The notes under the pieces were generated by a model. That model was not told the DNA's origin, ran no database searches, and worked only from the letters and a program-made list of their open reading frames with translations. From Podarcis filfolensis (taxonomy: Eukaryota), in the NCBI GenBank assembly GCA_964270895.1, contig OZ185436.1: 64,000 nt of DNA; one strand, 5' to 3'. A program made the position numbers and the translations under genes. Positions 1 through 64,000 of the stretch are shown piece after piece. The stretch's first letter is position 1. The number at the start of each line of letters is the position of its first letter.

Positions 1-3000
1 TTATTGTCAAATTATTTCACCTTAGTACTTAAAAAAATTCAATTCTATATTTATCTTAATTCCATGGACATAATGATTTTTTTTTATGGGGAAGGGATTG
101 ACAAACTTGCCTCAATGTAAGTATGCCAAATACTAAATGACATCACATTAACCTGGCATGTTAAGATATGAAGGTTTGAATTTCCTAATATATTTCAGGT
201 AAATTTTATTATTGGAAGTTTACATAATCAGGGTAGTTACTAGTACATTGGACTGACAAGTTTTCATTGGAATTCTTAGAATTTATTTCTGCTTACTGTA
301 TTTTCTTGTGTGGCAGTTCGCCTGAGCACACTTAGTTGCAGGTTTCATTGGCATCTGTGTAAGGTACTTTTAAATGCCTCTGCTTGGGGTTGAGGTGTAA
401 AACTGCTTGTAAAAGTATTGCTAATTAGCAACATGTTGAGCATGAGCCGTGTTGGCCGAGTTAACTATTGGGGTTCTTGTTTCTGTACAACTTAGCTGCT
501 GTGGTAGCATATTATAGTCCCATATGAAGTCGGAATCAAGTCTACAGTATTCCAGTGCTATCTATACAGAAAATAGAATTGTGGGAATTCACTGCTGTTC
601 AGGCTGTAATGATTTGGGAAGCAGAATATATCATACAGTATGGCCTCATACTAATGTACAAAGACAAAAGTCCTGTGCTACTCTTCCAGTCCCCAGCTTC
701 TGCCTGTTGAATTCAACCTTGTGCTGTCACTTGCTGTTTACAGTGTGAGTCCATTTGTCCTGTGCAAAGTACCCAGAAGAATCAGATGTCCATAGCTTCT
801 GGTGTGTGTATTGTGAAATACTAGTTTGTGGAGTCACTTATTTCTTCAGTCTGGGAAAATTGGATTTTTTGTAGTCTTAACTGGTTTGGTTTCTAAAATG
901 GCAAGCAAACTCTTCCTCTACATTCCTGGAGCTACCCAGTTTCCTACTGTATGTATATAACCTGGGGCAGTCTGAGGAGAGCAAGCAGTGACACAGAGCT
1001 AGACGTGTACTAGACGTGGTAACTTGTGGGCGCAACATGCATTTAATTTGTAGATTGTAAATCCCTTCACTTTTTGCAGCATTTTCTGCTGCTGAGGTGG
1101 ATGTGACTAGGGTTTGAGACAAAGAAGTTCTTGCAACTATACAGTAGCGTATAAACATGTCTTTACTGTGCTGAAATACAAGAAAATTGAAATGCATGGA
1201 AGTCTCATAGATGTTCTTCCTTCAAATGACTGGTGCCAATGTGAAAACATAAGTAATGGTTGAAAGCGTTGTCTTGGCATTTTTAGCTTTTCTTTTTATT
1301 ATCCCTTGTTATCTGGAGTGCTTCTTAAAGTTAGTATCAAGGGAAGTTTGTTAACTGTGGCACTAGAAACATACTTCAGTTTTTTGTTGTTAACCATATT
1401 TCATGGTTGACAAGGCTTCTGGGGCAAAACTAGCTGACAGCTTGTGAAAAGTACAGAAATAAAATCTTTTCCCTCTGGTTTACCCTAGTCCCCCCCCTTA
1501 TAAATAAGTCCCAATTTCTCCCAATTATAATTTCTCCCAAACAAATAAGGAATATGCATTGGTGAACCCAAGTGAGAGCACTAGTAAAATTTGTGTGTGT
1601 CCTCCAGCCACCAATTTCCTCCCTCCAAGCAGAGCATTGCATTCTGTCTTCTGCATCTTTTCCTTTTCCAATTAGCATTTAATATTATCTGATGGCAGGT
1701 AGAGCATGCCCAGTGCTCATGGGGCTATTTTTAAGGTTGCCCCTTAATTTTGGGGGGTATTTCTGAAAACCTCTGTGCCTGACTTTTCTGATACCTTCCT
1801 CTGTTATCCTGTTTGCGTAAGCCACGTGAGTTTATTAGTGGGGAATGATTTCTCTGTTTAAGTGAAATGTGTATGGCCACACAGCTTCTAAGGAACATAG
1901 TTTGGCACTTATCAATTGTCGAAAATTCAGTTGGTCTGGAAGGTAGGCTTCTCAATAAACAGGTTTGTTTGGTGGAAAGCAAACATTTAGGGAGAAGTGC
2001 TTTATTATGATCATTTAGGAATACATTTCTTATTGATAGGTAAGAGTGTGTTTGAAACATTTTTTATTCTACAGAGAGAAGAAAAGATCACTTTCAGTAT
2101 AATCAGCATATATTGCAGTCAAGGCAAAGAATAACAGATGGGTGTAGGAGGAATCACCTTTAGTGTAAAGAACAGTCAGAAATCTAAGGCAAAGTGCTTA
2201 AGAGGTGAGTCTAGATAAGTAACTGGGGTGTTTTGAGGTAATGAGATTAAATTTGCCTTGTTATCTGGTTTTGCCTGTTGGACTCTTAAAGAAATGACAG
2301 CAGGAAATATCACCCACTGACACAGATATTGGAAATATACAAAAATACTTCTACATGCTGCTCCTTCCTATTTGATAGGTTGATAGCAAGAGAAACCAAC
2401 CTGCCTTCCCCAAGCTTCTTGCTTTTCACCTATCTCCAAAGCTGTAGCTGGTCCTAATTGCCTTTTTAGTTCAAGTACTTCAGTAATAGAAAAGCAATCA
2501 AGAACTGGACCTGAAACTCAGAACTAAATTGAATGCTAATAGGAACCTGCTGGAAAGGAGTTTATAATATAGTATTCTCATAAGAATTAATGAAGCTTTT
2601 TGACCATTGTTTTAAGCTAGCAAGTTCCACTTCATTTGGTCTGCAGACTATAAACATAAAATACAGTATAGGGTTATCAATGCAACAGTAGCAGAACAAC
2701 AGCATACATGCACACAAACAATATCTTTTAAGAGAATAGAACAAAATTAACAATCAGAAATAGTTAAAAATGCAGACATTTTGAATGCCTCTAATAATTT
2801 TGGGCTGGTTTTGATGGCTACAGCAGAGAACCTGGCTCTGTTTTCTGTGATGTTGGGTTGGAGGCTGGCATTAAAGTTGAAAGATTGACTTTATCTGAAA
2901 GAGAAAGTATTGGGGAGGTAAAGTTGGATCTTGTTATCCTGCATAATTTTTTAGGAACACAATTCAACTGATTTACTTTTGTAGGCACAAGCTCTTATCC

Positions 3001-3304
3001 AGCCTGGCAGAAGATAGGGTAGTGAATAGCCAGTGGTAAAAACTTTATTATTTAACCAGTTTTAGCAACAATCAAAACCTTTTCCTTGTGACCTCATTGT
3101 GAGAAGTGCAATAGGCTGCATCCTAAGAACTGTACTTATACGGCTGAAATCCATGTTGACTCATGTTATATTACCCCAAGGTACTATCCTAGTTAACAAT
3201 CTAGTGGCTAAACTATAGCTTCTGGTCAGTGTTCAGAGGTAGCCCCACGCATAGCACTTTAACAATCTGAGTCCCTCCCCCCAAGCATGGATAACTGTCT
3301 AGGG

Positions 3305-3804
3305 CAGTGGTTTTCAACCAGTGTGCTGTGGCATCCTGGGGTGCCTTGAATGATGGTCAGGGGTGCCACGGGCAACACAGGCCTCTGTCACTCTTTCCTT
3401 CCCTCCCTTCTCTGATGCCCTCTTGCATCTCTGCTTCTCAAAGGCTTGTGGTGGCTATTTGTTGCAGCAGCCCTGGCTACAAGCTCCCTAGGTGAATGGT
3501 GCCTCTGGGACTGGCCAGAGGGTGCTTCCCAGGCCCCTGTGGGGCAGTGTGAGGAGGCACGTATCTTTGGGGCAGGGTGGGCAGTACACAAGACCAGGAG
3601 TGGCAGCTGCGACTGCCCAGAGGCAGCCCAAGAAAGAGGGGAGAGGAGAGGAGGCTGAGAGAACACTCTACCAGGGAGGGTGTTTGGAAAGGGGTGAGGG
3701 GCTGCTGGCTCTGGGCTGCTGAGGCTACTGAGCTCCTCAGGGGTGCGAGGAAAGAATGTAGTTGGCCAAGGGAGCTGTGGACCCAAAAAGGTTGAAAACC
3801 TCTG
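3305..3804. mobile_element. Non-autonomous hAT (Charlie-type) element
   Basis: TIRs CAGTGGTTTTCAACC / GGTTGAAAACCTCTG; near-perfect 8-bp TSD gtctaggg / gtctaggc with a TCTAG core. Confidence 0.8.
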
Positions 3805-6800
3805 GTCTAGGCTAATCTAGGATTGGCCACAGCAGGCGTATCAGCCTTGGCTTGATAAAAAATGCTGTGTGTCACAAAAGCTACTTGGGCCTCCAGTGAC
3901 AAAGCTGGATCTAGGAGCACTCCAGACAGCAAGCCTGATCCATAATGGGCGTGTAATGATGTCTAGAACTGATTAGACTTTCCTGAGCAGACAAGCTATG
4001 TACCCACAGCACCTCTATTTTGTTAGGATCAAGTTTCTATTTATATGCACTCATCTAGCTATCACCAATACTTCAGTGCCTCACCTAACAATGATAAAAA
4101 TGAGAAGTAAAGTTGGATGTCATTGACATACTGGTGAACCCTTGGATGACTTCTTTCAGCATTTCATGTAAATGTTGAAAAGCATTGGAGATGTGATGGA
4201 ATCTTGTATAAATTATATGATGATAAGCAGTTGTCAAAGAGTAGATCAGTTACAGCTGTTGAAAAAACATCAAAGATAAAGACAGCTGCCTTGATGGATA
4301 TGGTACCCAATGCGGTTCAAGAAAATTCTTAAAAGAGAAATAATTTGCTTTTTGTCTTTAAAAAGTATGGTCTGAAGATTCATGAGGTCACCAGCTTGCT
4401 GAAGCTAAGCAGGCCTAAGTCTTCTAGGGTGTACCCAGTGCTAGAAACTGAGATATGAAAGCTAGGAGCTAAATGGCACCTCAAACCTAGGTTATGGACA
4501 CAACAACAGAATGTCTAGGCGTGCTTTTTTATAACAAGAACACAAAACTGATGGATGTGGTTTAGAAAATTTATGTAGGGCCTCTCTTCCCTCTCCTCTC
4601 TCCCCTCTCCTTTAGTTTTTAGAGCAGTTAACATTAGAGATGAGACTACTGGAAGTGGCAGAAACAACATTTTTGATCTGATAGTGGAGCTCCCAGGCTT
4701 TTAACAAACGTTACAAAAGGATAATTCATCAATCTTGCGAGTTCCATAGTTGGTATGATAGCACAGAGATAGCTTTTGCTTGGTAACCAGTGTGAAATAC
4801 TGATTTCTATACTCAACCAGGACAGGTCCCCAAGTAATGTTTGATGTTGGGAAACACTAAAATGCAAGCTAAAGTTCCTAAAAATACTCTGAATTATCAA
4901 GCCTCATCCCTCTGAGAATGAATGTTCTAAACTTCTGTTTAGCAGGAAAGGTATGTTTGACTTTGAAGGAGTGCCTGCCTTCAAGAAGATAAGTTCTTTT
5001 TCACTCTTCTTTTCAATATTGGTGACCAATATTAATATTTCCACTAATGCTAAAAGACACACACACTTGGTAGGAGAAATGATTGGAGAACAGGGCCATT
5101 CCTGCAGATTGTTGTTCAACCCCCAGTATGATCTCAGGAAAATATTAAATGTATTGACAGGGTTTTCCTCATTGTTCACCTTTCTTGAACCCATATAAAT
5201 GGTTCATGGGAGGTGTGTATGAGAAAATGGACAACAGGGTGTAAGTGAAGTATCCCCAGGGAGTAGAGAGACAGATTTGGTGGCTGCAGGACTTTTTTGC
5301 ATCACAGGTGCAGTATTTAATTCAGTGAATATAGAGATCCTGACCAACAAGCACTTCAGAATATCCACCCAAGTTAAGGTCATGCAGGAGTCCACAGTTG
5401 AGTCACTAAGTGAATTGGCTCAAGGCCTTTGGACTGTAGGAAGGCTTTTCTTTAAAATGGAATAAAATTATTCATGATTCAGATCTTGTTATGGACGTGG
5501 CAGCTTTGGAAAACAGTATGTCCTGGGCTATTGCATGTAAAAGATTATTTAGAAATAGATTGATGCAGGTGGCTCAGTACCATATCTTCTGGGTCATTCC
5601 ATATCAAGTGATCCAACTTTTTTTTTTACCTCATGTCATCCAATTTTCTTAATATTTTGTACACTTATTGATCAAAACTAAGTTTAAATCTAAAATTTTC
5701 ATTATTTATCTCATCTTGTTTGTGAGTTATAGGGGTTTGAAATTTCCAAAATGAGAATTTTGGCCTTGCCTTAAAAGCTCAGTCCAGAATTGAGATACAT
5801 CAAAACCAAAAACATCAATCTTTTCAGAACTTCATGGGCTTTAATACAATATATCACATGATGGACTTACTTTAAAATTTCAATTACAAAATTGAAAATT
5901 TTAAAAAGTGAATAAAAAATGATTTAAAATTGCCAAAAAATTGTATTGGCTATTTAATATTTTAAGACCTACCTGCAAAATTTCATCTTGGGATCTCAGT
6001 GGGATCACATAAAACAATAATGTACATTCACCTTTGCCTCTCTTAGCTGTTGGAAAAGATTTGAGACCTTCATGCAGCATTTAAAATTAATCTATCGTAT
6101 ATTAAATGTAAATACCCTTTTAGCATGTTAAATTGGATCTCAGTTGATTTAGGCCAGAACAAGATTTTCTGGAAAAAAGTTCAATTCAGAATATTCTATA
6201 AAACTCATCACTGAGTGGATTTGTCTAATGAGGTAGAGGCATTGTTACTGCATGAAGCCTGGAATTTGAATAGTCAGGACTGGAGGAATCCCAGTCCATT
6301 ATGGCAAGTGAATACCTGCTGCTTGAACACTTCTTCCTTTGTCCCAACATTGTTCTTTTGTCCCAGGTCTAACAGGAGGTTGTAAAAATTACTGCGGTTT
6401 CAACCTTTTGTGACACCGTCAACAGCAGTGGTACAGAAGTTGTAGGCTATTCCCTTCAAAAAAATTGAGCCTGATTTGTGCCATGATGGTTATGGTGGTA
6501 TAGGCAGGTTTGGTGGTGGCACTTGTACAACTGGGAGAAAATAAATAGTAGTGATTCTCTGGTTGATGAGCCTGAGTGTGCCTTGGAGCTTAGTGTGTCA
6601 TCTAGTACCTTTGAGTACTGCTACTCATTCTGCCTTTTGATCCAAAGCAATACAATGTTTAGAGAGTGAATCCAAGTAAAACTTGAGCTCTGAATGTGTA
6701 TTTCATTGATGGAGTTTCTTTTAACAAGGTGCTGGAAAGCATTTATGTCAGCCTGAACAACTCTTACATTACAATTTTCTGGATAGCTTCTGGGCAGATA

Positions 6801-6960
6801 AATCATTTATGATATTTACTGCATACCCATTTTCACATGGTAAAAATGCTACAAGAAGGCAATACTTTCAGTGCCACTTCTTTTTTCGAAGTGGGAATAT
6901 AGCACTAGGAACATAGGGATCCTTCCTGAATCAGACTGTTGGTTCATGTAGTGCAGCATT

Positions 6961-7302
6961 AAAGGTAAAGGGACCCCTGACTGTTAGGTCCAGTCGCAGA
7001 TGACTCTGGGGTTGCGGTGCTCATCTCGCTTTACTGGACGGTGTACAGCGTCCGGGTCATGTGGCCAGCATGACTAAGCTGCTTCTGGCGAACCAGAGCA
7101 GTGCACAGAAACGCCATTTACCTTCCCGCCGGAGCAGTACCTATTTATCTACTTGCACTTTGATGTGCTTTTGAACTGATAGGTTGGCAGGAGCAGGGAC
7201 CGAGCAACGGGAGCTCACCCCGTCGCGGGGATTTGAACCGCCGACCTTCTGATCGGCAAGCCCTAGGCTCTGTGGTTTAACCCACAGCGTCACCTGCGTC
7301 CC
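6961..7302 (-). mobile_element. Sauria SINE (Squam1), near full length
   Basis: Minus strand starts GGGACGCAGGTGACGCTGTGGGTTAAACCACAGAGCCTAGGGCTTGCCGATCAGAAGGTCGGCGGTTCAAATCCCCG (tRNA-derived head with A/B boxes) and ends ...GGGGTCCCTTTACCTTT. Confidence 0.9.
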
Positions 7303-7495
7303 ATTGTCTGACAGTAATTATACACATGGGGTTGAGCTCATCAGAAAGAGAAATTGGAAAACTGGATAATCTTAAGTAAAAAACTAGGTAATATGAATCA
7401 AGTAATTAGATAGAACACTAGTGTTTATCTGCTGATGTATAAAAGAACAAGTACCAAAGATCATTAGTTTGTCAACAAGTATTTTCAGTACAGTA

Positions 7496-7720
7496 CAGTG
7501 GTACCTCGGGTTACATACGCTTCAGGTTACAGACACTTCAGGTTACAGATTCCACTAACCCAGAAATAGTACCTCGGGTTAAGAACTTTGCTTCAGGATG
7601 GGAACAGAAATCGTGCAGCGGCTGCAGCGGGAGACCCCATTATAGCTAAAGTGGTGCTTTAGGTTAAGAACAGTTTCAGGTTAACAACAGACCTCCAGAA
7701 CTTAACCCGAGGTTCCACTG
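7496..7720. mobile_element. Tc1/mariner-type MITE, copy 1
   Basis: TA|CAGTGGTACCTCGGG ... CCCGAGGTTCCACTG|TA. Confidence 0.85.
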
Positions 7721-8185
7721 TATAGGATTGTGGTAGGGTGTTTAATCATATTGTACTATTGGGTAGTCTGTTAGGGTCCTGGCTTCTATCAAAGTATGAC
7801 TAATTAGGATCATTGAGGATGTTGTAACCTTTTGTGGTCAAATTAAGGCTTTTCTGCAACTTGAGGCCCAGAAAGTTAGGGTTCCCAGAAGATTGCTGCT
7901 TCACCTAACCCAGCTATTTATTCTGGGTAAAGTGCATGCTTGGAGCTCCCCCATCTGGAATTGTTTCCTCATTTATTTCATTGGAGATTGCTGTCCTAAA
8001 AATCATTCTCTTATACAGTACGTGGAACATAAGATCTGGTTGCAAGTTTATTCCTAGGTACACTGGCTGCATTGGTTTTTTAAAGTATTGGATGAACCAT
8101 TGTTAATGGAGTTCCCTTCATGAAATCTTGTATCTTCTCGAAAGAAAAAAATCTCTGTCAGCTATGATTTCATGATTTTAATGTA

Positions 8186-8400
8186 CAGTGGTACCTTGGG
8201 TTACAAATGCTTCGGGTTACAAACTCCGCTAACCCGGAAGTAGTACCTCGGGTTGAGAACTTTTGCGCCAGGATGAGAACGCAAATCGCGCGCCGGCAGT
8301 GGGAGGCCCCATTAGCAAAAGCGCGCCTCTAGTTAAGAATGGTTTCGGGTTAAGAACGGACCTCCGGAACAAATTAAGTTCGTAACCTGAGGTACCACTG
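8186..8400. mobile_element. Tc1/mariner-type MITE, copy 2
   Basis: TA|CAGTGGTACCTTGGG ... CCTGAGGTACCACTG|TA. Confidence 0.85.
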
Positions 8401-9337
8401 TATTGCTTATATTAATTGTGCTGCAGTAGTATGGTTGACCAGGGTTTCTATTGTGGTGATCTAAGCACAAGATAGAAACAACCATACAAATGAGCCAGCT
8501 GCAAGTGGAACTCTTCTTTGCATGTAGAGGAGTTTTCTTTGTGGATTTGGTTAAGAGAAACGTATTGCATTGCATTTTAGCACACTGATGAATATCTAAG
8601 ATGGGGACTACCACCCATTAAATTAACACTTCCTGTTTTAGACTATGCATCAAAAATCACTGATCTGGTGCTTGCCAACACCACCCACCCACCCACCCAC
8701 CCACCCACATACACACCACACCCACATATCCTAGGCATGGATTCTTGTGGATCCATCTTTGATATGTACGTAGTATGACAGCAAAACCACTTACAAATCA
8801 TATAATACTTCACTATACACAGAGGTGTAGTTTTGAGGGGATCCTTTAAAATTAAGAATTCACAAGGGTCTGTATTGTGCCATGGAAGGTCTGGAAAGCA
8901 CCAGCTCTATTAAAAAAATGGTTTAGCCAATGGAAACAGGATCTGTGATTTGGCAGTGAACATTTGGAGGGGAAAAAAAGGCAATTTAAAGAGGATCTGT
9001 TGCTAGATCCAGCTTGTCTGTGTATTCTGTCTGGCACTCATTTTCTCTTTTATCTGACCTCCTGACTGCTCCATTTTCTCCTCTCTTGCAATCTCTGTTA
9101 TGTCCCCTTCTTCTACTCCACTGCTCCACTTTCTATTAAACTGCCAGTCTGAGCCATGTGTGCCTGACACCTGTGGACCCAGATCTAAGAATTCTGAAGT
9201 TGGGTCACTTAATTCAGGAGAACTTGCTTCCAGGAATGTGTGTCTCAAATGCATTACCTGGCACTTATATTTGTAAAGAAAGGTGAGCAGGTGGAATGCT
9301 TTAAAATAAATGAACAAGTATTATCTCTGCAAATTAA

Positions 9338-9583
<246 letters not shown>

Positions 9584-10122
9584 TAAAATGAATGTTGGTA
9601 TTGAAATATATAATACCTGTATAGTCTGAATTGCTGTAAGACTTACAGCACTAATGAACATTATAATGACTGAGTCATTGGGGTTGGAGGTTCTACACTA
9701 ATGAAAAAATGATGTTGGAAGCAACACAATTGTATTGCCCAAAGAGACTACATACTAAATGGGTTGCTTTAGAGATCTGTTCAAACTTCCAGTGTTCTTG
9801 GGTCTGTATCTCCATCAGAAGTGGATAGAGAAGTTCATTCCAGACCTGAAAAATAATCTATCTCCAAGTTTAATGTTGGGATTTATCCTGCAAAAATATA
9901 CTATACCACAGAAAATATACCACAAAATTAAATATGTTTTATTAAAATGTGATGTCTGTATTAAGATGTTTTTGAGTGGCTGGGGCAACCAATTTGGATG
10001 GGCAGGGTACAAATATGATGATGATGATGATGATATCTCCATAAGTTAAGGCTTACTTCTGCTCATATAAATGCTGGAGAAGTACATACTTGGTTTAGTC
10101 ACAGTACTATCTTGTTTTATAG

Positions 10123-10302
<180 letters not shown>

Positions 10303-10473
10303 TGAAAATACTGATGTGTTCCTAATATTAGCAGAGAAGGAAGGCGGAGTGGAAGATCTGTTACCTTTTTATCAGATTTTCTTCCTAGAGAAACTATCTG
10401 TAACTTTGAAAAACACTTGTAGCTATAGTTTTTGGATCTAATTCATGTCCCAACAAATGAATTTATCTTTCAG

Positions 10474-10563
10474 ATTTTCTGTCTACATGGAGGTCTTTCC
10501 CCATCTATAGATACACTGGATCACATCAGAGCACTTGATCGTCTGCAAGAAGTTCCACATGAG
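10474..10563 (+). CDS. PPP2CA: PP2A catalytic subunit alpha, exon 4 (90 nt)
   Basis: cag|ATT...GAG|gtaact; [30 protein letters not shown]. Confidence 0.99.
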
Positions 10564-11188
10564 GTAACTATAATTTGTGTTACAATTTCTGTGCTGTGTT
10601 AGTGTGTGAAATCATACTAATGCCCAATTCTTCTTCTGTGTTATAAGGGAGTGTGTAGTGAAAGTAAACCTTACTTTTCTACATGACCTCTAACTCCAAA
10701 AGGTTTGCACTGCTTGTCCTATTCACTTATCCAAACAATAAAACTACAAACAGACCTAAATCTTAGTTAAAAGGTGGAAATTTGTTTGCTAATTACAGAT
10801 GACACATCTCCAAGTAGCTTGTTCTTCAACTTAAGAGTAGGCAAACTAGGGGTCCACATAACTCTTAAAAGCTGGGAGGACCATCTTTTGCAGCAAATAA
10901 CATCTGCATCACCAATTCTGTGTTCAGATGCTGCAGAGTATAATCTTGTTTTTGCCCAGCAGTCATGTCAGTTTGGGAACATAGTGTTGAGCGTGCTTCT
11001 TTCCCGCACAGAGCTCAGTGCAGGTGGTTTGGGGAACAAATAAATTGGTTCAAAGTACCATGTTAATGTAGTCATTCAGCTACTGTTCAAACATGTCTTC
11101 TTAAAAATTTGGTACTGTATTAGCCCTCTTCAGGTTTTTTTGTTTTTTGTTTGTTTTGGCTATGTAATGATGCTGAAATGTTTCCTAG

Positions 11189-11389
<201 letters not shown>

Positions 11390-12102
11390 TGAAAATCTCC
11401 CTGCATAACCAGATTGCTTTGGCATACAAATAAAGGCATGTTAAGCCTGTGGTGGCAAAGTAACTCGTATATCTTGTCCTTTTGTTAAAAAATGAGCTTG
11501 CAGGATAGACTTAAAGGCATAATTATTGCCATGAGAATGGCTTGTGATTCTGTTATTCTACTGTAAGTGACTCCTGTCACCTAGACCTGTATTTTACTGT
11601 GTCATTCCATGACAAATTACCGCAGTACAATTATTTAAACTCTGACACTAGGATTTTATATACTAAATATTTTTCAGGAGGCGGTGTGGGGCAAGAAGTT
11701 CTGCCATCTACTGACTGACCTCTTTTATTTCTTCATATTCAACCCCAAGGGCTTTCTATCTCTACAGACATTGATGAATTTCATTAGGAAGAAGCCTTTG
11801 TTGATTGGTATTGCTGGTTTATTGTATGTAGAAGCTTCCAGGTTTAATTCCTGTTAACTCTAGTTAAAAAGGTATTTGATAAAATTATTGGGAAGGCCTG
11901 AGATCCTGGAGAGCATCTTCTTCAAAGCAGATAACAATGGGTTAGATCAATTTACATGATTTTGTATAGGAAGTTCCTATGTTGTCAGTTCTTACATGAG
12001 TGGCTTAAAGTGGTAATTTAGAGTAATAAATTGTTTATCTTACTCTGATGCTCTGTCCACTATAGGTTACTACCCTCCCCGTAGAGAGACATGTTACAAT
12101 GA

Positions 12103-12255
<153 letters not shown>

Positions 12256-13462
12256 TAAGTGCTTAAAGATTTTTCCTATGAGAACTAACAAAACATGTCA
12301 TTTATAATTCTAGTTAGAATGCTGTTCATAAATTGCCTTATCTGGCTGTTTGAAGATGAGTAAAGTTGACAAATCTTACCTGATTGTATACTTGGAAAAA
12401 TGTGGGTGGTTGTGGAATACTGTGTGTGGGCTTTTTTGGTTATTGCTTTACTATATAACTGAAACTGCTAATTTGTAGTAATAATTTATAATAATAATTT
12501 ATTTATACCCCACCCATCTGGCTGGGTTTCCCCAGCCACTCTGGGTGACTCCCAGCAGATTAAAAACAGAATAAAACATCAAATATTAAAAACTTCCCTA
12601 AACAGGCTTCTGATAGAGTATAAAACTAACCTTATGGGTAACAAATTGTAATAATACTGGGCACTTGATGCTTCTTCTTCTTATATTTTTTATTATTATT
12701 AAATTATTACTACTTGCTCTTCACCCTAAAGTCCCAATGATTCAGGAAGTTGCTTTGGGAGTTTAGTAATAGCCTCTCTTGGTTGTCAGTTTTGGGGGAA
12801 GTAAAGCTGAATTCCTCTATTTAAAATGGTATTTGAAGAGATATTTGCTTTTGTTCTTTGCAACAGTATGCATTCCCTAATTTATCCTTAAGATGCAGCA
12901 AGACTTTCTTTTGAGCAAAGGATCTATATGATTATCACTGTCACCTTCCTTAGCCCATAAGACAGTAGGGTGGGCTGCATACATTTTTAATTGAACTCCT
13001 AGATGAATGGCAGGCTCTTCCTCTACAATTTCATCTTTCTGCCGTCTATATCAAGGTTTAGCTCTGGAAATTGCAATGCTTCTGAATTTTGTCTATTAAA
13101 TTTATATCTTGCTGTTCCTCCCAAAGGAGCACAGTTAAATATTATATTCAAGTGCTATGTCAGTTTTACACTGATCCTCCATTTGTTGATCTAAAGGAAG
13201 AGCTTGGTAGAATATAACTACAAGTTAATACTGACGGATATTACATGCATTCTAGAGATGGCTGATGTCTTCTACATCTAGAAGTGTAAACAAAAACAGC
13301 CACAATCTTGATCGCAGAATAAATTGGAATAATGTAGAGAATTTAAAAGCTATGGCTGATATCTAATGTTATCCCTGAGTACTCAAACAGAATTCTGTGG
13401 GTGTAAGTCTACTGATTTCAGTGGGTCTGCTGTGTTTTAGCTGGATATCACAAACCACATAA

Positions 13463-13567
<105 letters not shown>

Positions 13568-14300
13568 TGAGATTTTACACTTGTACAGTATTGCCATGAA
13601 CCATGTGTTGACCTAAAGGATATGGGAAGAGCAACAGTAACTCCAAAATGTCAGAAAACATTTAACATTGAAACCTGTTTTCACATGGACCAAAAGATGT
13701 GCCATATTGAAATACAAAGCCTCTTGTCTGTCAGCGACTGTGACCACTTTAGAATGAACCAGTTCATTGCATGCTGAAGCAACACTGTTGGTCAAGAAAC
13801 CAGTTTCTGGCATAGCTCTACTTGTAGTTACTTTTGCTTTCTCTGGGAGACTGCAAATATTAAGATGTAGACATTTAACACCTTGTGAAAACAATTAACT
13901 TTCCATTTAGCGATAGCTTTCCAGCATGACTGTAGATAAGGATAGCAAACTATCATTGAAGCTTAATGAACATTTTAAATAAGTACCAAGACCGATTTTC
14001 TTATTTGTGTTCTGATTTTTTTTCCAGGGAAAACTGTTTAATTTAATTGTATGGTTGTTTTGTCTGCACTTGGTTTCCCCCACATTCTTCCCTCACACTT
14101 CCCTCTATATAATGTCCCGTGTACTTGTCCATCATAGTGAGTTATTTTGAACAGAACAGGTTTTTTTCTGTAAGATGTTGCTGCAGAAGAGTGTTGCAGC
14201 ATTTTTTCATAATAAACTTGTGAACTAATAATGGAAGATAGTTGACTTTTAAATATATTGCAGGTTCATACCATGTTGTGTTTAATAAAAAATAGCTTTT
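13568..14300 (+). other. PPP2CA: PPP2CA 3' UTR (end approximate)
   Basis: Follows the stop codon; the proximal part closely resembles the mammalian PPP2CA 3' UTR as I recall it; AATAAA hexamers near the end. Confidence 0.8.
14211..14289 (+). terminator. PPP2CA polyadenylation signals (AATAAA at 14211-14216 and 14284-14289)
   Basis: Two canonical hexamers about 650-720 nt after the stop, with U/GU-rich flanks. Confidence 0.7.
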
Positions 14301-15239
14301 ATGTCTCTTTGAACCTATGCAGAATCCAGATTATGCTGAATGAAGTCAGGAGCAATGTACTGGGAGTCGATGTTCAGATCATAAATTCACTTAAATTTTC
14401 TCAGAGAGCAAATGCATGTTAAAAGAGGTCCTACATTTTGATAGCAATATGGCTTTGAGTTGTTATTCACCTATTAGCATTTTTTCACTTTATTTATTAA
14501 ATTACGTTTATAAAATTGTCATTTTAACAGAAAGACTGTCTAATATTTCATTCTAGCCCTTTCAGTTGAAAGAAACTTCTAGGATTACTAACTTGCATTT
14601 ATGCCTTGTTTTGAACAGGCTGTAGATGATGTCCAACGAAGTCATATTTGGAGTATAACCATTGAAATAAGTAGACTTAAATTCATTGATTTTAATGAGT
14701 CTGCTCTATGACTAGTATTGGATATCACACTACAGTCTTAAATGACCATAATATATTCTCAGTACTGATCTTGTTGAAATCTACTTTGTAAGCAAAAGAA
14801 TGGCAGTAGCCTTGACTATGCCTACTGTTATGCAGTCAGTAAGAGGAAAGAGAGAAATTGAAACTTGTAAAATGAAGGCCAGGGTGTCATTCAGTATAGC
14901 CCTCAGTCACTTTTGTCTCTATGTAGCTGCACTTCATGCACTGTAGTAATTCTCATTTCTTTGAGATTGGAGGTGAGGAACAACTTCATAATATTAAGGA
15001 CTGAATACTGCATTATGTCAGTGGATTAAATTTACTTCCTGATCTTACCATAGTCCAAGCACTTGAGCAATTTGGGTTCCATACAGCACATGGGTTTCAA
15101 AGGGAAAAATGTTTCCATTCTTTACTAAGATGGAAGTTTAATTCTTGCTAAAACATTAGTATTGCACATTAGTTGTGAGTAACGGTGAAACTTCCTGAGA
15201 CTATCCTAGTATAACATGGGGAGAGCAGCAACTCCAGTA

Positions 15240-15467
15240 CAGTGGTACCTTGGTTCTTGAATTGCTTGGCTCCCAAATTGGAACCCGAATGCCACAAACC
15301 CGGAAGTAAGCGTTCCGGTTTTTTGGAACCCGAACATCCAATGTGGTTTTTGCTTGACTGCAGGAAGCTCCTGCAGCCAATCAGAAGCCTTGCCTTGATT
15401 TTCTGACGGTTTCGGGAGTCAAACAGACTCCCGGAACGGATTAAGTTTGAGAACCAATGTACCATTG
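15240..15467. mobile_element. Tc1/mariner-type MITE, copy 3 (different internal subfamily)
   Basis: TA|CAGTGGTACCTTGGTT ... AACCAATGTACCATTG|TA. Confidence 0.8.
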
Positions 15468-16835
15468 TATTGCATTTGAAGCACATCTAACTGGCTTCGC
15501 CCACTGAAACTGCCCACAGTGATTTTGCAGTCCTGTGTACTGAACAAAATGGTTGGGCAAGCTGTCAGCTGAAGGTCCTGTGTGTGGCGATTGTGGGGTC
15601 AGGGCCTCATGTGAATCACACAAACGAGTCTATTTGTTACTTTGTTCCTGTGCTGTATTTAATACGTCTGAGTTTCCAGGTGGTGGTGGTTATTAAGTTT
15701 CTATACCTTATTCTGAGGATCACAGTGCAGTTTACAATACAAAAACACAGGTTTTTTTAAAATCACAAAAATAGATAATATACTAACAAAAACAATACCC
15801 CCACAGTATTATTAGAAATGCAGCTCAGATTATCATGATTATATCAAGCAACAGCTGCATAGCTGCTCCCCCCTTTTTTTGGTGCAGATGGGAAGGAGGC
15901 TATTTGTAAAAAAACAAAACTACTGTAATTGCATGGTTATGGTTAAGGAACAGAAATCCAAAAAACAGCTGCAAAATATCAGTCCTGCAGGTTTATTATA
16001 AAAACTTTTGGCTTGGTATTTAATAGCAACATACTTGGTTTATAATAATAAATCTCAGCATACTTGGATTGCTATAGAAGAATATGAATTGTGGCTTCAG
16101 TACACAAGAAAATATCTTGTATATATTAAAAGGTAACCAATTTGATGTTAATTTTGCTGTAAAGCACTGAGCTGAGTTATCCAAAAGCAGCTTGCTCCAT
16201 TTTCTTAATTCCAAGCAGTGGGATTTCCTTGAAAAACAGTCCTTACTACTGTTAATTGCTTGCTTCAGCTAAAGCTGCTATAAGGTTTGAACACAAAGGG
16301 GACTCAACAAGTTTTCAGGTATATTTTATTAGTCATCTTTTTGTGTGTTTACATACATACATACGACTGGAGGACTGTGTGTATGGAATGTACTGTTGAT
16401 CACAAAAACAGAAGAAAGTTAGAAACAAGCAAAAATGTCTATGTGTTAATCAGTTATGTGTGTATAAACTCAATGAATATCCTGTATATGAACAGCAAAT
16501 GCATTCTCTTGTGGATCCTTATATAGACAAAATGATACCATGTAAGAGAGGAATTGGCAGTCTTGGGGGAACACCAAGGTTTCAGAAGTGCAACCCGCCC
16601 CCCCCCAAAAAACCCTGAAACAGCACACTGAAGACTGTTTTCCCTGTGGCCATGGAATGCCGACTGATGGTAGTGGGGAATAGAATGGAATCTCTTGGAA
16701 GAGGCCATAGCTGGCTGGCTAGAAGCCTGAACAGGAGCATAACACATTGATGTGTTTTGTTGCATTTTCCACTTGTATGCCTTGAAAATGAGACTTGGGT
16801 AAGGGTGGGGCTTACCAAGGTAGTAGACACGCATA

Positions 16836-16860
16836 CTACTACTACTACTACTACTACTAC
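16836..16860. repeat. (CTA)n microsatellite
   Basis: Direct reading. Other short tracts: (CCAC)n near 8681-8707, (TGA)n near 10016-10033, (GA)n near 59612-59639. Confidence 0.9.
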
Positions 16861-17929
16861 GACTAGGAATAATAATTTTTTATTTATTCCCTGCCCAGTG
16901 CTGTTAAAAGTAAGCATTATGGCAACTATCAATAATTAAATCCAGACCCCAGTGGTCAGTTTGCCCACTACTGTACTTTCATTTTGGACTAACAATTTAC
17001 ATAATTTTGAGAACAGCAGAGGCTTATATTAATTTTAAATGTCCATACATGGATCTGTGTTTTTAATTCACCCTTAGCAGAGTTAAAATGTCCTTGTCGA
17101 AATCCCTATTTTAAAATACTCAGAAGACAAGCTTCAGGAGGCAATACTGCTTGTTCAGGACATATTTACAGATGCGGGTGGCATGTGGAAATATTTTTTT
17201 TCTGGAAGTCCTCAAATTAATAGAGCTTGTTCTCTGTTGTGTGATTTTACTTTGGATTGCACAGCTGTATGTTTCCTGTTAGAAACTGGCCCTTCCCTGG
17301 CAACTACTTGCTCCATAGATGCTCTACTATATCGTAAACAGCATCCTGTCTGCAGAGTGGTGGAGATACCTATAGGATGCCAGCAAACCTGAGCAAGAAA
17401 GTGCTCTCCGTTGCAATCGTTTCCAGCAGCCGGTATTCAGAAGCATACAGGCTTTAACTGTGGAGGCAGAACATAGCCTGATTCAGAACATAATGACAAG
17501 CCATGATAGCTGTTATGAGTGTTTTTTCTTTCAAATAAAAGTGAGCAGTCAACCATACTTTTAAAATGTGTGAATAACATAGAGCTTGGCCTCCTGCTGC
17601 TGCTGTTTTGCGTTCTAGAGCTATTACATTTTGAGATCCCTGACTGATGGCAAATGCATTTTATCCCAACCAGTGGAGTAGTTTTGTAACTTTCATTACT
17701 GTCCACGCTGTTGTAGGTTGGCCCAAAAGGAAATGGGATCACTCTTACGCACAAATAGCCATCATTGAATACTATGCAACTAAATTTAGGGCGACTTGGC
17801 TTTTAAGTAAAACACAGCGCTGCGAGTCGGATAACAGACATCTTTACTTAGAAGCCCTGTTGAGTTTATTGGGATTGCAGATTTTCAGTATAACCCTGTT
17901 TACTCAGAAGTATATCTTTCGGAGACATT

Positions 17930-19200
17930 GTTGCCGGGTTAAAACTCCCCATCAACCCGACCCTAACCATTGGCCATGCCGGCTGGGACTGACGAGGGTT
18001 TGAGTTCAAAAGACAGCTGGCGGGTGGCAGGTTCGACTCCTCATATTCAAGGTTTGTCGCCTTGCTGAACGAGCACTTTGTGTGCTCGAGGCGTTGTTAC
18101 ACTTCTTTCTTACGCGTTCTCTGGACAATGTACGCGAGTGTGTGGCTGCGGCACAGCGTCTGAACTTAAAAACAAACACCCAAGCTTGGGTCGATGAGTT
18201 TTGCTGCCGGAGCATCCAGGGCAAGACGTCCGACGGTTCGGAGAACGCAATGCAGGGGAATAAGAATGATGAATTGGAAAACGCTCGAGTAGGGGAGCTG
18301 GCGGAGCTCATTCACCTCAAAACGCACCAGCCGACGGGCAAGCGTCCAGCGCGCGCAAGACGCAGCAAGACGCAGCAATGTGCGTCCTAGGCGTCCTTCC
18401 GCTCACTACGCGCGCCGCCGCCGCCGCCATTGTGAGGCGGCCGTTGCCATGAGATAGTTCCCTACGAAGGCAGCCTCAGCTTTTGCCTGAAGGACCCCCA
18501 TAGGCAGTAAACGACGTGTATGTTAACCATCTCCTTCCCCTCTTACATAGGAGTGGTAGTTTGTGCTCTGCTCTCTCTGCCTCTCTCGCTCTCCCAGTTG
18601 GAAGAGGAGACAGGCAGGCCTTGAGGAGGAAGAGCGACGTAATATAGTAGAGAGAAAGAGAACTCCCTTTCTGTCGGCCGTCTCCTTTAGTTCAGGCGCT
18701 GCAGTAGACAGCCCCATACTCTGCGAGGGGGGCGGAGGCAGCTTCGAGGGGCCCTCGCTTCGATTCGGCCCCGCCCCGCCTTATCCTTATAAGACGCGAC
18801 GGCCGCGAGCCGCCTTTAGTAGTCTCGCTGGTTTCACTCGGGTGGCGTCGCAGAGGGAGGGGCCGAGAGCCGCTGCTGTTGCTGCCTCACGGTGAGTAAG
18901 GGCTAGGCCTGGCCTGCGTCTAGGCCTCGCTCCTTAGTTTGGGGGCGCTGGGGAGTTGAGGCAGGAAGCCGCGGAAGGGAAAAAAGGGAGAGAAGTTAGC
19001 AGGCGGGATTGGAAGGCCGCAGCGGAGGGAAGGGCTGAGGGACTTTATTTGCAGGTGGTTGCTAAGGGAGCGGTCTCTTCCTCCTCCTCCTGGCTAAGGG
19101 GTGTCTCCGCCACCTGCTCCTCCAGCAGCGGGATTGGAGATTGCTGTGGAAGAAGAGAAGGCAACCCGTAAATTGTCTGGGGACAAGCACCCCCCCACGA
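17930..19200. promoter_or_regulatory. SKP1 CpG island / promoter
   Basis: Sharp rise in GC and CpG density; GC box ggccccgccccgcc at about 18767-18780; TATA-like ttataag at 18787-18793, about 25-30 nt before the putative exon 1. Confidence 0.9.
18815..18891 (+). other. SKP1: SKP1 non-coding exon 1 (5' end approximate)
   Basis: Ends at the strong donor ACG|gtgagt (18891/18892) inside the CpG island; the next exon begins directly with the ATG. Confidence 0.75.
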
Positions 19201-21962
19201 CACTTATTTATGCGTCCCACATCTCTGAAGCCAATAAAACAGGCTCTTTTTATCTCTCTTTTTCGCCTCTTCTCTCTCCCCCTCCCCCATTTTTAATGTT
19301 CGTGCACAATAAAGCATTAACAAAAGAAGGCGGTTTCGTGTGTTGTATTTCCGGAATAGTTCATGTTGGGGCATGAACTATTCCCCCCCCCATGTAGACT
19401 TGTATCCCCTCCGCTGTATGCGAGTACTCGAGAGAAGGGTGGAAATTGGATTTTTTTATTATTGTGCCTGTTGTATATGTAGAACTCGCTCCACCGTTTT
19501 GCTTGGTTACCCTACCAACAAGAAACGGCGTTATAAACAATATTCTCTCTTACTCCTTTTTTAAATAAAAAGCCTTGAGATTGGGAGTTTAAAAATGATC
19601 AGTAACATAAATTGTGTTTCGGTAGACTGATCCGCTAGCTAGGATTAATCACTGTTTACAACCGTTTAGGTATAAAGCCGCCCCCCCTCCCGATTGAATC
19701 TTCTGTTAAATGCAGGGTCAGACTGCTAGTCTGTAAAGAGAAGCTTGTAGAATTTTTGTTTGACAAAGTTATCCTGTGGAAAAGGCCAGGGGGAGCACTT
19801 AGTGTGATAGTCTGAGCTCTGAGGCATTGCTCTCCACTACTTCTGACTGCGTACTTTGTGGCAGACGCATACTAAAATATCAGCATAAATTAGTTGTTTT
19901 CCAACCCATTGTACACAAAGCCACAAAAATCAGTTTTTGCATGGTTTCTCTATTGTAACTGGAATTATAGTTAAATACCTGAAATGGAGAACTGGGAAGA
20001 GTAACAAAGTTGAGAGAATAATATGCAGTTTCTTTGGTAACCTTGCATTTTGGTAGAAATCAAGGAAAACGACTATTCAAAAATAGTGTAATTATACATC
20101 ATGTCTTCTGGCATAAAACCAATCACTTAATGACAAAATGCTTGTTTGCCCCAACAATTCTCCGCTACTCTGTATATTTTTTTTACTGTGCAGTGTACAG
20201 TAGTCAGTTGCTAGTCAAGAGCCATACAAAATGCTGTCATTCTTTAAAAAATGTTTCTAATAAACTAGAGCAGCTAAAAGGGCACATTAGAAAATAGACT
20301 TGGTAGTAGTAGTCAAACCAAATTGATGATGCAGCTTCCTGTAACATGATTCACTGTGTATATATGCATACATTGATCTTGAAATTAAAACTTAGCTCGG
20401 CCTAGCCTAAAAAGTTTTTTGAAGGGTTATCTTTTAAATATATATTTTCTTCAGGCATACGTAGTGTTGCAAAAGTGTATACTCTTGTTTTGCTGTCATT
20501 AAATTGCTTAGTGTGTTTGTATGTGACACATTTACTTTTAAAAGAAGCACAAGACCCTAATGTTCATATTTTGGAACTCAAAATCTGATGAAGGTATCTT
20601 AATATTCTGGTAATAAACTAGGGAAGATAAGCAGCTGGAAAAGATTGTGTGCCATTTAATTTCAGTTTGTGATGCACTTGGCATGTACTCAATGTTATGC
20701 AGTGGCTAAGTTGATTGCTGCCAAGATCAGCAGTACTGAGAAGGTACAGTAAACCTATAGAATGGGAGGTTAATGCTGCATGGAGCAGATTTTGGATCTG
20801 TGGACTATTAGCCTCCCTCAAGAAAAAAACGCATTGTGCACCAATGCAATTGTATGAGATGAAGGAAATCTTGTCTGCAGTTCTTTCCCCAGAGTCCAAT
20901 TCTAAAACTGGATTTGCTTGCTATATCAATATCTATGAGTTAGCTTTCTGTGAGAGATTTTACAAGAATTGGCTACTAAAGGGTGGTGAGGTTCTTTAAA
21001 AATGTGCTTACCTAGCTGGTAAACGCACAACTTACTGTACTTTTCTGCAGTGCTTTGGGGATAGAGCTTATTTCCAATAATTTGTCAACAAAATTCTGTT
21101 AGTGATATTTCTGATGTTACATAGTAAAAATAATAGCCTGTGATTCTTGCAACTGGGTTTTTCCAGAAGTCAATTTGAAACTCAGAAAGGTTAAAACATG
21201 GTGAATTTTTTTGAACGAGGTTACTTGGTATCTAGCAACTTTGCAGTTTTCACTTTGTTATAAAAATGAAAGCTTTCTCTTTCCACTGGGTGCTAAAAGC
21301 AAAAATGCATTAAGGAGTTGTTTGAAAGTGCAGCATCATATGTTGGAAGCTTGCCTAGAACATAGCCTAGAGATAACAGAAGTCAGGACACTGGCTGAGA
21401 TTCAAGTTTTGGTGAGGTACGCAAGCAGTTCTCCAAATTTGTGACTGAACATGTATTTTAAAAAATAAAAGTGGTGCACAAACAGGTCTGGTTCAATGAA
21501 AGCAATTTCATACTGCACTTTCTATCCAAATGTAACTTGAGATCCCGATTAAATGATACTTTCAATACTTGATTAAACCACCTACTTAGTATTGCATATT
21601 CTGGCAACTGAGAAGACATTTTTTAAAAACCAAATGTTGAGCTACTGCAAGGGCAAAAGGTGAGCTGCAACCAGTTCAAATTTCTTTATAGCCGTTAATG
21701 TGTGTGGTGATCTTAGCAATCCATTACTTCTGGTCAGCTCCCTTCTGCAATACAGAGACAAAATTTATTTCCCTTTCCGTGTAATCTTATTTTTCAGTAG
21801 AAGATGCACTGTGTAAAAAAACTGTCCTATAAACAAATTATTTTATTATTAAATTTGTATACCACCTCATTCAAAGATCTGCCCTTTGCAGCATAAAAAT
21901 AATTTTGTAGCTTTTTTATTATTTAAAATGTAGCTAACATTAACTATATTTTCCCACCATAG

Positions 21963-22091
<129 letters not shown>

Positions 22092-24579
22092 TAGTGGTCT
22101 GAAGATGGTTGCTGCATACCAGGAACAGATTAATTCTTAGCTTAACATGAAGTAACTATGGGAATCATACCTGGAAATCTTGAGATACATAAAGGTAAAT
22201 CTATTTAGGCCATACAATATTTCAGCCACTGTGCATTGTGCACATGAGTGCAACTAACACTTTTTTCTTTTCCCACAAGTGCTACATAGAAAGTCCCTCG
22301 GGGGTTTCATGCTGGAGGTGGGTGTGACCAATATGAATACATACAGCACCTCCCTATGTACACAGACTTTCACTGCATATAACAGCCCCCCCACAGAGCA
22401 CATTCACTTACCACACATGCAGGTGCACAGCTCCCTTCTCTCACACACCCTTCACTCTCACTCCTTTTGTCTTTCTGAAGACAATAGACAGTTTCCTCAT
22501 TTCCTTGCTATTATACAGATGATAGGAAAGTCCCTCTCTTGATTTCCATGGTGGGTCACTGAAGAGCAAGAGTGTAATGGCTTTAAAGTCTGAGCAGTTT
22601 CTTGTACGATATTGAAGTAAAACAGCTGTTCGCAGGCACTACCACATTAGTCATGGCTACCATGACATGGCAGTCACTTACCTTCCACCTTCAGGGCACT
22701 CGAAGCAAATGTGGCCGTTTGGTTGGATTCTTCAACTTCTAATCAGAGCTTTTGAATGCAGACTTCTGTTTATGCATTGGTTCAAAAGCTGTTATGAAGA
22801 TGGGTGACGTATGTTTCAGCTAAATTCTTAAAGGGATTTCCACATGCAGTAAAATATGAAATTAAACCTTACTAATCGTTCAGAGGCAATCTTCTATGTC
22901 AAATTAGATTGATTGAACTAGGGAGCGGATCTTCAAAGGAATGGAAAAACAGTCATAGGAATACGAGACATTAAAACTGGATGCCACATATCTGATAGAG
23001 CTTGAGGAGGATCATGTTTTTAGCCAGGACTGGAACTGTATATGTACTCAGGAGTGTATCATGGAGGTATTTCAAAGCTCAGCATGGCAGATTTTTCAAC
23101 ACTTAATAACAAAGCTTTTGTTTAGGACGTAGTGGATGTTCACCGTGCCTGTTCCTGTTATGGCTGAGCCTTTGTAAAGTGATAGTATATATTTGAGTGG
23201 GTAGCTGGAATTGTGAGCTGGAAGCAATTAAATTTTGCAGGATGAAAGCTTAATTCTGACTGCCAGCAAATTAAAAGGGAGCCATGGAACTTAACCATAT
23301 GGCCTTTATGTAAAGCGAATGTTTATAATCCTTAGAAACAGGCATCAAACAGTCTTATGGACTGTTTCCCAATATTTTCTTGTAGCTCTGTTTCTATTTC
23401 TGAGTTTTTGGTATTTTTCATATAGAATTTGTATTTTTATATTTCCCCATTGCTGCTAGGTATGTTAGCCCATACAAAGGTACATATAAGAATATGCTAG
23501 TGAGACCTTATGAGCGTCTTGCTATTTCAACATAGTTTTCAAGAGATGCATTCCACTTATCTGGTGTTTTTTTGTGACTCATAAGGGGGAAAGAGCTGGT
23601 GTTGCCCAGATAATCTTGGTAATAGGGTAACTAAAAAACATAGGAAATGTGTTAAAAATTTCTAAAGTATTCTTGAAAGCCCCTGAGCCCCTGAGTTGGC
23701 ACTGCTGTACCAACATTAATGCCTTGTTATTTTTGCTGCTATTTTAGGGCAGTACACAGTTGCTGTAAAACAGAGAAATCCATCAAGTAATGGCGCAGCT
23801 TAACGTCTGTCTTTTAATAATCAGTGGTTCACATTGATCTATTACTTCCTAAGCTCTTAATCTAACCAAATGCTTATGACCTGCTATCTGAAGTTACCAC
23901 AAAATTGAACATGTGGGCTCCCCCCCCCCCCAGATCATGCTCATGTGATTATCTTCTAGATTTTAGATTGCATTAATCATGATTGGGACATTGTGTCAGC
24001 CATTGCTCCATGTGCTTAAAAATGTTTGGTTTGACTCAATAGAGCATAAAGATGCTGCATGCGTATCCATGTTGATGTGAGTTTTGAGATGTGTTTAGAT
24101 AATTACAAGCATCTTGGCAAACTTTTAAAAATGATTTTATTTATCAGACTTCATAAGCAATCAGTTCTCTGTTAAGTTCTAATATGGCAGTTATGCATTG
24201 ATAAAAGTACTTCACAAGCTAAACAGCAGCTCTGATTTTACCAAAGGGCATGCCATATTTCCTGAAGTTGAAACTGTTAATAGGGGCGGGGGGGAGGGGC
24301 CATACTCTGAGTGAAGTACAGTATTGGGTTCATTGGTGTAGATAAGAGCTTTAAGAGGTACTTCTGTATTGGCTACTATGCACAAATGGAAAGAGCAACA
24401 AAAGGCTGAGGTTATTCTTTTGTGCACAGCTCATTTTATGCTATGAAAGGGGAGTGAACATTGAGGAAGGGCTTAAAGGGCTATTTGTATGTGTGCTGAT
24501 TTGCCTGGGGAAAATCAATCTGTTTTTGTGGTTGGAGTGCTTAGAATCAGGGACTTAGGTTGTGAATCAGAAACTAGAC

Positions 24580-25025
24580 CAGGGGTCAGCATGTGGCTCT
24601 TTTACACCTTTGCCGCGGCTCCGGGGCGGATACTAGCAAGGGGAGGAGGCGCATTGTGCGCCCCAACACTCCCCACTGTGGCGGGCGCTGTACTGGCTGT
24701 GACGTCGGATGGGGGGGGTGCGTGTGTTAGTCACGCACTGTCCCGACGTCACCTGCCCGCCCGCCCGCCTGCTACATTGTAAGGGGCATGTACGCTGGTC
24801 ACTGTTTTGAAGGGGAGTGAAGAACACACACACACAAAAAGGTAACTTGTTAATTTAACGTTTATTTCTATGAGGAGGAGTAATTCTGAGGGGTCAAACA
24901 AAGAAATAATAAAAAAGTGACAAAAAAGTTACTTTTATAATGACGAGTTTTGCGGCTCCCAGTTTTTTTTCTCTTCGGAAACGGGTCCAAGTGGCTCTTT
25001 TTGTCTTAAAGGTTGCAGACCCCTG
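24580..25025. mobile_element. Non-autonomous hAT element with perfect TSD (446 bp)
   Basis: AACTAGAC|CAGGGGTCAGCA ... TGCAGACCCCTG|AACTAGAC; CpG-rich interior. Confidence 0.9.
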
Positions 25026-26035
25026 AACTAGACCAAATGGAATCCTTGGGGCTCCTTACAGTTTATGCAGTATGTTATCCTTGTGGCGGTAAATTTTCAC
25101 ACAGTACATGTGTGCTAGTAGCTGGGGAAGGAGAGGCAGATCAGGACAGAGGAACATACTTTTTTTTACAGTCTGGTGATATACATTCTTGTAAGTAAGT
25201 TCCATGGAGTCCTTCCATGTGGCTTTACTTCTGTGTGGTGGGTACAGGTTGATGCATTTATTGGTATTATACACACACATTGACTCTTTCTGCCTGGGAG
25301 TCGAAGAAGCAGAAGTTCATGTTCACCAGTTGGTCTGTTAGCGTCAACTGCTAAGGACCTTCGCAAAGACACTGTTACTTGCTAAGGTAGCAACGTCTGT
25401 CAACATGGCTGCTGCAGCAGCAATAGACAAAATGGCTTATTTGCTGAGGACTGTGTGAATTCCATGAGTGAGGAAGTAAAGTAGAAGACAAGGTTCTTCC
25501 TTTCCCTACCAGACAAAACACAAGATAGTGGCAAAGGCAAACAACTTAAGACTGCAGTTCTATGCACATTGAACTAGAATGGTTGCTTCATATATGCATA
25601 TGATCAGACTATGGGGAATTTACCAGCCAAAATATCAGCTGCAGGCCTCTCAAATTACTAGTCAAGTAAGTCAGCACTTCCATCAGTTGCCTAGAGAGAG
25701 TGTGAATATTAATTTCTTGGAAATCTTCAAGAAAAGATTAGATGGCCTGACCATCTGTTTTAATACTTCAGCTAGGAATATGTCCTCCCTTGAGCAGGAG
25801 TTAGGCAATATGGCTAGCATTACTTCTAACAAAATCAGTCTTGAATACAAATAGAATCAATTTATTAATAATTTGCACTGTGTAGCCTGTGCATTTTGCA
25901 TAAGCTACATGTTGGAAAAGAGTATGTTTTAGTAAAGAACAGGATCTGAACGTACCTATATTGCAGTAGAAGGTGCCTTTTAAGAAATGTAGGGGTTCTG
26001 GCTATGTAAATTACTTGTCTTTTTTCTATTCTCAG

Positions 26036-26109
26036 ATTTGGGAATGGATGATGAAGGGGATGATGATCCTGTCCCTCTTCCAAACGTTAATGCAGCTATA
26101 TTAAAAAAG
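26036..26109 (+). CDS. SKP1: SKP1 exon 3 (74 nt)
   Basis: cag|AT TTG...AAG|gtaatg; (D)[24 protein letters not shown]. Confidence 0.99.
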
Positions 26110-26634
26110 GTAATGTTGAACATGATTTTTGTTTGGGTAATATGAGCTTTCAGACTCAGCCTTGTTGTATGCAGTATAGCCATCTTTTCTGAAAATGGTT
26201 CTTCTATTGTGAGAAGTATAGCCAGTGCTGGGAAAATTAAGTTATATTTTTATTTGGGATAATATAATACTACATTCAGGTAGCGCATCCATTTGTATTG
26301 CAGTAGTTTTATGGAGCATACACACAACCTTTTAGTTGCTATATGTGGCCTAACTGTTCATCTCACATTTCTGTGTCATTCTAAGCAGCCTTACTTGTTG
26401 CCATCTTCCCTATACATGATAGAGTCTATATTTGCATTATTTATAAGTTCTGTGTAAGCAACCTCATATAATTCCAGTTGCATGGAGGGCGGAAGAAGGG
26501 CCATTCTTGCTGATCCCACCCCCTCTGTTACTTGTCTTTTACTCAGTTCTACCACATACCACATTTTGGAGGGCAAAGCCTGAAGCAGGAAGCCTCTGCT
26601 TCTTCTGGGTAGAGTTTCCTGTGCAGTTTTGAAT

Positions 26635-27306
26635 ATTAGAGCTCTGCTGGATCAGGCCAGTGGCCTGCATAGTTCAACATCTGGTTCTCAACAGTAGCCA
26701 GCCAGATGCCCATGGGAGGGCTACAGACAGGACCCGAGTACAACAGTGCTCATTTGTGATTCCATGCAAATTTTATTCAGAGGCATACTATCTCTGACAG
26801 TGGAGGTAGAAAATAGCCATTGTGGCTTTATCATACATTTAATTTGTCAAATCCTGTTTTAAAAGCCTTTCAAATTGCTAGCTATCACTTCATCCTGTGA
26901 AGGTGAATTGTGTAGCTTAACTGTGTGCTGTGTAAAGAAATATAGTGGTACCTTGGTTTACGAACTTAATCCGTTCCGGACATCCATTCTTAAACCAAAG
27001 CGTTCTTAAACCAAGGCGTGCTTTCCCATAGCAGTGGGGGGACTCAATTTACAAATGGAACACACTCAACAGAAAGCGAAACATGTTCTGCTTCCAAGGC
27101 AAAGTTCACAAACCAAAACGTCTACTTTTGGATTTGCAGCATTCTTAATCCAAGTTGTTCATAAACTAAGCTGTTCTTAAACCAAGGTACCACTGTACTT
27201 TATTTTGTCTGGTCCGGATCTTCAAGCATACAGCTTCACTGAATCACCCCTATTACTAGTAATATGAGAGAGAAAAACTTCTCCCTGCCCACTTTCTCCA
27301 TACCAT
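26635..27306 (-). mobile_element. CR1-type LINE 3' fragment (split by MITE copy 4)
   Basis: Resembles the common squamate LINE 3' end (gagctctgctggatcaggccagtggcc...ccagatgcccatgggag...); related pieces at about 17350-17510 and 58360-58470. Family assignment from memory. Confidence 0.55.
26943..27195. mobile_element. Tc1/mariner-type MITE, copy 4
   Basis: TA|TAGTGGTACCTTGGTT ... AACCAAGGTACCACTG|TA; interrupts a LINE fragment. Confidence 0.85.
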
Positions 27307-27892
27307 GTCTGTACACAATGTTCCAAATGAGGTTGCATCATAGATTTGTATAACAGCATTATGATATTGACTGTTTAACCATGTATACTGTAAATGTTTT
27401 AGGATTTAACTGGTTTCAGATAAGGCAGCATTTGTGAGCCAGTCTTCTCAAATTTTCATTCTGTTTGACTTATTTGTTGCCTCTTCCCACTTAATCTTTA
27501 CAGTAGTTCTGTCAGTTTGAAAGTACTTAATTGGCATCACAAGATTGAAATGTGAGAAATCAGTTTAGTATTAAGTGTGTGAAATCTTGTTTACAGCATT
27601 TGCAGACTGTGTTTTGAGATTATGCCACTGTCAGTTCTTCCCCTGAAAGGTTTGTATTGAGATAATTATGAGCAGCTGGTGGTATGCTTAAAAATGGCAG
27701 GATGTTTAGTTTAAATTAGTAAAACTTCCAGAAAAGATGAATGTTTTAACAGTTCTGTGTTATTGTATTAAGTAGTGGCTGTGCAAAAAGATCTCTGAAC
27801 ACTGATAAAACTAATTTGCTTGAAGTTTTAAGAGCAAATGTTTATTTTAGACTAAATAAACAAATATGAAGATATTTCATAAGCTGCTTTAA

Positions 27893-28087
<195 letters not shown>

Positions 28088-28249
28088 TAATCAATGGAAT
28101 ATCACAAGGTATTATAGAAATTTCTAATACGTTTTGTTTTGGAGAAGTGAGAGCCACCATGTGTTTGCTGGGTCCTTGTCCTTCCTGGCTTAGCCAGGTG
28201 GGAGGAATTGCTGAGTGGGTAAGAGAAAGGTGAACAACTCTTCAGCAAG

Positions 28250-28990
28250 ATGAGGTTTCAGCCTGCCTAAGTGGCAAGACCTTTGCTGAAAAAGGCCTCC
28301 CGGAGTCCCACTATTATGGATAATTATTAGCCAGTCTCCAATATTCCATTCCTGGACAAGGTGCTGAAGCATCTGGTGGCTTCTCAGCCTCACAAGTTCT
28401 TGGATGAGATGGATTGTCTAGATCCATTTCAGTCTGGATCCAGGCCTGGTTATGGGAAAGAAATGGCTTTGGGTCCCTTGGTGGATGACCTATGCTGGAA
28501 GCTGGACAGGGAGAGTGTGCTGGACCTCTCAGTGGCTTTTGATACCATTGACCATGGTATCCTACTATTATGAGACTTGGAGGAACTGTTTTAGGGTGGG
28601 TGTGGTCTATCTTGGAGGCCAAGCCCAGATGGTGGTGCTGGGTAACTCCTGTCCAATATTTTGATTGCTGGCTTGTTGCTTCCATTCTGGAAATGTCTGA
28701 TCTGGCCACTGTGATCCATAGCTTAGTTACATCCCAGTTATATCAAGCTTTCTGTGGGTGTGACGTTGCATAGTTTTTGGAAACTTCTGCAGTTCAGAAT
28801 GCTGACCAGAGCTGGTTACAGGAAGAACAGAAATTCCTTATGTCAACAGCTCCACTGACTACTGGTTTGTTTCTGGGCACATTTCAAAGTGCTCATTATG
28901 ACCTATAAAGCCCAATAAAGCTTGTGTCCAGGCTATCTGAAGGACCATATCTCCCTCTATGAGCCTGCCTGGGTTTGATCTTCAGGGGAA
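28250..28990 (+). mobile_element. L2/CR1-group LINE reverse transcriptase fragment, degenerate
   Basis: Translation LDPFQSGSRPGYGKEMAL...LDLSVAFDTIDHGILL is typical of L2-clade RT; stops and frameshifts follow. Confidence 0.8.
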
Positions 28991-30144
28991 ACCTTTATTT
29001 TGGTCCTGCATGCATAATAAAGTCGCACTTCAGCAAGTGAACATTACTTCAAGCATACATGTAAACTAGAAGCCTGCAACTAAAGGACACTGCTAAATTT
29101 TTGCTGCTGAATCCATAAATGAAATGAAGTGGCATCTTATGACAATACAATACAATGACAAAGAGTAGGACTCTTTGTTTTCTTGCTCCTAGGGCCTTTC
29201 AAAGCAAAACTAGCTGACTGCTATGGCATAAACGTTTAGATTTGGTGTATTATAGATGCATGCTCCATAACTGAATGACCATGTGTTCTGAAAATGCTTA
29301 ATTCAGAGGCGGGGAACTTGAGACCCTTCAGATGTTGTTGGACTATGCCTCCCACATTTCCAGGCCAATGTGGTCAGTAGTCTAGAGTGATTGAAGTTAT
29401 GAATGGGACATCCTGATGGGACGGTGTGTCTCTGGTCTAGAAAACGCTGCACTGACTGCCAGTGAGCTACCAAGCCCAATTCAAGGTGACAGGCTGGTTT
29501 AGAAGGCCCTAATCTGATTGGGACTCAAGTAGCTAAAAATGCATCTCCCGAGTATCAACCATCTTGAACCTTTTGATTGACATGTTGATGCTGCTAGATG
29601 AGCACTGACCTGTGGCAGCCTTCTTGGTAACTGTTCTCCAATGCCCTCCTTGGTGAATTGTTTCTTCCTCATTATTAATATCCCAAGAGGAATTTAAAAA
29701 CATTTATGTTCACCTGGGCATTTGATAGCTGAAAGACAATTTGCAGCAACCTTGAAATTAATAGCTATGATACGTGACTGTTCTTAAGATGTTTGATATA
29801 CTTTTAATTTCTTAAAATTGTATCATTTTGCTGTTTTATTATTTGCCACCCTAGGCTCCTTGAGTGGAAGGGCAAGATAGAGATTTAATTGATAACAGTT
29901 CAGCGCCTGGGGTCCCCCGCCTGGCTTAATTGATGGTCCTTGTAAATGCTAAACAAAAAAGTATCAATGAAGTTATCTCGAGTAAACAAAAAACAAAAAA
30001 TCAGACATCTTACTATAATATCATGCAAACAAGTAAATTACAATGAAATAGGAAATGTCTTTGTTATTGGCTGTTACTTTATAAAAATAAAAACCTGACG
30101 GTATAGTATATTTTGGTGGTATTGCATTGAGCACAAGACATTAA

Positions 30145-30345
<201 letters not shown>

Positions 30346-30758
30346 TAAAACAGGATCTGTACTACTCATTTTTTCTTAGTCCGTTGAAGATACATGATCT
30401 CATTGGTTGAGCAACAAATCACTGGTGCTGGTCTCTGTGTGACATTCTATCCCAATTATTGTAGTCTCACTTAGGATTCTGGGTCTTTGTCATAATGATC
30501 CTCACAAAGATAAAGTACTTGCTCAAAGCTTGTTATGTGAAGCTAAGATGTGCCATATGAGAGACATGCCATGCATGTAAGTTTTCCTTCACACTTTTGT
30601 ATGGTGCTCCTCCTGCCCACATGCCTGTATGGAAATAGCCTCAATAGAAAGAAAATACCATTCCCTTGGTTTCAGGCATGAGTACCATTTCCTTTGCTTT
30701 GCACACTTTCAGAATCCTTAAGTACTATGACTTTAATATAGGCTATCTTGATTTTTAG

Positions 30759-30794
30759 GTACGCAAAGAAAACCAGTGGTGTGAAGAAAAGTGA
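30759..30794 (+). CDS. SKP1: SKP1 exon 6 coding part (36 nt incl. TGA)
   Basis: tag|GTA CGC...AAG TGA; VRKENQWCEEK*. Total CDS is 97+74+144+141+36 = 492 nt = 163 aa. Confidence 0.99.
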   Translation, partial: VRKENQWCEEK

Positions 30795-31014
30795 AGTCTT
30801 GTGCCTGACAACTGACACTGTAAGGATCGTTCCAAATACCAGTTGCACTGCTCTGTTTATAACTGTTAATATTAGACAAATGCAGCAGCAAATGAAGTTG
30901 TTCTTGTAGGGTGGTGTTCTCTTTGCATGTGTAATATTTGAATATAGATTTAAATCCTTTTGGCTGAGTTTCTACCAGTGTAATCCAATGTCCCCATACT
31001 TTTCCTCTGATACC

Positions 31015-31153
31015 AATAAAACTAAACTAAGTGTGGACTCCGTATGGCAATTCGCACCGCAAGCTAGCCTTTCCATGCTTTTAAATGTGTCACTGTATCA
31101 TTTAAAATATATAGGATGTCAGAAATTCAGCAACCTCTGGCACTGTAAATAAA
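31015..31153 (+). terminator. SKP1 polyadenylation signals (AATAAA at 31015-31020 and 31148-31153)
   Basis: Canonical hexamers about 220 and 355 nt after the stop codon. Confidence 0.65.
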
Positions 31154-33534
31154 ATCAATTGCAAAAGTTTTCTGAAACAGAATTAATGAAGCCTGTTTTC
31201 ATTCACATCCTAATGGCTTCTTAGAACAATGGGAAGTCTGGAAAAACCAGTTGCAGTAATTGTTTCTTCAATTCTACACCTTTATTTGTTGGGGACAAGT
31301 GACAACTGCCACAAACCGTGTTGGTTTTGTTAGCTAAGGGTCAGTGCTAGAGGCGTGATGTAGAATTGATTCAGGCAGTTAGAGGTAGACAGTTAAACCC
31401 ATTTTTGGCCAGATAACAAAGATCATGCTTCTTTCTGGAAATCACAGTTTAGTTGCCTAGTCCCCCGAACCAGCAGATTAAATCCCACTGTGTGATCAAA
31501 AGAGATTACCAAAGCTAAAATTCCATGGATAGTACATGTTGGTGCTTGCTATGTTAGGCAAGCTGCAGTATTTTCCTGTAGTTTTAAAAAAATTCTTATT
31601 CTGTGAAAGTCTTAGTCTGCAGTGTTGTACATGAAGTCAGATTGCAGTGACTTGTCACTGTGCATACGCAGTATGATACTGATGTTGTGCCATTTGATGG
31701 TTGTTTAGGAAAAAAACCACTTCTTTTTTCCAGTTTCTACAGTTCCCCTGTAGGAATTAGGATGTTCGTATGTACTAAGCATTGAGGCATCCCCTTGGCT
31801 TGTATTGCATTCCATTTTCTGTATACACACTAGAATAGAACAAAACCCTAATAAATATACTTCACTTCAAAGATCAGTGGTGACCTTTGAATGTTCTATA
31901 CAGAATAAGATACCTGGAGTTAAATGAGGCAGTTAAAATTGAAACATGCATAGCAACCAATGTGCATATTGCTCCACAACTTTGCAAGCTGTTAACATGA
32001 AATGATTGTATACTTGATAGTGCCAGCTGCCATCTTCAGAAGAAACAGTCGGGGGGGGGGATGGGTGGAAGGGAAGGGGGCTGCAAAAGATGGGCTTCAG
32101 TTACCAGTACATGAGTGCTGAAATATTCTTCAAGTAGTCGTCTTCTTAAACCCAACCCCAGTGGTTTATCAAAACATCTCCATTTCTAGTCTTCTATGCC
32201 TATAACCCTGTGTCTTTTAAAGTAATCAAACTGCATATGCTTACTTTTCATTTTCCAGGATCAAGTCTCCAATTCCACTTGCTCAACCAATGAGTCCAGC
32301 ACTGGATTGCATGAAAAAGTCCAATATTATAACAGTTCTAATTACTGGGATCTACCTCAGGGTGGGGATGGTTGTCTTTTGTGGAAGTGTATGGGAAGGA
32401 AGGAACTCAAATGTTCCCATGACTCATGATGATGTTGCTCAACATGCATGGGTTTTTGGAAAGAACCAGCAGTTCCAGGTTAAGGTTAACCCTGGGTCTT
32501 GTGAGCATGGCAAGGACATTGTCAGACAGGGACTGGTGAAAGGGAAATACTTGACACTTCTCATTCGCCTAGACTTTCTGGCAAGGTCTTTCTGGCTCTT
32601 GTCGTCCAGATAGTTTTGGTGGAAGGGAGATCTTGAACCCAGAAGCGCAGGAATTGGGCAGTTATCAGAATTCCCAGTGAGGGTTTCAAACACACTTGTT
32701 GTCTTCTAGCAGGGGATACTGTCGAAAGTTCCAGTGCTTATACTCTCCCTTTAGAATTTGAGAGCAGAGGCCACAACTAATCCCCTATCCAGGTTGTGTC
32801 TCTTTGAAATTATCCTATAATACGCAATGCAGTGAGTACCTTCTATCCCTTCCCTGTTGTCTCATTAAAGAAGTGAGCCACTTCTCTGCATTGCTATCGG
32901 TAAACATTGGCGGGGAGGGGTAAAGAATTGACTAACCAGAGAGTCAAGAAGGTAAGATGATAGAAAACCTGCCTTTGACATGTTGGCAGCATCTCCCTTT
33001 AACCTCTAAAGGAGTCTGTTGTGCAGAGAGTGGGATTAAGCCAGACATTTTCAGTGTTTCTAGTTCCTGTTAGTGTTGCCGCCTTCTCTTTGGTTGTGAA
33101 GAAATTTGATGCCAGTGTGGGTTAGAGAGCATCTAAAAGCCTGGCCATGCGAAGTACTTTCGGATGGTTATGGAGCAAACAATAAATTTGCTCCAGCAGG
33201 CTAAAGAATACCCTTTGTACTCTTGGGATATTTCAAGTAGAAAAATGTCTACTTGCTGTTGACTGAAGATGATCTATTTGGTATACTGCCTGCTGAAAAC
33301 ATTCTGCAAGGCTAGAAGGGCACAGTTCTGAATATGCCGGGTAGCCTGCACTTTGAGAAAGAGAAGTGTGAGGTGTTTATTTTCTAGCTTAACCTGAGAA
33401 GGTGAGTACTGTGAAATAGTCACATTAAAATAGTTGCAACTTTGGTCATAAGAGGTGTACTTAACATTATTATTTTGTGGACTTTGGATTGTGGCTGTTA
33501 ACACATATTGCTCTTAAAGATCATGCCTTAGCAT

Positions 33535-33675
33535 GTTGTTGTTGTTGTTTAGTCGTGCCCGACTCTTTGTGACCCCATGGACCAGAGCACGCCAGGCACT
33601 CCTGTCTTCCACTGCCTCCCGCAGTTTGGTTAGACTCATGCTGGTAGCTTCGAGAACACTGTCCAATCATCTCGT
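33535..33675 (-). mobile_element. BovB (RTE) LINE, 5'-truncated 3' end
   Basis: (GTT)n tail plus tagtcgtgcccgactctttgtgaccccatggaccagagcacgccaggc matches the BovB 3' end in reverse; flanked by CTTAGCAT at 33527-33534 and 33676-33683. Confidence 0.85.
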
Positions 33676-34106
33676 CTTAGCATACTGTGTTTTAAATTAA
33701 GTTCCAGGAGTTTAATTCAGCTAACTCATTGCATGGGTAGAACAATTTCCACTTGTGCAAAAGAACGTCTCTGTGCTCCCCCAGAGACAGTTTGAAGGGC
33801 ATGTGTGGCGGCAGGGAGGAGAGGTTCCACTCATGCAATGACTTAGTTGGATGCAGTTCTTAATTACTATTGCTGAAAAAGGTCAACATCACCATTGCTA
33901 AGCAATTGTGTGTTTGGCCCCTTAACGAAACCCTGCATCATTGTAGTCTGACTTTCTTTACTCAGTCTGCATCCCATATTTAGAGAGCAGTGATACATCT
34001 GGGCAAGATAGAGAAGGTATACCAGGCAAGGAAGCACATAACAGTCCGTTTTGTAGAATTATAGTCTCCAGTTGCCTGTTTTTGAATGGGCAATCTGGTA
34101 GATTAC

Positions 34107-34112
34107 TTTATT
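34107..34112 (-). terminator. Candidate TCF7 distal polyadenylation signal
   Basis: AATAAA on the minus strand at the end of a long AU/U-rich, largely repeat-free stretch from 38851; other hexamers exist (e.g. near 35041), so the assignment is uncertain. Confidence 0.35.
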
Positions 34113-37100
34113 TATAAAGCCATAAACAAATCTTGAACATAAGCCAAAAAATACAAGCTCAAAGTAAAAAAAAAAAAAATTACAACAGATGATAGCTGAG
34201 AGAGCTGCTGCAGAATTTTTTTCCTGCTACATACATACAGTGGTTTTAAATGATTTGTTGAAGTGGTCTTTCCATGACTTGTACATTCAAACAGGCTTTA
34301 GGAAATCAAATATGTGATTAAAGAACTGAAATTGTCATATATGAATTATAGACTCAAGAGTAAAACATGAAGGGTAAAGCTTTCATTAAAAAAACATATA
34401 AATTGTATTGACACACAAGACTTCATATAGCATTTCTAAAGATCTACTTTTTGGCATTTAAGTGACTTTTTTGGGAATCTGTTACTTGCTGTATGGGATA
34501 TGGATAGTTTGTGCCTTTTGGTAATCCATCATTGTAAACAGTTGCTAAAAACAATGCAGTTGTTCCTAGTTTCATAAATGTTAATCTGCATGCTTATCAA
34601 CACATTCAGCTCCATTTTTATTTAAGTAGCTATGTACACCTAATGGCCCTGAATCTGTACGTATACTGAGATGCAAATCTGCTTGGGCTGTTGTTGCATA
34701 GGCAAGGGGACTACACAGAATTTCAGAGTAGATGGGACAGATTTTTTTCTGGAAGGAGAGAGAAAGGGGGCACTAGTTATTTTGCACAGTCCTTAAATTG
34801 ACTTGTAAGATAGGACTATCTTCCCTACTGCTATCTTTCGTTCAGTTCTCAGGTTGCATTACTATGCAAGAAATATGAAATCCAATCTACCCTTCCTCCT
34901 TCTGATATATTTCTTTATAGACCTTTTCCCGACAGGGCTCAAGGCAGCTTACATATAAAAATGAGAACCGTTAAAAACATAGAAAATGCCATTGTTGAAC
35001 CACTCCCCAAACTGGGACACAATAACTTACATTAAATGTATTTATTTGTATTTGTTTTATGAAAAAAAGAAAAGGACTAGCATATGATGAAGGCTTGAAA
35101 TATGTATGCTGTTTGCAGCTGAATGAAAAATGGAATTGTCAATGTGTTTCAGCAGGGGTGTACTCCTCAATCCACACCAAATTTAAGTCTAAATCTGAGG
35201 TATGTATTGTTGAATATATTTCTAATATCAAATTGCTAGCTGGCCTTTCACATATATCTTCTCTACCACTTCCCTGCCATGTTGTGGGGAAAATTCAGGA
35301 CAAGTGTAGAGTATTTATTACGTGTACAAAAGAAAGTTTCTTACAAGAAAATTGCACTGACTGCAGTTGCAAACTGGTAAATCCTTTTTGCATTGGTAGA
35401 ATATCGCCTATCTTAAATTTGTTTCCAAAGCAAAATTTTGGATATATTTTCCCCAAAGTTGGAGAAGCAAACACTGCTTTGAATTGGAGGGACCATTGAA
35501 AATAATCCCGACGTGGTCATCTGCTGCAGCCACTGTCTTAATAAAATATATTTAAATTTTCTGATACATTCTCTTAGAGATATTGGAGGAAAAGCCTGTC
35601 CAGCTCTTTCACTGATTAAAAAGCTCACGATAACAGATGCCTCATGAGGTTCACAGATCTTTTTACTAGATAAGGATGACACACTTTTTCTCAGGGATAA
35701 GAGGACTCCCCCAAATATGACTCCCCCATATTGCAAACCGTTTGAGATTTTGTGCCTTTGCTGCAAAATCATATTTTCAAGTAACTTTTTTTCTTCAAGT
35801 AATACAACTGAGTGTAATGCAGCTGCTATCTAGATTTGGGCCTTAGATTTCACAGTTTCTCCTTTAGTAGTTGGGTAGGAACATACCAGCTTTTAACTAA
35901 TGATGATTTTAGCCTATGTTGTGTGTGTATTCGCATGCATGTATGTACAAGAGGAAAGGCTTTGCCAGTACAGTAAGGGCAGTGGTGTGCGCATATTTTG
36001 TATATAACAGGAAAAATAACAGGAAAAAACTTGACATTTTTTAAAAATAAGAAATCATGATTGTGTGTGGTATATAAATATTTAACCAGAAAATATACTC
36101 TCATACATACTATATTGATCTCAGAAAAATTGAGAGTGAAATTAATTCAGGGTGCAGAGATGGGAGGAAATCAAGAATATTTCAGTGATATAAATGGAAC
36201 ATGTCCAGATTACCACATAACACACAAGGGCTTTTTAGATGTGTGCCTTTTTGTGCCAGTGTACTTGTGTAGTTCCACTACAATTAAGCAACATTTTTAA
36301 AGATTGTCTAGGAATAGGTTTTGGAATACTGCAAAAAAAAAAAAAATACTGTTAAAAAGGGAGGGGGGATACTAGTGCAAACAAGCTTTATATACTGTAG
36401 AGCTTATTCCAATATGTAGAAAAATAGTTTAGGCCTTTACGTATTTGCTTTAAATACAAAAATAGATTGGATATTAAAATGGTGCATTCTGGTTATACCG
36501 CTGCAATAATTGCAATACTGTGCTTTGTGTTCAAAATGCTGCAGGTGAAAAGAAGAGACTTCCTGGTTGTGTTAGTGCACACTTTTTTTCAAACAGCAAA
36601 GACAGGTTTGCTAAAAAAAAAAAATGGGAACAACAGTATTTTAGTGAGGTTTATGTGAATATGACTCATGTGACCTAGGTTTTTAAGGCTGTAATCATAT
36701 ATCACCATTCTGCTAGTTGAATTCTCAGTGTAGACTTCCGCTAGTGGGACTAGTTAGTTGAATCTGGCCCATATGTTCAGTATCTGGAAGTCGTTTATTT
36801 TGGCAAGAAATCTTTTATGTTTGGATTCAGTTTTACCAAATGGTTAAATTGTTTTGGCAACTTTCTGCCCATAATTTCAGTAATGGTGCCAGTTTGGTCA
36901 GCTAGAGAAGAAGTGTTACAGGAGGAAGAGTGAACATAAGTTTAAGGTTTGCCTGCATTATATTTGTCACTCCTGCCTGAGGCTACATACCTTTTCAGCT
37001 TCATTTGATGCTTTTGAGTTGAATGGAGCATCTCTTGTGTGGTTCAACTTTGTGTCCACACACTGGAGTAGGTGCTTGTATGCCCCTTGTATACAAGTGA

Positions 37101-38851
37101 GTTTATATTAAAACTTGCTGAAGTATAACTGTGAAGGACATAGGACTCATTGCACAGTGAGAGAATAATACCACCTGCAAATTTTAGCTGTTCCATAATA
37201 TGCATTTTCCTATCTTTTCTCCAAGAGGCCACTGTTCCTTTCTGCAGTATTTTAATACGCATGGCATTCTGTGTGTGTTTGGGTCCTCCAAGAAAAATAA
37301 CACACAGGATGTTGCTTGACTGGTATTAGGGCTAATAAGCAGCCATCTTTGCCCTAGTACTGAGGGCAGGGAGCACATAGCCCCCAAATATCATTTTTTA
37401 AAATAAAGATTGCACAATAGGCTGAGGTGTTTGAGCAACTAATGGAATGGGACTAGGCTTAGGTTTTACGGCTCTCTGACCAAAATTGTATCGCATACTA
37501 TTTCTAACAAGCAGGGCTTTCATTGCTAAATTTGTAATATATTCCATGATCTGCGTAACAATGTTTAGTACAGAGTGAGAAAATTCAGCAACATCAGGAA
37601 CCCCGCATACTTTTCTAGTCCTTAATGGCTGTCAGCAAAGGCTTAACAAAGTGTGGTGGCTTAGTCTGGGTAAGCTTTTGGAAAACCAAAAATGTGCTTA
37701 GTAAAATTTATAGTGATGCTGTATGTGTCTAGCTTTTCAGTGCCTTTTATCACTCCTTGGCCTGTCCCAATGACTAGCAGATACAGAATAAATCATGCAA
37801 AATAAGCATTTATGAATTTTACGTAATTAATGCACATTGCAGAGCTCAGTGTCATAGCAGAAAATGTTTTTTGTTTGGAATGCAGTAGAATGCCTTTTTT
37901 TTTTTTTTGCAGCTGCAATCCATTGCTGTAATTTACAAAAGCTACAATAATCTGTTAGGGAGATGTTCAAAAATACAACATTATTGTTTAGAAAGTGAAA
38001 GATGCCTGTGATAAAAGCAAAGCATTGCCATAATAAATGCACACTAAGTTTGTACAGAAACAAAACTAAAAACCCTGCAGAAAAATCCCTGTTTTCCAGA
38101 GTGTGTATATAGTGAATAGAAATGGGGCAATAAAAGAGTTGTAACTTATTGTTTAAAGGTAGTGACAAGAAAATAATACTTGACAGTTTAAACCAGTAAA
38201 GGAGCCTGTGCATGCTTCCTTTATCTTTTGATAAGTATTCGTTTTCAAGCAGTGGGTATCTCCTCCAAAATGTATTAAGAATACTTTCACCTGGAATCAA
38301 CATTTCACCTCACAAGATGAGGCATAATAATTTATTCCATATATTCTCATGCCAGACAGGTCAGCTACTTTACATTGCCCCTATCAAGCAACTAGGCTTG
38401 TGTAAAACAAAACCACACTGTTCTTTCAGCTGCTTTGGCATACCTGTGTCATATCTACAAGAGGACTATGATTGAAATGCAAGTCTTTGAACGGTAAGAA
38501 AGAAAAGAATGCCTAACATTTAGCACCTCTTAGCTACTTTTAAAAATCTGGGTGTCCTATTTCAGTTTTAGCTGGTTTGGTAGACAAAGAAATTCTCAAG
38601 TTACTGACCAGAACGGAGTTTTATGTTCTTGTTCCTACTTCTGAAGAGAGACACTGTGTGTCCTTACTTACATTATAAAAAGCACTTTCAGTGCTCCGAT
38701 GTTTTCCAATTATTGACAGCTTTCTCCTGACTTTGAGACTGCCATTTGATGGCATGGTAGGCTTGTCTCTGGCAGCTTCCATAGGTAGTGAAACCACTCA
38801 TCAAAGTGCCTGATGAATTTGCCGGCCTTGCTGGTCACTGCTGCATGAGTA

Positions 38852-39170
38852 CTACGTTCCTATTGATAGGACACTGTACCCTGAGGATTCGCTGGGTGCT
38901 ACAGATGTGTGAGACACTGCTGAGCATTTAGAAGTGAGTCCTGATGTGCTTGTAGCAGTTTTGATACACGTAGATGCAGGGAAAGGACTGGCTTGGTTTT
39001 GGTGTGTGAAATCGGCAGGGGCAGCAAGCTTGTCTGAAGTAAAAGCAGTGGATATGCACTGCAGCACATCCAAGGGGGAGGGAGGGGAATCTATAGCACT
39101 TCCATCGGAAGAAACTGGGCTGGCACAGCGTCCTTCTCCTTGTAGGTACCGAATGCACTTCTTTTTCCTC
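38852..39170 (-). CDS. TCF7: TCF7 last coding exon, dual frame (E-tail to 38852; short B-type tail to 39091)
   Basis: cttag|GAGG...; E frame [32 protein letters not shown]...SIGT*; alternative frame GGKRSAFGTYKEKDAVPAQFLPMEVL*, compare human GGKRNAFGTYPEKAAAPAPFLPMTVL. Confidence 0.95.
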
Positions 39171-41531
39171 CTAAGAACAGTGAAGAGAGTTATCTGTAAA
39201 TAAAGGGTGAATTTACAGGGTCATATTCTTAAAATGATAGAGTGACAGCAGTCATTACAGTCATTTCTCTGCAGCACACAGCAAAGGCTGGATGAGTGGT
39301 GGGGAATATTCTCGTCGGCTCTCTGCAGCTCTCTTGCCTCAGAAGCATTTTTCTAAAATACACTCACAATTTGCAGTGTTTACCACTGGGTGGCAGTGTA
39401 ACTATAGTGCTGCAGCCTGTTTCAGAGTGGACAAAAGTGGAAGCAGATTAGCCTTCTGTGGCATCAGCATACTTGTAAAGGGAGATCAGCAGGTTCTAAG
39501 CGTTCTGCTTACGAGTAGCAGCAAAGAAATGGAAAAATTGCAGATGTGAAAAGTTTGGTGTGATCAACTGTATTTGCCATCACTTGCAGAATGCCATGTG
39601 AATGCAGCGTGAGTATTTTCCATGACTGAAGAAGTTGGAAAGCTACTGTGCACATCAGCTTCTTAGCTTGCTTGCATGAAATAGTGTGCTGCATTGTTAG
39701 AAAGATGGGTCAAATGGTCATTCCAGAATGACCTTCCCAAAGGGATGTGGCCCTCAAAAACAATGACAGAACTGGGGAGAGGGGAAATTAAGTAAAATGT
39801 ATGGGGGTGAAGGTGTATAAATGGGAAGGAATAAATGCTATTGATTATTTTTGTCTATTTACCCCACTCCATCTCTTGGCAGAATATTTGCATGTAAACA
39901 TGCCCCACTTGAATTGCATAGATGACAAAGTCACAAATCACTCTTACCAAATGTTGCAGTTCTGCATATCTCTAGGGTGGAGCACCAGCGTAATAGTGTG
40001 AAAAAAAGTTTCTCTGTGTGCATGTGTATGTACACACCACAGATCAGTTAGCCTAGGTACTAAAACCAGCAACCAACTATTATGACACCAGCCAACAGCA
40101 GGTGTCATATGTGTGTAGAGAGCCCTGCTTTCTGCTCCCTGATGCATAGAAGCCCTCAAACTAGGCCCATTGGTGCGAATGAGGGTGCAGGTATAGCCCA
40201 TACTCCAAACCTGTCTTCCCTATCACCAGCTACCCTGTAGTCTGCTATATGAATAAAATATACTTGCACAGAGGTGGCCATGGCCTGCAAATAATAATAA
40301 TTTTATTATTTATACCCCGCTCATCTGGTTAGGTTTCCCTAGCCACTCTGGGCGGCTTACAACATATATAAGGAACATGTCCCCTTGACCCTAATACTCT
40401 GCTGGTGGTGTAAGGAAGGCCCCAGCTCATTTGCTTCTGGACTAATCAGTGCTGCACAAAAGCAAAGGGAGTGTTCATTAATTAATGCAAATCATTTTCT
40501 TGCATTTTGAAAGGAAAGCTATTAAGACTGGCATTAGTTATGCTGCTGGGTGGGAATCAGAAGTCTAGTCTTGTGAGTTGACCTTTTAAATTGCTTTGCA
40601 TAATTTTAGGCTGAAATTCAATGCAGAGCCTGCTAGTAAAAGATGACAAGCCACTTAATGGCTAATGAGAATAACTGGCTCACCAACTTTTATTAGACAG
40701 TGGCTGGAGACTACCAGTTTTTCCTGTAACAAATGCTGTGTTCTGTGGGGAGGTGTGAACAGCAATGAAGTGGCAGTCTTAAAGAACTGGTTACACAGTG
40801 GCTGCAATGCCCCTTCTATATTGGCCCTCTTCAGACAACCAATTTTCTCTTCATCGAAGTCTCCTGATAAAAGAACAGGACTCCACCCTTTAATGAGAGA
40901 AAACGGATGATGGTGATGGCACAAAGGCACATGGGAAGGTTGTTGAAAGCAGGTTTTTGGACCTTGTGATTCATAAATCTAGAAAAACTTATTTTGAAGG
41001 GCTGAAAACCACACCATTGGAAAGCATCTCAACAGGTGATCTAATCTAAACCTCCATCAGTGCAGGAAATTCCCAGCTCCAGATTCCTGGCTATGTGGTC
41101 ATCCAGACCTTGCCAGTGTGATACCCCATAAAGGAAGATCTTGCAAGTGTGAAGGTAGGTGGAGTCCATGCTACAAGGGAGAAATGAATGCCAACTTTCA
41201 CCCTTCCTGTTATGTAAAAAAAAACCTGAGACATCTGTCTGCACTGGAAGAAACTTGCTTCTGAGTAGACATACATAGGATTGCATGGTTAAGATCCCCC
41301 CCCCCCCCGGTCATTGTTCTTTTCCATCTCAGAAGTAGAAGGCTTTTGGAAGCATCACTCATAAACAGTTGAAATCCATGGAAAACCTAGGCAGGCCATA
41401 AGGAGCGCCATTAGTAGTGTTAGGGGCAAGGGCAGCTGCAGAAAAGGGGCATGAAAAATAAAAATTGCACAGCAAAGAACAACCTGCATGGTAAGCAACA
41501 AGCTTAGAAAGCAAAGATGTCCAATACACAC

Positions 41532-41604
41532 CTGCACGGTCCACACCAGTCCATTTGTTGGTTGAGACCAAAGCGAGCTCTGCATTTCTTAGGAGAAGCA
41601 GGAT
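41532..41604 (-). CDS. TCF7: TCF7 C-clamp (CRARF) exon (73 nt, alternative)
   Basis: ctcag|AT CCT...TGC AG|gtgtgt; [25 protein letters not shown]. Confidence 0.97.
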
Positions 41605-41839
41605 CTGAGGAAGGAGCATGCGTGGTGGAGAATGGGCAAGGCAGAGGCACAAACAGCAGCAAGAGCAGGAGGAAGAGGAAGAAGAAAAGATGCAGCATCA
41701 ATTTAGCAGCTGGAGACAAAACTAAACAGGCCACATCAACCCAGTTTCTGCTGGAAGCAGCATCTCTTCAGGAAACAAAGCAGGTTTAGGCAAATACCAA
41801 AACTAACCGCATACGGGAGGGCCAAGAATGCAGCGACTG

Positions 41840-42423
41840 GGAGAACAGTGGTATTAGCTACCCCTCCCAGTTTGTTGTCATTTGCAAATTTGACGAGCAT
41901 CCCCTCTATTCCTTCATCCAAGTCATTTATAAAGATGTTGAACATCAACAAGCCCAGGACAGAAGTGCAGCACCTCACTTGTCACCTTTTCCCAGAATGA
42001 TGAGGAACCATGAGGGAGAACTCTTTGGGTTCAGTTATTCAACCAGCTACAAATCCACCTAACAGCTACCTCATCCAACCCACATCTTACCGGCTTCCCC
42101 GCAAGAATATGGGGGACTTAGTCAAAAGCCTTGCTGAAATCAAGATACGCTGTGTCCACAGCATTCCCCTTATTCACCAAGCTTGTAACTCCATAAAAAA
42201 AAGAAATAACTTGCTTTTGAGAAATCCATGCTGGGTCTTAGAAAAGGATGCGGGGATTACTAAGTGCTCACAGACTGACTGTTAAATTATCTGTTCTAGG
42301 ACATTCCTGGTATCATCAAGTTGACTGGTTGGTAGTTACCTGGGCCTACTTTTTCCACTTTTTGAAGATGGGGGGGGGGCAACATTTGTCCACCTCTAGT
42401 CCACAGGGACCTCACCTGTTCTG
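41840..42423 (-). mobile_element. CR1 LINE reverse transcriptase fragment
   Basis: Minus-strand translation VLGLLMFNIFINDLDEGIEGMLVKFANDNKLGGVANT matches the CR1 RT (F)ADD region, with degenerate upstream ORF2 sequence. Confidence 0.85.
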
Positions 42424-43223
42424 TCTGTAGCTAGCTGTTCCCTTACCATCTCTTCTCCTATCCAAAGCACTGCTTGTGCAGTTGGTCTTTCTCCCACTCT
42501 GTGTGCCCCCTAACTTTGTTCTAGGAGTTCCCCTCAATCCTGTGGAGCAGATTTGGGGAAAGTGTGCATGGGGGCGGGGGCTTGTATTTCACAAGTGGAA
42601 ATGCTTGTGCTGATGAGATGCTTTAGCCTGATAGCACCCAAAGATACAGTTCAGAAGTATAAGACTCTCTGAGTTAGGATTCTGCCTGCCCTAGAAATCT
42701 AGTTTATGGCAAAATAGTCCCTTCTTGGATAACAGGTTAGGAATTTGCTACTGTACTGCATTTTAAAGACCTTTTGCTTTCTGCATCTTTGCAGAGAACT
42801 AGGTGATTGGGAAACTACAACAGTAACAACCACAAAAGCTAATGGCAAGAGGAAGGGGCTAAATTTGATGTGTCAAAATGCAACTAGGAATGAGCTGAAT
42901 AGTATTCCTTTTCTCTGATGTCAGAGGAGAGCAGACAGGAGAGACAATTGCAGATAGCAGCAAAGCTAGAAGAAATAGCGGTTAGGTCTCATATGAAAAT
43001 GAAACACAGATTAAAGTTTATAAGCACAGATAGCAACCCAGTCTACAGATGAAATGGAGGTAGTATTAGCATAGATATGGATTACCCCAGTCACATTAAG
43101 CCATAGATGCAAATCCGAAGGAAGATTATAGCTATTGTTCAGCTGCCTCAACTAATCCCCTACCAACATAAACAAAGCGTTGGTTACCAGATAATGTACT
43201 GGAGTTTGCACCAGTGGATTTAC

Positions 43224-43272
43224 CTGAGTTGGAGTCTTGCTGTTTTTCTCTTGTTCGTCTTTTCTTTTTCCC
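43224..43272 (-). CDS. TCF7: TCF7 basic tail / NLS exon (49 nt)
   Basis: tctag|GGG...TCA G|gtaaat; GKKKRRTREKQQDSNS. Confidence 0.97.
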
Positions 43273-43842
43273 CTAGAATCAAAGAGAGAGAAAAGGGAGG
43301 GAGGGAGAACACAAATCATAAGTGAACAAATACAGGCATATCTTTCCAGAGGGAATAAGGGGGTTGTGGCCAAGGCTCCTACTTTCATCCCTTCCAAACT
43401 GCCTGCTTCATTTCTGAACACCATGGATTCTTGCTAATCTAGACCCCTTGTATGGTGTCCAATTGGCAATTGCAGATAGCACCCTCCCCCTAGTGGTCAA
43501 AACATGCTCTACAGGCAGTCAGGGACATGTTGTTTAAAAGGTACATCATTTTTACACAAATGCTTCTTCACACCGAAAGAAAACCACAAATGAGATGGAT
43601 CCACCTATTGCTTTAAACTCTTAATTCAGAAGTAACCCCTCATTAACTCATAGTGCAGCATTCTGCCCAGCCGGCTGAGAGTGGCACCAGCTTGGTAGAG
43701 CTTTTGACAGTCTGCCAATTCCAGACCTACATCTTGCAAGCAACAGTTTAGCTGATTTGGGGGAGGAGCCCCTGGGAACTATAGATGTAAAAGAAGGAAA
43801 AGCTACGATTACAGTTAAAGCAAGAAATCTCTCTCTGTGTGT

Positions 43843-43844
<2 letters not shown>

Positions 43845-43888
<44 letters not shown>
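43845..43888. repeat. (CA)n microsatellite
   Basis: Uninterrupted CA run. Confidence 0.95.
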
Positions 43889-43892
<4 letters not shown>

Positions 43893-46009
43893 CCCAACAT
43901 CAGTTAGTATTGGATGTTACTTGGGAACTCCCCTCCCCCCGGAGATTGGTTAGCTATTTATTATGGCTGAAATTAACATATGCTAAAGGCAGATTGCAAA
44001 TCTAAAAAGAGGTCAAAACAGAGAGCATGGGGAGGCCAGGGACCCTCCCCATAAATGGCCTCATACTGGTAGTTTATTCATTAAATTTTTATGCCATTCC
44101 TTTACAGTACACAAAAACAAAAAATCCCAAACTGCACTCTTGCTCATTGTCTCAGGTATTATGGTCCCTGACCATAGCTGGAACAAATTGGTATGAATCC
44201 AGCCCCCTTTTCATGCCTACCTGCACATAGATTGTCTCTGGCTTACATTTTGAAATACCGGAAAGACTGCCACTCTTCCCCACAGCTAGGATATATTGAG
44301 CTCATAGATGAGGATTGTGCCACAGTCTTTCCTGTGTCCCAAACAGAAAAAAGTGTGCTGCCACCATGGTGCAATGACCTGGCTTAAGGAGCGAACCTAA
44401 CTTTCTTTATGCACACACACCAGCCATCTGAACAAAGACCAGCTGCATTCTGTGCATATGTGAAGGAATGTATTTCCAGCAAAAGGTTGCTGTGCATGGG
44501 TGGAATAAAGTGGACAGTGATCTCATTTTCAGCAGGCTTGCAGCCTACACAAGTTACTTTATCAATGAAAAAGTTCTCTTTTAAAAATGTCTTTTAAGCG
44601 GGGGGAGAAATTGGACCGTATTTCAGGAACAGCACATGGAACATCATAGTTAAAAATGAGCTTTGGTCACCAAAGCAACTTGCCTTGAATGAAGAATAAT
44701 GTCAAAGTAACTATTACAAATAAAAGTGAGATCAACCTAAGGTCTGTTTTTCGTTATTCACATCTTTCTTGCACCAGCATTTGTGATGTCTTCATGCTAG
44801 CCTCAGATTTTTCTTGGGCACAGAAACTGCACTCACTAGCAGCTTGAAAAGTGCATAGTATTTGCAAGCTTGGGCAGCCTATTTCACTCAGAAGGAAATC
44901 CCTCAAGAGGACACTCGCTGTTGTAAACATGTTGAGGACTGCAGCTTTTTTGTTTTCACTTCCAGAGACGAGATTGCAAACATGGAGCACAACAAAGCCT
45001 TTTCCATTTTAAGTTCAAACAGTGTTTAAACATGTTTGTCATTAGCGAGGCACAAAAACCGCTTCACTGATGAAAGCAGGCAAAATCAAACCAGATTGTC
45101 TTTCCTTACACTCCTCTCCATATAGTATTGATTTTGCTTGCATTGGGAGGCCTACATTATTACGCAGCTGCCCAACACTACAATTAAAACATAATGCTGG
45201 TGGCAGTTACTGTCTTACAAGCTCTGTGCCAGCGTTGGCTGTAAGATGGAAACATGTTTTAAATCCATGTGTATGGTTTTGGGAAACTGTCTTGAGTTGC
45301 CACATACAGTTTTTGGACTGCCTCTCCAATGCTGAAAATCCATTCTAACATTTTAAGACAGCTAGTGGTGGTATCCTTATGGACATTTCCCATTGGAATG
45401 GCCGTGGGGTTTTGCATATCTGAATGCTTCCCTACATCAAATGTTGCAGCACATGGAAAGCTAGCATGACAAGGAACAAGGTTCTAGCCAAGTGTTCTCT
45501 CTGATGTACGAGCTTTCTACTTGCATTTGATTTTTGATGTGCTCCTCCACTGGCCTTGAGTTCTAAAGACGGCACGGCACATTATGCTCTAACCTGAAAG
45601 CCCAACTGCTGCTGCTTCTGTGCAAACTGGGCTAGAGGGCACCATTTGCAATAGAGGAGCTTTGGGCAGGAGAAGAGCACTTCACCCTTCCCTTCCTTCA
45701 GCTGCCCCTTAGCTGCATCTGCTTTCTCCCATTTCCAGGCTCAGGACACACGTTTGCAGCAGAAACACTGGACGGGGTAAAAGCAGCTTGCTGAGTTGCA
45801 GAGGAAAACAGACTAGTGGAAAGTTAAAACACCTTCCTCCTTCCAGAGCTGCTCTGTTGCAAATTGCGCCCCTCATTCTTTGCACAGGAGAAACGGAAGA
45901 TAAAAAGCCAAGTCAGAGCTTGATGTCCTGCACCAAATAACAGGCATAAGGAGGCCTTGACTGTTGGCTGCAGTCAAGGAAGACGGCGCATCGAGCTGTT
46001 TCTCCTGTG

Positions 46010-46176
46010 GGAACATAGGAAGCTGCCTTATACAGTACTGAATCAGACTGCACTGACTTGGCAGCTCTGCAAGATTTAAGACAGGTGGTCTCTCCCAGCC
46101 CTACCTAGAGTTGCCAGGGATTGAATCTGGGACAGCCTGCATTCAAAGAAGGTGCTCTGCCACTGAGCCACGATCC
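46010..46176 (-). mobile_element. tRNA-derived SINE (Squam3-like)
   Basis: Minus head ggatcgtggctcagtggcagagcacc...caggttcaatccctggc; tail ...aaggcagcttcctatgttcc. Confidence 0.7.
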
Positions 46177-47538
46177 TTCCCCTAAGAAAAGCTCAGGTCC
46201 TCCTGCCACCAGTCACCAAGAAGAACCAAAAGCCAGATTTCTAGCTGCTTTACCAACTGCTTCCACCAGAAAGCATCAACTACCAGTAGGCGAGAGGGGA
46301 ACCAGTACCAGACTCTCCCATTAGCCTTTTGGATTAATACAACAATTGCTCTGTTTACTATTGCTCTCCCTGGGGGTAGGGTGGGCTACAAAACATGCAT
46401 GACTCTGACAGCCTGAATAAGTTACTAGGATGGGGGAAGGCAGAAGTCCTATGGATAGACTTCTGGAGAGTCCCTTCAGGCTTCCTCTTTTTCAGTTTCG
46501 CTGAGGCAAAAAGCCAAGGTGGCTTATCCATGTACACCCCGCGTGGGAATGGAATTCAGTTAAGGAAGGGGGTTAGAATGCATGGGCTGTCACCTTAGTG
46601 CACAAGCTGACTAGCAAAAGCCACAGGTAAGACAAAATCCTGGCATGGACAGTAGTATCTTAAGAGAGGCAATATGTATGTGCAAGACACACAAACCTTC
46701 ACAACCCATGATCATTACCAGATGCTGGGGACAAGCAAAGGGATGGGCACCAACTTCATGCCTTGCTTGTGGGTTTCCTGGAGGGCTCTGCCTGGCCACT
46801 GCTGGAAACTAAGATGCTGGACCAGATGGACCTTTGTTGGTTGGATCCAGAAAGAGCAACCCCATTGTTATTAAAAAATATATTCATGCAATGACACCTC
46901 AAATCAGTAGAGTCTGCATTATTTCCTTGTGGGATGCAAACAATCCATCCTTTGTCTACTTTGCTGCATCCAATTCAAATTTAAATAAAATAATGTCCGC
47001 AGCATTTGCAGCTCAGAAGGCTGATTGTGTTCAAAATGAAATTGCCACTCCAAAAAAAATAAATAAATCTTGATGGTCACCTTTGACCACGTGCAAAGCC
47101 AATACGTTCCAGGTCATGGGTGCATTGTTTTTACTGCTTTTAAAGGAAAGCCACACTGTCCAACCTGCAAACCCTCAATTTATTTGTTCTGTTCTGTGCA
47201 AGCGTTTTCCTGAAACCAATGCTCCCAAGGGCAATGGTTTGTTTTTGAAGCTGATCAGATATTAACGACCTATTTGCCTAAAAAAAGGAAAGTGCTGTCA
47301 TGAAGCGTCCACTCGCTTCACTGATGCACAAGCTCGCCACAAGCACACATAGCCCACTGATTGTTTCCCTTCAACTCAACAAATTCCACAGCCAATGAGC
47401 AATTCTATGGCCATGGAAAAGCTCAGGGCTCCTGGAATTCTGCAGCCAACGCTGGGTTAGGTGGATGCATGAGTGGCAGATGGTTACAGACTCTCACTGC
47501 CGTAATGCAGAAGGACATTCGCTGCAGAATTCGCTTAC

Positions 47539-47631
47539 CCTTGCCGCGGAAACCGGCCCCGAGGTGCTGCTGAATTCCAGGGGCCCTGAGTTAAACTTTG
47601 TGTGATCACGGGACGAAGAGCCTGAAGAAGA
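47539..47631 (-). CDS. Candidate alternative TCF7 cassette exon (93 nt, phase 0-0; second acceptor gives 83 nt)
   Basis: Branch-like ttaac, polypyrimidine tract and cag acceptor; donor AGG|gtaagc; open frame SSSGSSSRDHTKFNSGPLEFSSTSGPVSAAR; locally CpG-retaining. No transcript evidence. Confidence 0.5.
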
Positions 47632-47890
47632 CTGAAGAGCAAGGGGGAAAGCGTTAAAAGAGCAGCTGCGGGGAGCACTGAAACAATGCACCAAATACGT
47701 ACACAAAGCACATCAGGAAGCAGACAGAAAAACAACCTAGCAGAGAGCCTATACAGAGAACAGCACCCCAGCCCAGCTAATTCAAACAAGCCATTTGTGC
47801 AGCTGAAAAGGAACCTTGGAAACTATAAGCACCTCGAGTCACAAAATGGCAGATGAATTTTGAAGGCCTTGGAGGGAAGAAGCAGACATA

Positions 47891-48114
47891 CAGTGGTACC
47901 TCGGGTTACATACGCTTCAAGTTACAGACTCCGCTAACCCAGAAATATTACCTCGGGTTAAGAACTTTGCTTCAGGATAAGAACAGAAATCGTGCTCCGG
48001 TGGCGCAGCGGCAGCAGGAGGCCCCATTAGCTAAAGTGGTGTTTCAGGTTAAGTAGTTTCAGGTTAAGAACGGACCTCCGGAACGAATTAAGTTCTTAAC
48101 CTGAGGTACCACTG
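47891..48114. mobile_element. Tc1/mariner-type MITE, copy 5 (same subfamily as copy 1)
   Basis: TA|CAGTGGTACCTCGGGTTACATACGCTTCA ... CCTGAGGTACCACTG|TA. Confidence 0.85.
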
Positions 48115-51100
48115 TACATTTATTTTCTTTTTTTAACCATTGGGTATTTACTATTTTGGGTCACATCTGATGTAAAAAATAGTAACAGTACTGTGGGTTT
48201 ACAGACAGAATAGTTGTAGCCAGCTAGCAGGTCACCTCTGCTTAGTCTTCACACACCATGAAGCACCTCTTGAAAATCCTGCAGATACTTAGGAGGGGCC
48301 AAAACACACACCAAACCTCAAGTGGGCCACATCCCACGGTGCACTTCTGGGAAGGGCTTTTGATCCAGCAGAAGCTTTTGCTAATGGAAAAGTAGAATTT
48401 TTGCTGATTCCCCCTGCAGCCTCCTCAATGTCACTCCCTGCCCCCATTCTAGAAGGAGGTGAAGGAGGCATCAACACACTAAGGGCTCATCCACACTCCC
48501 ACTTCTCCCATGCCCAGAAAGCACAGGTTAGAGCAGTTTCCCCCTTGCCCCACTCCTTTTCTAGGGGAAACCTGCTCTTTAAATTGGATTGAGTGTGGCC
48601 ATGCACAGCTGCAGTTCATGTACAGGATTTCCCTGTGGATTGTGAATCCATGTTGATTCCCCCACCCTCTGCTGTGCTTGGCACATTTTCCATCAGGTTG
48701 TTTTTATCTCCAGAAGACTTGGAAAGTCTTCTGCTGACCAACCCTTTTAGTGAACATCACTTTTTAATAACATATAGAAAGAGTACTGGGAAATGATGCC
48801 CTTATATTTGTTCTTAATAAAACTACATTTTGGGACTTTAATATTTCTTTACTTAAAAACACACACAAAAACAAAACAAAACACAAAGCAGCAGCCTAAC
48901 AGAAATGTCTTCAAATAAGATGCGTCAATGGAGAGCTATTAGGAAAGAGTATTAGAAAAGTAGCCATAGCAACACAAGAGCAAGAGACCATGCATTAATT
49001 AAGGAAGCCTTTTTGCAAAAGACTTAAGACATTTAGGCTGGTGTTTTCAGTGAGCGGAATCCAACGTTGCATGAACAGATGTCTGCTAATGCCGCTGAAC
49101 TTTGTCTTCCTCTCTTCCCCCCTGCAGTCCCCTATGAACCCTCAAAATCTGGCTGGAACATCCCCATGGGTTACAGAACCAATTTGAGGGTGTGTAGAGG
49201 GCTGCAGGGGGAAGGAAATGAAGGTGAAGTTTCGTTGCACATGCAGAAGTCTGTTCAATTTGCACATGGACAGAGTTAGATGCAACCCCGTTATTTCACC
49301 CCTATGTCCAGGGGTGTCAACTTGAATAAAATACATGAGAAGAACAGGTAAGTGCCTTTGGCCGATTAATATTCTACAGCCTTTAAAAAGTGCCTGTGGG
49401 AAGTGGGGGTTAATATTTTGCTGTTTGTTTTACTTATTTACTTGCTTTTTATCCTGTATTTTATTCTGTGAACTGCCCTGAGATCTTACGATGAAAGGCG
49501 GTATATAATAAAATCAATCAATCAATCACATGATGCGGTGCACACACGCTACTTGAATGGCAATGTCCATCAACTTTGGGGCAAATAGTTGGCTCCTTTG
49601 CACGTATCTGTTGTTTTCCTCAGCAATTATTAAAGAAACGCCACTCAGTGCTTTCATTGGTTCAGTCACTGAATATGTGTCATCAAGGATTGTTAGAAAG
49701 ATGTTGGAAAAAGAAAATTAGGTGGTTTTGGCAGAAATGATATAAAGGATTAAGTAAAAATGAACTGATGAAATTGATGAAAGAGAGAGCGCAAAATTAC
49801 AATATATTAAAATAAATTATTAAGGTTAAAAAAAAGGCTGGAAGGATTTGCTGAAAGGAAAAATTTTGAACTAGAATACAAAAATGGGAGGTGTGAGGAG
49901 GTCAAGGAAATAAGTAAAAGAAGAAAGTTATGTAAAAAAAAAAAGAATATGTGTCATCCTTTGCTTTCTCATGAGTTGCTTCACAAGCTTCGTGAACAAA
50001 GCTGGCTTGGGAGTCATGGCTGCTGGTGGGGTTGCTGTTTTAGACCTGCAAACGTTTAAATACAACTCCTTGTACTCTACGTAAAGGTAGAAAAGCTCCT
50101 AAGTGTGGGAGTGAATTCATTTCCTGCCTGACAAGTCATATGATGGCAAGCTGACCTAAATTCTTCCTTCTCCTCCTCCTCCCTTCAGGGATAGAGCTTA
50201 ACAGTCAGTGTGGGCAGGGTGGCAGAGACATTCCCAAAGCAGCTGCTTCCTGGCTTCCAGCATAAGCACTTTTGGGCCTGGGCCTAGTCTACTCCTAAGC
50301 CTTCCCATTGACTGTTCATTTGACAGGGGAGGGAAACATGCAGTGCCCAGAAGTCAGGCAGTCACTTTCACGAACTGATTTCCTTATATTAAGCCAGCCC
50401 ACATCACTGGTCTTGTTGCTCTGAGGCAGAACACTCAGTCCTTCGAGGTTAAATACTGTAACTCGGGGTCCCTCAACCTTGTTATGGCTGTGGATTCTCC
50501 AATATATGTTTGAGAAATTGCCAGGGGTGCCATTGCAAAACGGGCATTCGCTGATGTTTTGCCGCTGCAACAAAGCAGCTCTCCAAAGCCACAGAAGATA
50601 AAGTGGCAAATCTCAGCAACAAAGCAACTTGCTCAAGAAACCTGAGTACAAGGTGGCAATCCTATGCATGCATACAGGGGAGTAAATTCCATTGAATTTT
50701 GTCCCCTTTGCCCCACATTTCACTCTGTAGTCTTTCCCAACTCTGCTAGCTGAGAAGCTTCAACTGAACATATCTAGAGTTGGACCTGAAAGTTCTCCCA
50801 TGCAAAAATTCTTGCATGTGGCCACTTGACCTATTGGCCCTGCCAGATATCCTTTTAATTGCACATTCATGTTGGGGTGGCCATATGCAAACGTCTGCAA
50901 AAGTTCTGGGGGAGTAATATTATGTTGGAAGCCACACAGAGTAGCTCGGGCAACCCAGTCAGATGGATGGGGTATAAAAAATTAACAACAACAGCAGCAG
51001 TAATGATGATGCTTCATTTTCAATCAGTGCATATCCTGTAACTTCCTGCTGAAATCAAATAACTTTCCATAGCATGAATATTCTAGGTTTCTTTTTCTTA

Positions 51101-52090
51101 TCCCACTTTTGCTGCAGTGTATACGGTCCCTTCCAGACAGCAATAATGGGATGGAATTGCAGAACAAGGAAAGCATAATACATCTACTGTAATCAACACA
51201 TAGAATAATATACCCGAAAGATAACACCAGTCTAGAGGATCTCTTTGATCACCTCTCCTCTTATCCCTGGGATGAGGATTTGGGATCCCAAGCAATACAC
51301 CACTACTTCACGGGCATTTTAAGGTGAACACTTAAAGGGTAATATGTTGGCGAAACTAGATGATACAAGGTAGATGTGTAAACGGTCTCTCAAAAATGAA
51401 AAGCAAACAGGTGAAGCTGAGCAGAGGGCCATCTATTACCTGCAAACAGGCTCCCTCCAGTGGCAAAAAAATAAAAACAACAGAGAATGGGGCCAGGTTG
51501 TTGCCCAACGCTTACTCTCTGCCAGTTCCCAGAGCAGGCTATTTATAAATTAATCTAAATAGGGAATGGTGAAAAAGTTGAAAGGAAACATCTTAGAAGA
51601 AAACCATCTGGCTAAAACACTTGAGGAAACGATATGCAAAATCCTCATTTTACATTTAGCTAGATGATTCCAGGCTAAGCTAGTTGCATATCTGCATGGA
51701 GGAAAAGATTTGAATTCAGAAATTCTGGGGGACCCTGAGCAGATCTCTGGATGATTTGCAATCGCTGGAGCAAGGATTTCTGACTCTCAATTATTTAACA
51801 GCAACCTGACTTTTGCTAAATCCGGCTGCTGAAGTAAAGGAAGCTAACCGTGTGGGTGGACTTCTGCGTAAAAGGGAATGTGAACCTGGTTCAGTTCTGG
51901 CACTGAAAACAAATTCCTAGGCTCAGAAAGTGCTCAGTACCCTGTTCTTTAAGGCTAACTATATGTTTCTTGCACAGTAGCCACCAAGCACCAGAGATCT
52001 TCCTACTCTTGCTCTAGGCTCACATGCTGCGAAACTACCACCCATGTTGGCATGCACCTGATAGGAAGAGAATGATGCACAGGAGCCAAA

Positions 52091-52254
52091 GGGCCATAGC
52101 TCCGTGGTAGAGCATCTGCTTGCATGCAGGTCTCTGGTTTGATTCCCAGCACCTCCAGGTAGACCTTGGAGAGACCCCTCCTAGCCTGTTGGTGTAGGCA
52201 ATACTGAGCAAGATGGACCAGTGGTCCGACTCGGAATAAGACAGCTGCCTATGT
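52091..52254 (+). mobile_element. tRNA-derived SINE (Squam3-like)
   Basis: gggccatagctccgtggtagagcatctgc...ggtttgattcccagc (A/B boxes); tail ...aagacagctgcctatgt. Older pieces at about 6906-6960, 11800-11982 and 60480-60600. Confidence 0.75.
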
Positions 52255-52444
52255 AAATTTGGTGACATGCGCTTGTGCAGGAAGTTGGGATGTAGAGCTA
52301 CCTGACAATGGAGCACAAACTGCGTTTGCGGGGTGCTGAGTCTACAGGGAAGATGCATGCAGACAGCCCTGCCCAGCCAACTACAGGCTTTTAAACACTG
52401 CAGCTGCACTCTGGGGTGGAAAAGCAGCTCACAGAGTTGGCACA

Positions 52445-52595
52445 TAATAATAATAATATGATTTATTTATACCCCGTCCATCTGGCTAGGCCTCCTCAGC
52501 CACTCTGGGCAGCTCCCAACAGAATATTATTATTAGTAATAATAAAAAGTGGTAAAACATCAAACATTAAAAACTTCCCTAAATGTATACAGGGC
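52445..52595 (-). mobile_element. LINE (L2-type) 3' end fragment
   Basis: ttatttataccccgtccatctggct...cagccactctgggc; the same motif recurs at about 12490-12606, 40288-40365 and 60050-60092. Confidence 0.6.
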
Positions 52596-52899
52596 TCATT
52601 GATGGGCACATGCCCCATAATTGCATGTTCATGTGCATTGACAAGTTACGAGGAGGGTGTGGGAAGCCCTTTCTTAAAAAATTTAAAATTTCAACGCTGC
52701 CAACCAGGCATGCATCAACGAAAACAACTTGGATGAACCTCTTTTAATGAGATATAAGCTCTCACATATGGTGGTTTTTTTGGGGGGGTGGGACAGACAG
52801 GAAGTACAGTTGCAAACTGCAACTTCCTTTCCCAATTGTCTCTCAAATTTAAAGCAAAGAAGTGTTGGCCTGGCAGGACCACTAGAAACAGGTACAGAC

Positions 52900-53115
52900 A
52901 GAGTGCTGTAGTGGTTAGAGTGCTGAGTCTATGACCCGAGAGACCAGGGTTCAAATCTCTATCTTCTGCCACTAAACTCACTGGGTGTGAACTTAGGCCA
53001 GTGGCCAACTCCCAGCCCAAACTACCTCAAAGGGTTGTTGTGAGGGTAATATGGAAACGGAGAGCCATGTATACACCACTTTGAATTCCTTGGAGGAGAG
53101 GTGGGATACAAATTT
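52900..53115 (+). mobile_element. MIR-like tRNA-derived SINE, old
   Basis: gtagtggttagagtgctg...agggttcaaatct (A/B boxes) and core-like cctcaaagggttgttgtgaggg. Confidence 0.6.
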
Positions 53116-54407
53116 GATAAATGTATGATAGAATGAAGGCAAATCAATGAACTGTAGAGTTCAAAGAAGCTTGGATGATGCTGGGTTCACTCAGACAGCC
53201 TCCTAAACCCCCAAGATCTTTGGCACACATTTCAGAAAGAGAAGGGAACTATCAAATTTGAAGTATTTGCTTCAGTTCAGCTATCAGCCGACATTTGGGC
53301 AGTATTTGCCTTCTTTAAATCCTGGGCTTTTGTCACCTTCCTTGGATGGGATCAGAAGAGGCAATGGAAGCAAACAGGACCTAGCAATGTGAACCTGGGA
53401 AATGCAAAATGCAGAGTCAGCATGAGCCAAAAGCAAACGCGGAACATGATGTTGGGGCAAGCCGTGAACAAGATGGATTGAGCAATATTAATCTCTCGCC
53501 TGGTAAGTGTATGATCATGTCAAACAAAAGTTAAGTATGACATATCACCCAAGAGAGAATACATGTTTATTTGCATTGATATAATTAAGAGCTCTAAGAC
53601 AAATATGGGTGTGGTTATTATTATTAGCTGCGAGTCTCTTCTCTCTGTGCATTTTAATTTCTCTTGAGGGCCTTTTTTCTGATGACCATAAATCTAGTGC
53701 AAGCTCATATAAATTAAAAAGAAACCACTGCTTATTACCTCACAGCTTTCCTGCCTATTTCGCACTGTGAGCACCTGGAGACAGACAGTAGGAAAGTGGG
53801 TATTACCATGAACTTCTAAACAGGGAGTGCAAACCCTCAAACTAAAGTGTCTCCACAGTGTAAACAGATAAATTACTAGTTATGAAACAGACCCTTAATA
53901 TGCTAAGTTTCAATCAAACAAGAAACTGAATATATTGGAGTCACACCTCATTAGCAGTTGTTGCACTTTGATTCCTTTGGCCAGCTCCAGATGTTGGACA
54001 TTTGCCGGGGGCTCAAGCCCAACATGGAGGAGACCACTGCCCAGACAGTACTACCTTTCCCACTTTGCAAAGAGTATCCAAAAAGATCCGATGCAGCATT
54101 AAGAGAATTCTCAGTTTTTATGTGCTGCCTCTTCAGGGTTAAGGCGGCTTACTGATGGCTGCATGGCTCAGGGCCCTCATATCCTGAAACCAACACTATT
54201 TAATATGATGATAATAATAAAAACCATATTTTTCCACTACTATCTTGCCTACTACAATTTAAAGAAGGGCAAAAAGGGGAGGGGGAGAAAGAGATCAGAG
54301 ATTAAAAGTTTAGGAGAAATGTTTTTGGATGTTGTGTTTAGCTAGCAAGGAGGGAGGCATACAGAGCACAAGGGCCTCTGAGACCCATAGAAAGAGGGGA
54401 TGCAAAG

Positions 54408-54657
54408 AAGTAGAAGAAAATAAGAGTTTGGACTTGATATCCTGCCTTTCACTCCCCTTAAGGAGTCTCAAAGCGGCTAACATTCTCCTTTCCCTTCCTC
54501 CCCCACAACAAACACTCTGTGAGGTGAGTGGGGCTGAGAGACTTCAGAGAAGTGTGACTGGCCCAAGGTCACCCAGCAGCTGCATGTGGAGGAGCGGAGA
54601 CGCAAACCCGGTTCCCCAGATTACGAGTCTACCGCTCTAAGCACTACACCACACAGG
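54408..54657 (-). mobile_element. tRNA-derived SINE (Squam2-like), young
   Basis: Minus head gtgtggtgtagtgcttagagcggtagactcgtaatctggggaaccgggtttgcg; MIR-core-like body; (TTC)n-like tail. Confidence 0.75.
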
Positions 54658-56316
54658 CGCAGGAAAGATGGAGGCAGAAGCACTAACACAGGGTTGGGGA
54701 AGCTGAGGCCCTCTGGATATGGTTGGACTCCCAACTCCCATCTGCCACCAGGCATTCTTATTTCTTCCCTTCCAATATATATTTTTATTCTGTTATTTAT
54801 TTATTTATTAAATTTATATACTGCCCTTCATCCAAATATCACAGGGCAGTTTACATATATAATCACTTTAGCCACCCAAACTAACAGGGAGCAAACACAG
54901 ATACCCACAACCACTCTCTATGTAGATATTAATATCAGGTATACGTAACTTTATCTGGATTGCACTCTGCTACATCTGGGCTAAAAAGAGCTGTTGAATA
55001 ACAGCTACAGCATGACAATGTTCAATCTGCTGGAAATATTGTGATGTATTATAGTTCATTAAATTAACCCCCTAAACCCAGTAGTTTCAGAAGAGTTTAC
55101 TGCAGCGACCCTCCAGCAGTGACAGAACTACATTTTGGGGGCCCTGAACCTTGAACTGTCATGGGGGCCCCTTTGCCACCAGCAACAAGGTCTGAGTAAG
55201 TCCTGTTATCGTCTTCAATGGGATTGTTCCGTGACAGATCACCACACCTTTATAACACTTGTGCTACCGACTCTCTAACTTTGGGATTGTTGAAATACTG
55301 ACAATAAAATAACAATTTGAGTCACGCCACTCAAATTGGGTCTACTAGACCCAAAGATCAATGTGGACTCAAGTTGCTTCTGGGCTCCCTCCAGGATTAG
55401 GGCCCTGGAGCCTAAGCTTCATTAGTTTCATAGTAGATCCACTCCTGCCCTCCAGTTAAATTTGTATCTCTGTTGGTTCCTTTGAACACCTGGGTGCTAG
55501 TCCGGGAAACAGTGTGGTGACCTCCTTGAGATCGGTAGGGGTTTTCCCCAACTCTTTTTAATCTAACTGAAGTGCCTAGATCTTGGTGTTTGTGTACATC
55601 AAAAGCAGTTTGCCACGGTGTGTGGGAAGCTGATGTTAAGGTAGGGGAGAAAAGCCAGCAGCCCCACCAAACATTCAGAAGCCTAAAAGTGAAAACCTCT
55701 CAGCATTGTTGGCTGCCTTGCGTCTAATGTCAACCTGACCATCTATCTATATATATGTCCCTGTGATCTAACTCTTTGGGAATTGCTTCTCTGAATTTGC
55801 ACACTATCTGTGAGAAAAATTGCTGTAAACCATTATCTGCAAAAGAAGTCCTCTTCAGGGATTTGACCTGGAGCCCTGTGGGCTAAAGTGGGTGTGGTGG
55901 GAGTGGCACATGGCTTCTCCCCCCCCCTCCCAAATCTGACCTTCACTTGCATACTGTGAAAGTCTGAAGGTTTCTTTTAAAAAACAACAACAGCAACACA
56001 CGAGTGCATTTGGGTGCATAAGCTTACAAGCTTCTCTGATACTGGAAATCCTGAGAAGGCATTTGCCCAAGCACACTTGCAAAGCTCCTTTCAGACCTCC
56101 ATCCCAAACAAGTGAAGGTCAGGCATGGAGGGGCTGTGTGTGACGCCCATGCTCCCAGTTCCCCATCCCACTTTTGCGATGCTCGTGCCCCCTTCCCACT
56201 TCAGCCTCTCCCATGCCCAGGCTGAATGTCTGGAAAGGGACACAGTTTGAAAGGCAACATCAAAACTTCATGGACATATGATTCTCACGAGGCCACCAGA
56301 GACCCAGAGTACTCAC

Positions 56317-56424
56317 GTAGTTATCTCTTGCAGACCAGCCGGGGTAGAGCTGCATGTGGAGCTGCCTTTCCTTGCGGGCCAGTTCATAGTACTTGGCTTG
56401 TTCCTCCCGTGACAGCGCGTGCCA
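56317..56424 (-). CDS. TCF7: TCF7 HMG-box exon 2 (108 nt)
   Basis: ttcag|TGG...TAC|gtgagt; [36 protein letters not shown]. Confidence 0.99.
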
Positions 56425-58585
56425 CTGAAACAGAAACCACAGAAAGCCGTGAGACACCAAGAGACACCACCCCTCTGATCAGAAAAGAGCAAATGCTAAG
56501 AGTGGATACCAGACATCAGGTTTGGGGAACCGTTGACCCTGCAGATGTTGCTGAACTGCACCTCCCATCAGCTCCAATGGCTAGGGATGATGGGAGGTGT
56601 GGCTAGCAGCACCTGGAGGGCCATATGGAAAACAGTTTCCACATATGGAAACAGTGCTGAGGCAGCTCACAACCACTTCTGAGAGGACCAGCAATACCAC
56701 CCTGAATCAGAAAACAGAAAGTTTCTGGAATTTTGGAAGGCAAGGGAATAATTTAATGAAGTTTCCATTGGTATCAATGGGAAATCGTTAATGTTTGTAC
56801 CCATACCAAGTGGTGGTGGTGATGGTAGTGGAGATTTTCAGGTGGGTTGCAGCTGGGGAGAGTAGATAAAGCTCTCCTCCCTATGCACTGCAGACAATTA
56901 CCTGCCCCACCCCCAGAACCTGTAATCAACTAAAGAAATGCTAGATGCTGAGGTGCCTGCTGCATATTAAGCAAAGACTTAGTTTGGTCCTTATACATCA
57001 TTACTCCAGTCACTGTAATGTAGTTGCACACTGCTCTCTGTTTTTATTCAAATAGACCGCTGTGTGCAGGGAGCAGGAAGCCTTTGCCATATAACCAGAA
57101 AGCAACAGTCTCTTATTTCTAGACATGAACGGTGAAGCATTTTGACTGCTCAAGTAAGACAAAACTGTTTTGGGAAAATGGAGAAGCCCACATTGGACTA
57201 AACAACCATTTATTTTCGTGGGTTTTCTCCTCCTTTGGCTTCTACAAAACAAACAAAAGTACAGGAAAAACTAGGTCTTTACTTACAAAATTTAAAATCA
57301 GAGTTATAATGTAGAGTTCTTGGGATTAAATTTAAAGTTGTGTGGCTCAGTGGTTTGTGCTCACAGAAACAAGGGAAAGTTGTATGCCAAGGTTAAGGGG
57401 GGGGGGAGAGGAATCCAGTAAATCCACTGATCATGAACTTGGGGAACCCAGAGTCAAATCCTTGCTCAACCATAGACTCACTGAGTGGTCCACTGGTAGG
57501 TCCCAAGGCCTCACTCAAAAGTTCCCCACTTACACAGTGAAAATCATTGGGACTTGTCTCACACAGTTTTGCAGACGCGTGCTTTGTGAAGTGAAAAGCA
57601 CTTTACATGTTAGAAGTGATCCAGAAACAATTGTGGAGTCTTAGCTGAAAACATATTGCTGCAGCTTAAATTTCCTGACAACATAGCAGCCTTGGAAAAC
57701 CCCAATAATAAAATAAATTATGCTCAGTGATGTGAGGAGTGGCATGCAGTCTGACACAGGTGGCAGCAGGCTGGCAAAAGACAATAAAACACAAAGCAAG
57801 GTGTTGAAGGCTTTCCTTGGCAGTTCCTACAGCAACGTACGGTTCCTTGAGACAATCTATGAAATTCATTATAGTGGATCTTGGAAGCCCACATAAATGC
57901 ACTCAGTGGAAGACATTTAGGCTATATAGGGAGGAGGTGGAGTAAAAGCACGGAGTCCTTGGCTCCCTAAGTTTCTGCTGACCCTTTCAGATTCTGCTGC
58001 AAGTCTGTAATACAGTATGCCAGGCCACTACAACTAAGAGAGTGGTTTCAAAACCATTAATGAGTATCCTAAAGAAAAGAAATACCCTGCATGGGCCACA
58101 ATCATCAGTCCCAGCTTCACTCGAGAGGACACCCACACCCACACACCCCATTGACCTCCTTGCTAAACATGGTTACCCTAATAGCAGCAAAGCAGCCTGT
58201 CCACAGTGCTGTGGGAACCTCCAGCTAATTCAGCTTGCAAATGGCCATTTGGAAATCTACACCACCAAGCATGAAAGGCCAGCCATGTTCCACCATCTTT
58301 ACCAACCCAGTGGAGTTGGGTCTGCATTTGCTCTTCAGGAGGCTGGATGAAGCCTGTGCTCAGATCCTGCTTGTAGGCTTCCCACAGACATCAGGTTGGG
58401 TGCTGTGAGAACAATATGGTGGACTAGATAGGCTTGATCTTCTAGTCAAGGTTCTCTTCATGTTCTTAAACCATGGATCCAAAAAGCCCACGGCCTCTGG
58501 AAGTACTGAAGATGCATTTGCTAGCGCATATCCATGACGCCTCCCTAGTCATCAGAACACCCCCACCTCCTTTTTGTGCTCTTAC

Positions 58586-58748
58586 CCGCCTTCCTAATAT
58601 CTGATTGATGGCTGCACTTTCTTTCAAGGTGCACTCAGCAATGACTGTCCCCCGCATCTCTTTCATATACAGCATGAAAGCGTTCAGAGGCTTCTTGATG
58701 GTAGGCTTCTTGGCTTCCTTCTCTCTCTTTGGTTCTGGTTGTGATTTC
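58586..58748 (-). CDS. TCF7: TCF7 HMG-box exon 1 (163 nt)
   Basis: caag|G AAA...CGG|gtaaga; [62 protein letters not shown] and VIAEC are TCF7-type. Confidence 0.98.
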
Positions 58749-59047
58749 CTTGCCGGAAACAGGAAAAAACAACAACCGGTTAGTAAAAAAGAACTGAGTG
58801 GTAACCGGAAATCTTGGCTGCTGGGAGAAGACTAAAATCCATGAGCCAAAACTTAGATTTAATTATATATATTAACAGTAAAATACAGACTCCAGCAATG
58901 GCCTAGTAGCTACCATTGGAGACACAACACTGGACTTTGTACAGTCCTGATTTGGCACAGACAGATATTACCTGTGATTTATTAAATTTGAGGCAAAACC
59001 CACTGCATTTACTGTTCCAATTTACAGAACTGTAAATGGTCTGCATC

Positions 59048-59181
59048 TGGGCTGGGGACCTCTGTGGTCCTCCAGGTGTTGTTGGACTCCAACTTCCATC
59101 AGCCCCAGCCCGCATTCTCAATGGTCAGGGATGATGGCACAGGAATCTAGAAACATTTGAAGGGCATCAGTTTCCCCACCC
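59048..59181. mobile_element. Short palindromic MITE-like repeat
   Basis: Imperfect TIRs gggctggggac / ttccccaccct with an internally symmetric body; related copies at about 17930-18010, 29305-29420, 54688-54755 and 56520-56630. Confidence 0.55.
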
Positions 59182-59385
59182 TCATCGAAACAGGCCTTGG
59201 GGCAGGGGGAAGCAGAGTGGCTGAGAGAGGCATGAAATGTCATCCTCCTAGCTACCTTTTCCCCATTGGAAGTGGCACCATACTGGCTCTGCTTTGCCAA
59301 GGAGAAGCAGCTTCAAAAAGTTGCAAAATGGATGCGGAATTATATCGTTCCAGCCTAAGCGTTCTCTCAAGACCTGGTCACTTAC

Positions 59386-59496
59386 ATGCTCCGGTCGTAA
59401 TGGTCAAACTCTTGTTTCCCAGAGGGAGATGTGATACCCGGGTGCGGGATTCCTGTGGTGTGCATTCCAGAGCCGAGCATCAAGGGATGTGTGATC
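59386..59496 (-). CDS. TCF7: TCF7 pre-HMG exon (111 nt)
   Basis: acag|G ATC...AGC AT|gtaagt; ITHPLMLGSGMHTTGIPHPGITSPSGKQEFDHYDRS(M), matching human TCF7 FTHPSLMLGSG...PPSGKQE. Confidence 0.95.
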
Positions 59497-61319
59497 CTGT
59501 AACATAAAGCATGTTTGTGACTGCCTGGGCTTTTTAACAGATTACATACCTCCTGGGTTTCAAACTGCAGTTGGACTCATGCTAATTAAATGAGAGAGAA
59601 AGAGAGAGAGAGAGAGAGGACCACCTTTAAGAATGCTCAGTAGACTGATATTAAAACGGAATGGTTGCATATTCAATGACAATTCCAAAAAACACACAGC
59701 AGCGGAAACATGGGTTTCTAAAAGCTTACGCAGCTGCAAAAGGTCTGTAGCATGGATCCTTAGTTATATTCTGTGGAGCTGCCACATTCTGGAACAGGGC
59801 CATTGAATTAAGACAGGCAACACTGGGACGTTTAGCAATGGCAATCCTACCTAATGATTTGTTTTTCAAGTGTTTGGGAGACAGAGGTTTGCCCACTAGG
59901 TGGCACTCTTTGAATTTTTCCTTCTATATTCATAGTAGCAACTGAGCAGGAGCCCATTAACTGAGTACAATTTACATGTGAAGTAACTCTTACATCCATT
60001 TGCATTATCCTAGGCCATCCTGACATTCTGTAGTACTAGCAGTTGTAGAAATAATAATTTATAATTTATACCCCACCCACCTGGCTGGGTTTCTGTAAGT
60101 GAAGCATTCTTCCTGAACTATAATAACACCCAAGAGTGCTGCATCGCAGCTCTTGACGAAGCTGATGGCAATGCCAAGCCTGACTTGGTATTTTCTCCTC
60201 ATCGGGCCTGCAGTTAAATAGAGGCTACAAGACTTAATTTGGTGTGTGATTAAACTTAAAGAGCTGTACTTAACTGTTCTCAGCGCACACACCATTTTTT
60301 AGTTTCAAAGAGTGGGCATTTTGCACTGGCTTTTGGCTGCGTATGTTTGGTTTGGGGCTGTCTTGCCCAAGTAATCCATGGTCCTAGTGACACTGTGAAG
60401 TGTGGCTAAGCCAATTTCAGGTTAGGCCTTGGGCAAAACTTTTTATACCAACTGCTTTGCAAAAACAATATGGAATTAAGCCATTGGTCCTTCTAGCTCA
60501 GTATCATCAGCTCTGATTGGCCATGGCTCTCCAGGGTTTCAGGCAGGGTTCTCTCACAGCCATATCTGGAGATACCAATGATTGAAGCAGATGCCCTCTC
60601 ACTAAGCCTCAGCCTAACAGTGTGATCTAGCACCTCACGCTGGATATTCAGATCTCACTTGTTGACACTGTATTGTTAGGGCTGTAACACAAACATTATC
60701 GCTGTCTCCAGGCCTCATTGCCTCCCTGGAGCAATTCTGAGCACAATGGGACCTGGGAGGGAAAAGCCAATGCTATCATTGCGATCATAGCACAGCTACT
60801 TAAGATTAATAGTTTATACACCCTTCATCAGGCTTGTAAAATATTTTCAGCACTGGAGAATGATGCTGTCAGTTTACCAAGCTTCATGACTGAAGCTTGA
60901 GACAGCAGGATTGCCCATGGGAGACAACCAACTGTTCATTAGCTCTGTTGGCACAAAAAGAAATGATGCTTGATTTTAATCTACTAGCATGACTTGAAGC
61001 TTGATCATTATCTGCCGAGGTGAGTGTTCTTGTCTGCGAAACCTGTAAAGTGGGAATGCCGGTATGATGAAGAATGAAACTGTCAGGCAACCCAGGAGGT
61101 CTGCAGAGTCATTTATCTTAAATATTAAGATGCTTAGACTGGAGTAGTTGCCTCCGGCAGGCTGAAAATTAAGGTAATAACAATAATACTATCGTCCTCA
61201 TCATAATCAAGTGCTTTTTTGACTACTGTTCCTAAAGCAAATCCCATGATGTCTTCATCAAGAGACGTACTGAGCACTCTCATTAAGACTACACAGAGTA
61301 GAAGGCAAAGCTAGAGAGA

Positions 61320-61477
61320 NNNNNNNNNNNNNNNNNNNNNNNNNNNNNNNNNNNNNNNNNNNNNNNNNNNNNNNNNNNNNNNNNNNNNNNNNNNNNNNNN
61401 NNNNNNNNNNNNNNNNNNNNNNNNNNNNNNNNNNNNNNNNNNNNNNNNNNNNNNNNNNNNNNNNNNNNNNNNNNNNN
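61320..61477. other. Assembly gap (158 N)
   Basis: Run of N inside a TCF7 intron. Confidence 1.
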
Positions 61478-62716
61478 CCCTGTCAGACCTTCTCAAGACA
61501 GACAAGGAAGATGGAAGTTGGCTTCAGATCCTTCTAATGAATTCTTGAACAACTCACAACCAGCATCTGGATTGGTAGTGCAGATCTGGAGGGACAATGG
61601 GAATTGTGTTCCCTTGTGTAGGCAGGTCTAAGTTTTTTAAAGTGTTGCATGGGGGGCACTGCAGCACACAGTCCTGCCACCAAAAAAGGAGCAGCCTGAC
61701 AAAAGCAAATATTTCGTTTGTATCATGGTACACTGATGCTTCTAGTTTACTACCATCCTCAGCCATTGTAAATTGCCATACATTTCCAGGTTACCAAAGC
61801 CAGCAATCTTAAGCCAAGGGAGGGCTCTTGTCAGGGGCCATACAAGGAATTAACTGAACAAGGAGGACATTGCCAGGCATCTGCCTTGCACTCAAGTAGT
61901 GCATGATGCATGGAGGAAAGCTGACAGTGGACTCAAGTAGTGGAGTGAGGTAGGAATGAGAACCTGACCTGATGGTTTGAATTTATCAGGTTCTCTGTCC
62001 CAAACAAGACCAATTTCTACTTTTGTTAGCTGAAGATGACCATTGCAGAGGTAGTAATAAGGGTGCCCATTATGTTCTGCAGTATTATGAAGTGACACCA
62101 CAAGGGGAGCCTTATGCTGGAGACAGACAACAGCGTTGTTGGTTCTTTTGAGAGCTGAAAGCAAAAAGGGACACCATTGCTTGCAATGTGTGTGCTCATC
62201 CTTCTTACCAGGCCTGGTAAATAACTTTTGCAAAGTTTTGCATTGTTGTTGTTTATTAAAAAAAAAATCTGGGGAGGAAGAACTGTTTAACCACAGGCAA
62301 CAATAGAACAAAAGAAATGTGCGCACACCATGAGAGGTGAAACCTTTCGTCAAAGCACTTACAGACTCTATTTTTTGTCTCCAGCCACATAAGGCTAAGA
62401 GACATACTGATGTTTGAGGCTGCAGTGGTGGTGCTCACACGAAGACGGACTTTACAGCATCTTCATGAGGGTTCTCTCTCTCCACCCCCTACTATTGTTG
62501 ACCAAAGCCAAAATTGTGTTACTCCTTTTTGAGAGCGTGCTAAGTTTGTGTGTTGTTTTAAAGGATTATTATTTTAAAAAGCCACCTGCCTAAAACAGGA
62601 GACTCCCTTCCCTGTTGCTGCCACCCAGAAGCCTCCCTAAGTGCTGCAAGCTTGAACGGCGTGGACTGCAAAAGAAGCAGAGTGATTTTGTCCTGACTTA
62701 GGCAGCTCATACTTAC

Positions 62717-62803
62717 CTAGAGAAAGAAGCCCCAGCAGTGAGCGCCGACGTATAGGGCTGTCTAAATCCACATGACTGGAAAGGACAGACAGGCTGGCTC
62801 TGC
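62717..62803 (-). CDS. TCF7: TCF7 context-dependent regulatory domain exon (87 nt, phase 2-2, cassette type)
   Basis: cccag|G CAG...TCT AG|gtaagt; QSQPVCPFQSCGFRQPYTSALTAGASFSR, similar to the QGQPVYP..GFRHPYP exon of TCF/LEF proteins. Confidence 0.9.
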
Positions 62804-63542
62804 CTGGGATCAGGAAGAAAGAGTCCATAAAGCATCTATATCGGTGCCACCTTTCCTGCATACCCTTTTCCCAACTGGACTCGTCATGGACTTGTATTTT
62901 TGGGAAAAGGAGAAGCCTCCTGTTGTACATTGGCTTCTGTCCCGATGGGGAGGTGAGGCGAGGTGAGCTTCAGCTGGAGGTGGGTCTAAACAGGTCTACA
63001 GGAAAGTTCCACTAATGCCACCTTAAAACCCTACCTGTGCTTATTATACTCCCAGTTCTGCAACGTTGCTAAAGAACTAGGTCTCGATCCAAGTTGATTT
63101 GCACACAAGCTTCTTGACGCACCCTCCCTATAGCCCTAAAGGGTGACATTTCAAATCCTACTGCATGTCGATTCCAAATGCTTTCTCCTTAACTGTAATT
63201 GAAGCAGGAACCTTTGGGTTTGGAGTGCTGTTGATGGCATCGCTTACTCTTGATTCTGCACCTTAGTCCCTAAAAACTGGTGCAGGGTAAAGATGAGCAG
63301 GATCAGCATGAGTGGCACAGCTGGAAGACTGAGTGTAGTTCAAACTCCCACAATAGTTTGTGCCTGCTCTTTGATCTATGCCCTTGCTCCCCTCGTGGGT
63401 TAGTGTTAAGGCCTGGGTAGACCTCTCTGTATCAATAATAATAGGCATATTACAGTGGCTGTTGAGTTCTGAGTCAGTAGGTCCAAATCACACTTGAACT
63501 CATTAGGTGAACTTAGACAACTCTCTGCTCCTTCTCCCTAAG

Positions 63543-63547
<5 letters not shown>

Positions 63548-63615
<68 letters not shown>
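63548..63615. repeat. Compound (TAA)n(TGA)n microsatellite
   Basis: TAA array followed directly by a TGA array. Confidence 0.95.
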
Positions 63616-63619
<4 letters not shown>

Positions 63620-64000
63620 GCCTACTTGACAGGCTGAACAGAGGGATCAATGACATATGCAACACTTTAAATCTCCTAAGTATTATTACTATTCCTACTA
63701 GTTCATTACTTGCTTAAAAACTTGCAACCCAAGCAACATTGCTGCAAACTTAGGAGCACATGTAAAAATATGCTGAACACTAGCCAAGTGCTACAACAGG
63801 AAGCAGGCTTTTGAAGTTTCAACATTTGGGCCTTGGAGATGAGAACGCAGTTTAATTCTGAAGTGACATTCATTATTCCATAGGCCAAGATTCCCCAAGA
63901 AAAGAAATGGTTGTTGCCAAGGAAGTTTTTCATCAATGTGAACCTGACATGGAAATTATTTCAACTGGAAAATCAATCCACGATTCTGACTATTCAAAAT

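Follow-up and report, generated by a model that had tools for sequence, protein, structure and literature searches.

TCF/LEF proteins form the nuclear end-point of Wnt/beta-catenin signalling, and the HMG box and the basic tail next to it are regarded as a single unit for DNA binding, DNA bending and nuclear import. The locus studied here raises the question of whether the TCF7 gene of a lacertid lizard carries an optional exon that would part the two. We examined a stretch of 64,000 nucleotides of Podarcis filfolensis DNA (contig OZ185436.1), referred to below as the window. An earlier reading of its letters alone (the sequence-only reading) had proposed a 93-nt cassette exon on the minus strand at 47539..47631, inside the 13-kb intron that lies between the end of the HMG box at 56317 and the start of the basic tail at 43272.

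The TCF7 parts found in the window were two HMG-box exons, a basic-tail exon, a CRARF exon and a last exon starting with RKKKCIRY. These exons, with the first HMG-box exon (near 58747-58577) among them, were 96-100% identical to the TCF7 proteins of Podarcis muralis, P. raffonei, P. lilfordi and Lacerta agilis, and the divergent C-terminal tail was 98% identical to that of Lacerta agilis TCF7. The Podarcis protein matched by the window exons gave a Pfam HMG_box match with E = 1e-20. The second half of the HMG box was encoded by a 108-nt, phase 0-0 exon with SARDNY at its C-terminal end (56317..56424, minus strand). The basic tail/NLS was encoded by a 49-nt exon beginning GKKKRRTREK (43224..43272, minus strand), and this tail, of the GKKKRR-x-REK type, was identical to that of sauropsid TCF7. 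Both exons matched TCF7 proteins, both flank the cassette and are constitutive, and they correspond to exons X and XI, respectively, in the numbering of PMC9303524. C-clamp exons of the E-tail type were also present in the window: the CRARF exon lay near 41611-41531, and the last exon (39170-38855) carried the second part of the C-clamp and the E tail.

Residues 1-228 of the Podarcis protein had no match within the 64-kb window. The TCF7 gene of Podarcis muralis is 111 kb long, and our mapping places the 5' exons, including those for the N-terminal beta-catenin-binding part, beyond coordinate 64000. An exon matching residues 229-257 of P. muralis TCF7 X1 was found at 62716-62802 on the minus strand; in the published numbering this is exon VII, which is alternatively spliced, and Lacerta agilis X2 lacks it. 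A separate observation concerned the first HMG-box exon (~58577-58747), which reads MRGTVIAEC in lacertids and the teiid Salvator and MRAKVIAEC in all other listed vertebrates; the HMG box hardly varies otherwise, and the change, from Ala-Lys to Gly-Thr, falls in its helix 1.

On the minus strand, the proposed exon was preceded by a pyrimidine tract and cag, and it held no stop codon across its 93 nt in the phase 0-0 frame dictated by the flanking exons. The 3' splice-site region (47632..47657, minus strand), delimited from the sequence and from cross-species conservation, consisted of a TTTTAAC branch motif, the pyrimidine tract and the AG, with the branch A of TTAAC at 47654, position -23 relative to the exon. 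The donor was AGG/gtaagc. Its 5' splice site, GTAAGC, occupied 47533..47538 (minus strand), with GTAAG invariant in four squamates and C or A as the sixth base among them, and a gene model of Crotalus horridus splices the same donor to the basic-tail exon. The splice sites, open frame and donor described by the sequence-only reading were all present where it had put them; its branch-like ttaac was there as well, although at 23 nt from the exon and not 22 nt. The reading had further remarked that CpGs were retained in the segment and in the intron just after it, and our counts agreed. The exon contained 6 CpGs in 93 nt (o/e 0.78) and the 250 nt 3' of the donor contained 7 (o/e 0.45), against an o/e of 0.23 for the whole 13-kb intron.

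Splice sites were scored with rough weight matrices, and the scores are approximate. On this scale, the splice sites of the cassette outscored those of both flanking constitutive exons, and four acceptors and two donors in the 13-kb intron were at least as strong as the cassette's own. The cassette candidate was the sole open phase 0-0 pseudo-exon of 45-300 nt in the intron, and it remained so when the acceptor and donor thresholds were both lowered by 2 bits.

To place the segment among annotated proteins, protein representatives were searched with the last exon, which led to a partial Crotalus horridus model (P0003); a word search with P0003 then gave the named TCF7 proteins, and the residues after SARDNY were read in each. 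The 72-residue stop-to-stop frame around the exon, used in the same kind of search over a length range that leaves out full-length TCF7, gave no candidates. The exact peptide of the window, followed by GKKKRRTREK, was found in Podarcis muralis X1, X2, X5 and X6. The exact peptide was also found in P. raffonei X5 and X6, P. lilfordi, Lacerta agilis X2, X5 and X7, Sceloporus undulatus X1, X2 and X5, Pogona vitticeps X4 and X11, and Varanus komodoensis. Accessions with the cassette include XP_028573863.2 and XP_028573864.2 of Podarcis muralis and XP_032995979.1 of Lacerta agilis (X2). Close variants of the insert occurred in Anolis carolinensis (X6), A. sagrei, Salvator merianae, Tiliqua scincoides, five geckos and about 10 snakes. 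Others were found in turtles (Lepidochelys, Trachemys/Chrysemys, Mauremys, Chelonoidis with C. abingdonii X1, Dermochelys and Pelodiscus), in crocodilians (Crocodylus, Gavialis and both Alligator species, with A. mississippiensis X1), and in two amphibians, the caecilian Rhinatrema bivittatum (X1) and the axolotl Ambystoma mexicanum (X1). The exon measured 93 nt in most squamates and 90 nt in geckos, turtles, crocodilians and amphibians, with one common frame, and the GKKKRR basic-tail exon followed directly after it in all insert-bearing isoforms.

Predicted isoforms that include the exon stood beside isoforms that skip it in many of the insert-bearing species, among them Podarcis muralis (X1 versus X9), Sceloporus (X1 versus X3, with X6 also skipped), Heteronotia (X1 versus X3, with X9 also skipped), Rhinatrema (X1 versus X6) and Ambystoma (X1 versus X2). 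Because SARDNY is joined directly to GKKK in the same species, the segment is a cassette exon at the level of annotation. The proposal of a cassette between the TCF7 HMG box and basic tail was thereby borne out, the peptide sitting exactly at the SARDNY/GKKK junction of predicted isoforms with skipped forms alongside, and the remark that the exon might already be in predicted sauropsid isoforms proved right. The insert-bearing models numbered dozens and came from several sources, namely RefSeq XP_ models, UniProt entries, which we took to be Ensembl-derived, and submitter annotations. Since isoform predictions can be transferred between species by protein homology, their number overstates their independence.

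Two submitter models, one from Crotalus horridus (P0003) and one from Phrynosoma platyrhinos (P0067), carried the cassette block in the wrong frame. In P0003, SARDNY was followed by an odd insert that overlapped the block in a different frame, and the model (L001 15029-15163, 23068-23196) had an extra exon and a frame-shifted NLS exon (EKRKDEQ…). Both models look like GenBank annotation errors.

None of the several dozen bird isoforms listed carried the insert, and neither did any of those listed for frogs, lungfish and opossum. In an eagle (Morphnus, L004), the orthologous intron measures 3.9 kb, and neither the peptide nor the conserved DNA had a detectable homologue in it. Judged from annotation, the simplest reading of this distribution is that the exon was present in early tetrapods and was then lost, or is unannotated, in several lineages. 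Its retention would span what we take to be roughly the age of tetrapods.

Orthologous DNA from Phrynosoma (L002), Crotalus (L001) and Python (L005) was compared with that of the lacertid, and the eagle was compared besides. Only two blocks of the 13-kb intron aligned across species: one comprising the exon and its surroundings (47720-47281) and one at 45237-44918. In the four-way alignment, similarity was poor upstream and conservation started at the branch-point motif, with 17-20 of the last 20 nt before the exon identical, compared with 17-30 of 35-36 for positions -60 to -21. The AG acceptor and the GTAAG donor were conserved in Phrynosoma, Crotalus and Python, and the exon of the lacertid was identical to theirs at 82-89 of 93 positions. 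Its 14 variable columns, a small sample drawn from four squamates, fell on codon positions 1, 2 and 3 in the ratio 3/2/9, and the same small sample gave pairwise dN/dS values of 0-0.52. The lacertid and Phrynosoma exons differed at four positions, all of them synonymous. This substitution pattern fits protein-coding constraint in the frame given by the sequence-only reading, and the splice sites and the frame, which that reading had looked to other squamates to preserve, were both kept.

An alternative reading frame for the block was considered and excluded, as the third-position bias fits only the phase 0-0 frame. The same bias argues against the frame used in the Crotalus horridus and Phrynosoma submitter models.

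From sequence comparison and annotation we consider it very likely that 47539..47631 is a genuine, evolutionarily old and alternatively spliced TCF7 (TCF-1) cassette exon in this lacertid. The most serious alternative is that the conserved block is mainly a non-coding element, an enhancer of TCF7 or of a neighbour, which annotation pipelines turned into an exon and homology then spread. Three points speak for such an element: the first 170 nt of the downstream intron are as conserved as the exon or more so, a second and clearly non-coding conserved block lies 2.3 kb away, and the wrong-frame models of Crotalus horridus (P0003) and Phrynosoma (P0067) show that pipelines can mis-model the block. 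However, the conservation starts exactly at the branch point and takes in both splice sites, and the frame of 90 or 93 nt has stayed open from amphibians to lizards despite change in about half of the residues. In addition, the third-position bias and a dN/dS below about 0.5 fit this coding frame only, and the insert appears in several annotation sources, with RefSeq modelling both forms per species. We regard a mainly non-coding block as quite improbable.

Against Phrynosoma, Crotalus and Python, the second conserved block (44918-45237, minus strand) showed 76-79% identity. All three of its frames are interrupted by stops, and the block is hence non-coding. It contains CTTTGTT and TTTGAT motifs, which are of the kinds bound by TCF and SOX proteins, and on the strength of these motifs it is a candidate that may serve as an autoregulatory enhancer.

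Recent exonisation of a transposable element in lizards is another reading that the neighbourhood of the exon brings to mind. A 228-bp MITE-like element (47889-48116, with copies at 7494-7722 and 8184-8402) lies 257 nt upstream of the exon and has terminal inverted repeats of ~20 nt, TACAGTGGTACC…; it is CpG-rich and for that reason probably young. The CpG cluster at 47902-48084, upstream of the exon, is this MITE-like repeat and is separate from the exon. A tRNA-like sequence at 46106-46177 (minus strand) scored 39 bits in Rfam, above the gathering score, and is probably the head of a tRNA-derived SINE; apart from this match, a scan of 42000-58000 against Rfam returned sub-threshold miRNA noise only, with nothing in the exon block. 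The exon itself holds one arm of an inverted repeat, which together with the MITE-like element and the SINE head could speak for exonisation. Against this, the segment 47281-47700 had no second copy within the 64-kb window, so that the match to a repeat family that the sequence-only reading had allowed for did not appear there. The MITE was absent from the aligned orthologous regions of other squamates, where the alignment fades upstream of the branch point. The peptide is, moreover, common to turtles, crocodilians and amphibians, which makes the exon older than amniotes, and a recent origin from a transposon is highly improbable.

That the segment is a chance pseudo-exon, a set of decoy splice sites and an open frame never used by the spliceosome, is barely credible: decoy sites are plentiful in long introns and the candidate was picked by an earlier reader after scanning the sequence, but arithmetic from the site counts gives an expectation of only ~0.01 candidates of such quality per intron, the splice sites, frame and length are kept in four squamate genomes, conservation at the protein level reaches turtles, crocodilians and amphibians, and the substitutions cluster at third codon positions.

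With the segment read as a cassette exon, the intron that follows it becomes of interest for its regulation. The 170 nt after the donor (47369..47538, minus strand) are strongly conserved and form a candidate splicing-regulatory element, in which the lacertid matched Phrynosoma, Crotalus and Python at 159-163 of 170 positions (93.5-96%). Against the two snakes this stretch was more conserved than the exon, and against Phrynosoma about as conserved; weaker conservation continued past the element to about 47281. Because conservation of the downstream intron matches or exceeds that of the exon, a transcriptional enhancer, and not splicing, could account for part of the constraint.

A 25-nt inverted repeat links the exon to this element. 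The exon arm (47566..47590, minus strand), which covers the SGPLEFSS codons, pairs with an intron arm (47422..47446, minus strand) that is invariant in four squamates, giving 23 base pairs and a predicted stem that would leave the 5' splice site within a loop of ~120 nt. The stem was found in the single-sequence fold and in the four-species consensus fold. Its variation was limited to two one-sided C-to-U changes, with G-U pairs kept. No compensatory changes occurred across the four squamates and the fold of the whole region was not unusual (z = -1.2), and for these reasons we put the exon-intron stem forward as a hypothesis; splicing signals bound by proteins, or an enhancer, are just as plausible contents of the conserved intron. 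The consensus fold also paired the donor GG/GUAAG (47534-47540) with an invariant CUAACCC (47454-47460) about 80 nt downstream, which could provide a second possible masking of the 5' splice site.

On the other side of the exon, the 100 nt upstream of the acceptor (47632..47731, minus strand) contained six YGCY motifs, in keeping with the motifs that the earlier reading had seen by the acceptor. The mean for the intron was 1.3 per 100 nt, and no other 100-nt segment of it reached six. This YGCY-rich region was only partly conserved beyond the branch point. Inclusion of the exon would probably be controlled by the conserved 170-nt intron, by the YGCY-rich upstream region and possibly by the stem that loops out the 5' splice site.

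At the protein level, the Pfam HMG_box match in P. muralis X1 ended at residue 379, five residues before the cassette (385-415), and GKKK followed from residue 416. The insert has 31 residues here (30-31 across species) and is rich in Ser, Gly and Pro. An alignment of 25 orthologous segments showed the conserved cores SSGSS, SG(P)LE(F), T-x-GP and AAR, while about half of the residues change from amphibians to lizards with the frame still open. In an AlphaFold model of the segment from HMG box through insert and tail to C-clamp, the insert had no secondary structure and a pLDDT of 31-36; as the model mean was a pLDDT of 51, this lends only mild support to disorder, and the insert is probably disordered.

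The basic tail of LEF-1/TCF proteins adds DNA affinity and bending and serves as NLS. In the LEF-1-DNA structure, 2lef_A carries …SARDNYGKKKKRK as one contiguous stretch of box and tail. Inclusion of the exon would put a segment of 30-31 residues between …SARDNY and GKKKRR…, and, given the contiguity of box and tail in that complex, a flexible spacer should loosen the coupling of the minor-groove-binding box and the tail and would tune DNA affinity and bending. By analogy with LEF-1 this is the most likely mechanism. The linear NLS would stay intact, and the insert might add phosphorylation or docking sites. The sequence-only reading had suggested that the insert could act as a switch on DNA binding, bending or nuclear import. 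In our judgement, a measurable effect of the insert on DNA binding or bending is somewhat less likely than not. A bolder proposal is that the exon, the 170 nt and the stem together would act as an RNA-structure splice switch that sets how rigidly the HMG box is coupled to the basic tail, a tuning of a Wnt effector from early tetrapods that would have been kept in reptiles and some amphibians and discarded in birds, apparently in frogs and in at least one mammal; we think this unlikely.

The exon is already known as an annotation and is not new as a feature, since the identical peptide stands in the public isoform predictions of the closest relatives. Its function appears unstudied. The literature searched gave no functional or expression study of insert-bearing isoforms, and the part of it on TCF7 isoforms, HMG/NLS splicing and basic-tail exons gave no description of the insert. 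The 2022 survey of TCF/LEF gene structure (PMC9303524) has an Anolis TCF7 protein without the insert in its text and Appendix S1, and the legend of its Figure 3 names one exon, 'e', as specific to reptiles and another, 'b', as one of birds and reptiles. An optional exon that separates box and tail, long kept and yet absent from the listed bird isoforms, suggests an unstudied tuning of TCF7 output. The finding has little weight as a discovery; its value lies in drawing attention to an isoform that is uncharacterised and to the strongly conserved intronic element next to the exon, and this element, together with the possible stem, most deserves further work.

Compared with the predicted TCF7 isoforms of lacertids, the window showed the same SARDNY-insert-GKKK junction and an identical peptide, with nothing different, and the isoforms of Sceloporus, Pogona and Varanus likewise had the window's peptide. 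The isoforms of other squamates, turtles, crocodilians and amphibians shared the junction and the cores, with an insert of 30-31 residues. Known alternative splicing of TCF7 and TCF7L2 involves exon VII, the C-terminal exons XII-XIV (B, C, D and E tails) and the LVPQ/SxxSS variants (PMC9303524, PMC2847248). These optional exons are likewise frame-aware and alter DNA-binding or co-factor properties. However, the events so described sit before the HMG box or after the NLS, and none of them parts the box from the basic tail.

The LEF-1 HMG domain bound to DNA (PDB 2LEF) is near-identical up to …SARDNY (E = 1e-43) and its tail follows directly, whereas the cassette isoform separates the Tyr from the Gly-Lys run by 31 extra residues, and the geometry of 2LEF therefore cannot hold unchanged in that isoform. 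Predicted TCF7-family isoforms of other vertebrates also carry sequence at this position. The bowfin Amia ocellicauda (P0115), P0032 and P0033 have a 16-residue insert ending in KADW at the same junction. Sharks have an insert of ~21-28 residues beginning VVTP at the same SARDNY/GKKK junction, and frogs have four residues there, VSKE or VSNK, which look like the product of a 12-nt alternative donor and not of a separate exon. The bowfin, shark and frog inserts (P0120, P0141, P0143, P0148 and P0105 among them) are unrelated in sequence to the tetrapod cassette, and the SARDNY/GKKK intron seems to have hosted optional sequence more than once.
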